From: Dictyostelium discoideum
Lineage: Eukaryota
Assembly: GCA_000004695.1 (NCBI GenBank)
Contig: CM000154.2
Location: 3,072,001-3,136,000 of the forward strand
Reading direction: 5' to 3'
DNA length: 64,000 bases
Part shown: one piece after another, positions 1 to 64,000 of the stretch
Position numbering within the stretch: the stretch's first letter is position 1
Layout of the letters: every line of letters begins with the position of its first letter
Notes under the pieces: model-generated
Databases searched by the model: none
What the model was told of the DNA's origin: nothing
What the model saw: the letters and a program-made list of their open reading frames with translations, nothing else
Made by a program: the position numbers and the translations under genes

Positions 1-210
1 ATATCAGATATTATTTGATTGGTTTTTGAGTTGATATTTTCCCATTGACCAGTGTTGTTCTTTTAATAGCCTTTACAAAAAAAAAAAAAACTTTAGATAT
101 TTTGGGAAAAGAAAAAAAAAATATTTAAAAAAAAATTGAAAAAAAAAAACAAGCTTATTTCGAGCTTTAATTCGGTATTGAATTATTTCGGGATTATGAT
201 TAAGATTTTT

Positions 211-241
<31 letters not shown>

Positions 242-696
242 CTTTTTTTTTTTTCCAACTTGAATTACACTTTTTCAAAAGCCACAAATTAATTTTTTTT
301 TTTTATTTTTTTATTTTTTTTTTTTTGTGCAATTTTTGTTTTGTAATTTTTTTTTTTAGAGTGACTGATCATTTTGTTTGTTGGTAAATTATTCAGTCAA
401 AAAAGGTAATTGAAATAAAATTATTTGAATTCGATTTTCCAAAAAAAAAAAAAAAAAAAAAAAATGAAAAAAAAAAAAAAAAATAAAATTAAAAAACAAT
501 ATTGTGTGAAATCATAAAAATTCATTTTAATTAAAAAAAAAAAAAAAAAAAACTAATTAAATTTTTTTTTTATTATTATTATAAAAAAAAAAAAATAAAA
601 AAAAAAATATTAGAATTATTCAAATTGTGGAATAAAAAAAAAAAACAAAAAACAACAACAATAAACACATATAATATAAATATATATATATTTAAT

Positions 697-1317
697 ATGT
701 ATAGTACATTAATATCAACAGCATACTGGGGTAGTATTATTGCAGCGACAGGATTAATATGTATTGCTTCAATAATATATGCATCACAAGAAAAGTTATT
801 ATATATTCCAGATAGAAATATTGTACTTCATCCATCACAATTTGGATTAGAGGATAACTTTGAAGAGATATTCTTAACAACATCTGATGGTATTAAAATT
901 CAAACATGGTTTTTTAGACAAGAAAATTCTAAATCTGTACCAACATTATTATTTTGTCATTCAAATGCTGGAAGTAAGTAAATTTATAAAATATATATTT
1001 TTTTTTTTTTTTAAAAAAGTATACGCATATTCATATTTATTAACAATAATTTTATATAGATCTTTCACATAGATTAGATAATATTAGACACTTATTTGAA
1101 AATGTACGTTGTAATGTATTGATTTTATCATATAGAGGTTATGGTAAGAGTCAAGGTTCACCAACAGAGATCGGTTTAAAAAAAGATATTGATGCATGTA
1201 TGGAATATTTATTAAATGACCCAACCATTGATCCTAATACAATCATGTGTTTTGGTAGATCTTTAGGTGGTGCCGTTGCAATCGATACTGCATATAGATA
1301 TCCAAATAATGTATGTA

Positions 1318-1365
<48 letters not shown>

Positions 1366-1753
1366 TACATATTTATTAATTTTTATTTTTATTATTTATT
1401 TATTTTATAAAATTTAGATTAAAGCATTAATTTTAGAGAATACATTTGCATCAGTACCAGATATGGTTGATGCAGTTTTACCAATGTTAAAATTATTTAA
1501 ACCATTTTGTAGAAGCAGATGGGATAGTAAAGAGACTATCAAACATATCACTTGTGATATATTGTTTTTATCAGCCAAAAATGATGAATTAGTACCAGCT
1601 TCTCATATGAAACTTTTAGAGAAACATGCTCATCAATGCAAAAAGAAAACTATTGTTTTTGAAAATGGTAGACATATGGATTTAATGTTTCAACATAATT
1701 ATTATAAATATATTAAAGAATTTATGTTAGAAAAATTTGGTGACTATATCTAA
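697..1753 (+). CDS. alpha/beta-hydrolase, BEM46/ABHD13-like; exons 697..973, 1060..1310, 1418..1753 (288 codons)
   Basis: Three ORF segments (625..981, 1119..1379, 1463..1753) join in frame through GTAAGT (974) ...TATAG (1059) and GTATGT (1311) ...TTTAG (1417). The spliced protein reads ...LLFCHSNAGN-LSHRLDNIRHLFENVRCNVLILSYRGYGKSQG...GRSLGGAVAIDTAYRYPNNV-IKALILENTFASVPDM... This matches BEM46 signatures (HGNAGNIGHRL, SYRGYG(K/L)S, GxSxG serine hydrolase motif GRSLGG). The exon 2 ORF begins with TTG in the track and is really an internal exon. Confidence 0.8.
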
Positions 1754-2335
1754 AAACAATGATATAGTCAAAAAAAAAAATAAAAAAAAACAAAAATAAT
1801 AATAATATAGAAAAATAATAATAATAATAATAATAATATAGAAAAAAAAAATAATATAGAAAAAAAAAAGTAAATAAAATAAAAAATATAAAAATGTATT
1901 ATTTATATGTACAAATTCAATAATATAAATTGTATAATTGGTAGTTCATATAATTTAAATAAAAATATCTTTACCAAAAGATGAGGGTTTTTTTTTTTTT
2001 TTTTTTTTTTTTTTCTCTTAAAATAAATAAATAAATAAATAATAAAATAAATAAATAATTATAAATTCAAATATGAAAATAAATAAATAGTAAATAATTT
2101 AAAATATTTTTATATTTTTAGATATAACGATTGTCATATGAAAAATTAATTTCGCGCCTTAATTTTTTTTTTTTAAAATGTTTTTAATTTTTTTTTTTTT
2201 TTTTTTCAATTTTTACAATTTATTCACAGTATCGCAATTAGTTGTTATATATATTTAAAAAAATTATTTGTTTCTTTTTTTTTTTTTTTTATTATAGAAT
2301 ACACAAATATACAAATAATAATATTAATAATATTA

Positions 2336-2530
2336 ATAATACTCATAAGAATTAGTAAACAAAACCAAACCAAACCAAACAAAACAAAACAAAACAAAAC
2401 AAAACAAAACAAAACACATATATACCAATAATAAAAATAATAATAATAACTCATAAGAATTAGTAAACAAACAAAACGGAATAAACAAAACAAAACAAAA
2501 CAAAACAAAATAAAATAAAATAAAATATAA
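2336..2530. repeat. Two copies of a 30-bp motif (AATAA(T)ACTCATAAGAATTAGTAAACAAA) each followed by (CAAAA)n/(CAAAC)n pentamer microsatellite
   Basis: 2334..2365 and 2445..2472 are near-identical. Downstream runs caaaccaaaccaaaccaaacaaaacaaaac... (2366..2412) and caaaacaaaacaaaacaaaacaaaataaaataaaat (2479..2530). Lies immediately 5' of the ATG at 2556. Confidence 0.8.
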
Positions 2531-2555
2531 ATAAAAAAAATATAAATAAAAGATA

Positions 2556-5608
<3,053 letters not shown>

Positions 5609-5726
5609 ATTATTAAAAAAAAAAAAAAAAAAATTAACAAATAAAAAAATAAACTAACAAAAAAATTAAATAAAATTTATTTTAATAATTTTAAAACCAC
5701 CACCCCAAAAATGACAACATAATATT

Positions 5727-7189
5727 TTAATTTGAAATTTCTTTTGCTAAACCTTCGATGATTGATTTATATTCAATTTTTTCATAATTACATTCTGGTA
5801 CACCATTGAAACCATAGAGAGCACCCCACCAACAACAACCAATAGCACCAGTTGAATCATTATCACCACCATGAAGAACTGATCTTTTAATCATTTCTTC
5901 CCAATTATCAGCAGAACCTAATAAGGCATCATATGCTATAATACATGAATCATGACCTGATGAACCACCCCAACCACTAAATGAAATTGAATGATAGAAA
6001 TTCTCTCTAACTTTATAATCTGAATAATCTTTTGGGAAAACTGGATAATCGATACCCTTATCATTGGCTGCTTTTAATTCGTCTGGATTCGATGGAATTT
6101 GTCTTAATTTTAAATAAGATTTCCAAGAGTTCCAAAAATAATTCCAACCTTTTTCATAATTTTCAATGTTACGATTTGAACTATTTGAAGTTTTCTCTAA
6201 ATATTCTCTAGCTTTTGGCATTACCTCTGTCATTAATTTCAAAGGCCAGGTTTTTGGTGGAATTGATCTGATTGCATATGAGGCAAATAATGCTGATACT
6301 AATGCACCTAGAAAGCCAACTGGGTTATTATGTGTGATTCTACCACTTTCAATTGATAATTCAATTAATGTATCCAATTGTTCATCAGACCAATATTTAA
6401 ATCCAATACACATAGATCTCATTGATCCACCACAACCACCTGCTCTATCAGAGAAATCAATCTCATTCCATTGATAAACTTTGGATCTCATTCCAGTTTG
6501 TGTCATCAGTGATACTGAATTAATTGTTTGAATTCCTGGTGCTCTTCCTGCCATATCTTCCATTGAATGAATATATGCTTTTGCTAATTCTTTACATATT
6601 GATTCATTATCTGTATTGGTTGGTCTTGTTATTGCAATTGCTGTTGCAATATGCATAACTATTTTTTTTTTTTTTTTTTTTTTTTAATTAATTTTAACAA
6701 TTTTTAAAATAATATTTATTTATTTAAATTACATACTTGTATCATCTGATAATCTCCAATCTTTCTTATTTATTCTTTAATTTTTTTTCAAAAAAAAAAA
6801 AAAAATTATTATTATTATTCAAATAAAAATAAGAAATAAAATAAAATTAAAAAAAAAAAAAAGTACCTACTTTAGATTTTTATAACCACCAAGATATTCA
6901 TAGTGTTCATATATTCTTGATGGAGACTTTTCAAACTCCCAAATACCATTTTTATATCCACACTTTAAAAATAAAAAAAAATAAAAAAAAAATATTAGAA
7001 TTGATTATTTGTTTGAAAAATAAGAAAAATTGAAAAATTGAAAAATTGAAAAATTGAAAAATCAATACATACAGCATCACCAAATGCTGATAAAAGCATT
7101 GCTGGTTTAATGTTTTCTTTATTAATTGTGCCCATGATTGTTTGTGTAATCTTTTTATTTGTAAGTGTGCTAATAAATTTGTGAAACAT
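5727..7189 (-). CDS. ADP-ribosylarginine hydrolase (ADPRH/ARH1 family, ADP-ribosylglycohydrolase fold); exons (minus) 7189..7073, 6962..6871, 6774..6737, 6658..5727 (392 aa)
   Basis: Exon 1 MFHKF...MGTINKENIKPAMLLSAFGDA aligns with [26 protein letters not shown]; exon 2 CGYKNGIWEFEKSPSRIYEHYEYLGGYKNLK; micro-exon 3 K-INKKDWRLSDDT aligns with RWRVSDDT; exon 4 IMHIATAIAI...GGCGGSMRSMCIGFKYW...SGWGGSSGHDSCIIAYDAL...HGGDNDSTGAIGCCWWGALYGFNGV. Catalytic motifs of ARH1 (GGDSDSTAAIAGCWWG, SGWGGSSGHD) are conserved. Introns: GTATGT..AAAG (7072..6963), GTAGGT..AAAG (6870..6775), GTATGT..ATAG (6736..6659). Phases are consistent: 117 + 92 + 38 + 932 = 1179 nt. Confidence 0.8.
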
Positions 7190-7391
7190 TGTTTTTTTTT
7201 TTTTTTTTTTTCAGAAAAAAAATCAAAAAAAAAAAAAAAAAAAAATTTCAAGCTTAATTTGAAATTTTGTGATATTTTGAGAAGTATCTATTTTAAGAAA
7301 TTCGTAATCAATTAGTCACAGTAATGACTCATTAATAATTTTTTTATTTTAATATTTTAACATTTTTTTAAAATAAAGCATAAAATTAATT

Positions 7392-7490
7392 AAAATTAAA
7401 AAAAATAAGAAATTAATTAAAATTAAAAAAATAAGAAATTAATAAAAATTAAAAAAATAAGAAATTAATTAAAATTAAAATAATAAAAAA
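7392..7490. repeat. About 27-bp tandem repeat x4 (TTAATTAAAATTAAAAAAATAAGAAA)
   Basis: Four head-to-tail copies with 1-3 substitutions each, 200-300 bp upstream of the minus-strand ADPRH start (7189). Confidence 0.75.
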
Positions 7491-7982
7491 TGAATCAATC
7501 AAATCAATATATTTGGTTTTTTATTTTATAAAATTTATTATTCCCTACTCATTATTGTTCAAAATAAAGAAACAATTACAAAAAATGAATAATAAACGAA
7601 TAATAAAATTTTAAAAATATTTGATTAATTGAAAAAAAAAAAAAAAGAACTGAATGACTACATTCATTTTTTTCTCTTTTATTTGCAAATGATGGATAGT
7701 TTCTTTTATTATTTGACTAATAAAAAATATTATTCAAAATTATGTGGTAATAAAAAATATTATTCACATTTACTAATTAAAAACTTTATTTTCAATTATA
7801 ATTTTAAGAAAATAAAATGACAAAGATTTATTTTATAACCTTTTTTTGCATCTAAAAAAGAAATTTTCCAAAGTTTGGACAAGAGATATTATAAAAATTT
7901 ATTTATCATTGTTTAATTACAACAATATTTTTTACCAACTACAATTTTACCGTAATTGCAATCCTTTTTATAATCTAAATTA

Positions 7983-8247
7983 TTAATTTCCAAAAAAAGT
8001 TCTATATGGAATTAGACATCCAGAAGACATACCCATGCATGTATAATCTTTACTTCCTATGATGAATTGAGTGCAACCATTTTCTTCAGCATTTGAACCT
8101 ACAGAGAAAAGAAATAAAGCAAATAAAATAGCAAATCCTATTAAACTTAATAACTTTAAATTTGGAATTAGTAAAAAAAAAAAAATCCAAAATTATTTAT
8201 TTAAACATATTACATGTTTAAATTCCAAAGGTTTTTACTAAATTCAT
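7983..8247 (-). CDS. Candidate small secreted cysteine-containing peptide (59 aa); exons (minus) 8247..8239 (MNL), 8153..7983
   Basis: Not in the ORF track (<60 aa, split). Minus strand: AAAATG AAT TTA then GTAAAA donor; 85-nt AT-rich intron ending TTTAAAG (8154..8238). Exon 2 reads LLSLIGFAILFALFLFSVGSNA-EENGCTQFIIGSKDYTCMGMSSGCLIPYRTFFGN*. It has a hydrophobic signal peptide with an AxA-like cleavage context and 4 Cys in the mature part. The ATG has an A-rich context. Confidence 0.35.
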
Positions 8248-8751
8248 TTTTTTTGAAACTTGTGTTTCTTTTTATTTGAATTTAGAATATAGAATTTCAA
8301 TTTTTATTTCTAAAATCTTTTTTTTAAACCACTTAAATATAAAAAAAATTGTATTTATTTAATTATTTAATTACAATTACAATTATAAGTAATATACAAA
8401 TATTAAAATTAATATGAGATTAAAAAATTTTTGTTGGTCATGTCCTATTTTTATTGGCTCAAGATATTGTTTTAACAGAACAATATTGCAGTTAAAAAAT
8501 TATTAATATTTCTAATAGTACTAAATAATAATTAATATTTTTAATTGTATTAAAAAATTATTAATATTTTTTAAAATAATTTACTTTTATTTGTCCAAAA
8601 ATCAAATGAAATTTCAAAATAAAAAATAAAAAAAAATATATATATATTTTAATTTGTTTATTTTATTTAAATTTAACAAAAAATTTTATTACTATTATTA
8701 TTATTATTATTATTATTATTCTTATTATTATAATTATTATTATTATTATTA

Positions 8752-8790
<39 letters not shown>

Positions 8791-9561
8791 TCACATGATT
8801 TTATTTTATTGATTTTTTTTACAAGATTGTTAATGTAATTAAAGATATAAAAAAAAAAAAACACCACCAACAGGAAAATTGTATATTTTTTTAATTATAG
8901 AAAACAAAAACTTTAAAAAAAAAAATTTTTTTACACGGGAAAAAAAAAAACCTTTTATTTACCCTAATAATTCCTATTGGATACAATTTTTTAGCCAAAT
9001 AGTTCCTATTGTATGTTTTTTTTTAAGTTATATTAAGTGTTGTAGGGAAATTTTTTAAAATTTCGCTGCCTTAACAGTAGTGAGTTTTCATACTAAATTT
9101 TTTTTTTTTTTTTTTTTCAATATTAAAAACAATTATTTTAGCCAAAACAATAAAAAAACTAATTTTAAACAGTTATTTGTAAGTTGTTATTTCTTTTAAA
9201 AATAAATAACAACTTACTTTCGAGTTTGTGACAATTTTTATTTTTTTTTTTATTTTTTTTTATTTAACCATAAACATAAAAAAAATGAAAAAGAGTTGTG
9301 TAACAATAAATATAAACTAATAATTTCATCTTCGTCTTCAAATAATAATAATAAATAATAATAATAATAATAATAAAAATAATAATATTAATAATAATAA
9401 TAATAATAATAATAACAATAGAGAAAAATTATCAACCATTTTCATCTTATAATAATAATAATAATAATTATAAAAATAATACAGGTGGTGCTGTTAGTAC
9501 TAACATTGTAAATAATATGGGTAAATGTGTTATTACTGGCCATCACTTTAGTGTATAAAAT

Positions 9562-10374
9562 ATGAATCATAATAATAATAACTATGATTTTGATAATAAA
9601 AATAATAGTATTGGTGGTGGTGGTGGTAGTAGTAGTAGAAGTAGTAGTAGTAGAAGTAGTAATAGAAGTAGTAGTGGAAGTAGTGGTGGCAGTGGTAGTA
9701 ACAGTAGCAGTAGTATAAATAATATTATTAATAGTGATAAAGACTTTATAACAGAAAGAAAACAAACAAAATCTCCACCTTTAACTCTTCCAAATATTAA
9801 AACCACCACCACAACAACTACCACAACAACAACTACCACAACCACAACAACAAAAAATGAAAATATAAGTTCATCTGAATCTGAAAACTCCTCTAGCAGA
9901 GTTGAATCCCCAAATTGTAATAAAAAGGTTAAGAAAACCAAAACCATTACTATCAGTCCAACTGGTTATAATATCAATAGTAAAGATGACATTAATAAAT
10001 TTACTACCTATGGCTACACTAACGAAAAGAGCAATGCCAGAAGAGACCCAAAATGGATAACTGATATTATTGAAAGATATAATCGTTTAAAATCTGAAAG
10101 CCCTAATAATAATTATAATGGCAGTAGTAATAATAATAATAATATTAATAATATTAATAACAATAGTAATAATACTACGTCACCTTGTCAATCACCATCA
10201 TCAAATACAGCAACTATAACATCAATATCATCACCTACTTCATCATCCTCATCTTTATCATCCCCATCCCCATCATTTAGTATAAATAACATTGTTAATC
10301 AAGATGTTGATGGTTGTGATAGAATGAATTATACTTTACTTTCGCAAAATAATAATAATAATAATAATAATAAT

Positions 10375-10427
<53 letters not shown>

Positions 10428-10929
10428 GAATACAAATAATAATGGTGATGAATGTATTGTTAAACCAATTTCATTAATTCAAAATAAAAAAAGCGGTCAA
10501 AGAAGTCTTAAAACCAAAGAACATAAAGAGATACTTGAAGCATTATATAGAGTAACCTTGTATCCAACATCAGAGGAAACTAAAATCATTAGCCAAATTT
10601 TGGGTATGACATTTGGTCAAGTTAAAAGCTCCTTCCGTCATCGTAGAGAGAAATTATCAAAGTCTGGTTTGTTCTCTTACGCAAAAAATCTTAAAAATTG
10701 TGGAAAATGCACAGTACCTTTGGATAATTTCTTTGAAAATTGTAAATACTTAACTACTAAAGAAACTGAAGAGTTTGCTGCTGCATATGATGTATCTTTT
10801 GAACAAATCAAAAATTATTTTAAAGGAAAAAGAGCAATATTAAATAAGTTATCTTCAAAGGCGAATCAAGATAATGATAATAATAATAATAATGAAAATA
10901 ATGATGATAGCTATAGTGATGAAGGGTGA
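9562..10929 (+). CDS. Homeobox-containing protein (atypical homeodomain, possibly two HD-like segments), Ser/Thr/Asn-rich
   Basis: Single ORF of 455 aa. Segment KKSGQRSLKTKEHKEILEALYRVTLYPTSEETKIISQILGMTFGQVKSSFRHRREKL has homeodomain spacing: basic N-arm, helix1 EILEALY, Y-P, helix3 ...Q(V/I)K..F.(N/H)RR.K, with W replaced by S and N by H. A second HD-like stretch is YAKNLKNCGK...TKETEEFAAAYDVSFEQIKNYFKGKRAILNK. Poly-Thr (ACC/ACA)n and poly-Asn tracts are in frame. Confidence 0.65.
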
Positions 10930-11157
10930 TAAATTTGAATAATGAAAGAAGTAGTGTTCTTTTTTTATTATTAGATTTTATAAGAGACTTAAAATTTTTT
11001 ATCACCCCTCTCCTCCTCCTTCCTCCCCTATGAATTTATGATTATCACTACAAATCTAAATCCATATCCAATTAAAAAATTTTTGATTAAAAATATATAT
11101 GTATGTAGAGTAATTAATTATTTGTCCTATTTGTTATCTGTTTTTCAAATTTTTTGG

Positions 11158-11231
<74 letters not shown>

Positions 11232-11810
11232 AAGTTTATATTAATTAAGAATTTAATTAAATTATTTTATAAAACAAAGCCACAAGCGGTAATTTATAAA
11301 ATTAATTTTGGTTTAATCATAATTCAATTATGTTTTTTATTATTAAATTTTTTATCCACACACATTTTTTTTTTTTTTAAAATTTCCCAAATAACAAGGC
11401 TTTATCGTCATACAAAAAATAAAAAAATGAAAAAAAAGGTATGTATTTATTTTTCAAGGCTTGGAATGAAAATATCTTGAGCTTTACATAGAAATTTTTA
11501 ATGTATTTGTGATAAACGAAAATTTATTATAGGCGAAATTCAAAAAAAAAAATAAAAAAAAAACTAAAAACTTCAACTTTCTTAATTTCTAAGAAATATT
11601 TTTTTTTTTAAGAATATCAATATATTTTTCATTGGCGCCAAAATAACCCTTTTTTCTTTTTTTTTTGATTTTTAAAATTTTGTTATTTTTTTTTTTTTTA
11701 TTTTTTTATTAAAAAGGTTTGGGTGGAATACAAATAAAAAAAAAAAAAAAAAAATCATTTCAATAAATTTTCAATCAAATAATAAGTTTTTGAAACAAAT
11801 AAATATAATA

Positions 11811-11961
<151 letters not shown>

Positions 11962-12737
11962 GTAATAATAATAATACTAATAATGGTAATGATGAAATTA
12001 AAAATAAATTAAATCAAAAGAGTAGAATGATTGAAGATTTGGAATTTTTATTAGATATTGGATTAATTAGTTTCAAAAAAATTTCCTACAACATATCATT
12101 TGGTGAATTTTTGATTGTTCTATTTATTATTAAACCATTTTTACAATTAAAAAAAAAAAAAAAAAACTAAAAAAATGAAAAATAAAAAAAAAAAATAAAA
12201 AAAAAAATGAAATATTTTTTTTTTTTTTTTTATTTTTTTTATTTTTTTAATCAAAAATATCCAACCCGAATACTTATTTAATCAAAAAAAATAAAATAAA
12301 ATAAAATAAAATATAATAATCAAATAAAAGATAAAAACCAAAAAAATTAATCAAAATTATTTTAAGAAGAGTTTTTATTTTATTTTAAAAAAAAAAAAAA
12401 AAAAAAAATCTTTTTTTTTTATTTTAAAAAACCTTTAATTTAATTTTTATTTTAATTTAATTTTAAAAAATATCTTCAAAGAATGAACCTAAAGTATTAT
12501 AATATTTGGTTCTATTATAATCTATCTGGGTTTTTTTTTTTTTTGGATTAAGGAAAAAAAAAAAAAAAAAAAAAATTTTTTTTTTTTCGCCGTTAAAGAT
12601 TTACATAAATTTTAAATTATTATTATTAATAAACAATCTCTCATCTGCATTAAAATCAGATTTGAAAAATAAAAAATAAAAAATTTAAAATTAATTTTTT
12701 TAAAAAAAAAAAAAAAAAAAAAGATATTTTTTTCTTT

Positions 12738-12779
<42 letters not shown>

Positions 12780-13102
12780 CTTTTTCGTAAATATACCCTT
12801 TGAATTTGTATTACTATTGTACATTAATTCTACCAACCCTTTTTGTATTTATATTTCTTTTTAAAAATTTCATTATTTTAAATAATAATAATAAAATCAA
12901 TCAAAAGATTAATCTATACATCAAATTCATTCACAACAATAACCTCCAAAAACTAAAAAAAAAAAAAAATAAAAAAAAAAAAAAAAAAACTAAAAATAAT
13001 TTATTTAATTTTTTTATTTTTAATTATTTTTTTATTTATTTAAACATATATATATATATATATATATAATATATAATAAATTTATATAACATATATATAA
13101 AA

Positions 13103-13142
<40 letters not shown>

Positions 13143-13544
13143 TTTTTTTTTTTTTTTTTTTTTCCTCAATCACAACAATACCATAACCACACCCAACTTT
13201 CAATCCCCCCCCACTTACCACAAAAAATACCTACTAGTAATATATTTTTAAATCTCAAAAGACATAAAACCACATCAGGGTGTGATTAATCACTTGAAAA
13301 TAATTTTATAATAATAATTTAAAAAAAAAAAAAAAAAAAAAAAGGTTTGTTTGTGTTTTTTTTTATATATTATTATTATTATTTTTTTATTTTTATTTTT
13401 AGTAGTGACAAGTATAAAAAATACAACATTATTTTGAGTGTTTATTTCGAGATGTGTTGTTTGTTGTTTTTTTTTTCATTTTAATTTAAATTTAAATTAT
13501 TAATAATATTAATATTATTATTTTTTTTTTTTTTTTTTTTTTTA

Positions 13545-13590
13545 CTTCCACACACAGATTTCCACACACCCCACCACCACACATTCAAAC
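13545..13590 (+). promoter_or_regulatory. C/A-rich element (CAE / G-box on the opposite strand) 30-70 bp upstream of the RasGEF ATG
   Basis: ttccacacacagatttccacacaccccaccaccacacattcaaacggacac: CACACACCCCACCACCACACA in otherwise >85% AT flank. Its reverse complement TGTGTGGTGGTGGGGTGTGTGG resembles the G/T-rich G-box bound by GBF in post-aggregative Dictyostelium promoters. Confidence 0.35.
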
Positions 13591-13618
13591 GGACACATTA
13601 TAATATTATTATTTAAAA

Positions 13619-13820
13619 ATGGACATAAATAATAATATTGACAATATTACAAATAGTAATAATAATATTGAAAAAAATAATAATATTAATAATTTTGATA
13701 ATAATAATAATAATAATAATATTTTATATATTAGTAGTAGTGAGAGCAATAATAATAATAATATTAATAGTAGTAATAGTAGTAGTAATAATACTAACAA
13801 TAGTAATAATAGTAGTATTA

Positions 13821-13868
<48 letters not shown>

Positions 13869-14718
13869 TTTCCATAGAAGGTAATACAGCTAATAATAGT
13901 GATATAAAAGTTGGAACAAGTTTAACGAATTCAATTAAAAGCTTTAAGAAACTATTTAATAATCAAAAGAGTAATAATAATAACAATAATCTTCAAGTTA
14001 ATCATTTTCAACAATCACAATCATTACCACCATCATCAAATACTTCGCCTACATTTTCATCAACATCACCAATTATAATCGTATCGGATAATACAAATAT
14101 TGAATCTTTAGATTTAGAAATAAATAGTAATAATAGTGGTAGTATTGGTAGTAATAATAGTGGTGATAATAATAATATAAATATGAATTATAAATCAAAA
14201 TCCCTATCATTAAATTATTCAATTTTAAGACCTTTATGTGATACTGATAATATTAGTAATAACAATAATAATAATAATAATAATAGTAATAATAGTAATA
14301 ACAACAACAACATGTCATCCTCTGATAATAATAATAATAGTAATAGTAATAATACTACAAATGGTGGTCAACTAAAAAGAAATAATAGTAGTAATAATAA
14401 TAATAGATATAGTATTGGTGGGCCATTAAAAATGTCAAATTCATCAGATTTTAATGATTATTTATTAAATAATAATATTTTATATAATATTAATCAACCT
14501 AATCGTAAAACACCACCACCAAATTTAATGTCAGTTTTAAAGAATAGTTTCACACAATATACACCACCTTCAACAACACTCACATCACCAACAAGTACAC
14601 GTAATCCAAATAGATTATCAACAAATTTATCAAATGTAACAAATATATCCTCTTCAACATCATCATCTTCTTCATCTTTAAATGCTAATAATAATACTAA
14701 TAATAATAATCAACAATT

Positions 14719-14753
<35 letters not shown>

Positions 14754-15076
14754 TACAGCAACAACAACAATTAACAAAATCATACTCTGTTAGTAATTTA
14801 ATGAGATCACAATCATCATCATCATCTTCACAATCACCATTAATTCAACAAAGTGATCAAGTTACATTTGATTATGATTATATTTATAGAAGGTTCCTTA
14901 GAAGTAGAAGTGAATTGACATTACCATCATGGGACAATGCACAATATGAAGGTGATTTCGATACTGAAATCCAAGATACTCTAACTAGAGCTTTATCAAA
15001 TGGTAATTTACCAAGTGATAATAAAAGACAAAGTTTACATTTATCAACTGAATCAACTACAAGTAATAATAATAAC

Positions 15077-15108
<32 letters not shown>

Positions 15109-17627
15109 TAATAATAATAATAAATCAAAAACTGATGATACAACAAATTCTGCTACAACTACAACAACAACCACTACAACTACAACAACAACAACTACAA
15201 CCAATTCAACAACAACAACAACACAATTAAATAATGGTAAAAATTTAATTGGATTAGTTTATAATGATAAAGATGAAGTTATTGCAGGTGAAAGAGATAA
15301 AATTATTGGATTATTTACAGATATTTCAAAAGTGACAGGTACACAATTTTTAGAGGAATTTTTATTTACATATCATTATTATATGACATCAGTTGATTTA
15401 TTAGAGAATTTAAAGGGTAGATTTAATAATCCATTAATGGATCAAGCAGCACAATCAATATCAATACTTGAAGAGAATCATGACAAAGTAAAGATTGAGC
15501 AGCTTTCAACACATATTAGACTTCGTGTTATTAATGTAATAAAGAAATGGATTGAAAATCATGGTTATGCATTCGCAACCGATATTAACCTGTATCAAAT
15601 GTTGGTGGACTTTATAGATGGTGATGTGATGTCGTTCAGTCAAAGATGGGGCCAATATTTGAAAAAGGCAATCAATGATAGTGGCTGTCTATTACGATAT
15701 ATAGCTGTCAATGTAAAAGAAGCATCCTCCAAACAATTGCGTGAAATCATCTCATTGGATAATTTAGATGCAATCTCAAAATTAATGTCACAATCATTAC
15801 AATTGAAAGAACGTAAAAAAGGTTTAAAAGTTATTAAAAATTCATTCACAGGTAATGAAGCTGTAGAATGGTTAATTAATAAATTCAATTTAGATTCAAA
15901 AGATGAAGCACTTGAAACTTTATCAAAAATGTTACAATCAAATTTAATTTTTCATCATTCAAAATCTGGTTCTTCATTTTCTCCATCCTCCTCCTCCTCC
16001 TCAACAACAACAACGACAACAACATCATCATCATCATCGAGTTCGAATACAACAACTGCAAATATGGCATCATCATCTTCTGCAACCGATAATAGCAGCA
16101 GTGGTGGTGTTGTAACTTCTTCATCATCTTCTTCATCATCATCATCTTCTTCACCATCAAATGGAAATGGTACAACAGCTATAACGAGTACAAGTTTACC
16201 AAATTCTATATCATCATCAAATTCAACATCAATTTTAACATCATTAGTTGTAAATAGTAATAGTAGTGGAATTGCTAATGGTTCCTCAACTCCATCAATA
16301 CCATCATCTGTAACATCACCTTTAACAAATTCAAAATCGACTTTAAATTCTACCCCTTCATCATCATCAAATTCTTTTACTTTTAAAGATAAATCAACAA
16401 GTATCTATTATTTTATATTTGAAAATATTAATTTTCCAGAACCAATTGTACCAAAAACATTTTTTTCATCACCAAATTCAACATTTTCAATTACATTTTT
16501 AGATATTCATCCAGTTGAAATCGCTAGACAATTGACATTAATTGATTATGAGTTATTTAAAAAATTATCACCAACTGATTTCTATCATACAGCATGGAGT
16601 AAACCAGATGCAAAAGAGAAAGTACCAAATTTAATCAATTTTATCAATAGATCCAATACCGTTAGTTATTGGGTTGCCACAGAGATTTTATCATCTTCAA
16701 ATATAAAACATCGTGTTTCAGTTTTAAAAAGATTCATCACTATCGCTGAAATCCTTAGAAAATTTCATAATTGGAATACTCTCACTGGTATTTTAATGGG
16801 TTTAAATTTAGGTTCAATTCAACGTTTAAAGAAAACTTGGGAATCTATTGATAAGAAACAATTGGATTCACTTCAAAATTTAATTAATCTAACAAGTGAA
16901 CGTTTAAATTATTCAAATTATCGTAAAGAAATGTCAACTCCAACTTATCCTTGTTTACCTTTTATGGCTGTATATTTAAAAGATTTATATTTTATTGAAG
17001 AAAATCCTGATTATTTAGAAAATGGTTATATTAATTTTGAAAAAGTAAAAAATTATTATTATTATTATTAAATTTATTTAATTTTTATTTAATTTATTTA
17101 ATTTATTAACTTTTTTATTTTATTTTTTTTTTATTTTTTTTTACTTTTTATTTTAGATGAAAATGATTTCTAAAGTTTTAATTGAAATTAAAAGATATCA
17201 AACTGAACAATATTGGTTAAAGAAAATAGATGCAATTGAAAATATATTGAAATCAGTTGTTTTAACTGATAAAGATTTATATAAAGCTTCACATATGATT
17301 GAACAACCTCAAAGAACAATGACTGTTGGTTCAAATTTAAAAGCTCAATCATTTTTAACAACAACAACAACAACTACCACTACAAATAATTTAAATAATA
17401 ATAATAATAATAATAATCCAAATAATAATAATAATAATAATAATAATAGCGCTAATAATAAATCTTCACCATCTCCATCACCCTCCTCCTCTCCAATTAC
17501 TTCATCACCAATATCATCATTAACAATTAACAACAACAATACGATTTCATCAAATTTATCAGCTTCAACTGATAGTAGTATAAATACAAAAAAGAAATCT
17601 TCTTTCTTAATGTTTGGAAAGAAATAA
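13619..17627 (+). CDS. Ras guanine-nucleotide exchange factor with REM (RasGEF_N), DEP and CDC25-type catalytic domains; exons 13619..17044, 17157..17627
   Basis: REM-like: IGLVYNDKDEVIAGERDKIIGLFTD...TQFLEEFLFTYHYYMTSVDLLENL. DEP: LKVIKNSFTGNEAVEWLINKFNLDSKDEALETLSKMLQSNLIFH. RasGEF catalytic: FLDIHPVEIARQLTLIDYELFKKLSPTDF...NLINFINRSNTVSYWVATEIL...LRKFHNWNTLTGILMGLNLGSIQRLKKTW...YRKEMSTPTYPCLPFMAVYLKDLYFIEENPDYLENGYINFEK. Donor GTAAAA at 17045; 112-nt intron; acceptor TTTTAG at 17156. Exon 2 (MKMISKVLIEIKRYQ...) completes the CDC25 domain. Both phases are 0. Confidence 0.8.
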
Positions 17628-17757
17628 TAAAAAAAAAAAAAAATATATACTAAAAGTGTTTATGTATATTAATAATAAAAAAAAAAAAAAAAAAAAGAAA
17701 AGTAATTTTAGTATAGAAAAATAAAGAAACAAATTGTTTCTCTTTTTTTTTTTGCCA

Positions 17758-17796
<39 letters not shown>

Positions 17797-18009
17797 GGCA
17801 CGCCAATAACGTTTTGTCAACCTCTTTTTTTATTTTTTACTTTTTTTTTTTTTTTTCAAATTTTTTTTTTTTTATGGCAAAAAAAAAAGCATAAAAGAAA
17901 AACTCGTTTCTTTTTTTTTTCTTTTTTTTATTGACAAACAAACTAAAATGTAAGCATCAATACTTATTTATAAATTTATATTTTATTTTTTTTATTTTTT
18001 TATTATTAT

Positions 18010-18092
18010 TACTTGGTGATGATTAACAGCTAAAGACTAGAGTTTCTGTAAAAACTATTGCTGAGACTATGCATTATTCTTTCCTGATATTT
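18010..18092 (+). ncRNA. Candidate box C/D snoRNA
   Basis: GGTGATGA (C box, 18015..18022), internal CTGA (18061..18064, D-prime-like) and CTGA (18084..18087, D box) within about 80 nt. The local sequence is non-homopolymeric and less AT-rich than surrounding intergenic DNA, and lies between two protein genes. Confidence 0.25.
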
Positions 18093-18304
18093 AATATTTT
18101 TAAAAAAAAAAAAAGAAATATATATTTGTGTTAAGAAAAAAAAAAAAAACAAATTTTAACTTTTTTTCTTTTTTTTTTTTCCTTTTTAAAGTTTTTAGGT
18201 TACATAAGTTCTTGATTCATCTAAGTTAGCTCCTTGATTTATTTTATTAATGTATGTTTTCAAAAAAGACTCAGGATAATTTTGCTTTTTATGTTTTAAA
18301 GGTT

Positions 18305-18395
18305 GCCAAGATTAAGTGATGATATTAATTACCGTCCGATTCTCGAATAAGACGATAACCTTTGGCTGTTTTTTTAAAACACTGATTTTCTTCAC
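18305..18395 (+). ncRNA. Candidate box C/D snoRNA
   Basis: AGTGATGA (C box, 18315..18322) ... CACTGA (D box, 18382..18385), about 70 nt apart. The flanks can pair weakly (AAGA / TCTT). Sequence between has normal complexity (ccgtccgattctcgaataagacgataacctttggctg), unusual for this intergenic DNA. It is 300 nt downstream of the first candidate on the same strand; snoRNA genes often cluster. Confidence 0.25.
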
Positions 18396-18600
18396 ATATC
18401 TTTAAACATAATTGCAAAAAATAATATTCATGGTGTCTAAATATTTTTTTTATATTTAAACCAATACTAATATTTTTTTTCTTTTACCATAAATTATTAC
18501 AGATTTTAGAATTATTTTCCTTTTTCTTTCCTTTTTCTCTGAGATTACTTTTTTTATCATAAAATGATTTTAAAATGTTTAAATAAAAATGTTAAATTAT

Positions 18601-18722
18601 TAAAAAAAAAATGTGTTTGGTCAATTTGTTTTTTTATATTTTTGTGTTTAAATTTCTTTTTGTTAAAAAAAAAATGTATTTGGTCAATTTGTTTTTTTAT
18701 ATTTTTGTGTTTAAAACCCAAT
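18601..18722. repeat. About 60-bp tandem duplication
   Basis: aaaaaaaaatgtgtttggtcaatttgtttttttatatttttgtgtttaaa (18601..18655) is repeated as aaaaaaaaatgtatttggtcaatttgtttttttatatttttgtgtttaaaa (18669..18722) with one G>A difference. ORF 18611..18793 is an artefact of it. Confidence 0.85.
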
Positions 18723-18971
18723 TTCTAAATTTTTTTAATCATTTTTTTTTAATTCCAAATTTATTTATTCTTTATGTTTTTTTTTTTTTTTAAAAAAAAG
18801 AAGAAAGTAATATGTTTTAAAATTTTATAGGTTTTTTATTTTTTTTTATAATAAAATTACACGTAAAATTGAGTTTTATACATGTTTTTTTTTTTTTTTT
18901 TTTTGTAGATTTATTTTTTTAAATATGTGGAATTTGTATTTATATTATTATATTACTGTTGTTGGTTTATT

Positions 18972-19571
18972 TTAGTTTTGTTGTAAAAGGTTGGTACCAC
19001 AGGTTTCAGCAATGAGTTTTTCGATTTCACTACCATAAGTGACACCTCCTGCTTTTGGTTGAGTTGATTTAACACCAGCTTCGAAACCTTCTTGGTATGC
19101 TTTTGATTTTTCAGCAGTAGCAGTAGTTTTAATTTCTTTTGATAAATCTTCTTTGGCAATTGATTTGAAGGTATTTAATTTACCGACACCATGTGAAATG
19201 CCAAATAAAACGCTAAGACCATATAAAACCTTTAATTATGTTTGATGTGATGGATAATGATCATTATTATTTTTATTATTATTATTATTTAATTTTGTAT
19301 TTTTATTAATTTATTATTAGTACATCTATATATTTGGTTTAAAAATTTGTGGGTTTCTTTATTTTTTTTTTTTTTTTTCTGCTGTGACTGGGTGAAGATC
19401 GTATAAAAAAAAAAGAAAACAAAAAAAAAAATATAAAAAAAAAGAAGAAAATAATGTCATAATAATAAAATTGATTTGTTTTTTTTTTTAAAAAAGTTAT
19501 TGATATGGGTGTGTTAACACATAAGATATAAGATTACTTACACCGACGAATGAGTTTGGAGTGTAAGACAT
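18972..19571 (-). CDS. Small conserved-looking membrane protein (95 aa), 2 exons (minus): 19571..19542, 19229..18972
   Basis: Exon 1 is AAAATG TCT TAC ACT CCA AAC TCA TTC GTC GGT then GTAAGT; 312-nt intron; acceptor TTAAAG. Exon 2 is VLYGLSVLFGISHGVGKLNTFKSIAKEDLSKEIKTTATAEKSKAYQEGFEAGVKSTQPKAGGVTYGSEIEKLIAETCGTNLLQQN*. It has one predicted TM helix with a small-residue (G/S) face. Only the last 68 codons appear in the ORF track (18953..19159). Confidence 0.45.
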
Positions 19572-19630
19572 TTTAATATATATTATGTGTGTGAATGTGA
19601 TGAAAAACTATGAAATGAAAAAACAAAAAA

Positions 19631-19671
<41 letters not shown>

Positions 19672-19702
19672 TTTTTTATTTTTTTTATTTTTTTTGGAAA
19701 AC

Positions 19703-19757
<55 letters not shown>

Positions 19758-20372
19758 ATTATATGTGAAGAATTTCATTTTTTGATGTGTTTGTGAAAAT
19801 AAAAAAAAATAGTAAAACCAAAAAAAAAAAAAAAAAAAAGTAAACTAATTATTTGTATTTGTATTTGTATTTTTTTTAAAAAAATATTGTCTTATTGATC
19901 TCTTTTAATTTTTTTTATTTTTATTTTTATTTTGTTTTTTATGTTGGTAATAAAAATAAACAAAACTACATCAATGATGGTTGGTGTCTAAGGAAAGAAA
20001 AAGAGAAAGAGACCACTTGGAAGAGATATGATTTGTTTGGCTTAAGCAATTAAAGAAGTCTTTAATGGTTTGGATGGCTTATTTGGCTTTGGCATTGGTT
20101 TTGGTGGACAAGTAATAAATTCAATCGATTCAAAATTCATTTTCTAATTATTTCTAAAAGGATAAACACTAGCTTCTTTTGTTTTGTTTTTGTTTTAAAT
20201 TTTTTTTTTTTTTTTTACATTTTATAGTGATTAAAAAAAAAAAAAAACCCAAAATAAAAAAAAAAAAAATTAAATTAAATTATTTACATTATTTCACTTT
20301 TTTTTTAAAAATCTGGGTTTTTTTTTTTTTGGAAATCAAAGATTTTTTGTGATTGGACAAATATAAAAAAAA

Positions 20373-20403
<31 letters not shown>

Positions 20404-20552
20404 CAATTTTGTGACTAAGAAATAGCAAAGGGTTTTTTTTTTTATTTATTTTATTTTATAATCTAGTATTTTTATTTTTTTATTTTTATTTTTATTTTTG
20501 TTTTATTTTTGTTTTATTTTATTTTATTTTCGATACAAAATCGATAATAACC

Positions 20553-21416
20553 CTAAATTGATTTCGGTAAACAATTTTTTATTTTGGTTAAAGTAATATT
20601 ATTGAGTCTAGTATGATCAATTTCAGAAATTGAATGGGTTAAAGAGAATGGTATTGTGTTTAAAATTTTTATTGTTGGTTTGGCATCTTTTCCCATATTA
20701 AAAATACAGTATAAAATTGGAATTGTGTCACCTATTTTAGAACGAATTTCATTGATTTGTAAAGTATCTTTTTCAATATTGGTAAAGATTCCAGTGGAAG
20801 TGGATGCAAAAAATATAATATCATTCTCTTTAATTCCTGCTAAATCATTTATTTGTTTTTCTACTATATTTTGAAATGATAATTTCATTTTTAAACTTTG
20901 TAATAAATTTTCAAAAAATGGTTGATTTTTAATGATAATAAAATTTGGGTTATTATCAACAACAACAACAACATCATCATCATCATCATCAACCTTTAAA
21001 TTATTTTTTTCTTGGTTCAAATAATTTTCAAATGATTGATTTTCATTTATTAATTGTTTATCAATTTCTTGTAAATCTGGTTTTGTTGTTGTTGTAGTTA
21101 TGGATTTATTAATTGGAATTAAAGTTTTTAATTGATTTAGTTTTGAATTTTCTTTTTTTAATAGTTCAATTTCTACCAATTTTTCTTCTAAAATTTCCAG
21201 TAAAAAATGTTTATTTAAATCATGACCAAATTTTTGGAATTGAAATGGATGAAAATAATTTTCAAACTTTTTTTTAACATTTAAAATGGTATCAGTAAAT
21301 TCTAATTCAGTATTAAAATTATTATTACTATTATTATCTGATGGAAATAGGTCGTTAGTTTTTAAAATTTCATCAAAACTTTTAACTGATTTTATTTTTA
21401 AATCAAATGAAAACAT
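20553..21416 (-). CDS. Lineage-specific protein, family A (paralog of 33859..35448)
   Basis: ORF of 287 aa. The N-terminus (FENYFHPFQFQKFGHDLNKHFLLEILEEKLVEIELLKKENSKLNQLKTL) and C-terminus (IIFFASTSTGIFTNIEKDTLQINEIRSKIGDTIPILYCIFNMGKDAKPTIKILNTIPFSLTHSISEI) are collinear with FRLLEKKNLQNL...KFRGIIHIVQIRDLGTKIHRDLLYEIMFEKLLDIARLNNESKLLKNEIQDLKTKL and FVLYAVSCMGARTDSERDAFKIKSIRSIIGDKVPIIYGVFMIGKNGPTRIKVEHTQTSISITHSMSDI of the 33859 gene. Confidence 0.6.
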   Translation of the reverse strand: MFSFDLKIKSVKSFDEILKTNDLFPSDNNSNNNFNTELEFTDTILNVKKKFENYFHPFQFQKFGHDLNKHFLLEILEEKLVEIELLKKENSKLNQLKTLIPINKSITTTTTKPDLQEIDKQLINENQSFENYLNQEKNNLKVDDDDDDVVVVVDNNPNFIIIKNQPFFENLLQSLKMKLSFQNIVEKQINDLAGIKENDIIFFASTSTGIFTNIEKDTLQINEIRSKIGDTIPILYCIFNMGKDAKPTIKILNTIPFSLTHSISEIDHTRLNNITLTKIKNCLPKSI

Positions 21417-21902
21417 GTTTTTTATCTATTCTATTTTTTTTTTTTTTTTTTTTTTTCTTATATCGTTAATTAACACTGTGATAATAGGTTTTTTTTTTTT
21501 TATATTGCTTTGAAATAAAAATAATATTAATTCTTTTTTTACATTGCTTTTTTTTTTTTCATTATTTTTTTAATTTTTTTTTTTTTTTTTTTTAAGAATT
21601 TTTTTTAACTTAAATTGTTAAGCAAGTTTTCATTTAAAAATACACAACTTAGATATTTATAGGTTAAAAATTTAAATTATAACTTTTTACAATAATTTTT
21701 TCAATCATATTATTTTTTTTTTTTATTTAATATTCAAGTTATAAAAATTATAATAATTAAAAGATATTTTTTTGATTGTTTGAATTTTATTTTTTTTTAT
21801 TTTTTTTTTATTTTTTTTTATTATTTTTTTTTTATTTTAAATATGAATATTTTTTCATTTTTTTTTTTTCATTTTTTCTGCTTTGATCAACAATTTTAAA
21901 AA

Positions 21903-23061
21903 ATGAATGACAATAATAAATTTTTATATATATGGAGAAATAAAATAATAAAAAATAAAATATTATCTTTTTTAAGAGATGATAAAAATTTTTATAGTAG
22001 TTATCGATATAATAGAATATTTTCATGTTCATGGATGATAGAGAATGGATACTTTGAATTATTAAAAGAAAAAGTTGAAAAAGGTGAATATTTAGTATTC
22101 ATTAATAAAAATATATTTGATAATGGAGTTTTACCATTAGGTTTACCAAGAAGTTTAACAAAAAAGAAATATGATAATAATATTAATAATAATAATAATA
22201 ATGATAATAAAAATAAAAATAATAAAAATAATAATAATAATAATAATATTAAAAATAATCAAATTATTTTCGATAGTAATTCAATTTTTTATAAAGAAAA
22301 AGCAGCAATTCATTGGGATTTAAATTTTTATAATAATTTATTTAAAAATTATTCAAATTATTTTTTAAATTTTAATAAATCAATAACTGAAAGTACATTA
22401 ATCGAATATGATAATCAACAAGCATTACAGGTTTTAGTAGAGAATTTTAATCATATATTAGGGATTGAATCGTTTTTTAAATCATTTGAAATTGGATCTT
22501 ATGAATGTTCATTTTATATTTTTAATAAATTCAAAAATGAAATTTTAAAAAGTAAAAAACATCAAACAAGAATTTGGAATATTATATTAAACTATTCAAA
22601 TATGAAGAATGAGTTAATTACAAGTGAGATTTTAAATCAAAGAATTGATTTCATAATTAATAAATGTCAAATACCACCAACAACAACTACAACAGATTTA
22701 GAATCATTCGTACCATTTTTATTTGAAATTAAAATATTTAAACAAAAATTATCAACAATTATAGATTGTGTTAAATCAATAATTCAATTAAATGAATTAT
22801 TCACACCATTCATTACATCAATAAATGATAAATCTTATAAATTAAAATTACCAAAAAATCAAGAAATCATTTGTTCACCAGCACCACCACAATCGAAAAT
22901 TGATAAAGAATTTAAAATGTTAAATAAATTAATTTCACAATTAGGTAGTAGTGGTAAACAAGATAAAGATCAAGATAAAGATAAAAATAAAAATAATAAA
23001 TTTAAATTACCAATTGATATTAAAGAATTTGAATCATTAATATTTACAAATTTCAATAATG

Positions 23062-23096
<35 letters not shown>

Positions 23097-24689
23097 CAAC
23101 AACAACAACAATTAAATACAATAATTTGTGATTTTAATCAAAATAATACAACTAATGAACAATTTCAATTAATAAAGAAATTATATTTATTATTATTACC
23201 ATTTACAAATCATTTTAATTGTTTTATTGATAATTGGAATTTTTATAAAATTAATTATGAAAATGATTATCAAGATTATCAAACTTTTAAAAAAAATGAT
23301 AATTTCATTGTTAAAGGAACAATTAGATTTCATTCAAAAATGTTTGCACATTATAATTTTAATGATTTGAATAATGAATGTATTGATGATAATAAATTAT
23401 TTGAATATTGTAAAAATGAAAAACAATTACAAATTAATTATTTAAATAATTTAAATAATGATTTAAAAAATAATCAATCAAATAATAATAATAATAATTC
23501 AATTTTAAAATGTATATTAATTAATTTAATTTGGTTGGATGATATGGAATTAATTAAAAATTTAAATATACCAGATGATATTGAATTTTCACAAATTAAT
23601 ATAACAATGTTTATTTCAAAAGTAAAGTCAATTGAAATGTTTGATTTTATAATTCAAATTATTAAAAAGTCAGAATTAAAATTAGAATTAAATAAAAGTC
23701 AACAACAACAAGTATCAAAAATATCAATAGTTTTACAAAGATTAATTTATAGTTATAAACCAATTACCATATTAGAACATTATAAAAATAAATATTCAAG
23801 TGATTATTATTCATCGGTTAGTTCAATTGATTTAAGAGATAAATGTTACAGTTTTGAAATTTTTAAATTTGTTTATGATAATCTTTCAGATTTTAAAGAT
23901 TTAGAAAAAGTTTGTACTTGGCAAAATAATATTAATTTTGCTCCAACTTTAAATCAAATTAAATATTTAGTTGAAAGGACACCACAAAATGAAAAATATT
24001 CATTACCATTCAATTGTAATGTTTATAAACCATTTTTTGAATATGTTGTTGAAGAGAGATTCCAAGATATTCAAAATAAAACATTTGTACCTGAAAATGG
24101 TAAAACAATGTTATTTTGGTATTTTATATTTAATAAAGAATTTAGAAATAATAATAATAATAATGAAAAACATGATGGTGATAGTGGTGATGATGAAATA
24201 ATTTTAAAATATAAATTAAATTTAATGAATTTCTTTGATGAAAAATTTGAAAGAGATCCAAGCATTATTAGAGAAACATTATCAAAAGCATGTAGTTTAA
24301 ATGATTTACATTTCATTGATTTAATAATGGAAAAAGCAAAAAGTAGTAATTTAAAATATAGGTACTATAATATTTATTCAAATTGTTTAATGGAAGTATT
24401 ATCATCAATTGGTGATTTAGAAATTTTAAAATATATTCATTCAAAATATCCAGACTTGGTTGAACAAAATTTTAAAAGTATTGGTCAAAAACAAGATCAA
24501 GTTGGTTTTTTCTTTTGTTGTCCTTCAATTAGATTATCAATTTTAAATGGTAATATAGATATTTTATCATTTATTTTAAATTTATACCCTGAAAAATTAT
24601 CAATTACTTCATCAAGATTATATTTATCTTTTAATAATTCTCAATTACTTAATCACTTTTTAAATTTAAAACTTTTTGAAATTGATTAA
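21903..24689 (+). CDS. Large lineage-specific protein, family B, tandem copy 1 (928 aa)
   Basis: Single ORF. N-terminus W.N....K.L.........Y......I.SC(S/Y)WMIENGYF.LLKEKVEKGEYLVF; core NSIFYKEKAAIHWDLNFYNNLFKNYSNYFLNFNKSITESTLIEYDNQQALQVLVENFNHILGIESFFKSFEIGSYECSFYIFNKFKNEILKSKKHQTRIWNI is about 95% identical to copy 2 and highly similar to copy 3. The C-terminus has an ankyrin-like LSILNGNIDILSFILNLYP. Confidence 0.7.
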
Positions 24690-24921
24690 TCAACCAAAAA
24701 AAAAAAAAAAAAAAAAAAATCATTGTATTAATAATAAAATATAAAATAAATAAAAATAAATCATTGTACTTTTAAACTTATAAACCACACTTTTTTTAAA
24801 AAACAAATAAAAAATACATTTTTCAAATTCTTAATTATTTCTTTTTTTTTTTTGGTTTGAAAATAAAAATCTTTTTTTTTTTTTTTTTTTTTTTAATTTT
24901 TTTTTTTTTTTAAAATATAAA

Positions 24922-27528
24922 ATGAATAATAGAAGAGAGAGTGAAAATTGGTTTTTTAAAGTTTGGAGTAACAAATTTTTAAGGAGTAAAATATTATTAA
25001 AGGTTAAAGTTTTCAATGATTTTTATAATAATTACAAGCTTGATAGAATAATATCATGTTATTGGATGATAGAGAATGGATATTTTCAATTATTAAAAGA
25101 AAAAGTTGAAAAAGGTGAATATTTAGTTTTTAATAGTAGTTTAATTTATCATTCAAAATTTGATAATAAATATATATTATCACAAAGAGAAAGAGTTAAT
25201 AAAAATTTAGAAAATGGTGATGATGAATTTGTGTTAAATGAAAATTCAATTTTTTATAAAGAAAAAGCATCAATTCATTGGGATTTAAATTTTTATAATA
25301 ATTTATTTAAAAATTATTCAAATTATTTTTTAAATTTTAATAAATCAATAACTGAGAGTACATTAATCCAATATGATAATCAACAAGCATTACAAGTTTT
25401 AGTAGAGAATTTTAATCATATATTAGAGATTGAATCATTTTTTAAATCATTTGAAATTGGATCTTATGAATGTTCATTTTATATTTTTAATAAATTTAAA
25501 AATGAAATTTTAAAAAGTAAAAATTTTCAATCAAGAATTTGGAATATTATAATAAATAATATTAAATTATCAAAGAAAGATATAAATAAAGTTGAAAATT
25601 TAATTAATAAAAGTGTAAATTTTATAATAAATAAATGTAATATACAATTACCACCGCCACCACAACAACAACAACAACAACAACAACAATTCACACCATG
25701 GTTATTTAATTTTCAAATTTATGAACAAAAATTATCATTAATTTATAATTGTGTTAAATCAATAGTTCAATTAAAAGAATTTTTTAAATCATATATAAAA
25801 TCAATAAATAATAATTCATTTAAATTTAAATTTGAAAATAAAGATATAATTGAAACTAATAATTTGGTTAAAAAATATATTAAAAAATTTGTTAAGTTAT
25901 TAGTTTATGATGAGAATGGAAAGAAAAAAAAAGATTTTAAAATTCCAGATTTAAAAGAAATTGAATCAATGAAATTTACAAATCAACAATTTAATTCAAC
26001 AATTTCAGATTTAATAACAGATGGTGATGATGAAAATTATGAAAATAAAGATATTCAAGAAAACCTTAGAATTTTATACTTTTCATTAATTCCATTCATT
26101 GAACAGTATGATCATTTAATTGGTAATTTAATTTTTTATAAAGTTAAAATTTTAAATGAAAAGGATTTCATGAAATATAATCATTTGTATCCAAAATTAT
26201 GTCCTAAAATGTTTGGAATATATGGTATTTATGATTATAAATATAATAATGAAAATTATTTATTTATATATTGTAAAAATAATAGAAATCTTCAAATTGA
26301 ATATATTGGAAAAATCATTGAATCATTTCACAATCAAAAATATCCTATATTTGATTTATTATTATTATTTAGAAATTTAGTATGGTTAAATGATTTAGAA
26401 TTGGTTAATTTATTAATAAACAAAATGGAAGATAATGGTTATAGATTTGAAGATAATGATAGACAATTTTTAATTTTAAATATAAAATCAATTGAAATGT
26501 TTGATTTAATTTATAGAAATTTTAAATCACAATCAAAAAACCAAAATAATAATAATAATAATAATAGTAATAATATTTATAATACTAGTTACCCAATTTC
26601 AGAAACAAAGTTTTTTTTTAATACATTATTAAAAAGTAAATTTGAAAATTTATCAATATTATTACAACATTATAAAGATTATTATACAAATGATTATTAT
26701 ACAATAGTTGATTTAATAGATTTTAAAAATAAAAATTATTCATTTGAAGTTTTTAAATTTGTTTATGATAATTTAATAGATTTTAAAGATTATGAAAAAG
26801 TTAATGTTTGGAGTGGTACCAATAATATAAAATTAATAAAAACATTAAATCAATTCAAATATTTAGTTAAACTTACACCAATTAATAAAGATTATAAAAT
26901 ACCATATGGAAATGAATCATTTTTTAAATTTATAATTGAGGAAAGATTAAATGATTTAGAAATTGGTAGATGTGATATTACAGAAACTAGTTTACCAGAT
27001 TATAGATATTTTAAAATTTATAGAAATTATAGAGTTAATAAAAATGAAAATGAAAATGAAAATGAAAAACAATTATATTATTCATTTGAAGGAAATAATA
27101 CAATATTAAGGAATACATTAATAAAGGCGTGTAAATATAATGATTTAAAATTTATTGATATGGTAATGGAAGAATCTTTTTTATATGATCAAAATAATAA
27201 AGATAATGAAAATTTTAAAAATATTTATATTATTAGCATTTTAGAAGTAATATGTTCACAAGGCGATTTAGAACTTTTTAAATATCTTTATTCAAAATAT
27301 TCAAGTACAATAGATTTTTATTTAATAAAAAATGATAAACCTGGTTTTGATGGCTATTGTCTTCCAATTAAACTTGCTTTACTCAATGGTCATATCGACT
27401 TTTTATTATTCATTTTAAATTTAATATCAGATAAAATTTATATAAATTCAAACACAACAATTAATAATAAATTATTATTAAATCATTTTTTAAATGAAAA
27501 AAATGAATTATTAACAATCTTATTATAA
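24922..27528 (+). CDS. Large lineage-specific protein, family B, tandem copy 2 (868 aa)
   Basis: Same architecture as copy 1: RIISCYWMIENGYFQLLKEKVEKGEYLVF; NSIFYKEKASIHWDLNFYNNLFKNYSNYFLNFNKSITESTLIQYDNQQALQVLVENFNHILEIESFFKSFEIGSYECSFYIFNKFKNEILKSKNFQSRIWNI; shared mid/C-terminal blocks (FEVFKFVYDNLIDFKDYEKV, LALLNGHIDFLLFILNL). Confidence 0.7.
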   Translation: MNNRRESENWFFKVWSNKFLRSKILLKVKVFNDFYNNYKLDRIISCYWMIENGYFQLLKEKVEKGEYLVFNSSLIYHSKFDNKYILSQRERVNKNLENGDDEFVLNENSIFYKEKASIHWDLNFYNNLFKNYSNYFLNFNKSITESTLIQYDNQQALQVLVENFNHILEIESFFKSFEIGSYECSFYIFNKFKNEILKSKNFQSRIWNIIINNIKLSKKDINKVENLINKSVNFIINKCNIQLPPPPQQQQQQQQQFTPWLFNFQIYEQKLSLIYNCVKSIVQLKEFFKSYIKSINNNSFKFKFENKDIIETNNLVKKYIKKFVKLLVYDENGKKKKDFKIPDLKEIESMKFTNQQFNSTISDLITDGDDENYENKDIQENLRILYFSLIPFIEQYDHLIGNLIFYKVKILNEKDFMKYNHLYPKLCPKMFGIYGIYDYKYNNENYLFIYCKNNRNLQIEYIGKIIESFHNQKYPIFDLLLLFRNLVWLNDLELVNLLINKMEDNGYRFEDNDRQFLILNIKSIEMFDLIYRNFKSQSKNQNNNNNNNSNNIYNTSYPISETKFFFNTLLKSKFENLSILLQHYKDYYTNDYYTIVDLIDFKNKNYSFEVFKFVYDNLIDFKDYEKVNVWSGTNNIKLIKTLNQFKYLVKLTPINKDYKIPYGNESFFKFIIEERLNDLEIGRCDITETSLPDYRYFKIYRNYRVNKNENENENEKQLYYSFEGNNTILRNTLIKACKYNDLKFIDMVMEESFLYDQNNKDNENFKNIYIISILEVICSQGDLELFKYLYSKYSSTIDFYLIKNDKPGFDGYCLPIKLALLNGHIDFLLFILNLISDKIYINSNTTINNKLLLNHFLNEKNELLTILL

Positions 27529-28058
27529 TATTAATAAATAAAAAAGTGATAAAAAAAAAAAAAAAAAATCATAAAAAAGTAAACCAAATAAAAATTGGAA
27601 TTCGAGGGTTAAAATAATTTTTTTTTATTTTTTTCATCAACACTAACCACATTTCCAGGTGATTATATTCCATGTAGTAGCATTAGTAGTGGTTGTAGTA
27701 GATCCACAAACTTAAGCTCAACTAAAAACCATTAGATCATCAACATCCTTAGAAATATCAACAAACCTTAAATGATCACCATTATACATGAAAAATAATT
27801 ACATTGAAATGTTTATCCTCAAAATAACAACAAAAGATCACTCACAAACATCGAAATAAAAAAAAAAAAAAAAAAAAAAAAAAAGTATATTTGAAAATAA
27901 TAAAAAAAAAAAAAATGGATTGCAATATTATTTTTTTTTTAATTTTTTAAGTGATTTTATTTTTTATTTATTTTTTTATTTTATGATTTTGTTTTTTACC
28001 CCTATAAAAAATTTCTAACCACAAAATTTTAAAAATAATTTTTTTTTTTTTTTTTTTT

Positions 28059-30016
28059 ATGCATATTAATTTTCCAAACACAATGATATCCAATCAAAAT
28101 ATAATAAATAATAATATTGATAATAATAAAAAGTGTACACTTCACCCAAACAAAGATATAATATTCTTTTGTTTAGATTGTAAATTAATACCATGTTGTA
28201 TTCAATGTATATCAAGTAAAGGTGAACATCATGGTCATAAAACTGATCCATTAGAATCAACTTCAAATATTCTTTCATTAATGAATAATTTTAAAGATGA
28301 TATATATCAAAAAGTAATTGACAGAATAGAAACCAATGAAAAAATATTAAAACAATCAAATGATAAATATAATAAAATTCAATCACAATTTGATATTAAT
28401 AATAATTCATTAAAAAAAGAAATTAAAAAAATTCATGATATCATTTCAATCATAGAATTAGATATTAAAAAAAAATTACAAACAACCTTTGAAAATAATA
28501 CATTAATAAATACAATTATAACTTCTTCAATCAATAATGATAATCAAATACTTTCAACTATAATTAATTATAAAAATGAAAATGAAAATGAAAATGAAAA
28601 TGAAAATGAAAATGATAATATTACAACCATTGAAAAATTAAATGAAATTATAAAATTTAATGATCAACAAATTTATGATAATGGAGATGATTTTATTATT
28701 GATAGAGATACTATTAAAATTATTAAACAATATCAACAATCATTAATAGTATTAAATAATAATAATAATATCGATTATTCAAATAAATTAAATGAATACG
28801 ATAATCAAATCATTCATTTCAATAATCAAATAATTGATGATATTAAAAATAATTTAAAATCAATTTATACCTTAGATAATTGTGGATTTAAAATTGAAAT
28901 TGATGAAAATAATAATAAATTTTTTAAATGTAAGCTTTAAACTGTTTTTTTTTTTAATAAATGATTTTCACATTCTAATTACCAAATATAGGGAATAATT
29001 TAAAGTTTTATATTAAATATGAAGGTGGTTTTTTTAAATATAGGGAAGGTATAGCACTCAAAGACAATTGTAATATTTTATCAGAATTAAAAAATAAATT
29101 ACCATTACATGTAATGCTATTGGACGGATTCTATCAAAAATTAACACCAGGTATATTACCAGATGGTGTTATTCTCTTGTATTTAGGTGATATTAAACAA
29201 GAATTAATAATTGGTTCAATTCCTAATACTGTAACGAGTGTCTCTTTATTGAATGGATTCAATCAAAAATTAACACCAGGTATATTACCAGATAGTGTTA
29301 AATCCTTGTATTTGGATGGATTTAATCAACAATTAACACCAGGTATGTTACCATATAGTGTTAAATGGTTGGGTTTAGGTGATTATAAACAAGAATTAAT
29401 AAATGGTTCAATTCCTAATACTGTAACGAGGGTCTCTTTATTGAATGGATTCAATCAAAAATTAACACCGGGTATATTACCAGATAGTGTTAAATTGTTG
29501 AAATTAGGTGATATTAAACAAGAATTAATAATTGGTTCAATTCCTAATACTGTAACTTTTGTCACTTTATTGAATGAATTCAATCAAAAATTAACACCAG
29601 GTATATTACCAGATAGTGTTAAATTGTTGAAATTAGGTGATATTAAACAAGAATTAATAATTGGTTCAATTCCTAATACTGTAACGAGTGTCTCTTTATT
29701 GAATGGATTCAATCAAAAATTAACACCAGGTATATTACCAGATGGTTTAGAATCGTTGTATTTAGGTGATATTAAACAAGAATTAATGATTGATTCAATT
29801 CCTAATACTGTAACGAATGTATCTTTAGAAGATGGATTCAATCAAAAATTAACACCAGGTATATTACCAGATGGTTTAGAATCGTTGTATTTAGGTGATA
29901 TTAAACAAGAATTAATAATTGGTTCAATTCCTAATACTGTAAAGGAAGTAAAAGTTTCCCAAAGTTTTAAACATCAAATTGAACCTTATGTCTCAAAAAA
30001 TGTAAAAATAATTTAA
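28059..30016 (+). CDS. B-box zinc-finger + coiled-coil + FNIP-repeat protein; exons 28059..28929, 28992..30016
   Basis: N-terminus CTLHPNKDIIFFCLDCKLIPCCIQCISSKGEHHGH has B-box Cys/His spacing, followed by a coiled-coil-like K/E/I/N-rich region. The ORF 28059..28940 ends in ...FFKCKL* but a GTAAGC donor at 28930 plus a 62-nt intron ending ATATAG (28991) joins in frame (phase 1, codon TGG) to the open frame carrying ORF 29114..30016. That frame holds about 10 tandem ~22-aa FNIP repeats (FNQKLTPGILPDSVK.L.LGD...QELIIGSIPNTVT.V.LL.G). The repeat unit is about 66 nt and recurs nearly identically at 29150..29900. Confidence 0.6.
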
Positions 30017-30434
30017 TAAGGAATTTGCAGAGTGCTTTATTTTTAATGTTGAATAAAACAATTTCTAGTACTGTAAATGTTTCCAAAAGTTTTAAACTAC
30101 AAAAAAAATCAAATCAAATCAAATCAAATCAAAAATCGTTTCTTGTCAAAATTAAATTAAATTAAATTAAATTATACCAAATCAAATTGTTTCTTTTGAA
30201 AAAAAAAAAAAAAAAATAAAATAAAATAAAAATAAGCCCTGGTGTTTCTGATTTTTTTGCGAATTATATATTTTATTTTATTTTTTTTAATATTTTTTAT
30301 TTTAATTGTGAACAAATAATAAAATAAAAAAAAAAAAATTGTTCAATTAATTTATAATAAATAATAATAATAATAAATAAAGTTTTTTTATTATACATAA
30401 AACAAATGCAAAAATTAAAAACACAACTTTGCAA

Positions 30435-30466
<32 letters not shown>

Positions 30467-31045
30467 CTGATAATTATTAATCGTCTTTTCAGTTTTTTGA
30501 TTTCTTTTTATCTGGGTGATTTATTTTTAATATTTTATTTTTTTTATTTTTTTTATTTTTTTTTTTTTTTTTTATTTTTTTTTTTTATTTTTTTTTATTT
30601 TTTTTATCCCAGTTTATTTGAAAATATCCTTGCATTTTAAATTTTTTATTTTTTTTATTTTTTTTATTTTTAATTCACTTTTTTACACACCACAAAACAC
30701 CATGAAAATATATTTCTTTTTATTGTTATATTTCCACTCCTCATAATAAAAATCACATTACAATAGATTTATGTTTTAAAAAAAAAAAAAATTAAAAAAA
30801 AAAAAAAAAAAAAAAAATAAATAAATAAAAATAAAATTGTGACCAATTAGAAATTTTTTAAAATAAAATGTTTTGTTGAAAAAAAAAGTAATTCAAATAA
30901 TAAAAAAAATATCTTTTTTTTTTTTTCGATTTCCAAATGATCAAAAAAAAATTTTTTTTTTTTTTTTTTTTTTTCTTTTAAATTTTCAAACATATTATTT
31001 TTATTTAATTTTTTTTTTTTATTTAAATTAAAAAATAAAAAAAAA

Positions 31046-33739
31046 ATGAATAATTATAATGATGTTATTTTTTTTAAAATTTGGAGAAATCATTTTATTA
31101 GAAATAATATATTAGAAAAAATTAAAGATGATAAAAATTTTTATGACAGTTTTAAATATGAAAAGATATTTTCATGTTCATGGATGATAGAGAATGGATA
31201 TTATTTATTATTAAAAGAAAAAGTTAATAGAGGTGAAAATTTAATATTCAATTGTATTGATTCACTTTGGGAAACCAATGAAAAAGAATTTATACCAAGA
31301 AATTTAACAAGAAAGAAATTTGATAATGGTCGTCTATTTGTACTAGATTGTAATTCAATTTTTTATAAAGAAAAAGCAGCAATTCATTGGGATTTGAATT
31401 TCTATATAAATTTATTTAAAAATTATCCAAATTATTTTTTAAATTTTAATAAAAATGAAACAGAATTCACATTAATTGAATATGATAATCAACAAGCATT
31501 ACAAATTTTTGTAGAGAATTTCAATCATATATTACAAATTGAATCGTTTTTTAGGTCATTTGAAATTGGTTCTTATGAATGTTCATTTTATATTTTTAAT
31601 AAATTTAAAAATGAAATTTTAAAAAGTAAAAAACATCAATCAAGAATTTGGAATACTTTATTGAATCATTCAATATTTAAAAATGAAATGATTGAAATTG
31701 ATTTAATAAATCAAAGAATTGATTTCATAATTAATAAATGTCAAATACCAATACCAAAATCATTATCAGATGTTCAACAACTCCAATTCGTGCCATGTTT
31801 TTATGAAATTAAAATATATGAACAAAAATTATCAACAATATTAGATTGTTTAAAAACTATATCACAACTTTCAAATATTTTTAAATCATTTTTAAAATCA
31901 ATAAATGATAAATCATATAAAATAAAATTAACAAAAGATCAAGATGAATATTATTCAAAAAAAGGTAGTTCAACACAATTAAATTTAGAATTATCAAATA
32001 TAAATTCATTAATTTGGTCATTAGGTAGTGGTAATAATAATAATAATAATAATAGTACAAGTACATTATTATTATTATCAATAACAGATATTAAAAATAA
32101 ATTTACAAGTAAAGAATTAGAAACAAATATTATTGAATTATTAATTACAAGTGAAAAGAATGAAATAATTTTTGGATTATATCGTTCATTATTACCATTT
32201 ACTCATCATTTAAATCATTTTATTGATAATTGGAATTTTTATCAAATTAAAAGGGAAAATAATTATCAAGATTATTTAAAAATTAAAAAACATACTATTA
32301 TTACAACAGATACTGTTTTTCATTCAAAAATGTTTGCACATTATAAATTTCAAGAATTTATTGATGATTGTCAAGATGATAATAATTTATTTAGATTTTG
32401 TAAAACAAAAGATTCCCAAATTAATTTTATCAATAATTTTAATAAAGATTTAATAATGACAAATCAACCAAAGAAATATAATCTTTATAAAAATATTCTT
32501 TCAAATTTAGTTTGGTTAGATGATATTGAATTAATAAATTTATTAAAGAAACCAGTTGAAGTTGAATTTAAACAAAATGAGAAATTATTATTAATTTCAA
32601 AATTAAAATCAAATGAAATGTTTGATATAGTTTATCAAGTTTTAAAAATGGCAAATGAAATGGAAAGAAATTTAAATATATTAAAATCAATTGATTATAG
32701 TATTAGTTCAACAACAACAACAACTACTACTTCTACCACAACAACAAATACAGTATCAAATGTTACTATTGGTAATGATGGACAACCTATAAAAAGAATT
32801 TTAGAAATGTTAATCTTATGTGAAAAATCAAATATTTTACAACATTTTAAAAATAATTATACTCTTGATTATCTTTCACAAGTGAATTATATTGATTTAA
32901 CAAATAAAACATTTAAATTTGGAATTTTTAAATTTGTTTATGATAATTTATCAGATTTTTCAGTTTATGAGAGAGTTAATGCTTGGAGAAATAATCTTAG
33001 TTTCATAACAAATGTTCAAGAATTTAAATATTTAGTTGAACGTACACCATCATCATCAGATTATAAACTACCATCAGATAATGGTTTATCATATTTTAAA
33101 TATATGGTACAAGAAAGATTATTTGATTTACAAAGTGGTAGATGTAGTTTCGAATCACATAAATATCCAATTTATCAATACTTTAAATTGGTTAAAGATA
33201 AAAGACAAGGTAAAGAAACTAATGAAGATGATATTAAAGAGGAATTTAATGATTTAATTTATCCAAAAAAATCAACATTTAGTAGTTATACACTAAGAAG
33301 TACATTTTCAAAAATTTGTCAATACAATGATTTGGATTTAATTGATCTTATTTTTACCGATGCTTCAAACTTCACCAATTTTGGTGATCAAAAAACAACA
33401 AATTCCAAATCGTATGTACAAATACTTTTGGAAGTAATAACATCACAAGGTGATTTAGAACTTTTTAAATATGTAAATTCAAAATTTCCAGAAATAGTTT
33501 TAATCATTTTAAAAGATGGTTCAAAATCAAGTTGGGTTAACGGTTTTTATCGTTGTTGTCGCCCTGTTCAACTTGCACTTACAAATGGCCATATTGACTT
33601 TTTATTATATATTTTAAGTTTAAAGAAAACAAATAAAGTCTTTTTAAAAATAACTCATATCTCAATTACATTCAATAATAAATGTTTATTAAATCATTTA
33701 ATAAATATAGACAATAGTTATTTATTTTTTGAACATTAA
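31046..33739 (+). CDS. Large lineage-specific protein, family B, tandem copy 3 (897 aa)
   Basis: KIFSCSWMIENGYYLLLKEKVNRGENLIF; NSIFYKEKAAIHWDLNFYINLFKNYPNYFLNFNKNETEFTLIEYDNQQALQIFVENFNHILQIESFFRSFEIGSYECSFYIFNKFKNEILKSKKHQSRIWNT; LLPFTHHLNHFIDNWNFYQI; FHSKMFAHYKF; GIFKFVYDNLSDFSVYERV; LALTNGHIDFLLYILSL. These are collinear with copies 1 and 2. Confidence 0.7.
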   Translation: MNNYNDVIFFKIWRNHFIRNNILEKIKDDKNFYDSFKYEKIFSCSWMIENGYYLLLKEKVNRGENLIFNCIDSLWETNEKEFIPRNLTRKKFDNGRLFVLDCNSIFYKEKAAIHWDLNFYINLFKNYPNYFLNFNKNETEFTLIEYDNQQALQIFVENFNHILQIESFFRSFEIGSYECSFYIFNKFKNEILKSKKHQSRIWNTLLNHSIFKNEMIEIDLINQRIDFIINKCQIPIPKSLSDVQQLQFVPCFYEIKIYEQKLSTILDCLKTISQLSNIFKSFLKSINDKSYKIKLTKDQDEYYSKKGSSTQLNLELSNINSLIWSLGSGNNNNNNNSTSTLLLLSITDIKNKFTSKELETNIIELLITSEKNEIIFGLYRSLLPFTHHLNHFIDNWNFYQIKRENNYQDYLKIKKHTIITTDTVFHSKMFAHYKFQEFIDDCQDDNNLFRFCKTKDSQINFINNFNKDLIMTNQPKKYNLYKNILSNLVWLDDIELINLLKKPVEVEFKQNEKLLLISKLKSNEMFDIVYQVLKMANEMERNLNILKSIDYSISSTTTTTTTSTTTTNTVSNVTIGNDGQPIKRILEMLILCEKSNILQHFKNNYTLDYLSQVNYIDLTNKTFKFGIFKFVYDNLSDFSVYERVNAWRNNLSFITNVQEFKYLVERTPSSSDYKLPSDNGLSYFKYMVQERLFDLQSGRCSFESHKYPIYQYFKLVKDKRQGKETNEDDIKEEFNDLIYPKKSTFSSYTLRSTFSKICQYNDLDLIDLIFTDASNFTNFGDQKTTNSKSYVQILLEVITSQGDLELFKYVNSKFPEIVLIILKDGSKSSWVNGFYRCCRPVQLALTNGHIDFLLYILSLKKTNKVFLKITHISITFNNKCLLNHLINIDNSYLFFEH

Positions 33740-33858
33740 TAATAATAAATAATAATAAATAATAATAAAAATAATTAATAATTAAATAAAAAAAAAAGGA
33801 ATAATTAACTTTATTGAATATATAGATGTTTTTTTTTTATTTTTTTATTTTTTAATAT

Positions 33859-35448
33859 TTATTGTTGTAAAAATGATTGTAGTTGTTTTAAATTTTCATT
33901 ATTTTGTAAATTACGACCGATATCACTCATTGAATGAGTGATTGAGATAGAGGTTTGAGTATGTTCAACTTTAATTCTAGTTGGTCCATTCTTTCCAATC
34001 ATAAATACACCATAGATGATTGGAACTTTGTCACCAATTATTGAACGAATTGATTTAATTTTGAAAGCATCTCTTTCGGAATCAGTTCTAGCACCCATAC
34101 AAGAGACAGCATATAATACAAAAACATTTTCAAAATCACCTACACTATAGCTATTATCATTTAACCCAATTTTAGTAAGGTCTTTTACTTCTTGGACTGT
34201 TACATCTTTCAATCTACTTTGTAATAATGTTGTCATATTTGGAAAGAAATCACTTTGTTTGTACACCAATAGCTTTTTATTTGTGATTACTTGTTGTTTT
34301 GTTACAAATGTAGTTTCAGCAAACAATGGTGTTTTCAATGCTTCAACTTCCATCTCTGCAGTAGATACATCATCATTGGAAGACCTTGGGTGTGTATCAA
34401 CTTTAATTTCTAAAGTTTCATTTTGTGGAATTTCAATAATAAATTCTTCACCATTTTTTTGTTTATCTTCTAGTTTTTCTTCTTTTTGTTTATCTTCTTC
34501 TTGTTTATCTTCTTTCTTATCTTCTTCTTTTTTATCTTCTTTTTGTTTATCTTCTTCTTGTGGAATTTCAATAATAAAATTTTCACCATCTTGTTGTTTA
34601 CCTTCTTCTTTTTGTTTTTCTTCTTCTTGTGGAATTTCAATAATAAAAATTTCACCATATTTTTGTTTACCTTCTTCTTTTTTATCTTCTTCTTTTTTAT
34701 CTTCTTTTTGTATACCTTCTTTTTGTTTAACCTCTTCTTGTTTAACCTCTTCTTGTTTATCTTGTTTCTCTTCATTTTGATGTGAAGGTGAAGTTGATGA
34801 AAATGTTTGTTGATTAGTCTCTGTTTGAGTTTGCTGTTTTACAGTTTTTATTGATTCTTGTGGAATCTCATTGGTAATATTATTCACTTGATTTTGTTTT
34901 TCTTCTAGTTTGTGTGATGGTGATGATTGTTGGGATTGGTCACTTTTTATTTTAAAAAAATCGAGTTCAATAGATTTATCAATGGAATCACCTTCACTTT
35001 GTTTTTTATCAATACTAGTAGCTCCCATTGTTGTCTTAGTGGTAGTAGTAGTAGTAGTGGTGTCTATGACATTGATAAAACTATTGATTATTAAGTCTGT
35101 ATTGGTGGTGCTATTATTGTTGTGATATTCGTCGAGTTTTGTTTTCAAATCTTGAATTTCATTTTTTAAAAGTTTTGATTCATTATTTAATCTAGCAATA
35201 TCTAATAGTTTTTCAAACATTATTTCATACAATAGATCTCTATGAATCTTTGTTCCTAAATCTCTAATTTGCACGATATGAATGATACCCCTGAATTTAG
35301 GAACTTTGGAAAAATCTTTTTCTGTATAAGTGGTTCTCCAATTGAGGTTTCCTGGTCCATCAATCTGGTTATCTAGGTTTTGTAAATTCTTCTTTTCCAA
35401 AAGTCTAAAAAATTCATCTACGTCTTTTAAATGGAAAAAATCTAACAT
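33859..35448 (-). CDS. Lineage-specific protein, family A (paralog of 20553..21416), with internal E/K-rich tandem repeats
   Basis: ORF of 529 aa. Its ends are homologous to the 20553 gene (see that entry). The centre holds three copies of (Y/D)GE(I/N/E)FIIEIPQ(E/N)E separated by K/E/Q/D-rich spacers, from roughly 111-nt repeat units around 34440..34790. The antisense ORFs 34259..34780, 34470..34775 and 34486..34785 are by-products of this repeat. Confidence 0.65.
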   Translation of the reverse strand: MLDFFHLKDVDEFFRLLEKKNLQNLDNQIDGPGNLNWRTTYTEKDFSKVPKFRGIIHIVQIRDLGTKIHRDLLYEIMFEKLLDIARLNNESKLLKNEIQDLKTKLDEYHNNNSTTNTDLIINSFINVIDTTTTTTTTKTTMGATSIDKKQSEGDSIDKSIELDFFKIKSDQSQQSSPSHKLEEKQNQVNNITNEIPQESIKTVKQQTQTETNQQTFSSTSPSHQNEEKQDKQEEVKQEEVKQKEGIQKEDKKEEDKKEEGKQKYGEIFIIEIPQEEEKQKEEGKQQDGENFIIEIPQEEDKQKEDKKEEDKKEDKQEEDKQKEEKLEDKQKNGEEFIIEIPQNETLEIKVDTHPRSSNDDVSTAEMEVEALKTPLFAETTFVTKQQVITNKKLLVYKQSDFFPNMTTLLQSRLKDVTVQEVKDLTKIGLNDNSYSVGDFENVFVLYAVSCMGARTDSERDAFKIKSIRSIIGDKVPIIYGVFMIGKNGPTRIKVEHTQTSISITHSMSDIGRNLQNNENLKQLQSFLQQ

Positions 35449-35575
35449 ATTTTTTTTTTTATTATTTATTGTAATTTAATTTGGTATTATTTTATTGTTG
35501 ATTATATAATTTTTGTTTTTTTTTTTGAATTAATAATTTTTTTTTTTTTAATACAGTTTATTAAATTAATTTTCA

Positions 35576-35606
<31 letters not shown>

Positions 35607-36149
35607 TAAAACTTAATATTTTAAAAAAACTTATTTAAAATGATATTTTTGTGTTAAATTCAGTTTCAAAAAAAAAAAAAAAAAAATAATTTCTGAACTT
35701 AAATTTTCCAGTGGCAATTTAAAATATTTTTACATGGGGGCTCATATAAAATTAATTTGTATAATTTTCAAATTTTGAAAAGTGCTGGCTTTTACAATAA
35801 TTAATTCATTTTTTATAAAAACTTTTTAATTATTTTTCTATTTTTGTTATTAAATTATTTAGATATAAAAAGGTAATAAATTGTTGAAATGAATATTGGG
35901 ATTATTTAAAATTAACACTTTATAAAAAAAAAAAAAAAAAAAATAGAAAAAAGTTGGAGATATCCTAGGTTATTAAAAAAAAAAAAACAATTAAATTTAG
36001 AAATAAATAATAATAATAAAAATTATAACTAAAACACGATTGGCAAAATAAAATAATCCCATTCAATTATCTATTAAAAAACTTGATTTATTTTTGACTC
36101 TTTTTTTTTTTTTTTTTTTTTTAATAAATAAAAGTGTTGATTTAGTAAA

Positions 36150-39100
36150 TTAAGAACCTTGGGTTCCAATTTTTTTTAGTTTTTTAGATAATTGATTTTC
36201 AACAAATTTCTTTTTATAGATATAGAAAGATAAAGCAATAACCAAAGCCACACCTAATACACCAGAAACAACCACCACAGGAATTAAATAAGCAGGTCTT
36301 TCACTTTCACCACAATCATTTTTAAAAGATGTCGTAACTAAAACGGAAAAATCAGGGTCAATTATACAATTTGTACAATATGGTAAATTTAAACCAACAA
36401 TAACTGAATCACTTGATTTTGTAACAAGCTCAGATGTGATAATTGAAGATCTACCATCTGAAAGTATTCTATTTAAAAATCTGGCTTGCATAATTTTTGA
36501 ATCCTTTTTAATTGTTATATAATTTAATAATTCGTTATTACTATTTTGAATATCTGTATCTTGTTGATTACAATCATTATTATCACTTGTTACTGATGAT
36601 TGAAATTGTAATTGTAAATTATTTAAGAATGAATTATATTGATAATTATTAATTGATACCGAAATTTTAATTGAACCACTATCTAAAGTTAAATTATAAC
36701 CTGCAAATGAGTAATGTTTTGATTTCTCTTTAATCTCCTCAACTGTATATGATACAGTACAATTTGTTAATGATTGAACTAATGTTTGAGAGAATTGATA
36801 AATATTATTACTATTATTATCATCTGTATTTTTCATTTCTGTTACCCATTTATTATCTAATGTATACTCTTTAATTACATTTTTATCAACATCAAATTCA
36901 ATTAATTTTGTAATTAAAATTTGGTAACTTGTTTTTTGATTATTTATAACTGTTGTACCATTATTATCAATTGTTGTATTTGATGATGGTACTCCACCAT
37001 TACCATTACCACCACCACCACCACTAATGATGCTACAATCAAATCCTGTATATCCAGATCTACAATTACATTCACCTGTATTTACAATACAATCACCATT
37101 TTTTGAACAATTATTTAAACAACTTTTAACACTTGTTTCATAAATGAAATAGCCTGACCATGAAACTCCATTTTGTTGAATTGATAATGACTTTTTACCT
37201 GTACCTGGCCAAATAGTACATTGTATTGAAACATTTGTTATGGTATTTTGAATTAATGGACAATTTTGATTATCAATGCTAACTATTAAATTATTATGAG
37301 AATTTGAAAACCAACCATATAAAGTTATATCACCACCCATTTCATTAACAGAATCAATCGAGGATACATATATATTGGTATTTATACTACAATCATCACC
37401 ACTCCATCCAACTGCGCAAACACATTTTAATGAATTTGTATCACAATATTCACCAATGTTACACTCTCTATAACATTTAGGTGGAAGTTGTGATTGAGTT
37501 GCATTTACTGTTTTAACAATTTCTTTAATACTTGAAAAATAAATTGTAAAAATACCATTTGATGGTAATAATTCATTAAAATAGTATGAAGATTCAAATC
37601 TGTATGATGGAATGGTTGGTTCCCAACTAAAAAATGGTACCGTATAAAAATCTTGAGAATTAAGTCCAATATCATTTCCCCACATTATTAATTTTTTATT
37701 TACTCTATCAATATAAATATTAACTTTAATTGTAGAACATGTTGGGTCATATTTCAAATTACTATTAAATAAAAAAATATTTCTTGATGATGATGGGTAA
37801 CATGAAAAACATGAAGGTAAAGTTCCAGATAAATTATTAAACTTTAAATCTAAAGACATTGAATTCATTGTACAATAACTTGAATCAACTGTTCCTGATA
37901 TCTTTTTTATAAAAAAAATAATAAAAATAAAAACATAATTATAAAAAAAAAAAAAAAATCAAAATTAATATTATTCAAATAATTTGATTTTTAAATTTTT
38001 AAAAAATACATACCATATTATTACTTAAATCTAAAATTGAAAAATTATTTTTTGGTAACTTTACATTTAAATTGGAATACAATATTTTTAATTCGTCAAC
38101 ATTTGAAAATTTATTCAAATCTTTTTCATTTGGAAAATTTCCTCCATTTATTTCAAATTTTTTGATATTTGGAAGTGATAAAAATGGGATCATACCATTT
38201 ATTGAAAATTCACCAAAAGTATATCCAAATCTTAATTCTGTTATATTATTGTTTTCTGGTAATTCAATCATTTGGGTTGGTTTATTTATCATTCCACCTA
38301 TTGATCTTTTTTTTTTTTTTTTTTTTTTATAATTATTATTATTATTTTTATTATTTTAAACGATTAAAAAAATTTAAAAAAAAATATTTACAATGATGTC
38401 ATTATTGAATTTTGAATATTAAATATTGATATTGGGAAATCTATAGTAGAATTATTAATGAATGCACTAAAAGATAAATAAAACTTTATTAGTTTACAAT
38501 TTCTAATAATAAAACTATAATTAATAATACATACAATTTTTGAACTTTGGTCATTGTTGCCAAGTTTGATACATCATTATTAATGTATGAAAAATAATCT
38601 GTTAAATATAAATTCAATTCTTTTACATTTACATTTGTAAAAGATGGTATAGAATTTGCAACTAAACTTAAAAAATCAATATCCAAAACACTTTTAAGGT
38701 CATTTACATAAGTAACTGAAATTTCTCCAATACTTGTATTAGGAACAATTTCTAGTATTCCAAATTTATTTAAATATGAAAATTTAAACTCTCCTTGAAA
38801 ACTAGGTGGATGAACTATTGATCTATTATGAAACAATTAATAATAAAATTTATGAATAATGATAATAAAAAAAATAAAAAAATAAAAAAATAAAATAAAC
38901 TTACAAATATGTTTGAGAAATTGGTGAATCAATCTTTACAACATTACATAGAGTTAAAGTTATAGATTCCACATAAACATTGCTTAAAAAATCTGGTGAT
39001 AGGTAACAATTTGAGAGTTTTCTTATTTTTTTTTTTTATTTTTAATATTGAAAATTAAAAAATAATTAATAAAATAAAAAATAGTTTAAAATAATTAAAA

Positions 39101-39314
39101 AATAAAATAAAAAAAAAACCTACAATTTACTTAAACTTGAAAATGAAAAACTACTTGATTCAATAATTTGAGTATTAGTTTGTATAATGTCTGCATAGAT
39201 TAAAACAACTTTATTTGAAATAGTTGTACAAGAAAACATATATTGATTTGAGTAATTACAAAAATCATAAACACCCTCACTTATTATTGGAAACCCTGTC
39301 ATATTAACATTCAT
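36150..39314 (-). CDS. Type-I membrane protein with LRR-like N-terminal repeats, EGF-like Cys-rich modules, one TM helix and a short cytoplasmic tail; exons (minus) 39314(?)..39124, 39021..38905, 38822..38535, 38305..38014, 37901..36150
   Basis: The minus-strand ORF segments 39120..39314, 38489..38836, 37999..38292 and 36150..37868 join with consistent phases. Donors are GTAGGT, GTAAGT, GTATGT, GTATGT; acceptors are ATAAG, AATAG, AAAAG, AAAAG. Junctions read ...SSLSK-L-KLSNCYLSPDF...PISQTY-L-SIVHPPSFQGEF...TKVQK-L-SIGGMINKPT...ILDLSNNM-ISGTVDSSYCTMNSMSLDLKFNNLSGTLP. LRR motifs (LDLSNN.ISG..P, L.FNNLSGTLP) and EGF-like blocks (CDTNSLKCVCAVGWSGDDC, CSKNGDCIVNTGECNCRSGYTGFDC) are present. TM is IPVVVVSGVLGVALVIALSFYIY followed by KKKF. 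The 5' end is unresolved: no signal-peptide exon was found; a candidate MKKIYMFVFIFFYFI lies at about 39486 on the minus strand but cannot be spliced in frame. Confidence 0.5.
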
Positions 39315-39514
39315 ACTATTAACTAAATCATTTAATAGTTGGGCTTATATTATTTTTAAAAATTTTAATAATAACTTCTTTATTTTTTATTTTTTATTTA
39401 TTTTTAAATAATTTTTAAATACCTTCCGAGGGGTCTAGAATTAGAGATGAAGCACATATATTTAAATAAAAATAAAAAAAAATAAAAACAAACATATATA
39501 TTTTTTTCATTCTC

Positions 39515-39548
<34 letters not shown>

Positions 39549-39605
39549 ACACAACCAAAACCAAAATTTAGATAAAAGAAATGATCTTTATTTTATTTTT
39601 TTTTT

Positions 39606-39638
<33 letters not shown>

Positions 39639-39861
39639 ATTTGGGATTTTGAAAAAAAAAGATATTTATTTCGGAAGTTTTTTTATTAAAGTGGGAAAAG
39701 ATATTATTTTGGTTGCGTATCTTTTCCACCTCCAATGACTTACAACAATGTTATTTGAAATAAATGTGACAAAAGTGGGAAATAATTTATTTTTAAATTT
39801 TTTTTATTTTTATTTTTATTTTTCTTTTTTTTTTTTTTTTTTTTTTTTTTCTTTACAATTT

Positions 39862-40551
39862 TTAATTTTCTGAGATAGATGCATTAATACTTTTTAAATT
39901 TTTATCATTAATTTCAATGTCATTTGTAATATTTTGTTGAAACCTCTTTATAAAATATTTTAAAAAAATAAATGTACCTAAACCTCCAATAATTATTAAA
40001 CCAACTATTGAGACTACAATTACAATAACTATAATTCCGGTGCCTGGATCATCATCATTTTGGTCACTACTAATTAAACCACTACTATTTATATTGGTGC
40101 TACTGTCACTATTATTATTTGAATTTTGTTCTATAAATTCAATTTTATTATTGCAATTAAAATCCTTTACAAGGAATTGGCAATCAATTTTTAAATTTTT
40201 AATTATTGCTTGGGGTTGGAGGACTTGTTGATTTTTGTTGATTTTAAAAATGGCAATATCATTATAATTATCATTTATCAAATTATAAAAACATTTTATT
40301 TCATAATCAGAACTTTGATTAATTTTACAATATTTATTTGAAATTGAAACCATTAATTTCAAAATATTATTATAATTATTATTATTATTACTATTATATG
40401 TGTGATTAAAATTTATTAAAAAGAAAATTTGTGTTGAATTATTGTTAATTTTTATCATTTCAATTTTTGATTGTTTAAAATATTCACTAGAATTTATTTT
40501 ACTAATATCTATTAAAAAAAAAAATAATAATGATATCAAGTATAATTTCAT
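39862..40551 (-). CDS. Small type-I membrane glycoprotein-like protein (229 aa), lineage-specific
   Basis: N-terminal signal peptide MKLYLISLLFFFLIDISKINSSEY; Cys-containing, N-glyco-sequon-rich ectodomain (NNST, NHTY, NQSS, NNSD); TM GIIVIVIVVSIVGLIIIGGLGTFIFL followed by KYFIKRFQQN. Single ORF. Confidence 0.5.
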   Translation of the reverse strand: MKLYLISLLFFFLIDISKINSSEYFKQSKIEMIKINNNSTQIFFLINFNHTYNSNNNNNYNNILKLMVSISNKYCKINQSSDYEIKCFYNLINDNYNDIAIFKINKNQQVLQPQAIIKNLKIDCQFLVKDFNCNNKIEFIEQNSNNNSDSSTNINSSGLISSDQNDDDPGTGIIVIVIVVSIVGLIIIGGLGTFIFLKYFIKRFQQNITNDIEINDKNLKSINASISEN

Positions 40552-41095
40552 TTTATTGTTTTTTTTTTTTTTTTTTTTTTTTGAAAATATATGGGCACAA
40601 ATTGGAAGAAAAAATAATGATAATAATTTTCTAAAAAATCATTTCTTTTCTTTTTTTTTTTTTTTTTCTCTTTTTTTTTTTATTAAACTTAAAACAAAGA
40701 TTGGGATGTTTTTTTTTTTAATAATGAAATATAGACTTGAAAGGTAAGAAAATAAAAGTTTATAATAAAATGAAAAGATATTTATGATTGTTTTTTTTTT
40801 TTTTTTCATTTTTTTAAATTTATTTGAAAACTTTGGATATTATGATTGATTTGATAATCAAAAAATCAAAAAGTGTTTTGAAAAAAAATCTTTTTTTTTT
40901 GTAATCATTCATCATTTTTTAAAATTTTAAAAAATTGATTTTTGTTTTTGATGACCTAAAATTAGATTTTTTTTTTTTTTTTTTTCATATTAAAGATGTT
41001 CATATTAAAATTTTTTTTGTGTTAATTTGAATTGGAATGACTTGAACAAGTTTCTAACTGGGGATAATAGTCAAGAGGACTTTCTAATATTATCA

Positions 41096-41106
41096 GGAAT
41101 CGAACC
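41096..41106 (-). promoter_or_regulatory. External B-box (exB) downstream of tRNA-Lys
   Basis: Minus-strand GGTTCGATTCC lies 29 nt 3' of the tRNA end (41135..41107 spacer). It matches the pol III B-box consensus GGTTCGANTCC. An extra B box in the 3' flank is a known peculiarity of Dictyostelium tRNA genes. Confidence 0.5.
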
Positions 41107-41135
41107 TATGATCTGTTTCATCACAATTAAAATTT

Positions 41136-41208
41136 CGCCCAAAGGGGGGCTCGAACCCCCGACCACAAGGTTAAAAGCCTTGCGCTCTACCGACTGAGCT
41201 ATCTGGGC
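41136..41208 (-). tRNA. tRNA-Lys (anticodon UUU), 73 nt
   Basis: Minus-strand sequence GCCCAGA-TA-GCTC-AGTCGGT-AGAGC-G-CAAGG-CTTTTAA-CCTTG-TGGTC-GGGGG-TTCGAGC-CCCCC-TTTGGGC-G. It has a 7-bp acceptor stem (one G-T), D-arm GCTC/GAGC, anticodon loop CT-TTT-AA, T-arm GGGGG/CCCCC with TTCGAGC loop, and internal A-box (TAGCTCAGTCGG) and B-box (GGTTCGAGCCC). Confidence 0.85.
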
Positions 41209-41280
41209 TTTGATGATGAGAGTTAAAAAAATTAGTAAAAAAAAATTATAATATTATAATTTAAAAATCTTAATGTATTT

Positions 41281-41352
41281 ATTCATTTATTCATTTATTT
41301 TTTCATTTATTCATTATTCAGTTATTTAAGTTATTCATTTATTAAGTTATTC
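41281..41352. repeat. Degenerate (TTCATTTAT)n minisatellite in the 5' flank of tRNA-Lys
   Basis: ttcatttattcatttattttttcatttattcattattcagttatttaagttattcatttattaagttattcatttattcatc, 70-140 bp upstream of the minus-strand tRNA 5' end (41208). Confidence 0.7.
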
Positions 41353-41882
41353 ATTTATTCATCTTTTTATTTATATATTCCTTTATTTTTTTATTTATTT
41401 ATTTATAGTTTATTTATTTATTTAATTATTTATTAATTTATTATTTATTTAAAAAAAACATTTGGCGTGGCTATGCTCATGCATAATATTTTTTTTGTAA
41501 GAATCTTGTTTTGAACAAAAAAAAAAAAAAAAACAATAATACAAAATAATTACCTAATAAATAAGGAAAGATTAAAATCACTCCTATAATATAAAGCAAA
41601 GTTTATTTTATTTTATTTTAAAAAAATTTTATTTGTTAATTTAAAATTATATATTTTTATTAAATTTTTTTTTCTTTTTGGAAAATTTAAATTCTAAAAA
41701 AAAACTACGCCACATAAAAATTATTCTCCAAGTAGAAATTAAAATAAATAAATAAATAAATAATAAATAATTTAATTAAGTTTTTTTAAGTCATAGTATT
41801 TTTCTTTATTTTTGATTTTTTTTTTTTTTTTTTTTTTTGTTTTTTTTTTATACAAAAACTAAATTTTTTTTTTTTTTTTTTT

Positions 41883-42242
41883 TTAATGTTTTTGTTTAAT
41901 TAATTTTTGTTCATTCTCTTTGTATTTCTTTCCTTCATAGAATTTCCAAGCAAATAAACCAAATACACCCAAAGCTAGGAAACCAATGAATTTATTTGAT
42001 CCAGGAGCTGGTACCTTTGGTGGATAACCGGTTCTTTGAGCATTATGGACATTTTCTTCAATAGTATGTTTGGCATTATTCAAATTGCTTGAAATGTTCT
42101 CTTTAATATTTTTGAAATTTGAATTTAATTGATCTTTTGATGCATTTATTCCAGAGGCATATGAGGATGCAGTATTCTTGGCATTCTTTAAACCTTCTGC
42201 TGCTTTTTTAGCAAGTTTTTCTTTATCCCAATTATCAGTCAT
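41883..42242 (-). CDS. Small tail-anchored protein (119 aa), hydrophilic N-terminus + C-terminal TM
   Basis: MTDNWDKEKLAKKAAEGLKNAKNTASSYASGINASKDQL... followed by FIGFLALGVFGLFAWKFY near the C-terminus, with no signal peptide. Single ORF. Confidence 0.45.
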   Translation of the reverse strand: MTDNWDKEKLAKKAAEGLKNAKNTASSYASGINASKDQLNSNFKNIKENISSNLNNAKHTIEENVHNAQRTGYPPKVPAPGSNKFIGFLALGVFGLFAWKFYEGKKYKENEQKLIKQKH

Positions 42243-42379
42243 TTTCTTCTATCTTTTAATTTATTTGAAATTAATAATTTTTATTTTTATAAATTTTTTA
42301 AAAACAAATTAATAATATAATGAATAATAAAAAAAAAAAAAAAAAAAAACCTTTTTAATTTATAATCGATTATTGAAAC

Positions 42380-42410
<31 letters not shown>

Positions 42411-42647
42411 AAATAATAATTAAAAATTAATTAAATTAAAAAATTAAAATAAAAAATAATTATTAAAAAAAAAAAAATTATATTCCAATAAAATAATATT
42501 ATTTACATTTGTTCCAATTTGAGAAATGTTTTATCAATGAAAAAAAAAAAAAATAATAAAAATAATAATAAAAATTAAAAAAAAGAATATCACATGTAAT
42601 ATGTTTTTTTTGGTTATTTACAAATTGTTTTTTTATTATATTTACTT

Positions 42648-42670
42648 GAACACACACCCACACCCCCCAT
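42648..42670. promoter_or_regulatory. CA-rich element (CACACACCCACACCCCCC) in the promoter region of the tail-anchored protein gene 41883..42242(-)
   Basis: gaacacacacccacaccccccatag sits about 400 bp upstream of the minus-strand ATG at 42242, surrounded by homopolymer A/T. Confidence 0.3.
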
Positions 42671-42891
42671 AGTGAATACTTTTTTTTTTTTTTTATTTTT
42701 TTTTTATTTTGTACAATTTGATTTTGGGTGTCTTCTTTTTTTTTTTTTTTTTTTTTGTATTTTGGGGTGTTGTGATATGAAATTTTTATTATTTTATTAT
42801 TTTATTATTTTTGAGAATATTATTTATTATTATTACTACTATTATATTGTTATTATTTTTTTTTCTTTTTTTTTAAAAAAATGAAAAAAAA

Positions 42892-43392
42892 CTATTCTGT
42901 TTGTTTTTGTTTTTGAGTTGAAGAAGTTAAATCATGAGCTTTGTTTACAAATTTAAAACCTAAATAACCTATGATTCCAATTGTCGCAGCAATACCCCAT
43001 GCATATGAATTAAATCTAACAAAACCTTTATACATTTCAGGTACATTTAAATTTACAGGTTTATTTGGATTATTACCTCCTTTACTTTCGAAATTCTTAT
43101 TACTTGTATTAAAATAATCTGAAAAACTTTCATAAGGTTTAAATGAGTTTGGATCATTTGACCATAAATGTTTTGGACCACCAGGTCCACCGAGTTTTGC
43201 ATTTTCTGCATTTATTTTTTGATTCTCTTGATATATCTTTTGATTCTTATCGATTTTATCCTTTAAATATTTTGGAATATGTGTATTATGCATTAAATTT
43301 TCATTCTCTAAATTTGGTGGTATCATTGAATCTTTAACATTTTTAATTGTTTGTGCTGTATCTTTATCAAAAAATGAATTCTTTTTTACCAT
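42892..43392 (-). CDS. Small tail-anchored protein (166 aa)
   Basis: Hydrophilic N-terminus (MVKKNSFFDKDTAQTIKNVKDSMIPPNLENE...) and a single C-terminal TM, YAWGIAATIGIIGYLGFKFVN. The topology is similar to the 41883 gene, with the same orientation 650 nt apart. Confidence 0.45.
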   Translation of the reverse strand: MVKKNSFFDKDTAQTIKNVKDSMIPPNLENENLMHNTHIPKYLKDKIDKNQKIYQENQKINAENAKLGGPGGPKHLWSNDPNSFKPYESFSDYFNTSNKNFESKGGNNPNKPVNLNVPEMYKGFVRFNSYAWGIAATIGIIGYLGFKFVNKAHDLTSSTQKQKQTE

Positions 43393-43520
43393 TTTGTTTT
43401 TTTTTTTTTTATTTTTTTAATTTATTATAAAGTATTACTGTTATATTTTTTTTTTTTAAAGAAAATAAAATAAAAAAAAAATTTTGAAATTAAATTAAAA
43501 AAAAAAAAATTAAAAATAAT

Positions 43521-43557
<37 letters not shown>

Positions 43558-43870
43558 AAAATAATTAAATTTTTGGTAAGATGAGAAAAATGAAAAAAGT
43601 GAAATAAACTAAAAAAGGGATATAAATAAAATTTTTGAATTGGTTATAGATTTCTTCTAATTCAGAATTTTAATTTTTGTTTTTTTTTTTTTTAAAATTT
43701 TATTTTTGTTTTTTTTTTTTTTTGTTTTTTTTTTTGTTTTTTTTTTTATTTTTATTGTTTAGTTTTTTTATTGTTTTGTTTTTTTTTTTTTTTAAAATCT
43801 TTTTGAAATATATTATATTTATTTGTATTTATTTATATTTATTTAGAGAAAAAAAAAAATAAAAAAAAAG

Positions 43871-45229
43871 ATGGAATCAAATCAAAAATGTGGTGCAACA
43901 CAAATTGTAAATGAATTTTGTGAATCAATTGAAGGAATTGTTTTTAGAAAAGGATCAGAAGAATATAAACAAAATGTTAATAAACGTTGGAATATTGATG
44001 TTGTGAATACACCATTATTAATAGTTTATCCAAAGAATATTCAAGATGTTGTTAAAGCTGTTAATTTTTCAAGAGAATGTCAACTTGATTTTGCAGTGAT
44101 TGCAGGTGCTCATGGATTTAAATCAACTTGTGACAATGGATTACTATTGAATATCTCAAGTATGAAAAATATTAAAGTTGATGAAGCAAGCAAGACTGTT
44201 GTTGTTGAGACTGGTTGTACATTGGGTGATTTAGATAAAGAAACTTCAAAATTTGGATTAGGGATACCTTCTGGACATGTTAGTCATACTGGTTTGGGTG
44301 GATTAACATTGGGTGGTGGTATAGGTCACCTTTCAAGATCACTTGGATTAACATCAGATAATTTAATTGGTTGTACATTGGTAAACTATAAAGGTGAGAT
44401 TGAAAAGGTCACTGATCAATCAAATAAAGAACTTATCTATGCAATTAGAGGTGCCGGTAGTAATTTCGGTGTTATCACTGATTTCACATTTAAATTACAT
44501 CCAGTGAAGGATGTTTACTTGGGTACTTTTGTTTACCCACATGCAACCTCAAAGGAGCCATTGACATTACTTGGTGAGTATGCGTCAAGTAAAGATGTTC
44601 CAAATGAACTCTCATGTGCAATTTCAATTACACCAGAGGGTGTTGTAGTTATGGCGATTTATAATGGTACTGAGGAACAAGGTAAACCATACATTGAAAA
44701 GATCGCTAGCTTTGGTGTGCCAGTAGTTTCGAAAATTTCAATGATACCATATGTACAATTACAATGTTTAATCGATAATAAAGTTCCACATGGTTTGAAA
44801 TATTATCAAAGAGGTCCATTCATTAAAGAGGCATTAAATGCTGACATGATTGAAATCATTTTGGATGCTTACAATAAACATCCAACTAAATCTTGTGCAA
44901 TTCTTTTAACTCATTTAGGTGGTAAAGTTAGAGAACCAGTTGAAGATGATTTCTCTTCATTTGCTCATAGAAATTCAGAATACCAAATTATCTTTGCCTC
45001 AATCATTCCATCTGATCAAGATAAACCATCAATTAAACAATGGACTGCCGATGTTCATACCAAATTAATGCCATATTGTTTTGGTGATTATTCAAATACT
45101 ACCGATGGTACTCAACCAATTGAAATTATCTATGGTAAACATACAAATAAATTAATTCAATTAAAAACAAAATATGATCCATTAAATTTCTTTAAAAATA
45201 ATACAAATATTAAACCAATTCAAAATTAA
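43871..45229 (+). CDS. FAD-linked oxidase, berberine-bridge-enzyme-like (PCMH-type FAD-binding domain)
   Basis: Single ORF of 452 aa: PLLIVYPKNIQDVVKAVNFSRECQLDFAVIAGAHGFKSTCDNGLLLNISSMKNIKVDEASKTVVVETGCTLGDLDKETSKFGLGIPSGHVSHTGLGGLTLGGGIGHLSRSLGLTSDNLIGCTLVNYKGEI. It carries the FAD-binding signature (GGH..G...GG.G) and a covalent-His context (AGAHGF). The C-terminus DPLNFFKNNTNIKP is a BBE-like tail. Confidence 0.85.
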   Translation: MESNQKCGATQIVNEFCESIEGIVFRKGSEEYKQNVNKRWNIDVVNTPLLIVYPKNIQDVVKAVNFSRECQLDFAVIAGAHGFKSTCDNGLLLNISSMKNIKVDEASKTVVVETGCTLGDLDKETSKFGLGIPSGHVSHTGLGGLTLGGGIGHLSRSLGLTSDNLIGCTLVNYKGEIEKVTDQSNKELIYAIRGAGSNFGVITDFTFKLHPVKDVYLGTFVYPHATSKEPLTLLGEYASSKDVPNELSCAISITPEGVVVMAIYNGTEEQGKPYIEKIASFGVPVVSKISMIPYVQLQCLIDNKVPHGLKYYQRGPFIKEALNADMIEIILDAYNKHPTKSCAILLTHLGGKVREPVEDDFSSFAHRNSEYQIIFASIIPSDQDKPSIKQWTADVHTKLMPYCFGDYSNTTDGTQPIEIIYGKHTNKLIQLKTKYDPLNFFKNNTNIKPIQN

Positions 45230-45342
45230 AATAATAAATATTTAAATAAATAAATAAATATAATTATGATGTATTGAATTTAATAGTTTATTACATTTTT
45301 TTTTTTTTTTTAATAAATAAATAAATAGGGGGAGGGGTTCTT

Positions 45343-45384
<42 letters not shown>

Positions 45385-45431
45385 ATTGATCGGTAGTTCT
45401 AAGTTTTCAAAGTTTTCTAATTTTTTTTTCT

Positions 45432-47277
<1,846 letters not shown>

Positions 47278-48271
47278 ATTTTAATTTTATTACACTACTT
47301 TTTTTTTTTTTTAAAACAACTTGGACAACCTTTATTTTAATTATTAAAAAAAATTGTATTACATTAATATTTACTTTTTTTTTTTGTTTTTTTTTTTATT
47401 TTTTTTTTTTTGATGATTTTAATTTATTGTAATGCAAATTGGGTGTGGGTTTTTTTTTACAAAAAAAAAAAAATCAAGATATTAATTAAATTCTTTGAAA
47501 AAAAAGAAAAAAAAAATAAAGACTGATTATTTATTTTTTTTTATTTTTTATTTTTTATTTTTTTTTTTTAAATGTTATTTATTTATAACTTACTTTTGGA
47601 GTAACTAGGTATATTTTATAATGCAATATTTAAATGCAATCTATAAAAAGTTGTTGTGTTCTAAAAAAAAAAAATTATTATAAAATAAAAAAAAAAAAAA
47701 AAAAAAAAATAAAAATCCACTTTTTTTAAAAAAAAAAAAAAAAAATAAAAAAAAAAAGGTTGGAAAATCTAGACGTTGCGAAAATTGATATAAAATTGGA
47801 TTTTGGTATCTTTTATTTTTCATTTTATTTTACTTTCAATTAATATTTAATAACTAAATTATTATTATTATTTCATTTTTTCAATTAAAAATTAATTATT
47901 TATAAATTAATTCGATTTATTTTATTTTATTTTATTTTATTTTATTTTATTTTATTTTACTTTATAATTAAAAAAAAAAAAAAAAAAAATTAAAAATAAA
48001 AATAACAAAAAAATAATAAAAAAATAAAAAAAAATAAAAAAGGATGGAATATTTATAGTTAAAAGAAAAAAAAAAAAAAAAAAAAAAAAAAGAAATTTTA
48101 TCTTTTTTTTAATCAATTTTAGACTTAAATTTCAAAAAAAGAAAATGGGAAAAAAAAAAAAAATTAATTAATTAAAATTAAAATTGGTTCGGTTTAAAAA
48201 TTAATAATTTTTTTTTTAATTTTAAATTTTTTTTTTTTTTTTTTTTTTTTTCAAATTTTTTTTTATCACTC

Positions 48272-48307
<36 letters not shown>

Positions 48308-48416
48308 CATTATCGAAAGAGGTCAATCAGATATTTCAAATTTTTTATTTTTTTTTTTTCTAAACAATTATTTTTTTTTTCCTTCAAATTAAATAATCAA
48401 ATACAATTTATACATA

Positions 48417-48851
48417 ATGTCATCATCAGAAAGTGAAAGTGAAGCCCCAAAAAAATTATTTTTATCACCAATTGCAAAACCACTTGCTGATCCAAAACTT
48501 ACACTCAAATTATTAAAGTTGGTTAAAAAAGCATCAAAAGATAAGAAAATCAGCAGAGGTGTAAAAGAAGTTGTTAAACAAGTTAAAAAAACCAAAGATT
48601 CAAGCAGAAATAAAAATAGAATTTGTATTATTGCTGGCGATGTCAGCCCAATCGATGTCATTTCTCACATCCCAGTCTTATTAGAAGAATCTGGTATTAA
48701 ATATATTTATGTTCCATCAAAAGAATCTTTAGGTACTGCTTCATCAACTAAAAGACCAACAAGTATTGCTTTAGTCGATTTAGATAATGATTCTGAACAC
48801 AAGAAATTATTATCTCAATGTCTTGAAAAAATCCCAGCTGTAAGTATTTAA
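48417..48851 (+). CDS. nhp2: H/ACA snoRNP protein Nhp2 (L7Ae/L30e family)
   Basis: KPLADPKLTLKLLKLVKKASKDKKISRGVKEVVKQVKK...ICIIAGDVSPIDVISHIPVLLEESGIKYIYVPSKESLGTASSTKRPTSIALV aligns with NHP2 (RRGVKEV.K.V.KGEKG..VLAGD..PIEV..HLPV.CE...PY.Y.PSK..LG.A.G.KRPT). The ORF ends ...EKIPAVSI*; a GTAAGT sits at 48840, so a short 3' intron giving ...EKIPA + stop is possible. Confidence 0.8.
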   Translation: MSSSESESEAPKKLFLSPIAKPLADPKLTLKLLKLVKKASKDKKISRGVKEVVKQVKKTKDSSRNKNRICIIAGDVSPIDVISHIPVLLEESGIKYIYVPSKESLGTASSTKRPTSIALVDLDNDSEHKKLLSQCLEKIPAVSI

Positions 48852-49179
48852 TTTTTTTTTTTTTAAAAAAAAATAAATTTCATATACTAATATTATTTCT
48901 TTCTTTCTTCCTTTCTTTTTTCTTTCTTTATTTTATTTTTTTCAATTTAATAATAGTAAATAAAGAAAATAATTAAAAAAAAAGAAAAAATAAAAAACAA
49001 ATAAAAAAAAAAAAATAAAAAAAAAAAAAAAGAAAAAATAGTTTTAAAAAAAAAAAAAAAAGAAATCTATTTATATTTTAGTTTTATTTATTTATTTATG
49101 TTTAGTTATAAAGAATCGATTGAATTTTTCTTTTTTTTTAATTGTTTTTATTAAACTTATTGATTTTTTTTTTTTTTAT

Positions 49180-52100
49180 TTATTTACCAAAACTACCTCC
49201 ACCAAGTGATGCAAATGAAGGTGCACTATTTGAACCAAATTGTGAACCAAATACTGATGAGGTTGGTTGAGAACTAGTTGAACCAAATACACTACCACCA
49301 CCAAATGCACTGGTAGTTGGAGTGCTACCAAATGCAGAAGTACCACCAAATGCAGGAGTTGAGGAACTACCAAATGCACTGGTAGTAGGGGCACCACCAA
49401 ATGCAGAAGTACCACCAAACGCAGGAGTTGAGGAACTACCAAATGCACTGGTAGTTGGAGTGCTACCAAATGCAGGAGTTGAGGAACTACCAAATGCATT
49501 GGTAGTTGGAGCGCCGCCAAATGCACTGGTAGTTGGAGTGCTGCCAAATGCAGATGTACTACCAAATGCACTTGTAGTTGGAGTGCTACCAAATGCACCT
49601 GTAGTTGGAGTGCTACCAAATGCACTGGTAGTAGGAGTACTGCCAAATGCACCTGTAGTTGGAGTGCTGCCAAATGCACCTGTAGTTGGAGTGCTGCCAA
49701 ATGCACTTGTGGCTGGAGTGCTACCAAATGCACTTGTAGTTGGAGCGCTACCAAATGCACCTGTGGCTGGAGTGCTACCAAATGCACTTGTAGTTGGAGC
49801 ACTGCCGAATGCAGATGTACCACCAAATGCAGGGGTTGAGGAGCTTCCAAATGCGCTGGTCGTTGTGGTTGGAGCACTGCCAAATGCACTTGTAGTTGGA
49901 GCACTTCCAAATGCAGGTGTACCACCAAATGCAGGAGTTGTTGAGGAGCTTCCAAATGCACTAGTTGTTGGTGTTGTTGTTGATCCACCTCCACCAAATG
50001 CAGATGTGTTACCAAATACGGATGGTGTTGTTGAAGTACTTCCAAAGGCGCTTGTTGTGGTAGATGGAGACGAAGTGGAACCAAATACAGATGAAGTTTG
50101 TGGAGCTGGTTTTGCACCAAATACACTACCACCTCCACCAAATGGTGTTGGTGTTGCTGTTGTTGCACCAAATGAAGATGTTGTGGTAGAACCACCAAAG
50201 GCACTAGCAGTAGATGGAGCGGAACCAAATACAGATGAAGTTTGTGGGGCTGGCTTTGCACCAAATACACTCCCACCAAATGGAGATGGTGGAGAATTTG
50301 TTGATGCTTGAGAAAAGATACTACCCCCTCCGGTGGTAGTAGAGGCACTATTACCACCAAATACTGATGGAGGAGTAGGAGTGGCTGCAGTTGTTGTAGG
50401 TGTTGTAGTTGTACCAAATAAACCACCAGAACCAAATGGAGAAGAACCACTTGCAGTAGATGTGGTGTTGCCACCAAAATTCAATGCACCCAATGCATTA
50501 TTAGCATTGGCGCTATCTTTTTCAGCTTTTTCTTTTGCCTCCTTTTCTAATTTTTCTTTTGCTTCTTTTTCTAGTTTTTCTTTAGCTTCTTTTTCAGCTT
50601 TTTCTTTTGCTTCTCTTTCAAGTTTTTCTTTTGCTTCTCTTTCTAGTTTTTCTTTTGCCTCCTTTTCAATTTTTTCTCTTGCTTCTTTTTCAGCCTTTTC
50701 TTTAGCCTCTCTTTCTTGTTTTTCATTTGCTTCTTTTTCAGCTTTTTCTTTAGCCTCTCTTTCTTGTTTTTCTTTTAACTCTCTTGCTTGTTTTTCCTTT
50801 GCTTCTCTTTCTAGTTTATCTTTTAATTCTCTTGCTTGTTTTTCCTTTGCTTCTCTTTCTTCTCTTTCTAGTTTATCTTGTAATTCTCTTGTTTCTCTTT
50901 CAATTTTTTCTTGTCTTTCTTTTGCTTCCTTTTCTAAATCTAAATTCTTTGTAAATAAACTATTTGAATTTGTTGGTTGTTGTGAATTAAATAAATTACC
51001 AAAGTTATTATTGTTACCAAATTGTTGTTGTTGTTGTGGTTGTTGTTTATTTAATGAAGGGATAGGATTTATTGGTTCTTCAATATATTCTTCATCATCC
51101 TCATCATATTGTTCGTCATCATCATCATCATCTTCATCATATTCTTCATTACCATCTTGATAATCATCATAGGATTGATTATTATTAATGAAATTTTGAG
51201 CAGTTGAAGCAAAAGAGATATGAGAAGTTGGAGTAAAAGAAGAAGTTGTTGAAGAAGGTGAAGAAATTGTACCACTAGTTTTAATTGGAGTTATATTTGA
51301 AGTGAATTTATAACTTGAATTTGCAAATGCATTATCTTTTGATAAACTTATACCCCTCAATGCTGGTGGTGGTTCAATGATTTCACTATTATTATTATTG
51401 TTGTTGTTATATTCATTATTAATGATATCATCATCAAATTGTGGATCATCAATTTGTTCACTCTTAAAGAAACTTGTAAAATCTGGATATTGTGGTTTAA
51501 TAACTTGACTAGATTTTCTCTTTAATACTGAAATTAAATTCTTATAACCATTTGATTTTGAAACATTAACTTCATGACGATAATTTTCAATAGTTGGTTT
51601 TGTTGTTGATTTAATATCTTTACCACTACCATTATCATTTAAAATATTTACATTATTCTCTAATGATAATCTTGATAATTGTAATTCAGTATATTGATTA
51701 ATATCAATTGAATCTTTTAATCTATCCATTTTATCTTTATTCAATTTCAATTTATTTAATTTCTTTTCAATCTTTTCAATTTCACATCTTAAATTTGTTT
51801 CAGTTTGTGAAATATTTGAAAGTGATTGATAAATTAATGACATACTATTAATATGAACTTTTTCAATATTGTTTTGATTATTTTGATTATTTTGATTATT
51901 TTCTAAAAATTTAAAATGAGTTTGTTCAAAATTTTGAATATCCAAAGATAAATTACGATAGTTTGATAAAAGTTTATCTTTTTGTTCTAAAGTTGAAGGA
52001 TCTAAATTTCTATTTGCTAAAATTTGTTTATAATTTGTTGAGGAATATTGTTGAGTATGTGATTCTAAATCCAATGATAATGAAAGGTTCTTTAAGACTT

Positions 52101-53580
52101 GTGATTTCAAAAGTGATGATTGCTTATCATTCTTTTTGAATTCAGTGGTCAAAGAGTTTATTGATTGTTGAAATTCTTCAATTTCGGTTTTAGTATTTTG
52201 ATGATTGGCTAAAAAACCATTCTTTATAGTTTGGTGGATTTTATTACCTTCAATTGAATTCCTTCTAATTGCTTGATAATAATTTTCAATTGATTTCAAA
52301 TTCTTTCTAATTTGTTGAGATATTGGTGATTGACCATTATAAACATTACTTGTATTTTCAATCTTTTGCATATATTTCTTTAATGTTGAATTTGGATATA
52401 CATTTGAATTACCACTTAATTCATTCTTTATTGGTGTAGAAATTGGTGTTGAAATTGGTGTTGGTGCTGAATTTTGTCTTTTAAATGGTTGTTGTTGAGA
52501 TTGTTGTTGTTGAGATGGTTGTTGAGATGGTTGTTGTTGTTTTTGTGATGGTGCAGTTGATACACTATTAGTAAATGTAGTTGACATTGATTTAATTGGG
52601 CTGATAGTTGGGATGGTTTTTGGTTTTTGTTGTTGTTGTGTTGATTGTTGTTGTTGTTGTTGTTGTTGGAAGATTGAAGTTGTTGGTGCTTGTTGTTGTT
52701 GGAGGATTGAAGTTGTTGGTGATTGCTGTTGTTGTTGGAAGATTGAAGTTGTTGGTGCTTGTTGTTGTTGTTGAAAGATTGAAGTTGTTGGTGCTTTCGG
52801 TTGTTGAAAGATTGAAGTTGTTGGTGTTTGTTGTGGTTGTTGGAATAAGGATGGAGCTGGTGTTTGTGTTGTTTGGAATAAAGATGAGGATGGTTGTTGT
52901 GGTTTTTGTTGTTGGAAAAGGGATGGGGTTTGTGATTGGAAAAGAGATGGTGTTTGTTGTTGTTGTTGTTGCTCTTGTTGTTGTTGTTGTTGTTGTTGTT
53001 GAATTGATTTTGGTGATTGAATTATTGATAAATTTTTTGAATTAATATTGAAAAGGTTTGAAAATTTGAAATGAGCAGAATCATCAACAATTAATAAAAT
53101 TGGAACAGGTGGGAAAGTACCATTGGTAGTATATTTTTGAATACCATTTAAATTTTTTGGTTGAGTTGGATAACATGTAATTAATTGCATACCCAATACA
53201 ACAGGATTTGGTAAAGTTATACCAAATTCGTCTTCTAATTTCAATGTTTTCCATTCTCTAGTTTTTGTATCGAGTTGAAGTAAATCTGGGCCCATACCTT
53301 TATTTGAACATACTATTAATAAATTCCAATCCTTAATAAAACTACTAGCTAAATGAATAGCCGATTGAAAATTACCCTCTGGCATAATAGATAATTGAAA
53401 TTCTTGGGACTTAGATTCATCATCTTTAAGATCAAATAAAAATGCTGGTGAATCTTCATATTCATCCATTCTAACAATATAATATTGAACTAATAAAAAT
53501 TCATCTGCAACTAAATTTATTGATGAAACTATATATATTTATTTTTAAAATAATTATTATTAATTAGTTTAAATTTCTAT

Positions 53581-53620
<40 letters not shown>

Positions 53621-54079
53621 CATTCAACTTACCATAGTAATTTAATTCTTCCTCTTCTTCATCTTCATCTTCATAATTAGTAATTGGATTTTCAATTCTA
53701 AAGATTTCATGACCTGGTTTACTTGAATCAATTAAAATAATACTAGAATCTTCTAATGCAACATAAATTTGTTTACTTTTTTTAACATCCCAACAAACTA
53801 TAATAATAAATAATAATAATAATAATATAGTTAGAAAAAAGAAATGGTATTGAATAATCATAAATAATAACAATATAAATATATATTTACCATCAACAGC
53901 AGGTTCTTCAATTTTATTTAAAGAACCATTTCCAATAGAAACAAAGAATAATGATGAATTTGCAGTTACAACAGCAATAGTATCATTTGAATGATTCCAC
54001 TTTGTTGATGCAATATTACTATCAAATTTACCATTAATTTCAACGATTGGTTTAATATTGACCCATTTCTATATAATAG

Positions 54080-54118
<39 letters not shown>

Positions 54119-54609
54119 ATTAGTATACTAATTTAATAGTTTATATGTATATTTTATATTTAAATAATTTTAATAAATGATGTTACCTTTGAAATTGAAT
54201 CTTTTGTTGAATAAACTTTTAAAGTTTTATGATAAGAAATTGAAAAGTAATCACCATTTGGTGAGAATAATAAATTGATTTTAAAAGATGTTTTGGTACT
54301 TGATGGTATTTCAAATACTTTTCCTACTTTAATAATGGTTGGACATGATAAAATGGTTGTTTGATCATTTGTATCTTGGTCATTGCTTTGAATGTAATTT
54401 AATAAACCCTCGATTGGTGTAACTAATAAATCATTCAACTCAGGTGATACAATTAATAATATACCATATTCATTTGAAATTGTAATAACATTGGAATCAA
54501 AATCAATCTTTGAATTATCATAACCTGATATATCTTGACCAATTTCAAAATCCTCTATATCTGATTTAAAATCATTAAATTTTAAATAATCTATATCTTG
54601 ACTTTCCAT
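49180..54609 (-). CDS. FG-repeat nucleoporin, Nup214/Nup159-like (N-terminal beta-propeller, Q-rich linker, E/K coiled-coil, C-terminal xFG repeats); exons (minus) 54609..54187, 54068..53891, 53797..53633, 53528..49180 (about 1704 aa)
   Basis: Four minus-strand segments join in frame with donors GTAACA (54186), GTAAAT (53890), GTAAGT (53632) and acceptors TATATAG, TTATAG, TATATAG. Introns are 118, 93 and 104 nt. Junctions read ...DSISK|WVNIKPIVEING...PAVD-G/V-CWDVKKSKQIYVALED...ELNYY-V-SSINLVADEFLLVQYYIVRMDEYEDSPAF. The C-terminal ~450 aa are (S/P)AFG(S/G)(T/S)P.TT xFG repeats. The middle has (E/K)-rich EREAKEKxEKEAKEK heptad/11-mer repeats from 33-nt DNA repeats around 50510..50940. Confidence 0.6.
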
Positions 54610-54754
54610 TGATTATATAAATATATATATATATAATTTTGTTTGTTATTTCGTTATATATATATAAACAAACAAATTAACAAAGAATCAAACAAACTCT
54701 AAATTTATTTAGTGTGTGTGGGTGTTTATTGCTTTGTGTATCAATTTCAACAAA

Positions 54755-54792
<38 letters not shown>

Positions 54793-54809
54793 AACACAAA
54801 AAAAAAATT

Positions 54810-54843
<34 letters not shown>

Positions 54844-54955
54844 TTAATTTAATATTTTTATTTCTAAAATTACAATTACTCTTTTGGGAATCATTTTAAA
54901 TTAATAAATAAAATTTTAAAAAATAAAATATTAAAATATTTAATTTATTTAATTT

Positions 54956-54992
<37 letters not shown>

Positions 54993-55026
54993 TTATTTTT
55001 TTTTTTAAATTTTAAAATGGCTTCGG

Positions 55027-55060
<34 letters not shown>

Positions 55061-55156
55061 TTTTTTTTCTCTTTCAGACCAAGCCTAGATTTTTGTAAAA
55101 TTTAATTTAATATATGAAAATTTTACATTTTTTTTTTATAAAATAACAAAAAAAAT

Positions 55157-55351
55157 ATGATATTTCAAGATGTCAGAGGATTTGAAGAAGAAGAAGATGA
55201 TTCAATCCTAATAACAGTTGATAACAATTATTTAAATAGATATAAAAATAAACATAATGGAAATAATCGGAGTAATAATAATAATAATAATAATAAAAAT
55301 AAAAATAATAATAATAATGATAGTAATAATGTAAAAATTAATAATGATAAC

Positions 55352-55415
<64 letters not shown>

Positions 55416-58194
55416 TTAGTAGTAATAATAATAATAGTAATAATAGTAATAATAATAATAATAGTAATAGTAATGGTAATAATAATAGTATTAATAATAG
55501 TATTAATAATGATAATAGTAGTAATAATAATAGTAGTAATAGATTATATGATAATGGTAGTGAAAGTTTAGATATAGGTGGTAGTAGTAGTATAAATGAT
55601 TTTGAAATGCCAGTTGATGCATATGACCATAATCAATTATATTTAAATGGTGGTATTGGTGATAGTGGTGGTGGTGGTTTAAAAAAAAGTTTAAAATTTT
55701 CAAAATTTTTAATTAAAAATAATGATGATGATAATAGTAATTTTGAAGAATTAGAAATTGAAATGATTAATGATGGTGATGACGAAGATGAGGACGATAT
55801 TAATGGTGATGATGAAGGTGGTAGTGAATCGAATAAAACACCATTTAGAAGGAACAGATCATTATTAGAATTTACACAAGGTTATGAAGATGGTGATGAA
55901 TTGGAAATTTCATGTGAAGGTGGTTCAACAATTAGTAGTTTATATAGGGATGAAGTAATTGCAGATTATTTCGAACCAAATGTTGATGAACAACCATACT
56001 ATAATAAATTAAAAATCAGACAACAACAACAATATCAACAACAACAATTAGCAATTCAACAATATCAACAACAGCAACAACAACAGCAGCAATCACAACA
56101 ACAACAACAACAACTTTCAACATCACCATCCTCAATAGCATCACCAATGTTACAAGCTGATCATCATAATTATTCTGAAAGAAAGATTAATATACCAAAG
56201 GTTAGATTTGGTAATAATGAACAACAACAACAACAACAAAGTGTACCAACTACACCAAGAACGACTACAACTGCAACTACAAATAAAAATACAAATATAA
56301 ATCAACAAGTTCAAGAACAAAGTAATAATAATAAACATATTAATGATAATATATTAGTTGAAGAAAGAAATAAAAATTATGAAAAACAAAGAAAAGAAAT
56401 TAATCAAGAAAAGAGGAATCAGTTTATACAAAAACATCAACAAAATTATAAACAACAAAAAGATAGTGATTCAGATATAATTGAGGAATCAGCAGGTGAA
56501 GGTGATGGACCAGAAGGTTCAAATAGTAAATTTGAAGATGATGATGATGATGATGAAGAGGATGATGATGATGATGATGATGATGATAAAGCAGAGTTAG
56601 TTTATTCATTTGATGAAATTAAAGGATGTAGTTGTTTTTCACCATATTTTAAAATTGTAGGAACAAATAGGAATTATACATTGTTATGGGTAGCATCATT
56701 AATTTCATTAGCAGGTGATTGGTTGAATGAAATTGCATGTTTGACAATACTAGATAATTTTCAAACAAGTAGTTCAGTGGTGGCAATGTTTTTAGTAGTA
56801 CGTGAGTCACCACCATTCCTATTCCAATTTTTAACAGGTGTTGTATCGGATACATTCGATAGAAGATACATTATGATTGTAGCAGATATAGTAAGAATGA
56901 TATTGGTTTTATTCTTTTTATTTGTTAGATCAAAAAGTTTAACATGGCTATTATTCGTATTGGCATTCCTACAATATGGTACAGGTAGTTTCTATAATCC
57001 AAGTAAAAGTGCACTATTACCATCGATCGTACCAAAACAAGACCTAGTAACAGCAAATGCCCTCGACCAAAGTTCATACTCTTCAATGATGCTTTTGGGT
57101 GCATCAATAGGTGGTATCATTTCATTCACACTTGGTACAGATGTCAATTTCATTTTAGATTCTCTAACATATGCCTCTTCAGGAATTTGTATATTTTTAT
57201 TAATTAAAAATACTAAATATTTATCAAAATCATCAAAAAATAAAAATAAAAATAAAAGTAATATAGTAAATGAAAAAGATCAAGAATTAAATAATAATAG
57301 TATAGAATTAAAAAATAATAATAAAGATAATATATCATTAATTAAAAATGATCAATTAAATCAAAATCAAAATAATAATAATAATGAAGAAGAAGAAGAA
57401 ATAGACGTTAATAATAGTAATAATAATAATAAAAAAAGTATTGGTAATTTATTTAAAGAATTTTTTTCAACTTATAAATATGGTTTCAAATATTTAATGG
57501 AAAATAAATATATATTTTTAATTGTATTTTCAAAAGCATGTGGATCATTAATTTGGGGTGTTGCAGATATGGTTAATATTCAAATTGCAAAGACAACATT
57601 TAAAATGGGAGATGAAGGATCTTTAAGCTTAGGTATTATTTTAGGTGCTGGTGGATTTGGAATTTTAATGATTCCATTATTCTTTTCAAGAATTGTTAAA
57701 GATGTACCAAGTAATTATAACAAAATATTAAAAGTTGGTTTCTTTATGAATGGATTTTGTACTTTTTGTTTGGGTTTATCAGCTAATCATTTCCCACTTT
57801 ATTTAATTTTCAATGCAATAAGATCAAGTTCAACATGTATAATTTGGATGTATTCTTCATCATTCCTTCAACAATTATTACCTGATGAAGTTAGAGGTAG
57901 AGTTTTCTCTTTAGAATATGCTTTAATTACAATTTGTAAGTTATTATTATTATTATTATTATTAAATATTATTTATTATTTATTATTTATTATTGTACTA
58001 ACTTTAATTTTTTAATTTTTAATTTTTTAAAAAAAAAATTAGTTAATAATATATCAAAATTAGTTGTTGGTTATTTAATTGATAATACAAAATATTCACT
58101 TAAAGAAATATTAATATCAACTGGTTTCATTGGTATTTTAATGTTTGCAATTTGGTTAATGTTATTTAAAAGATTCAAAAGATCAAGTAAATAA
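55157..58194 (+). CDS. Major facilitator superfamily transporter with about 480-aa low-complexity N-terminal extension; exons 55157..57935, 58043..58194 (976 aa)
   Basis: The N-terminal half is poly-N/D/Q/E. From about residue 490: TLLWVASLISLAGDWLNEIACLTIL...FLTGVVSDTFDRRYIMIVADIVRMILVLF...LAFLQYGTGSFYNPSKSALLPSIVPKQDLVTANALDQSSYSSMMLLGASIGGII..., with 12-TM MFS topology and a loop insertion. The ORF continues ITIC then a GTAAGT donor (57936), a 107-nt intron ending AATTAG (58042), then F-NNISKLVVGYLIDNTKYSLKEILISTGFIGILMFAIWLMLFKRFKRSSK*. The poly-Leu tail of ORF 55157..58015 is intron read-through. Confidence 0.7.
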
Positions 58195-58589
58195 TAATAA
58201 TAATAATATTATGGAAAATAAATAAAAAAATAAATAAAATTATATATTTTCCAAATTGTAAGGTTACAATAAAATTTCAAATTTTTCTCATTGTTTTCAA
58301 AAATTAATGGAGACTTCACACACATACATATGAAATATTAAAAATAAAAATAAAAAAGTATCTTTGTCGATTAAAAATAAATATCGAACCAAATAAGGAT
58401 TTTTTTTTTTTTTTAAATAATTTTATTTTTATTTTTATTTTTTTTATTTTTTCTTTTTTTTATCGAATCAGAAATCATTTTAAAATTAAACATAGAAAAG
58501 TATAACTAAAAATTATTTTTTATTTTTTTTATTTTTTTATTTTTTTTTTATTTTTTTTTATTTTTTTGTCATTTTTGGTGGGCGAAAGT

Positions 58590-58632
58590 GCGTATGTACT
58601 TGGCGAATAAAATGAATTTGGAGGTGTGGTGG
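58590..58632 (+). promoter_or_regulatory. G-rich G-box-like element between the MFS gene 3' end and family-B gene 59180
   Basis: ggtgggcgaaagtgcgtatgtacttggcgaataaaatgaatttggaggtgtggtggttttggag. GGAGGTGTGGTGGTTTTGG is a G/T-rich box about 550 bp upstream of the ATG at 59180. Confidence 0.3.
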
Positions 58633-58674
58633 TTTTGGAGTTAATAAATTAAACTTTCATCTTTAAAAAAATCT

Positions 58675-58712
<38 letters not shown>

Positions 58713-59095
58713 AACTTTTTATTTAGCATTGTTTAAATATTAATATTTATTGGATGGAATTTTTATTTAATTTAATTTTTTTTTTTTTTATTTTTTTTTT
58801 ATTTTTTATATTTTATTTTATTTTTTTTTTATTTTTTTTTTTTGTATACAACATATTTCCATTTTATTTTTATTTTTATTTTTATTTTTTTTTGTTTTAA
58901 ATTTCAAAACCTTAAAATATCTCAAAAAAAAACAATAAAAATTTCAAAAAAAAAAAAAAAAAAAAAAAAAAAATCGATTTTTTTAACAACGTTTTTTCAT
59001 TTAAACAAAAATTTCAAAAAAAAAAAAATAAAAAATTATGATAATTTATTTATATATTATTTTTTAATAATAATAATAATAATTAAAATAATTAA

Positions 59096-59170
59096 AATAA
59101 TTAAAATAATTAAAATAATTAAAATAATTAAAATAATTAAAATAATTAAAATAATTAAAATAATAATAAT
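59096..59170. repeat. 9-bp tandem repeat (AATTAAAAT) x8 abutting the start codon
   Basis: ataattaaaataattaaaat... x8, then (AAT)4, then ATG at 59180. ORF 58842..59183 (poly IIK) is its translation. Confidence 0.85.
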
Positions 59171-59179
59171 AATAATAAA

Positions 59180-62890
<3,711 letters not shown>

Positions 62891-63427
62891 AATTAAAATT
62901 AAAATATTTATATTTAATTTTTTTTTTTTTTCTTTATTTTTTTATTTTTTTTTATCTTTATTTTCATTGTTTATGGATTTACTATTTTAATATCTATATT
63001 TTATATATAAATATATATATATATATATATTTAAATAATTTAATAAAAAAATAAAAAAAAAAAATAAAAAATTTCAATCGGATGAGATTTTTTAAATTAT
63101 TTTGTGTATTAAAAATAGATTTGGGAAAAGACAAACTAAAAATAATTGTGACGGGGTTATTTTTATTTTTTAATTTTTTTTTTTTTTTTTTTTTTTAATT
63201 ATTATTTTTTTTTTTTTTTTTTTTTTTTTGTTTATTGAATTTTGATAAAATATAAAATAACAATATAAAACAACCCACAACGAACTAATAATATAAATTA
63301 AACAATTTTATCAACTTTTTTTATTTATTTATTTTTTTCAATTTATTATTTTCAATTTATTTATTATTTTTTTTTTTGATTTTTTTTTTTTTTATTATCA
63401 CTATTCAGTTGTGTCTTATTCAAATAA

Positions 63428-63508
<81 letters not shown>

Positions 63509-64000
63509 TAATAATAAAATAATAATAAATCATTAATTATAAACACAAAATCATTATTTTTTTTTATTTTTATTTTTATTTTTTAATTTATTTTAATATA
63601 TCTTTTTTTATTTTTTTTTTTTTTATTTTTTTAATTTTTTCACAATTTTAAATTTTTTTTTTTTTTTTTTTTCATTTTTTTTATTTTTTTCACCTAAACC
63701 AATTTACAGGCTTGTCCTGCAATAATATAAACTTTATAGTTTTTATTTATTTTATTTTATTTTATTTTTTTTAATTGTAAGTGCTTATAATAATATAGTG
63801 ATAATAACTATTATTATTTTAAAAAAAATATATTAATATTTATATTCAATTAAATTATTATTATTATTATTATTTTTATTATTTTTTTTTTTAAAATTCC
63901 ATATAATCTATTTTTACATATCCAATAACATCACACCTAAAAATAACAAAAAAAAAAAAAAACAATAATAATAATAAATATTATTTATTATCACATATAA

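Follow-up and report, generated by a model that had tools for sequence, protein, structure and literature searches.

A probable young, frameshift-disabled paralog of a small secreted LysM family at DDB_G0289783 in Dictyostelium discoideum

The two-exon gene on the minus strand at 7983..8247 of the window (the whole 64,000-nucleotide stretch of Dictyostelium discoideum DNA analysed here; contig CM000154.2, positions 3,072,001 to 3,136,000) is probably a young, recently duplicated member of a family of small secreted LysM proteins that was disabled by a single extra T, the lengthening of a homopolymer from T6 to T7. The first-pass annotation had described this locus as a gene for a small secreted cysteine-rich peptide, and such family membership is borne out by our comparisons; the accompanying suggestion of a signal or an antimicrobial is not the best reading, because the relatives are single-domain LysM proteins and a one-nucleotide frameshift appears to break the copy in the window midway through that domain. 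The features on which the argument draws are as follows, in window coordinates:

8239..8247, minus strand: exon 1, three codons ATG AAT TTA (M-N-L)
8154..8238, minus strand: intron of 85 nt, 16.5% GC, GTAAAA...TTTAAAG, with GT..AG ends
7983..8153, minus strand: exon 2 of DDB_G0289783, 29% GC; stop TAA at 7985..7983
7992..7998, minus strand: T7 homopolymer (A7 on the plus strand), where the frame is shifted by 1 nt compared with all family members
7913..7990, minus strand: continuation in the +1 frame, EINNLDYKKDCNYGKIVVGKKYCCN, with stop TAA at 7915..7913, found by tblastn with the closest paralog (P0002)
7898..7903, minus strand: AATAAA motif, read from the sequence, 10 nt past the second stop (that of the family)
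7465..12097, no strand assigned: segment of ~4.6 kb with the LysM copy and a homeodomain gene, lacking a counterpart at the syntenic site
9562..10929, plus strand: homeodomain gene, 455 aa (Pfam Homeodomain, 48 bits)
5727..7135, minus strand: ADP-ribosylhydrolase (ARH1-like) gene, four exons, 374 aa as reconstructed, donors gtatgt, gtaggt and gtatgt

The gene structure proposed earlier (an MNL exon, a GTAAAA donor, an 85-nt intron, a TTTAAAG acceptor and a 59-aa product) is present in the sequence exactly as claimed, and the same layout of micro-exon and intron recurs in most of ten related copies; this family-wide structure supports the splice model more strongly than does any argument from the single locus. 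The product was also correctly said to escape a simple ORF scan: the first start codon of the exon-2 frame lies only in its last few codons, and without a usable start codon of its own the frame is absent from a plain ORF list at ≥30 aa. A match to a paralog at E=1.1e-11 and the recurring exon/intron structure in related copies together argue that the spliced exons are not a chance ORF. The window is strongly AT-rich (GC 11-33%), and the proteins it encodes match AX4 entries of D. discoideum exactly or almost exactly. The intron is similar to those of the copies at 11079 and 12735 of a D. discoideum gene cluster described below (GTAAAAACCT...ACTAATTCYAAATTTAAAG).

The signal peptide predicted for the product is likewise upheld: mean hydropathy over residues 1-20 is 2.3-2.5; the remainder of the segment, encoded by 8153..8088 of exon 2, ends in SNA and is followed by EENGCTQFIIGSKDYTCMGMSSGCLIPYRTFFGN and the stop; SNA|EE is a plausible signal-peptidase site; and the N-terminal segment is conserved across the family in an alignment of eight sequences. 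Codon 3 (8239..8241) is TTA (Leu) in the window copy and AAA, AAG or AGA (Lys/Arg) in all other family copies, so that the usual basic residue is missing from its signal peptide, the sole such case in the family. The AATAAA motif at 7898..7903 is a possible polyadenylation signal; inspection of the sequence from the annotated stop to that of the family revealed no AATAAA. A three-exon model, in which a second intron of 58 nt runs from GTATGT at 8032 to AG at 7975 and yields an in-frame product of 63 aa with the KYCCN end, was rejected: it removes a conserved block, CLIPYRTF.INNL, that aligns with all paralogs, and its product is in no database.

The gene is not unannotated, as had been stated: the 59-aa sequence is identical to the hypothetical protein DDB_G0289783 (XP_636048.1, Q54H70; record of 5,125,352 bp) of strain AX4 in NCBI and UniProt, where it carries the name 'uncharacterized protein'. 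Searches of the literature by gene ID for DDB_G0289783 and DDB_G0293854, its closest relative, found nothing. As the gene model is already known and its biology appears to be ordinary, that of a truncated paralog within a known domain family, the importance of the locus is limited; its practical consequence would be a corrected DDB_G0289783/Q54H70 entry that places the protein in the small secreted LysM family as a member with a frameshift.

Among 5.8 billion proteins, the 59-aa product has a sole relative, P0002 (DDB_G0293854, XP_628910.1, Q54B78; strain AX4), an 84-aa protein named 'LysM domain-containing protein' in UniRef, which it matches at E=1.1e-11 with 59% identity over 95% of the query. 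P0002 and the frame-corrected window copy share an MN-x start, a signal peptide ending in SNAE, six Cys and a KYCCN end; unlike the window copy, which has the T7 frameshift and begins with MNL, P0002 is intact in a single frame and begins with MNK. The two copies lie on different chromosome-sized records (3.6 Mb for P0002 vs. 5.1 Mb for the window copy). A phmmer search with the mature domain of P0002 against 1.84 billion representatives returned only P0002 and P0003, the latter found by the representative-library search and coming from another D. discoideum assembly. Profile searches added P0004 and P0009 from AX4 (79 aa, 'peptidoglycan-binding lysin domain') and four tandem genes of D. firmibasis, P0005-P0008 (80 aa). 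The members of the family thus assembled have about 80 residues, a single LysM domain, six Cys, an MNK start, a hydrophobic N-terminus ending in SNAE and a KYCCN end. Invariant in the eight-sequence alignment are the six Cys, F56, N60, L62, G76, Y79 and N82, an invariance that holds only with the frame-corrected form of the window product. The four Cys claimed earlier correspond neither to the annotated frame, which holds three, nor to the family, which has six.

The LysM assignment of the window copy rests on its homology to relatives of the P0004/P0009 type. Three sequences pass the Pfam LysM model (PF01476, gathering score 20.9 bits): P0004 at 21.8 bits, P0009 at 22.1 bits and domain 1 of P0003 at 21.9 bits. 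For the 59-aa product, the corrected 82-aa product and P0002, no Pfam match was obtained even at E≤10, and searches of Pfam, NCBIfam and PDB sequences with the window product alone gave no match. P0004, P0009 and the D. firmibasis tandem cluster RB653_008946-9 have the architecture and gene structure of the window copy's family, are 41-44% identical to the corrected product, and keep the canonical CSSWHVA...GYTC motif with which they pass Pfam LysM, whereas the subfamily of the window copy and P0002 has diverged at this motif and does not pass. By these comparisons, the window product belongs with P0002 to a diverged branch of the LysM family.

Structural comparison is consistent with this assignment. 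The alignment-based AlphaFold model of P0002 contains, in order, a strand, a helix, a helix, a short helix and a strand, with pLDDT of 70-88 over the domain (the single-sequence model was poor, at pLDDT 57), and on this model the closest paralog may have a LysM fold. Searched against the PDB, the family profile gave as best matches the 49-50-residue 'Chitinase A' chains 4pxv and 5bum (E=0.013-0.016), with Cys aligned. The LysM domains of plant chitinase-A (4pxv, 5bum) and of Mg1LysM (6q40) have a strand-helix-helix-strand fold of ~50 residues with Cys at positions equivalent to those of the family, and Mg1LysM, a fungal effector of 79 residues, also shares its overall design as a small secreted single-LysM protein. 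Compared with 4pxv and 5bum, however, the sequence similarity of the family is marginal (E=0.013, by profile), and the window copy encodes half of the domain in frame. Glycans that contain GlcNAc, bacterial peptidoglycan among them, are by analogy with LysM domains the most likely ligands of intact members, which may deserve attention as candidates for peptidoglycan binding in an amoeba that feeds on bacteria; the window copy itself adds little. The sole published mention of a Dictyostelium LysM gene that we found concerns DDB0218607, which is reported to be 32-fold over-expressed in strain V12M2 (PMC2443395); a link between that gene and the small secreted family could not be made.

The evidence for the frameshift comes from the continuation of homology past the annotated stop, a point absent from the first-pass annotation. 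By family alignment, exon 2 covers no more of a LysM domain than its N-terminal half, with three of the six family Cys, and P0002 runs 25 residues beyond the point where the 59-aa product ends; in the window the homologous frame likewise runs 25 codons beyond the annotated stop, in +1. Tblastn with P0002 aligns window 7996..7916 with P0002 residues 58-84 at 70% identity (E=1e-11). The tail at 7913..7990 supplies what the annotated frame lacks: the C-terminal half of the LysM domain, the other three Cys and the C-terminal G-[KR]-K-Y-C-C-N motif of the family, here ending KYCCN*. The domain is therefore split between frame 0 (up to 7992) and frame +1 (7990..7916) rather than encoded in one continuous frame. 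Deletion of one T gives an 82-aa product that is 62% identical to P0002 from end to end (pairwise E=5e-37), with no gap at the junction (RTFLEINNLD in the window vs. KTFMRINNLD in P0002), and that keeps every invariant column of the eight-sequence family alignment.

We infer that the frameshift is recent, since the out-of-frame tail is still open and, of the positions invariant in the family, has kept all nine that follow the break. Such a perfectly preserved tail fits a very recent mutation; it would also fit an error common to the two assemblies compared below, or recoding. Counts of the pN/pS type against two paralogs are tiny, too small to show relaxed constraint. The copy is probably an ordinary member of the small secreted LysM family in decay. 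If it is transcribed and spliced, it would yield a signal peptide and a 34-residue fragment that reaches from LysM strand 1 through helix 1 into the beginning of helix 2. The break leaves three Cys on either side; should all six Cys of the family take part in disulfides, at least one bond would have to cross it, and the fragment therefore could not form the family fold. With its odd number of Cys the fragment would carry one unpaired Cys, and it is most likely non-functional or degraded.

That the 59-aa product is itself functional, as a secreted 34-residue peptide with three Cys and a role of its own as a signal or antimicrobial, is in our view unlikely. The ORF, the splice sites and the signal-peptide-like N-terminus are all intact, as such a peptide would require, and the model has been retained in the AX4 annotation; in a newer D. 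discoideum assembly (L003, GCA_054883475.1), however, the annotation calls no gene at the LysM locus. The peptide would end within a LysM domain with an odd number of Cys, and the copy encoding it is alone in lacking a basic residue at position 3. Truncation at this point is seen in no other family member, nor did the 5.8 billion proteins include any homolog of the short form. Moreover, the +1 tail still resembles the family, which makes the truncation too recent for selection on the shorter product to be visible.

We regard it as quite improbable that the gene is intact in the organism, with an 82-aa LysM protein as its true product and T7 as an error common to both assemblies. In favor of this view, the frame after the shift is open to the family stop with all invariant residues kept, and homopolymers are classic sites of sequencing error. 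A run of seven is nevertheless short for an error of Sanger or of modern long-read sequencing, and the newer assembly, obtained through an exact match of the neighboring homeobox protein (on a chromosome of 5,288,541 bp), is 100% identical to the window over 7700..8600, T7 included. Over 21 kb it differs from the window by 22 mismatches and 18 indels, and is thus not a copy of the reference, although its independence is inferred from these differences and is not documented. Two assemblies that disagree at 40 other positions therefore agree on T7, within 901 nt of perfect identity, which makes a sequencing error in the reference unlikely. A search of plasmid DNA gave no match, nor did a metagenome scan for the flanks of the T run with 6-9 bases allowed in the run.

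Recoding, by transcriptional slippage on U7/A7 or by ribosomal −2/+1 slippage on U UUU UUU that would partly restore the frame, seems to us very improbable: the frame change does fall exactly on the run of seven U, where tRNA-Phe could re-pair after a −2 slip to give ...TFFLEINN..., and the +1 tail is perfectly preserved; but no other copy of the family needs a frameshift, this AT-rich genome has many T7 runs, the nearest predicted hairpin is weak and starts 33 nt downstream of the run (−12.7 kcal/mol, z=−2.2), and a recent indel suffices without any special mechanism. Of the elements of a programmed frameshift (a slippery run, a stimulatory element and a conserved shift), the U7 run alone is present. 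Were recoding true, a single gene of recent insertion would be the source of two products, a secreted fragment of 34 residues and the full-length LysM protein, and a social amoeba would provide a case of homopolymer-dependent recoding.

The reading of the locus as a young, disabled paralog agrees with its genomic setting. The ARH gene at 5727..7135, which dictyostelids conserve well, was the synteny anchor for four loci: a divergent D. discoideum strain with 96% protein identity (L004), D. citrinum (L005), D. firmibasis (L006) and D. purpureum (L007). The LysM copy and the homeobox gene are absent from the ARH locus in all four. Window 5000..7464 and 12098..15000 align to the divergent strain with only ~325 nt between them, the alignments to D. 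citrinum and D. firmibasis break at similar positions, and in these three the flanks align with no counterpart of the segment between ARH and the next large gene; in D. purpureum both the LysM and the homeobox genes are missing next to ARH. The nearly abutting flanks in the divergent strain and the similar breaks in the two other species indicate that the ~4.6 kb at 7465..12097, with its two unrelated genes, came to this site by insertion or translocation in the AX4 lineage. No transposon-like ends or terminal repeats were found in the segment, where a repeat search gave low-complexity matches only. The nearest DNA relatives seen are copies of the D. discoideum cluster (75.7% and 71.8% identity); a donor of the window LysM gene was not found among the loci compared. 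In D. firmibasis the LysM cluster and the ARH gene share a chromosome, ~240 kb apart.

Window 2556..5608, on the plus strand, holds a gene for a 992-aa protein, interrupted by a single intron of 74 nt. Besides very long tracts of poly-Asn and tracts rich in Asp/Lys, the protein has a C-terminal region free of repeats.

The gene structure of the family was examined in ten related copies, six from D. firmibasis (L001) and four from D. discoideum (L002). In both, a three-codon exon ATGAAYAAR (with AGA as third codon in one copy) is followed by GTAA and an intron of 65-87 nt, and most of the ten copies use an AG|TTATTAA acceptor (two acceptors read differently). The window copy has the same organization: a three-codon exon, a short AT-rich intron and an exon 2 that opens with the hydrophobic core of the signal peptide. 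In D. firmibasis (CM069767.1; 10001..14938 of L001), six LysM genes of ~77-80 aa with this three-codon exon stand in tandem. The counterpart cluster of D. discoideum (GCA_054859355.1) has four copies, at least one of them dead and one interrupted (14697..15072 of L002); in the dead copy the donor GT has become GG, a stop lies in the signal peptide and Cys1 has become Phe. The six tandem copies of D. firmibasis, the dead copy of another D. discoideum strain and the AX4-lineage copy that moved with a homeobox gene together show a family that, judged from these sequences, evolves by rapid birth and death.

A separate observation concerns the gene model of P0003 itself (KAM9974652.1, 140 aa; 10001..11327 of L002), which looks like a fusion of an intact gene of the P0004 type with exon 2 of the dead copy.

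Follow-up and report, generated by a model that had tools for sequence, protein, structure and literature searches.

The two box C/D snoRNA genes and their surroundings

The window, i.e., the whole stretch of 64,000 nucleotides that was analysed, is Dictyostelium discoideum chromosome 5, positions 3,072,001-3,136,000 (offset 3,072,000). [quoted passage not shown] Their features are collected in the table below. The upstream neighbour is a + strand gene with RasGEF_N, DEP and RasGEF domains (13619-17627), while downstream a small − strand protein-coding gene ends near 18975 (coding exon ~19225-18975). The RasGEF gene is large, carries long homopolymer tracts of Asn, Gln, Thr and Ser, and is apparently interrupted by a short intron (~17072-17156).

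The initial annotation, which was made from the sequence alone, had described two box C/D snoRNA-like elements. Its C boxes at 18015 and 18315 are each the base before the true start and are thus correct within one base, and the CUGA motifs were found on the + strand at precisely the positions it gave (18084 and 18382). The gap between box C and box D is 61 nt for the first and 59 nt for the second element. Also the statement that no ORF covers the region holds, i.e., zero ORFs of at least 50 aa overlap 18005-18400. The description as one complex-sequence island has to be modified. The complexity is indeed above that of the surroundings (DNA of 79% A+T), but it is found in two stretches of ~80 nt each rather than in one island (GC 0.33 and 0.31 vs. 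0.12-0.19 in the flanks). The spacer between them (18091-18312) has 222 nt, about half of which is made up of A and T runs (~18100-18185); the start-to-start distance of CD22 and CD21 is 301 nt.

Several repeats lie next to the pair. In the same intergenic region, ~180 nt downstream of CD21, we find a tandem duplication (18568-18693) with a unit of ~63 bp (76% identity overall). Its core (TTTGGTCAATTTGTTTTTTTATATTTTTGTGTTT) is present in two perfect copies, at 18616 and 18679; a weaker third copy of the unit is located upstream of CD22 at 17812. Furthermore, an imperfect A/T-run palindrome with 55-nt arms (85% complementary) spans 17737-17895. Its arms, in which T11-GCCAC-A36 pairs with T-run-ATGGCA-A10, flank a short complex core (GGCACGCCAATAACGTTTTGTCAACC, ~17797-17822) between the RasGEF stop codon and CD22. 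A role of the palindrome as promoter or terminator is conceivable, but so is mere low complexity.

The box C/D reading is supported by the literature, where the elements appear as D. discoideum CD22 and CD21 (published 2022; PMC8817022). That is, the pair is a published snoRNA cluster. In the respective study (Diesend et al. 2022, Sci Rep 12:1952; PMC8817022), snoScan was used along with RNA-seq, primer extension and RiboMeth-seq; 47 of 577 genome-wide snoScan candidates were accepted, which gives a catalogue of 47 box C/D snoRNAs, 30 of them new. Its Table S5 places CD22 at chr5 3090012-3090090 (+; 79 nt, GC 32.91%) and CD21 at chr5 3090313-3090388 (+; 77 nt, GC 31.17%). The single offset of 3,072,000 puts both entries on the two elements (18012-18090 and 18313-18388/9), and the lengths and GC contents computed from the window for 18012-18090 (79 nt, 32.91%) and 18313-18389 (77 nt, 31.17%) agree with the table to two decimals. 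Table S4 (PMC8817022) lists GUGAUGA and CUGA for both RNAs at C-D distances of 61 (CD22) and 59 (CD21), which equal the boxes and distances in the window. The guide and D' strings of Suppl. Fig. S6 are present verbatim for both elements.

At 18063-18083, the window contains the exact reverse complement of the published CD22 probe. For CD22, we thus observe no difference to the entry in PMC8817022, with locus, strand, length, GC content, boxes, probe, guide and D' being identical. For CD21, locus, strand, GC content, boxes, the C-D distance of 59, guide and D' are identical, and the published probe matches 18360-18381 except for one extra T within the T run 18369-18375 (seven T in the window vs. 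six in the probe). In addition, the end coordinate of CD21 in Table S5 implies 76 nt, while the stated length and GC content fit 77 nt. Both discrepancies are trivial and probably due to a typographical or strain difference.

CD1-17 are apparently numbered after the older DdR1-17 set, because the guide of CD2 is the same as the DdR2 consensus in Rfam. CD21 and CD22 would therefore belong to the 30 snoRNAs described in 2022, in agreement with the lack of any above-threshold Rfam 15 family at this locus.

Features of the CD22/CD21 locus in window coordinates (Tables S4 and S5 and Suppl. Fig. S6 are those of PMC8817022)
Feature	Position	Strand	Basis
TATAAA, candidate promoter element, ~40 nt upstream of CD22	17969-17974	+	sequence
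snoRNA gene CD22, 79 nt, box C/D, guide for 26S Um2687	18012-18090	+	Table S5, probe, Rfam
CD22 box C GUGAUGA	18016-18022	+	sequence, Table S4
CD22 D' antisense element AAGACUAGAGUUU	18033-18045	+	same as Suppl. Fig. S6 guide
CD22 box D' CUGU, degenerate	18046-18049	+	Suppl. Fig. S6, sequence
CD22 loop between D' and C' boxes, 9 nt		+	sequence
CD22 putative box C' UUGCUGA, 5/7 to RUGAUGA	18058-18064	+	assigned here from sequence
CD22 D-box-side antisense region GACUAUGCAUUAUUCUUUC, 19 nt	18065-18083	+	sequence
CD22 box D CUGA	18084-18087	+	sequence
snoRNA gene CD21, 76-77 nt, box C/D, guide for 17S Um571	18313-18389	+	Table S5, probe, Rfam
CD21 box C GUGAUGA	18316-18322	+	sequence, Table S4
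CD21 D' antisense element UAAUUACCGU	18326-18335	+	Suppl. Fig. S6
CD21 box D' CCGA	18336-18339	+	Suppl. Fig. S6, sequence
CD21 putative box C' AAGACGA, 5/7 matches	18349-18355	+	assigned here from sequence
CD21 D-box-side region UAACCUUUGGCUGUUUUUUUAAAACA, 26 nt, contains CCUUUGGCUGU (18358-18368)	18356-18381	+	sequence
CD21 box D CUGA	18382-18385	+	sequence

Guide elements, target sites and counterparts

Box C/D snoRNAs are discrete RNAs of about 60-110 nt, whose 5' and 3' ends can be joined by a terminal stem of 4-5 bp. Their C and D boxes form a kink-turn, which needs the GA dinucleotides and on which Snu13, Nop56/58 and the methyltransferase fibrillarin assemble; the methylated residue is the one opposite the fifth guide position upstream of box D or D'. 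Both RNAs have terminal C and D boxes with GA dinucleotides, which would thus form the kink-turn and recruit Snu13, Nop56/58 and fibrillarin, i.e., the protein composition of the two snoRNPs is presumed by analogy. Internal D' and C' boxes are present in CD22 and CD21 as well, though degenerate, as is typical of D. discoideum (PMC8817022). The C' boxes are not printed in PMC8817022. In the metagenomic counterparts of CD21 (see below), AUGACGA and GGACGA of the C' region line up with the candidate C' box of CD21. The internal CUGA at 18061 was considered as D' box of CD22 and rejected, since it belongs to the C' box UUGCUGA.

The initial annotation had proposed to test for complementarity to rRNA upstream of the D or D' boxes, and such complementarity was found for both RNAs. 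The working guides lie directly in front of the degenerate D' boxes (CUGU at 18046 and CCGA at 18336) rather than of the canonical D boxes. According to Suppl. Fig. S6, the CD22 guide pairs with 26S 5'-UGACUCUAGUCUG-3' and the CD21 guide with 17S 5'-GCGGUAAUUC-3' (PMC8817022). Given these printed fragments, we obtain an 11-bp duplex for CD22 (-16.7 kcal/mol) and a 9-bp duplex for CD21 (-10.0 kcal/mol). Guide duplexes reported for D. discoideum comprise 7-15 bp (PMC8817022), such that the one of CD21 is near the bottom of the range, which counts against the best explanation.

The fifth nucleotide upstream of D' is A18041 in CD22 and A18331 in CD21, which are opposite 26S U2687 and 17S U571, respectively. 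Both residues are methylated according to RiboMeth-seq (26S Um2687 and, within the 530 loop, 17S Um571; Table 1 of PMC8817022). That is, the printed rRNA fragments together with the published RiboMeth-seq data put a 2'-O-methylated residue opposite the fifth guide position in both cases. The site of CD22 equals yeast Um2421 (snR78), human Um3904 (U52) and Arabidopsis Um2411 (snoR37), while the site of CD21 equals yeast Um578 (snR77), human Um627 (HBII-135) and Arabidopsis Um580 (snoR77Y) (PMC8817022). Following this layout, AAGACUAGAGUUU before CUGU would direct the 2'-O-methylation of 26S U2687 and UAAUUACCGU before CCGA that of 17S U571 in the 530 loop. We infer that CD22 and CD21, and no other RNAs, direct these two modifications.

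Folded with or without their flanking sequence, both RNAs resemble shuffled sequences in thermodynamic stability (z ~0) and show no convincing terminal stem, which also counts against the best explanation. The initial annotation had named a missing terminal stem as a reason to reject its reading, but this test is inapplicable here: about half of the validated D. discoideum snoRNAs, including CD22, are without one. In the published snoScan results, the terminal stem of CD21 scores +0.77 and that of CD22 -1.56 (PMC8817022). With regard to expression, an RNA entered the catalogue only if its RNA-seq reads numbered over 100 and had a distinct 5' end, both RNAs received the full expression score of 15, and primer-extension oligos (both RNAs) as well as a Northern blot (CD21) are reported (PMC8817022).

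Searching the whole window with Rfam 15 at gathering thresholds results in one match, a tRNA, and none for CD21 or CD22. This only match is a tRNA-Lys(UUU) gene at 41136-41208 (- strand). Without an Rfam family for the two snoRNAs, the identification is based on sub-threshold matches and literature. In a permissive search with 4227 models, the top match of CD22 is snR78 (RF01176; 27.7 bits, E=0.0068) and that of CD21 is snoR77Y (RF01178; 23.5 bits, E=0.072), with scores well below the respective gathering scores of 48 and 52. This counts against the best explanation, and neither RNA is a member of these families by covariance score. The two top matches are exactly the counterparts that PMC8817022 names. 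CD22 and CD21 are thus functional counterparts of snR78 and snoR77Y via guide and target, outside of Rfam membership.

CD22 shares with yeast snR78, human SNORD52 (U52) and Arabidopsis snoR37 (RF01176, RF00276, clan CL00063) the targeted uridine in the conserved LSU segment GACUCUAG as well as the D'-side location of the guide, and 13 nt of its guide/D' core (ACUAGAGUUUCUG) are identical in the Rfam snR78 consensus. It differs from this group in its D' box (CUGU vs. CUGA), and the remaining sequence is unrelated. In the same way, CD21 addresses the 530-loop uridine of yeast snR77, Arabidopsis snoR77Y and human HBII-135/SNORD65 (RF01181, RF01178, clan CL00057) and has AAUUACCGUCNGA in common with them. 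In contrast to that group, it shows a shorter guide of 9 bp with UUAAUUACCGU in place of UGGAAUUACCGU, which begins 3 nt past box C rather than 10-14 nt, a D' box CCGA, and a D-side element that is 13 nt away from box D.

Counterparts of CD21 were also found in metagenomes. Here, we scanned for the pattern TGATGA-N3-30-AATTACCGTCNGA and obtained 120 loci, mostly chance or bacterial, of which ~15 apparently real snoRNAs are left after filtering. These have the full layout with good terminal stems, share box C, AAUUACCGUCNGA and box D with CD21, and can be aligned to it. Compared to them, CD21 has a shorter guide nearer to box C, the D' box CCGA and no clear terminal stem. When metagenomes were searched for both guides in tandem, with the one of CD22 followed after 262-292 nt by the one of CD21, no matches were obtained.

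Transcription of the pair

We favor the view that CD22 and CD21 derive from one dicistronic precursor that would be trimmed to size, i.e., a single transcript from upstream of CD22 would span both genes and subsequent trimming would release the mature snoRNAs. Since the 3' ends of the flanking genes converge around the snoRNA pair, it requires its own promoter. The candidate TATAAA is found upstream of CD22, and none was found upstream of CD21; as a promoter in DNA of 79% A+T, such a motif is weak evidence. The DUSE motif [AT]CCCA[CT]AA is absent between the flanking genes and occurs 3 times in the whole window vs. 9.5 times expected by chance. A perfect DUSE-like ACCCACAA is located at 19347-19354 (- strand), upstream of the small − strand gene; it is probably a coincidence, because the motif is rarer than expected (3 vs. 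9.5). A scan for bacterial-type promoters and terminators gave nothing informative.

CD22 and CD21 could also be independent single-gene units with their own promoters that are merely close together, which we consider rather unlikely. Some published clusters may be of this kind, e.g., a primary transcript of CD16-CD23-CD5 was unseen (PMC8817022), and the complex 125-nt stretch upstream of CD21 (18186-18312) could contain a promoter. Furthermore, the spacer 18091-18312 folds no better than shuffled sequences (z = +2.1), i.e., it is without a processing hairpin that would mark an RNase III site. Loss of DrnB (RNase III) leaves snoRNA levels unaffected. Against independent units argues the location on the same strand at a spacing of ~300 nt, which is typical of Dictyostelium snoRNA clusters; that is, the 301 nt of CD22-CD21 are within the start-to-start range of ~260-340 nt of the other published clusters (PMC8817022). 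In total, seven new clusters are counted there, and primary transcripts have been shown for three older clusters in earlier work cited by PMC8817022. Also the restriction of TATAAA to CD22 and the absence of DUSE fit the dicistronic precursor better than separate promoters.

Alternative readings and the D-box-side halves

The box pattern by itself is weak evidence and not decisive. Within the window, we count 11 instances of TGATGA-N50-80-CTGA vs. 2.4 expected from shuffles, and RUGAUGA followed by CUGA 50-100 nt later is found 8 times on both strands of the window vs. 1.5 times in Markov-1 simulations. This excess is observed because coding sequence supplies 6/8 arrangements, which are within open frames of at least 80 codons; only those at 18016 and 18316 are outside. 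The observation draws its strength from the presence of two copies on one strand, 300 nt from each other and outside coding sequence. The other six arrangements are located at 59454 (+) as well as 33056, 34376, 45655, 48426 and 57863 (-). Their TGATGA arises from strings of Asp and Met codons, and none of them is on the published snoRNA list for the interval (PMC8817022).

The eight occurrences of the pattern in the window, the acceptance of only 47/577 snoScan candidates (PMC8817022) and a folding of both elements no better than shuffled would all be compatible with C/D-like motifs that arose by chance in AT-rich intergenic DNA, with a functional RNA being absent. This explanation is already refuted by the published RNA-seq, primer extension and Northern data (PMC8817022), and we assign virtually no probability to it. 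Not only are both RNAs expressed, but also their methylated targets are exactly at guide position 5 (PMC8817022), and their guide and D' strings are common to yeast snR78, plant snoR77Y and the metagenomic counterparts.

With regard to the D-box-side halves, CCUUUGGCUGU of CD21 is complementary to ACAGCCAAGGG, a segment of conserved LSU rRNA sequence (11 bp including one G-U). It shares UUGGCUGU with two plant-like metagenomic snoRNAs of snoR77Y type (L020, L100). In these two RNAs, CUUGGCUGUGGUA directly abuts the box D CUGA, while the CD21 counterpart is 13 nt away, separated from box D by the U/A run UUUUUUAAAACA. Given this distance, canonical methylation is not expected. The CUUGGCUGUGGUA element is complementary to the LSU segment CCACAGCCAAGG; that this segment is of rRNA origin follows from the fungal LSU primer LR230, CCACAGCCAAGGGAACGGGCTTGG (PMC12625182). 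Based on an offset estimated from yeast numbering, the segment would lie between Cm2603 and Gm2661, and PMC8817022 reports no methylated sites in between. CD22 is absent from the dual-use Table S7, and Table S5 lists only 26S-Um2687 for it; the D side of CD21 has no assigned target in these tables either (PMC8817022). As judged from these sequence comparisons, CCUUUGGCUGU may well be a relic of an ancestral dual small-/large-subunit guide. The comparison of both D-side regions with the short rRNA fragments printed in PMC8817022 gave no meaningful duplex (-6.6 and -4.6 kcal/mol). UUUGG followed by CUGU in CD21 was considered as a guide for the unassigned site 26S-Am2547 and rejected, with 5 contiguous pairs only (context inferred from the CD14 panel).

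It has been raised by the authors of PMC8817022 for such RNAs that their main role might be elsewhere, here in snRNA or tRNA modification or in pre-rRNA chaperoning via the D-side regions, and each of the two RNAs indeed has 19-26 nt on this side without an identified rRNA target in the published data (PMC8817022). We consider this highly improbable for CD22 and CD21: the sites matched by their D' guides are deeply conserved and experimentally shown to be methylated, which suffices to explain gene retention, and the D-side region of CD21 is mostly a low-complexity U7A4 run. A further reading is that the D-side halves of both RNAs are not inert, i.e., the one of CD21 would still pair with 26S pre-rRNA without methylating it, or the one of CD22 would guide the modification of a non-rRNA target. 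We regard this as unlikely; if true, CCUUUGGCUGU of CD21 could tether small- and large-subunit segments or serve as a chaperone.

The targets of CD22 and CD21 are among the most deeply conserved rRNA ribose methylations of eukaryotes, namely within the 530 loop of the small subunit and in the large-subunit segment immediately downstream of the macrolide-site region. The reading of the raw sequence was correct in picking two real snoRNA genes out of DNA with a very high A+T content. For both, the guides persist across supergroups while the remainder of the RNA diverges.

Follow-up and report, generated by a model that had tools for sequence, protein, structure and literature searches.

A conserved, non-inverted cluster of two apparently clade-restricted gene families on chromosome 5 of Dictyostelium discoideum

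The 2005 description of the D. discoideum genome reportedly found local duplications to be frequent. The tgrB1/tgrC1 genes of this species form a head-to-head allorecognition pair (PMC12745789), and synteny is generally extensive among its close relatives (PMC11193728). Here we describe a locus on chromosome 5 of strain AX4, within an analysed stretch of 64 kb (the window), where three co-oriented genes of one family (B1, B2, and B3) are bracketed by two genes of a second, unrelated family (A1 and A2). AX4 was compared with D. firmibasis, D. citrinum, D. cf. discoideum, and two other D. discoideum strains (ACTFIW and ACTFIR), and orthologs were assigned by tblastn together with ORFs. The block is an ordinary gene cluster, old, inherited, and conserved, instead of a 15-kb segmental duplication of recent date, which corrects an earlier reading: the arrangement is neither recent nor inverted, and its significance is modest.

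Gene layout and the two families

Both A reading frames lie exactly where a preliminary description of the locus had placed them and are identical to the annotated AX4 proteins (Table 1). That description was also right in setting one A gene outside the array on each side, A1 at 486 bp from the B1 ATG and A2 at 119 bp from the B3 stop. Two of its other points need revision: the supposed inverted pair consists of direct copies, as A1 and A2 are both on the minus strand, and the three-gene array is interrupted, in AX4, by a B-box/FNIP gene between B2 and B3. The B genes are neighbours on the plus strand, with overall mutual identities of 46–52%. The two junctions differ, A1(-)/B1(+) being head-to-head with A on the left, and B3(+)/A2(-) tail-to-tail with A on the right. 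Profile searches of the window recovered these two A and three B genes and nothing more.

Table 1. Features of the cluster (positions counted from the first nucleotide of the window)
Feature	Position	Strand	Basis
A1 = DDB_G0289681, 287 aa, single exon	20553..21416	-	identical to annotated protein; family alignment
A1 C-terminal conserved domain (aa 156-287)	20556..20951	-	
A1-B1 spacer, divergent (head-to-head), 486 bp ATG to ATG	21417..21902	.	ORF coordinates
B1 = DDB_G0289683, 928 aa	21903..24689	+	
Homogenised 93-codon segment, B1 copy (NSIFYKEK...NEILKSK)	22278..22556	+	nucleotide tree, private residues
B2 = DDB_G0289685, 868 aa	24922..27528	+	orthologs form one clade in tree
Homogenised segment, B2 copy	25243..25521	+	nucleotide tree, private residues
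AX4-specific insertion, 3.28 kb, in B2-B3 spacer	27569..30848	.	breakpoints by blastn vs. two other D. discoideum strains
B-box zinc-finger/FNIP-repeat gene inside insertion	28059..30016	+	Pfam
B3 = DDB_G0289687, 897 aa	31046..33739	+	
Homogenised segment, B3 copy	31352..31630	+	nucleotide tree, private residues
B3-A2 spacer, convergent (tail-to-tail), 119 bp stop to stop	33740..33858	.	
A2 = DDB_G0289787, 529 aa, single exon	33859..35448	-	identical to annotated protein
A2 C-terminal conserved domain (aa 390-529)	33862..34281	-	BLASTP, tblastn, family alignment
A2 linker, E/K/Q-rich, low-complexity, three FIIEIPQ units	34414..34776	-	TRF, motif counts

A1 and A2 are true, distantly related paralogs, homologous at both termini, as had been proposed, with a middle part that has no homology. 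With composition-adjusted BLASTP, 31% identity was found both in the C-terminal 140 aa (E = 7e−18) and in the N-terminal 88 aa (E = 2e−5), and the similarity persisted when low-complexity sequence was masked with SEG (1.6e−15, tblastn against the window). Smith-Waterman scores compared with 1000 shuffles gave z values of 28.2 for the C-terminus, 10.8 for the N-terminus, and 0.6 for the middle, with no shuffle (0/1000) reaching the observed terminal scores, while 32 columns of the family alignment are invariant in nine members from four taxa. At the DNA level the only colinear match is a stretch of ~75 bp with 76% identity, located inside the coding domain (20702..20774 vs. 34003..34077). In a genome of ~20% GC, one could suspect that the similarity is an artefact of the composition of Dictyostelium coding sequence, which is AT-rich and of low complexity, the more so as the central parts of both proteins are of low complexity and align no better than shuffled sequence, but the composition-adjusted and SEG-masked searches, the shuffle scores, and the invariant columns rule this explanation out and leave it a negligible probability.

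A word-indexed search returned nine A homologs, all from the D. discoideum group, and a full HMMER search of the family profile against 1.84 billion representatives gave just seven matches, all from Dictyostelium. Judged from these searches, family A is restricted to the clade of D. discoideum, D. citrinum, and D. firmibasis, and it is uncharacterised; a full-text search found no publications naming the five DDB_G identifiers or the five UniProt accessions of the A and B genes. Among the 8000 word-sharing candidates to which the search for B homologs extended, family B was found in the same narrow clade alone, and its range covers at least these species. B2 and B3 bear the UniRef name “Ankyrin repeat-containing protein”, a designation that hmmscan against Pfam-A did not bear out, giving no family at E ≤ 0.1 for B1, B2, or B3. 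Nothing significant was obtained in the Pfam scan of all five proteins; a hit to Astro_VPg (E = 0.011) was below the cut-off and fell in the low-complexity linker.

The A proteins share a plan of an N-terminal helical region, a variable linker (short in A1), and a C-terminal alpha/beta domain of 130 aa. As the full-length model of A1 was poor (pLDDT 54.7), the C-terminal domain was modelled alone, and the resulting medium-confidence model has a G-domain/CheY-like fold without a P-loop, a fold that is very common. None of the nine aligned members contains GxxxxGK[ST] (G1, Walker A) or [NT]KxD (G4), and Pfam gave no GTPase family match for A and no Response_reg match for this domain at E ≤ 0.1. 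In the model, the invariant acidic residues N61-D62, E78, and D80 (numbered in the 150-aa fragment) would fall ahead of the central strand or at the beginning of the next helix, and a CheY-type phospho-acceptor Asp at the end of the central strand was not found. Our guess from the model would be a protein-interaction or adaptor role, with A acting as a dimerising coiled-coil protein that carries a degenerate G-domain-like module.

Synteny, age, and later changes

When the locus was compared across Dictyostelium, as the preliminary description had advised, the order ComC-like-A2-B3-B2-B1-A1 was found in all five other genomes, which represent four taxa, with 1:1 orthologs throughout (B1 being a remnant in D. 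firmibasis). A2 orthologs were identified in D. firmibasis, D. citrinum, D. cf. discoideum, and both additional D. discoideum strains, and in the trees each of A1, A2, B1, B2, and B3 formed a clade of its own with one ortholog per species. Since order and orthologs are shared, all the duplications predate these species; a pre-duplication state was seen in none of the genomes examined. An explanation confined to the AX4 reference, either a recent duplication (segmental or inverted) or an assembly artefact, would draw on the superficially symmetrical look of the block, with one A gene at either end, and on the one structural change private to AX4 within it, the 3.28-kb insertion. Against it stand the ~31% protein identity of A1 and A2 and their sole shared DNA (75 bp at 76%), their location on the same strand, the same order in five independent assemblies, and the clustering of orthologs by gene, not by species, save in a short B conversion tract. 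This explanation is thus ruled out by cross-species synteny and the level of divergence, and its chance of being correct is minimal. We hold with high confidence that the cluster is ancient, conserved, non-inverted, and devoid of a repeating unit.

Gene conversion has made the B genes more alike in a 93-codon segment. A DNA tree of the 97-codon tract groups the copies by species and not by gene, and 6 of the 7 residues shared by paralogs and private to one species fall within 115 of the 747 alignment columns. The nucleotide identity of AX4 B1 and B2 in the segment is 96%; D. citrinum B1 and B2 are likewise 96% identical to each other, vs. 89% to their D. discoideum orthologs, and a private change of QQ to LE is common to all three copies in D. 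cf. discoideum. Trees and private substitutions were used here because AT-biased codon usage keeps third-position identity at ≥ 0.8 everywhere, which makes a third-position test of conversion uninformative. No gene conversion was seen in the A pair.

The number of intact B copies is two in D. firmibasis and three elsewhere. B1 has orthologs in D. citrinum and D. cf. discoideum, survives as no more than a remnant in D. firmibasis, and is broken into two ORFs in strain ACTFIW. Spacers between B genes in the other genomes measure 190–640 bp (230–460 bp in most of them). In AX4, the 3.28-kb insertion replaces ~235 bp present in strain ACTFIR and is absent at this locus from all five other genomes. 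The gene that it carries matches zf-B_box (9e−09) and FNIP (1.2e−77) in Pfam, probably has one intron (predicted donor 28930, acceptor ~28991) and a product of ~631 aa, and its nearest paralog found is DDB_G0289849 (89% amino acid identity). The insertion is of practical interest to users of AX4 as a reference, given that the gene is missing at this position in the other five genomes.

The E/K-rich repeat that had been noticed, in three copies, in the distal A gene is confirmed as an insert specific to the A2 lineage whose unit expanded recently. AX4 has exactly three FIIEIPQ units (34647..34627, 34578..34558, and 34443..34423), the two other D. discoideum strains two, D. cf. discoideum one, and D. 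firmibasis none, and TRF reported 2.4 copies of a 69-bp period (91% matches) at 34535..34694. The linker grew through slippage or tandem duplication of the 69-bp unit, with 0, 1, 2, and 3 FIIEIPQ in successive lineages.

Origin of the cluster

The preliminary description proposed a 15-kb segmental duplication with A as part of the duplicated unit. This proposal is not supported: the junctions differ, relics are lacking, each family has been copied without the other, and five other genomes have the same gene order. With HMM profiles and six-frame translation, no A relics between the B genes and no B relics outside the A genes were detected in the 64-kb window, and neither the same order and orientation in each copy of an [A+B] unit nor an alternation of A and B was found. 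No A gene lies within 8 kb of a fourth B paralog (P0023), and the third A copy, a truncated relic of the A2 N-terminus (P0018/DDB_G0288601) located 1.35 Mb away, has no B nearby, its surroundings having been examined in the ACTFIR ortholog. Homology in the sequence between each A gene and its neighbouring B gene, which had been suggested as a check, failed to appear: blastn of the A1 region against the A2 region, and of all intergenic regions against one another, gave AT-rich low-complexity matches only, the sole colinear match being coding, and the A1-B1 spacer showed nothing beyond AT-rich low complexity against either A2 flank. Such a negative result is expected at this age, so it weakens the model of a repeating unit only slightly.

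Kimura distances between A1 and A2 are 1.47–1.64, vs. 0.62–0.76 for A orthologs of D. discoideum and D. firmibasis; for B, the paralogs differ by 0.92–1.15 outside the conversion tract, vs. 0.43–0.62 for the orthologs of the same two species. The resulting paralog/ortholog ratios (A ~2.1–2.4, B ~1.8–2.2) are compatible with co-duplication and not diagnostic of it, and as both are ~2, they fit a single burst with A in it equally well. When the B tree was rooted with the outgroup P0023, no grouping of B1, B2, and B3 exceeded 52% bootstrap; the B1+B3 sister relationship of a midpoint-rooted tree was discarded, as it received 30–40% with the outgroup, vs. 41–52% for B2+B3. With values this low (≤ 52%), the branching order cannot tell which B, if any, accompanied which A.

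The A genes are old paralogs in direct orientation that flank the B array, and from these data we infer how the cluster first arose: it would have formed by stepwise local duplication, the A pair being of independent origin, a reading that as a whole has a probability of about 0.55. The B genes would have multiplied through B-only tandem duplication in a short burst, and A would have been copied separately in the same neighbourhood, with no repeating [A+B] unit. The order ComC-like, A2, B3, B2, B1, A1 was in place before the species split; later changes comprise the homogenisation of the B segment by gene conversion, the decay of B1 in some lineages, the growth of the A2 linker, and, in the AX4 lineage alone, the arrival between B2 and B3 of the 3.3-kb insertion with its B-box/FNIP gene.

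In favour of the earlier proposal that A belonged to the duplicated unit, the A and B splits are of similar relative age, which leaves room for an ancient [A+B] duplication followed by loss of one B. Here, a head-to-head [A(-) B(+)] pair would have been copied in tandem to give A1-B-A2-B', with subsequent loss of the terminal B' upstream of A2 and multiplication of the internal B to three copies. The direct orientation of A1 and A2 is what a tandem duplication predicts, the ratios of ~2 in both families fit, and the B copies seem to have arisen in a short burst, but the scheme requires an additional, traceless loss of B', as the spacer upstream of A2 measures 350–700 bp in every species and holds no B remnant. 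Moreover, the A1-B1 promoter has no homology to the region upstream of A2, A2 and B3 are tail-to-tail, unlike A1 and B1, and A and B have each been seen copied alone elsewhere. Nothing positively shows such a co-duplication, and we consider it rather unlikely. A selected functional module could also be envisaged, with A and B acting together and kept adjacent and co-regulated, for instance by the divergent promoter that A1 and B1 share, in analogy to the head-to-head recognition pair tgrB1/tgrC1. In its favour, all six genomes have the same order and orientation, the spacer of 486 bp between A1 and B1 is divergent, and both families are so far found in the same narrow clade (for B, among the candidates covered). 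However, the conservation of this cluster is not special given the extensive general synteny (PMC11193728), B1, the promoter partner of A1, is dispensable (a remnant in D. firmibasis, split in ACTFIW), and a full-text search found no expression or interaction data for A or B. The block (93–97% DNA identity between AX4 and ACTFIW/ACTFIR) is also no more diverged than the flanking genes (~94%), so there is no sign of hypervariability of the tgr type, an idea that was dropped because the flanking genes diverge equally. We regard a module of this kind as improbable, and the more specific version of it, a clade-specific A2-B(n)-A1 module in which a coiled-coil A with a degenerate, P-loop-less G-domain-like module would work with a helical B, as similarly improbable; if true, selection would keep A and B together, the A1-B1 promoter would co-regulate them, and continuing conversion would maintain an interaction surface common to the B proteins.

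Comparison with known systems

Family A, a small orphan family, and the tandem family B both arose in the ancestor of the D. discoideum group, and the locus offers three clean, dated examples of how such a cluster changes: a short conversion tract, a coding repeat that grew step by step, and an insertion of gene size in one strain. The C-terminal domain of A resembles the small-GTPase G domain and the CheY-like receiver, i.e., flavodoxin-like three-layer alpha/beta folds, at the fold level only. Like tgrB1/tgrC1 (PMC12745789), A1 and B1 are adjacent, divergent, lineage-specific genes of two families within a multigene cluster; they differ in having no excess of polymorphism over their flanks and no Pfam surface-protein domains, and the likeness is one of layout only. 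The B segment behaves as in concerted evolution of tandem paralogs, in that paralogs of one species are closer than orthologs, but conversion is confined to ~300 bp and the remainder keeps a clean 1:1 orthology. Like other lineage-specific tandem families of D. discoideum, the B genes are co-oriented, closely spaced, apparently restricted to few species, and variable in copy number, whereas here two members of a second, unrelated family, of about the same relative age as the array, stand on either side of it and do not alternate with it.

Two gene families and the paralogy of the A genes

The window is strongly AT-rich, with ~13–30% GC in the flagged stretch. The five ORFs of interest (table below) were all identical to annotated D. 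discoideum AX4 proteins, i.e., two family-A genes (A1 and A2) flanking three co-oriented family-B genes (B1, B2, and B3). A genes directly adjoin B genes on each side, as previously claimed, with 486 bp between the start codons of A1 and B1 and 119 bp between the stop codons of B3 and A2. A literature search found no paper naming any of the A or B genes. B2 and B3 appear as 'Ankyrin repeat-containing protein' in UniRef naming, and neither ankyrin nor any other Pfam-A family was found in B1, B2, or B3 at E ≤ 0.1. A weak tblastn match to the B2 N-terminal motif was seen at 59183..59407 (E 2e-4, 36% over 75 aa), where the B profile gave nothing significant; this is probably no further B gene but an N-terminal motif that the B family has in common with other Dictyostelium proteins.

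Features of the A/B cluster and related loci (window coordinates unless a locus is named)
Feature	Coordinates	Strand	Details
A1	20553..21416	-	DDB_G0289681, 287 aa
B1	21903..24689	+	DDB_G0289683, 928 aa
B2	24922..27528	+	DDB_G0289685, 868 aa
B3	31046..33739	+	DDB_G0289687, 897 aa
A2	33859..35448	-	DDB_G0289787, 529 aa
AX4 insertion	27569..30848		between B2 and B3; 3.28 kb; replaces ~235 bp of strain ACTFIR
B-box/FNIP ORFs	28059..28940, 29114..30016		between B2 and B3
Homogenised 93-codon segment, B1	22278..22556	+	
Homogenised 93-codon segment, B2	25243..25521	+	
Homogenised 93-codon segment, B3	31352..31630	+	
Truncated A copy, D. discoideum strain ACTFIR	L008 10001..10318		P0018
AX4 counterpart of P0018			DDB_G0288601, annotated as 62 aa

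Using BLASTP with compositional adjustment, A1 and A2 shared 31% identity both in their C-terminal parts (156–283 vs. 390–527, E 7e-18) and in their N-terminal parts (8–93 vs. 7–93, E 2e-5). The reciprocal C-terminal match survived SEG masking in tblastn searches against the window (1.6e-15 and 5e-14), and none of 1000 residue shuffles attained the observed local alignment scores (z = 28.2 for the C-terminal and 10.8 for the N-terminal parts), while the central parts scored no higher than random (z = 0.6). The proposed homology at both termini was thus borne out, with similarity beyond composition persisting under masking, and on these alignments we regard the paralogy as real.

The A family is confined to few species: a word-indexed search with the A1/A2 profile returned 9 proteins, which belong without exception to D. 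discoideum, D. cf. discoideum, D. citrinum, and D. firmibasis, and a full HMMER search of 1.84 billion representative proteins gave only 7 hits (E ≤ 0.001), all from the same species set. A Pfam scan of A1 and A2 gave no significant match. When the nine members were aligned, the helical N-terminal region (…EKLVEI.LLKKE…) proved conserved, the linker variable, and the C-terminal block again conserved, 32 of its columns being invariant. A third member is truncated: it duplicates the A2 N-terminus over 105 codons, with 54% identity to A2 (E 7e-26), and lies on the same chromosome 1.35 Mb from the cluster, amid unrelated genes.

Conservation of the cluster and later turnover

Orthologous loci were compared from D. 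firmibasis (L001), D. citrinum (L002), D. cf. discoideum (L003 and L004), and the D. discoideum strains ACTFIW (L005) and ACTFIR (L006). Based on tblastn and ORF assignment, order and orientation were alike at every locus (ComC-like gene, A2, B3, B2, B1, A1) with two exceptions, both in B1: in D. firmibasis it is a ~140-bp remnant (L001 9362..9503), and in strain ACTFIW it is split into two ORFs (L005 17612..20147) that annotators bridged with an intron. Judging from these two cases, B1 is decaying in some lineages. In neighbour-joining trees, A1 and A2 as well as B1, B2, and B3 formed separate clades with one ortholog per species in each, hence all the duplications are older than the split of these species. 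D. firmibasis chromosome 3 is reported to be extensively syntenic with D. discoideum chromosome 5 (PMC11193728), so conservation of the cluster is not exceptional in itself.

Three B genes are indeed present, as previously described, but in AX4 the array is interrupted by a B-box/FNIP gene (Pfam: a B-box zinc finger at E 9e-09 and seven FNIP repeats at E 1.2e-77). The segment carrying it, with both breakpoints at A/T runs, is missing from all five other genomes examined (two other D. discoideum strains, D. cf. discoideum, D. citrinum, and D. firmibasis), in which the B2–B3 spacer measures 190–640 bp. Splicing from the GT at 28930 to the in-frame AG at 28991 would, we infer, make the two ORFs a single gene (28059..30016, ~631 aa), whose nearest paralog found was DDB_G0289849 (89% amino-acid identity). 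Close to its left boundary, the insertion contains a ~200-bp patch (27600..27800) that is not AT-rich and lacks any long ORF; this patch may be a coding fragment that came with the inserted gene. Compared with strains ACTFIW and ACTFIR, AX4 showed similar divergence inside the block (93–97% identity) and in flanking genes (~94%), and the cluster is no hotspot of polymorphism.

The statement that A2, the distal copy, had acquired a repeat was correct. Three FIIEIPQ motifs are present in AX4 (aa 268, 291, and 336), the first two 23 codons apart, matching the 69-bp period detected by TRF (34535..34694, 2.4 copies, 91% matches). Two motifs occur in each of strains ACTFIW and ACTFIR, one in D. cf. 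discoideum (as FIIEIPP), and none in D. firmibasis. By these counts, growth of the unit was stepwise and recent, and the E/K/Q-rich linker present in D. firmibasis implies that the charged linker is ancestral to the A2 lineage.

The B paralogs are much more alike in a 93-codon segment than in the remainder of the genes (B1 vs. B2: 96% nucleotide identity in the segment, ~47% amino-acid identity overall). A DNA tree built from the tract placed the B copies together by species; in D. citrinum, B1 and B2 were 96% identical vs. 89% to the D. discoideum orthologs, and in D. firmibasis B2 grouped with B3. Derived states were common to all three B genes of D. cf. discoideum (QQ to LE) and of D. citrinum (LFNNY/LNYNK). 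Of the 7 private residues shared by a species' paralogs, 6 fell inside 115 of 747 alignment columns. This pattern, together with the grouping by species, is the hallmark of gene conversion on a strongly constrained domain and indicates that conversion is confined to ~300 bp.

Origin of the A/B arrangement

In the preliminary description, the whole 15-kb block was ascribed to segmental duplication of a unit that included the A genes, with A1 and A2 as an inverted pair. The bracketing is real; the pair is not inverted, as both genes lie on the minus strand, and an A-containing repeat unit found no support. The A1/B1 junction is head-to-head and that of B3/A2 tail-to-tail, so the block is not two copies of one unit. 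Comparing the A1 and A2 flanks and all intergenic regions against each other, including those between A and B genes for which homology had been proposed as a check, gave AT-rich low-complexity matches only; the sole colinear DNA match (20702..20774 vs. 34003..34077, 76% over 75 bp) lies within the conserved coding domain. When the entire window was translated in six frames and searched with HMM profiles of both families, two A genes and three B genes came up and no others; relics were absent both from the B–B spacers and from the sequence beyond the A genes. On the grounds of junctions, flanks, relics, and cross-species orthologs, a recent duplication, or one from a repeating unit, was rejected.

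An ancient tandem duplication of an A–B pair, followed by loss of one B gene and expansion of the other, would be compatible with the relative dating. Kimura distances between A1 and A2 were 1.47–1.64 vs. 0.62–0.76 for D. discoideum–D. firmibasis orthologs, those between B paralogs outside the conversion tract 0.92–1.15 vs. 0.43–0.62 for orthologs, and the paralog/ortholog ratio was therefore ~2 in both families. Each family has, however, been copied without the other: among the matches listed, D. firmibasis has a fourth B paralog (P0023, at locus L007) around which nothing A-like lies within 8 kb, and the A2 N-terminal copy sits amid unrelated genes. As this is the sole behaviour actually observed for each family, we slightly prefer that A and B arose by independent stepwise local duplications, and consider joint duplication a somewhat less likely but serious rival. 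In trees rooted with P0023, bootstrap support was low for every B pairing (B1+B3 30–40%, B2+B3 41–52%, B1+B2 17–19%), which suggests a short burst of B duplication. P0023 directly adjoins a ComC-like EGF/SSD gene (L007 8001..15898), and the main cluster also has a ComC-like gene just beyond A2 (36150..37868); this shared neighbourhood may be coincidental or may go back to an older and larger duplication.

The block is an old and conserved cluster in which two clade-restricted families have since undergone ordinary turnover, and its A and B genes represent an uncharacterised instance of a familiar genome feature.

Follow-up and report, generated by a model that had tools for sequence, protein, structure and literature searches.

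Sequence evidence for recurrent gene conversion of one strongly selected core in three old tandem paralogues of Dictyostelium discoideum

What keeps a single segment of ~94 codons (~280 bp) so similar in three neighbouring genes that differ widely elsewhere? The window, that is, the whole 64,000-nucleotide stretch of the Dictyostelium discoideum AX4 genome that was analysed, harbours three intact open reading frames (ORFs) on the plus strand: (i) copy A (DDB_G0289683; 21903..24689), a single-exon ORF of 928 amino acids with a 100% full-length NCBI protein match; (ii) copy B (DDB_G0289685; UniRef Q54H63, ‘Ankyrin repeat-containing protein'; 24922..27528), of 868 amino acids, identified by exact sequence look-up; (iii) copy C (DDB_G0289687; UniRef Q54H61; 31046..33739), of 897 amino acids, likewise identified by exact look-up. 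A 232-bp gap separates A from B, and the B–C gap is 3.5 kb in AX4. The genes are annotated already, as hypothetical or ‘ankyrin repeat-containing' proteins. A literature search on the three gene IDs plus DDB_G0284967 found no papers, and general searches, on gene conversion in Dictyostelium or on the expansion of its ankyrin families, returned nothing on the A/B/C family.

The three proteins align end to end (41–50% overall amino-acid identity; 64% mean column identity), and their similarity extends beyond low-complexity tracts, with N-terminal, middle and C-terminal blocks matched by blastn and tblastn. The near-identical segment that a sequence-only reading of this DNA had picked out was found in all three copies, at 22278..22559 in A (amino acids 126–219), 25243..25524 in B (108–201) and 31352..31633 in C (103–196), all on the plus strand. 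Between A and B, this core is 93.8% identical in amino acids and 95.8% in nucleotides, rising to 97.5% over a 281-nt tract (seven differences) that delimits the converted segment in both copies; the corresponding identities are 88.5 and 89.9% for A–C and 86.5 and 88.9% for B–C. Outside the core, the paralogues share 40–45% of amino acids and 60–66% of nucleotides. In 20-codon windows, A–B identity climbs from 0.51–0.62 to 0.98–1.00 in the core and returns to 0.44–0.72, both steps being complete within ~20 codons. Measured block by block, identity is thus well above that of the flanks and sharply bounded, and the ORFs remain alignable outside low-complexity sequence, both clearly in line with the earlier proposal.

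That reading had also suggested recent duplication, and/or conversion, in what looked like an expanding family. The AX4 locus was compared with its syntenic counterparts in D. citrinum, D. firmibasis and two further assemblies of D. discoideum. In the corresponding position, D. citrinum carries one-to-one orthologues of A, B and C (cit_1, cit_2 and cit_3; flank nucleotide identity 83, 85 and 86%, respectively), and D. firmibasis carries those of B and C (fir_1 and fir_2; 74 and 78%), while the divergence of paralogue flanks is saturated (dN about 0.5). These comparisons show that A, B and C are old tandem paralogues, with a triplication older than the split of D. discoideum from D. citrinum and a B/C duplication older than D. 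firmibasis. The tandem same-strand layout and a paralogue flank dN/dS of about 1 are what a recent duplication followed by very rapid divergence everywhere but in the core would also produce. However, such a history is hardly credible given the syntenic one-to-one orthologues, the 100% flank bootstrap of every orthologue clade, and a ratio of about 1 that stems from saturated dS, as the orthologue flanks yield only 0.3–0.5. Nor does the family appear to be expanding here: copy number is static across the five compared loci (3, 3, 3, 3 and 2), and copy A has decayed through a frameshifting deletion in one lineage. A gene insertion at the locus occurs in AX4 only, and the B–C spacer is AX4-specific; checked for a mobile-element or tRNA-targeted origin, the spacer showed neither a nearby tRNA nor homology to other loci.

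Trees built from the flanks and from the core are fully discordant. In the flank tree, all orthologue clades receive 100% bootstrap support (copy B, for example, clusters with cit_2 and fir_1), yet in the core tree A plus B, cit_1 plus cit_2 and fir_1 plus fir_2 are each supported at 100% and the orthologue clades at 0–2%. Core nucleotide identity follows the same pattern, at 97% for A–B versus 89% for A–cit_1 and 88% for B–cit_2. For the quartet of A, B and their D. citrinum orthologues, sites that group sequences by species outnumber those that group them by orthology 21:0 in the core, versus 12:417 in the flanks. Across all quartets, the ratios were 21:0, 12:5, 10:6, 8:1 and 14:3 in the core and 12:417, 22:409, 11:444, 32:264 and 32:281 in the flanks. 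Furthermore, nine core sites are fixed for different states between all AX4 and all D. citrinum copies, compared with none of 2,052 flank sites.

Could purifying selection alone, acting on the most constrained segment of the protein, have produced such similarity with no exchange of DNA between copies? Core dN is indeed below flank dN in every comparison, core dS for A–C and B–C is close to flank dS, and the N-terminal WMIENGY block, at 88–93% A–B nucleotide identity, still groups by orthology, so selection can yield high identity by itself. Yet selection of this kind leaves unexplained the lineage-specific changes common to paralogues (the 21:0 ratio) and the within-species core clades with 100% bootstrap. 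Moreover, synonymous changes account for seven of the 21 sites, among them a serine codon swap that involves three nucleotides, and A–B core dS (0.09) is far below that of orthologue cores (0.28–0.40). The selection-alone reading is therefore very improbable overall, and on these data it is refuted for the A–B, cit_1–cit_2 and fir_1–fir_2 pairs.

The other 14 of the 21 sites are nonsynonymous, which, together with the nine fixed differences between AX4 and D. citrinum copies, might point to parallel adaptive substitution, where cores binding one fast-evolving partner fixed the same replacements separately and without DNA transfer. Such parallelism is improbable as the sole cause: it does not account for the silent changes that both paralogues share (GTT/GTC, TTT/TTC three times and the AGT/TCA serine swap), a shared synonymous TGT/TGC strain polymorphism, or edges that are sharp at the nucleotide level. 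Parallel substitution could nonetheless act jointly with conversion, in that selection may favour converted alleles.

A further alternative is that the 280 bp are preserved not for the protein but for a role at the nucleotide level (for example a regulatory element, an RNA encoded within the gene or an antisense ORF), as the 97.5% A–B DNA identity might suggest. In orthologue pairs, however, codons for the same amino acid are identical about equally often in core and flanks (Fisher p=0.5–0.7), and orthologue core dS equals flank dS; only in pairs from one species are such codons more often identical in the core (p=0.0024, 0.0003 and 0.008), as expected if silent sites take part in conversion. 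Equal silent-site divergence in core and flanks implies no added constraint on silent sites, which makes a nucleotide-level function very doubtful; on this sequence evidence, the constraint on the core lies in its amino-acid sequence (orthologue core dN 0.08–0.11).

Gene conversion accounts for these patterns, and the comparisons of trees, sites and codons together amount to a demonstration, at the level of sequence, of recurrent short-tract interlocus conversion of the core, mainly between A and B. Each of the D. discoideum, D. citrinum and D. firmibasis lineages underwent conversion on its own, and the process continued after lineages of D. discoideum split: between D. discoideum strains, four to five core sites group by strain, while in the flanks zero to one do so versus 596–679 that group by orthology, and one strain carries a synonymous TGT to TGC change in A, B and C alike. 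The earlier suggestion of ongoing conversion of one domain is thus borne out, synonymous sites and post-split exchanges included. Exchange was commonest between the adjacent A and B and rarer with C. In quartets of copy C with D. citrinum, the core signal is mosaic (12:5 and 10:6, versus 22:409 and 11:444 in the flanks), so the likeness of C to A and B is due mostly to selection and older exchanges; its core is strongly selected and less often converted. A–B dS drops from 0.53 in the flanks to 0.09 in the core, although dating conversion by dS is rough, as codon bias is strong (GC3 5–13%), synonymous sites are weakly informative and even saturated paralogues still share 75–86% of same-amino-acid codons. 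A footprint of GC-biased conversion was absent, with core GC (15–17%) and GC3 (5–8%) not above those of the flanks.

Conversion is one of two causes of core conservation; the other, selection, was overlooked in the sequence-only reading. For A–C and B–C, core dS (0.35–0.36) is near the 0.45–0.49 of the flanks, while core dN (0.07–0.08) is five- to six-fold lower than flank dN (0.45–0.49). Near-normal dS combined with a six-fold lower dN indicates strong purifying selection besides conversion. Across paralogue comparisons, core dN spans 0.01–0.13 versus about 0.5 in the flanks. Between orthologues, core dN is 0.08–0.11 versus 0.12–0.15 in the flanks, with about equal dS (0.40, 0.28 and 0.34 in the core; 0.47, 0.30 and 0.28 in the flanks). 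Purifying selection thus acts much more strongly on the core than on the remaining protein. The paralogue dN/dS of about 1 also raised the possibility that the flanks evolve under positive or relaxed selection, which was rejected: that ratio reflects dS saturation under extreme codon bias, and orthologue flanks give 0.3–0.5.

To what kind of protein does the core belong? The ~900-residue proteins are all-alpha in AF2 models and comprise four parts: an N-terminal module, the ~94-residue helical core, a variable middle that is indel-rich and helical with low-complexity inserts, and a C-terminal set of divergent ankyrin repeats. Model confidence is highest in the core (pLDDT 84–97). As had been noted from the sequence, no known domain is detected by Pfam: the scan of A, B and C gave only a below-threshold DUF2560 in A (E 0.46) and nothing in B or C, Pfam Ank models did not match any of the three even at E≤1, and neither the core nor the N-terminal WMIENGY block had a Pfam match. 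No PDB sequence matched a profile built from the three paralogues, Foldseek of the full-length AF2 model against PDB returned generic HEAT/ARM/TPR solenoids only (E>0.02), and Foldseek of the domain model found nothing in PDB below E=0.3.

The ankyrin-like C-terminus proposed earlier is supported at profile level. In exhaustive HMMER searches, the family profile matches multi-repeat Ank proteins at positions 745–828 (6–24 stretches in each), and all four of the matched proteins that were scanned carry Pfam Ank domains. HMMs of C-terminal segments (residues 705–897 of C) scored 120–416 bits with genuine ankyrin proteins but about 0 with the same proteins reversed, whereas the ankyrin signal of the core (29.6 bits, versus 14.4 for reversed sequences) is within noise. 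Profile-level ankyrin homology is limited to the C-terminal region, at 24099–24686 in A, 26986–27525 in B and 33158..33736 in C (plus strand).

At the other end, the N-terminal module of ~70 amino acids (plus strand; 21903..22112 in A, 24922–25143 in B and 31046–31261 in C) reads ...FxxIWRNKxIxxxIL...SCSWMIENGYFxLLKEKVxxGExLxF. A, B and C match its profile at E values of 4e-28 to 6e-31, and at least 45 of its positions are matched at the start of 82 recovered proteins, many of which carry Pfam ankyrin repeats; DDB_G0284967, DICPUDRAFT_149926 and a further gene of the window (59180–62890) are among those matched. By itself, the module matches nothing in Pfam or PDB. It is specific to dictyostelids (at least 80 clusters). 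It groups by orthology (quartet windows 25–75), which argues that it is kept by selection and not by conversion. An F-box reading of the module was rejected, with no Pfam F-box in the whole proteins or in 37 modules at E≤10 and no PDB similarity.

Taken together, the preferred reading is that A, B and C are old paralogues encoding helical-repeat, ankyrin-like proteins, the core of which has been homogenized by recurrent conversion plus strong purifying selection, and a probability of roughly 0.85 is assigned to it. Mechanistically, selection that holds the cores alike would leave them similar enough to recombine homologously, and formation or extension of heteroduplex would halt at the diverged, indel-rich sequence on both sides; the 5′ flank, for example, encodes a linker of variable length that is poly-Asn in copy A. 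Recombination stopped by diverged flanks would account for both the sharp edges and a self-reinforcing homogeneity. As to function, it is tentatively suggested that the proteins are intracellular protein-interaction scaffolds, in which the invariant core may dock a putative partner common to all three while the fast-evolving flanks might provide copy-specific interactions.

A more specific possibility, rather unlikely at present, is that the core is the docking surface for one fast co-evolving partner, so that selection favours conversion that spreads compensatory changes to all three copies. Suggestive in this respect are the 14 nonsynonymous species-specific shared changes and the nine fixed-different sites, as well as the fairly fast flanks (orthologue dN/dS 0.3–0.5) and the structural variation of the locus (the AX4-only insertion and the decay of copy A). 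If true, the locus would belong to a lineage-specific system of recognition or conflict in group-4 Dictyostelium, which could be social, immune-like or symbiont-related.

These results bear on practice in several ways. The ~94-residue core is flagged as the functionally critical part of a Dictyostelium-specific uncharacterized family and provides a defined bait for interaction studies, and the N-terminal module, found in at least 80 dictyostelid clusters, may merit a family definition. Phylogenies or orthology calls based on the core call for caution, since they would place copies of one species together. The locus also offers a clean multi-species example of conversion confined to a selected core, on which one could examine how long recombination tracts are, and how much mismatch is tolerated, when a genome is extremely AT-rich. 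That tandem paralogues undergo domain-restricted conversion is textbook knowledge; as the genes are also annotated, no concept is changed, and A/B/C illustrates domain-restricted concerted evolution in a clean but ordinary form.

How, then, does the locus compare with known systems? Among ankyrin-repeat proteins (Pfam clan Ank, with PF00023, PF12796, PF13637 and others), A, B and C stand apart in that two thirds of their length has no assignable repeat family. A second comparison is with the dictyostelid ‘LFWKVFRNKYL...WMI.NGY..LLKDKV' superfamily, defined by the motif ...F(W/F)K(V/I)(F/W)(R/K)N..L...I... plus ...(E/D)WM(I/L).N.(Y/H)..LLK.K(V/I), in which the same ~70-residue module (E 1e-11 to 1e-31) precedes repeats of helical or ankyrin type. 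All members with a checked source come from Dictyostelium species, consistent with the lineage-specific family proposed earlier. Most members, however, share the module only, and the full-length A/B/C architecture, with the SIF..LFKNY..YF / IEYDN / EIGS core, occurs in just some 30–40 clusters (37 hits at E≤1e-10).

Interlocus gene conversion is known from primate globin and opsin duplicates and from tandem duplicates of Drosophila and yeast. Like these, the A/B/C locus features a short tract homogenized non-reciprocally between near, same-strand paralogues, with discordant tract and flank phylogenies and sharp tract edges; the tract is the most constrained coding segment, and the closest neighbours, A and B, convert most. 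Unlike many such cases, the tract lacks a GC-biased footprint, which is common but not obligatory. Nothing new is apparent in the mechanism of conversion. What distinguishes A/B/C from the cases listed is a single ~280-bp domain-coding tract within ~2.7-kb genes whose divergence is saturated everywhere else, and the recurrence of that tract in at least three species lineages.

Three tandem plus-strand genes, A (21903-24689), B (24922-27528) and C (31046-33739), lie in extremely AT-rich DNA (GC of 11-31% in 2-kb windows of the stretch), and ORF calling matched their positions in the sequence-only reading exactly. Each is single-exon. A is the hypothetical protein DDB_G0289683 of D. discoideum AX4 (100% identity, full length), and exact sequence look-up identified B and C as DDB_G0289685 and DDB_G0289687, both named 'Ankyrin repeat-containing protein' in UniRef. 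The genes were previously annotated and are uncharacterised; a literature search by gene ID found no mention of them in papers. By tblastn, no further full-length copies or fragments were found in the window, where the sole other match was weak and N-terminal (59183-59407).

The near-identical core noticed from the sequence is real: a ~94-codon segment present in all three copies (residues 126-219 in A, 108-201 in B and 103-196 in C) stands far above its flanks. Core identity in protein and DNA, respectively, is 93.8 and 95.8% for A-B, 88.5 and 89.9% for A-C, and 86.5 and 88.9% for B-C, versus 40-45% and 64-66% for the pairs outside the core. At nucleotide resolution the A-B tract spans ~281 nt with 7 differences, and identity falls to ~0.5-0.7 within 20 codons beyond it on either side. 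Two outcomes that would have told against such a core, namely similarity no higher than in the flanks and ORFs that cannot be aligned, were both absent, as A, B and C align end to end.

Syntenic loci were compared in four other assemblies: D. citrinum (L001; three tandem copies, cit_1 to cit_3), D. firmibasis (L002; two copies, fir_1 and fir_2) and two assemblies labelled D. discoideum (L003 and L004; three copies each). The flanks group strictly by orthology (A/cit_1, B/cit_2/fir_1 and C/cit_3/fir_2), with nucleotide identity of 74-86% between orthologues versus 60-66% between paralogues and 100% bootstrap on every orthologue clade of the flank tree. The triplication is therefore older than the discoideum-citrinum split, and the last two groups place the B/C duplication before D. 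firmibasis. Thus the 'recent duplication' proposed from the sequence has to be rejected; nor is the family 'expanding' as was supposed, since copy number at the locus is static at three, except for the two copies of D. firmibasis.

The core tree reverses this topology: AX4 A and B, cit_1 and cit_2, and fir_1 and fir_2 are each united with 100% bootstrap, with orthologue clades at 0-2%. Quartet site patterns were counted, free of any model, as species-grouping (uniting paralogues within one genome) to ortholog-grouping (uniting orthologues across genomes). For A, B, cit_1 and cit_2 the count was 21:0 in the core and 12:417 in the flanks; for A or B with C and the citrinum orthologues it was 12:5 and 10:6 in the core and 22:409 and 11:444 in the flanks; and for B, C, fir_1 and fir_2 it was 8:1 in the core and 32:264 in the flanks. 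The suggestion of gene conversion of one domain is thus borne out, as recurrent short-tract interlocus conversion confined to the ~282-bp core. Parallel selection at the protein level cannot be the source of the species-grouping pattern: seven of the 21 species-grouping core sites are synonymous, including a whole serine codon swap (AGT<->TCA) common to both paralogues, and the three AX4 copies are fixed for a different state from the three citrinum copies at nine core sites, versus 0 of 2052 flank sites. Strong conservation by itself gives no such signal either, since the WMIENGY block, part of the ~70-residue N-terminal module, reaches 88-93% nucleotide identity between A and B yet groups by orthology. 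As a control, codon choice was compared at positions where both copies encode an identical residue. Paralogue pairs from one species agree in codon more often in the core than in the flanks (p = 0.0024, 0.0003 and 0.008), and no orthologue pair shows a core excess (p = 0.5-0.7). With the silent-site excess confined to within-species pairs, the control also rules out a functional element acting at the nucleotide level in the tract. No GC-biased footprint was found in the conversion tract.

Conversion went on recently, across the divergence of AX4 from the L003/L004 lineages, which amounts to 3-4% of nucleotides. The A and B cores have 4-5 strain-specific states in common, and the flanks carry 0-1 strain-grouping versus 596-679 ortholog-grouping sites. 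In one strain A, B and C all carry a synonymous TGT->TGC change, although C has rarely taken part in exchange over this span (0-1 site). Copy A of assembly GCA_054859355.1 (L003 7220-9755) is probably decaying: relative to the intact L004 copy it has lost the WMIENGY block to an in-frame deletion of 177 nt and carries a frameshifting deletion of 38 nt, both outside homopolymer runs and both spliced around in the annotated model (P0004, 801 aa). Its core is identical to that of L004 copy A.

Besides conversion, the core is under strong purifying selection. For A-C and B-C, core dS (0.35-0.36) is near flank dS (0.45-0.49), and core dN is 0.07-0.08 versus 0.45-0.49 in the flanks. The paralogue flank dN/dS of ~1 reflects dS saturation under extreme codon bias, given orthologue flank values of 0.3-0.5, and is no evidence for positive selection on the flanks.

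Pfam scanning gave no match in B or C and, in A, only DUF2560 below threshold (E 0.46); a PDB sequence search with a three-paralogue profile found none. A family profile built from 10 sequences returned, in an exhaustive HMMER search, 85 representative clusters at E<=0.001, 13 of them below 1e-30, and all members whose source was looked up are Dictyostelium (D. discoideum, D. citrinum, D. firmibasis, D. purpureum and D. dimigraforme). The matches comprise full-length relatives keeping the core pattern SIF..LFKNY..YF / IE.DN..AL.VLVE.F / EIGS....Y.F; proteins with only the N-terminal ~70 residues in common, many bearing recognisable Pfam ankyrin repeats; and canonical multi-repeat ankyrin proteins, each matching profile positions 745-828 many times. 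Segment HMMs confirmed residues 705-897 of C as ankyrin-like, with scores of 120-416 bits for ankyrin proteins and ~0 for the same proteins reversed, and the ankyrin signal of the core is within noise (29.6 bits versus 14.4 for reversed sequences). The N-terminal module, at the head of at least 80 dictyostelid protein clusters, has no similarity to Pfam, PDB or F-box. It also opens a plus-strand 1236-aa ORF at 59180-62890 (FEVLFWKVIHNKFLFKLIF...SLDWMIEQKQYQLLKCKL) that is otherwise unrelated to A, B and C. The gene model of fir_1, the B orthologue, begins at MIENGYF; the absent module (MKDKEIDNWFFSVWRNRFLRSLIF...) sits upstream in the same frame (L002 about 6870-7010), so the model starts too far downstream. 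A defensible description of A, B and C is of dictyostelid-specific helical-repeat proteins that combine an uncharacterised N-terminal module with divergent ankyrin repeats at the C-terminus; they might serve as interaction scaffolds, in which the core would be a docking surface common to all three.

The spacer between B and C (27529-31045, ~3.5 kb) harbours a plus-strand gene with B-box and FNIP repeats (exon 1, 28059-28929; intron, 28930-28991; exon 2, 28992-30016), taken as one gene because its two ORFs join in frame across the 62-nt GTAAG...ATAG intron. The entire spacer is missing in D. citrinum and the two other D. discoideum assemblies, whose copies 2 and 3 lie just ~190-460 bp apart, and looks like an AX4-lineage-specific insertion; no tRNA or evident mobile element was found beside it. 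The array is bracketed by minus-strand genes at 20553-21416 and 33859-35448, which are mutual paralogues (BLASTP E = 7e-18, from a match at the N-terminus and 31% identity across the C-terminal 140 aa) and both lack Pfam domains; other species have minus-strand genes at the corresponding positions, matched by position and strand alone. Downstream, a minus-strand ComC-like gene (36150-37868; Pfam LRR_ComC and ComC_SSD on orthologues) keeps its synteny in all loci examined (L001-L004). tRNA prediction gave a single gene in the window, tRNA-Lys(UUU) (41136-41208, minus strand).

Homologous recombination requires a minimal near-identical stretch, and diverged heteroduplex is rejected by mismatch repair. 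On these grounds, selection may hold the cores alike enough to recombine, and conversion tracts would stop on meeting diverged, indel-rich sequence at both sides, selection and conversion together forming a potentially self-reinforcing arrangement. The proximity of A and B (a 232-bp gap, with an additional 3.5 kb between B and C in AX4) fits the commoner A-B exchange. A further reading, in which selection favours homogenisation itself because a single fast-evolving partner co-evolves with the core, as part of a lineage-specific system of recognition or conflict, appears improbable. Gene conversion restricted to one domain, as found here, is a known kind of phenomenon.
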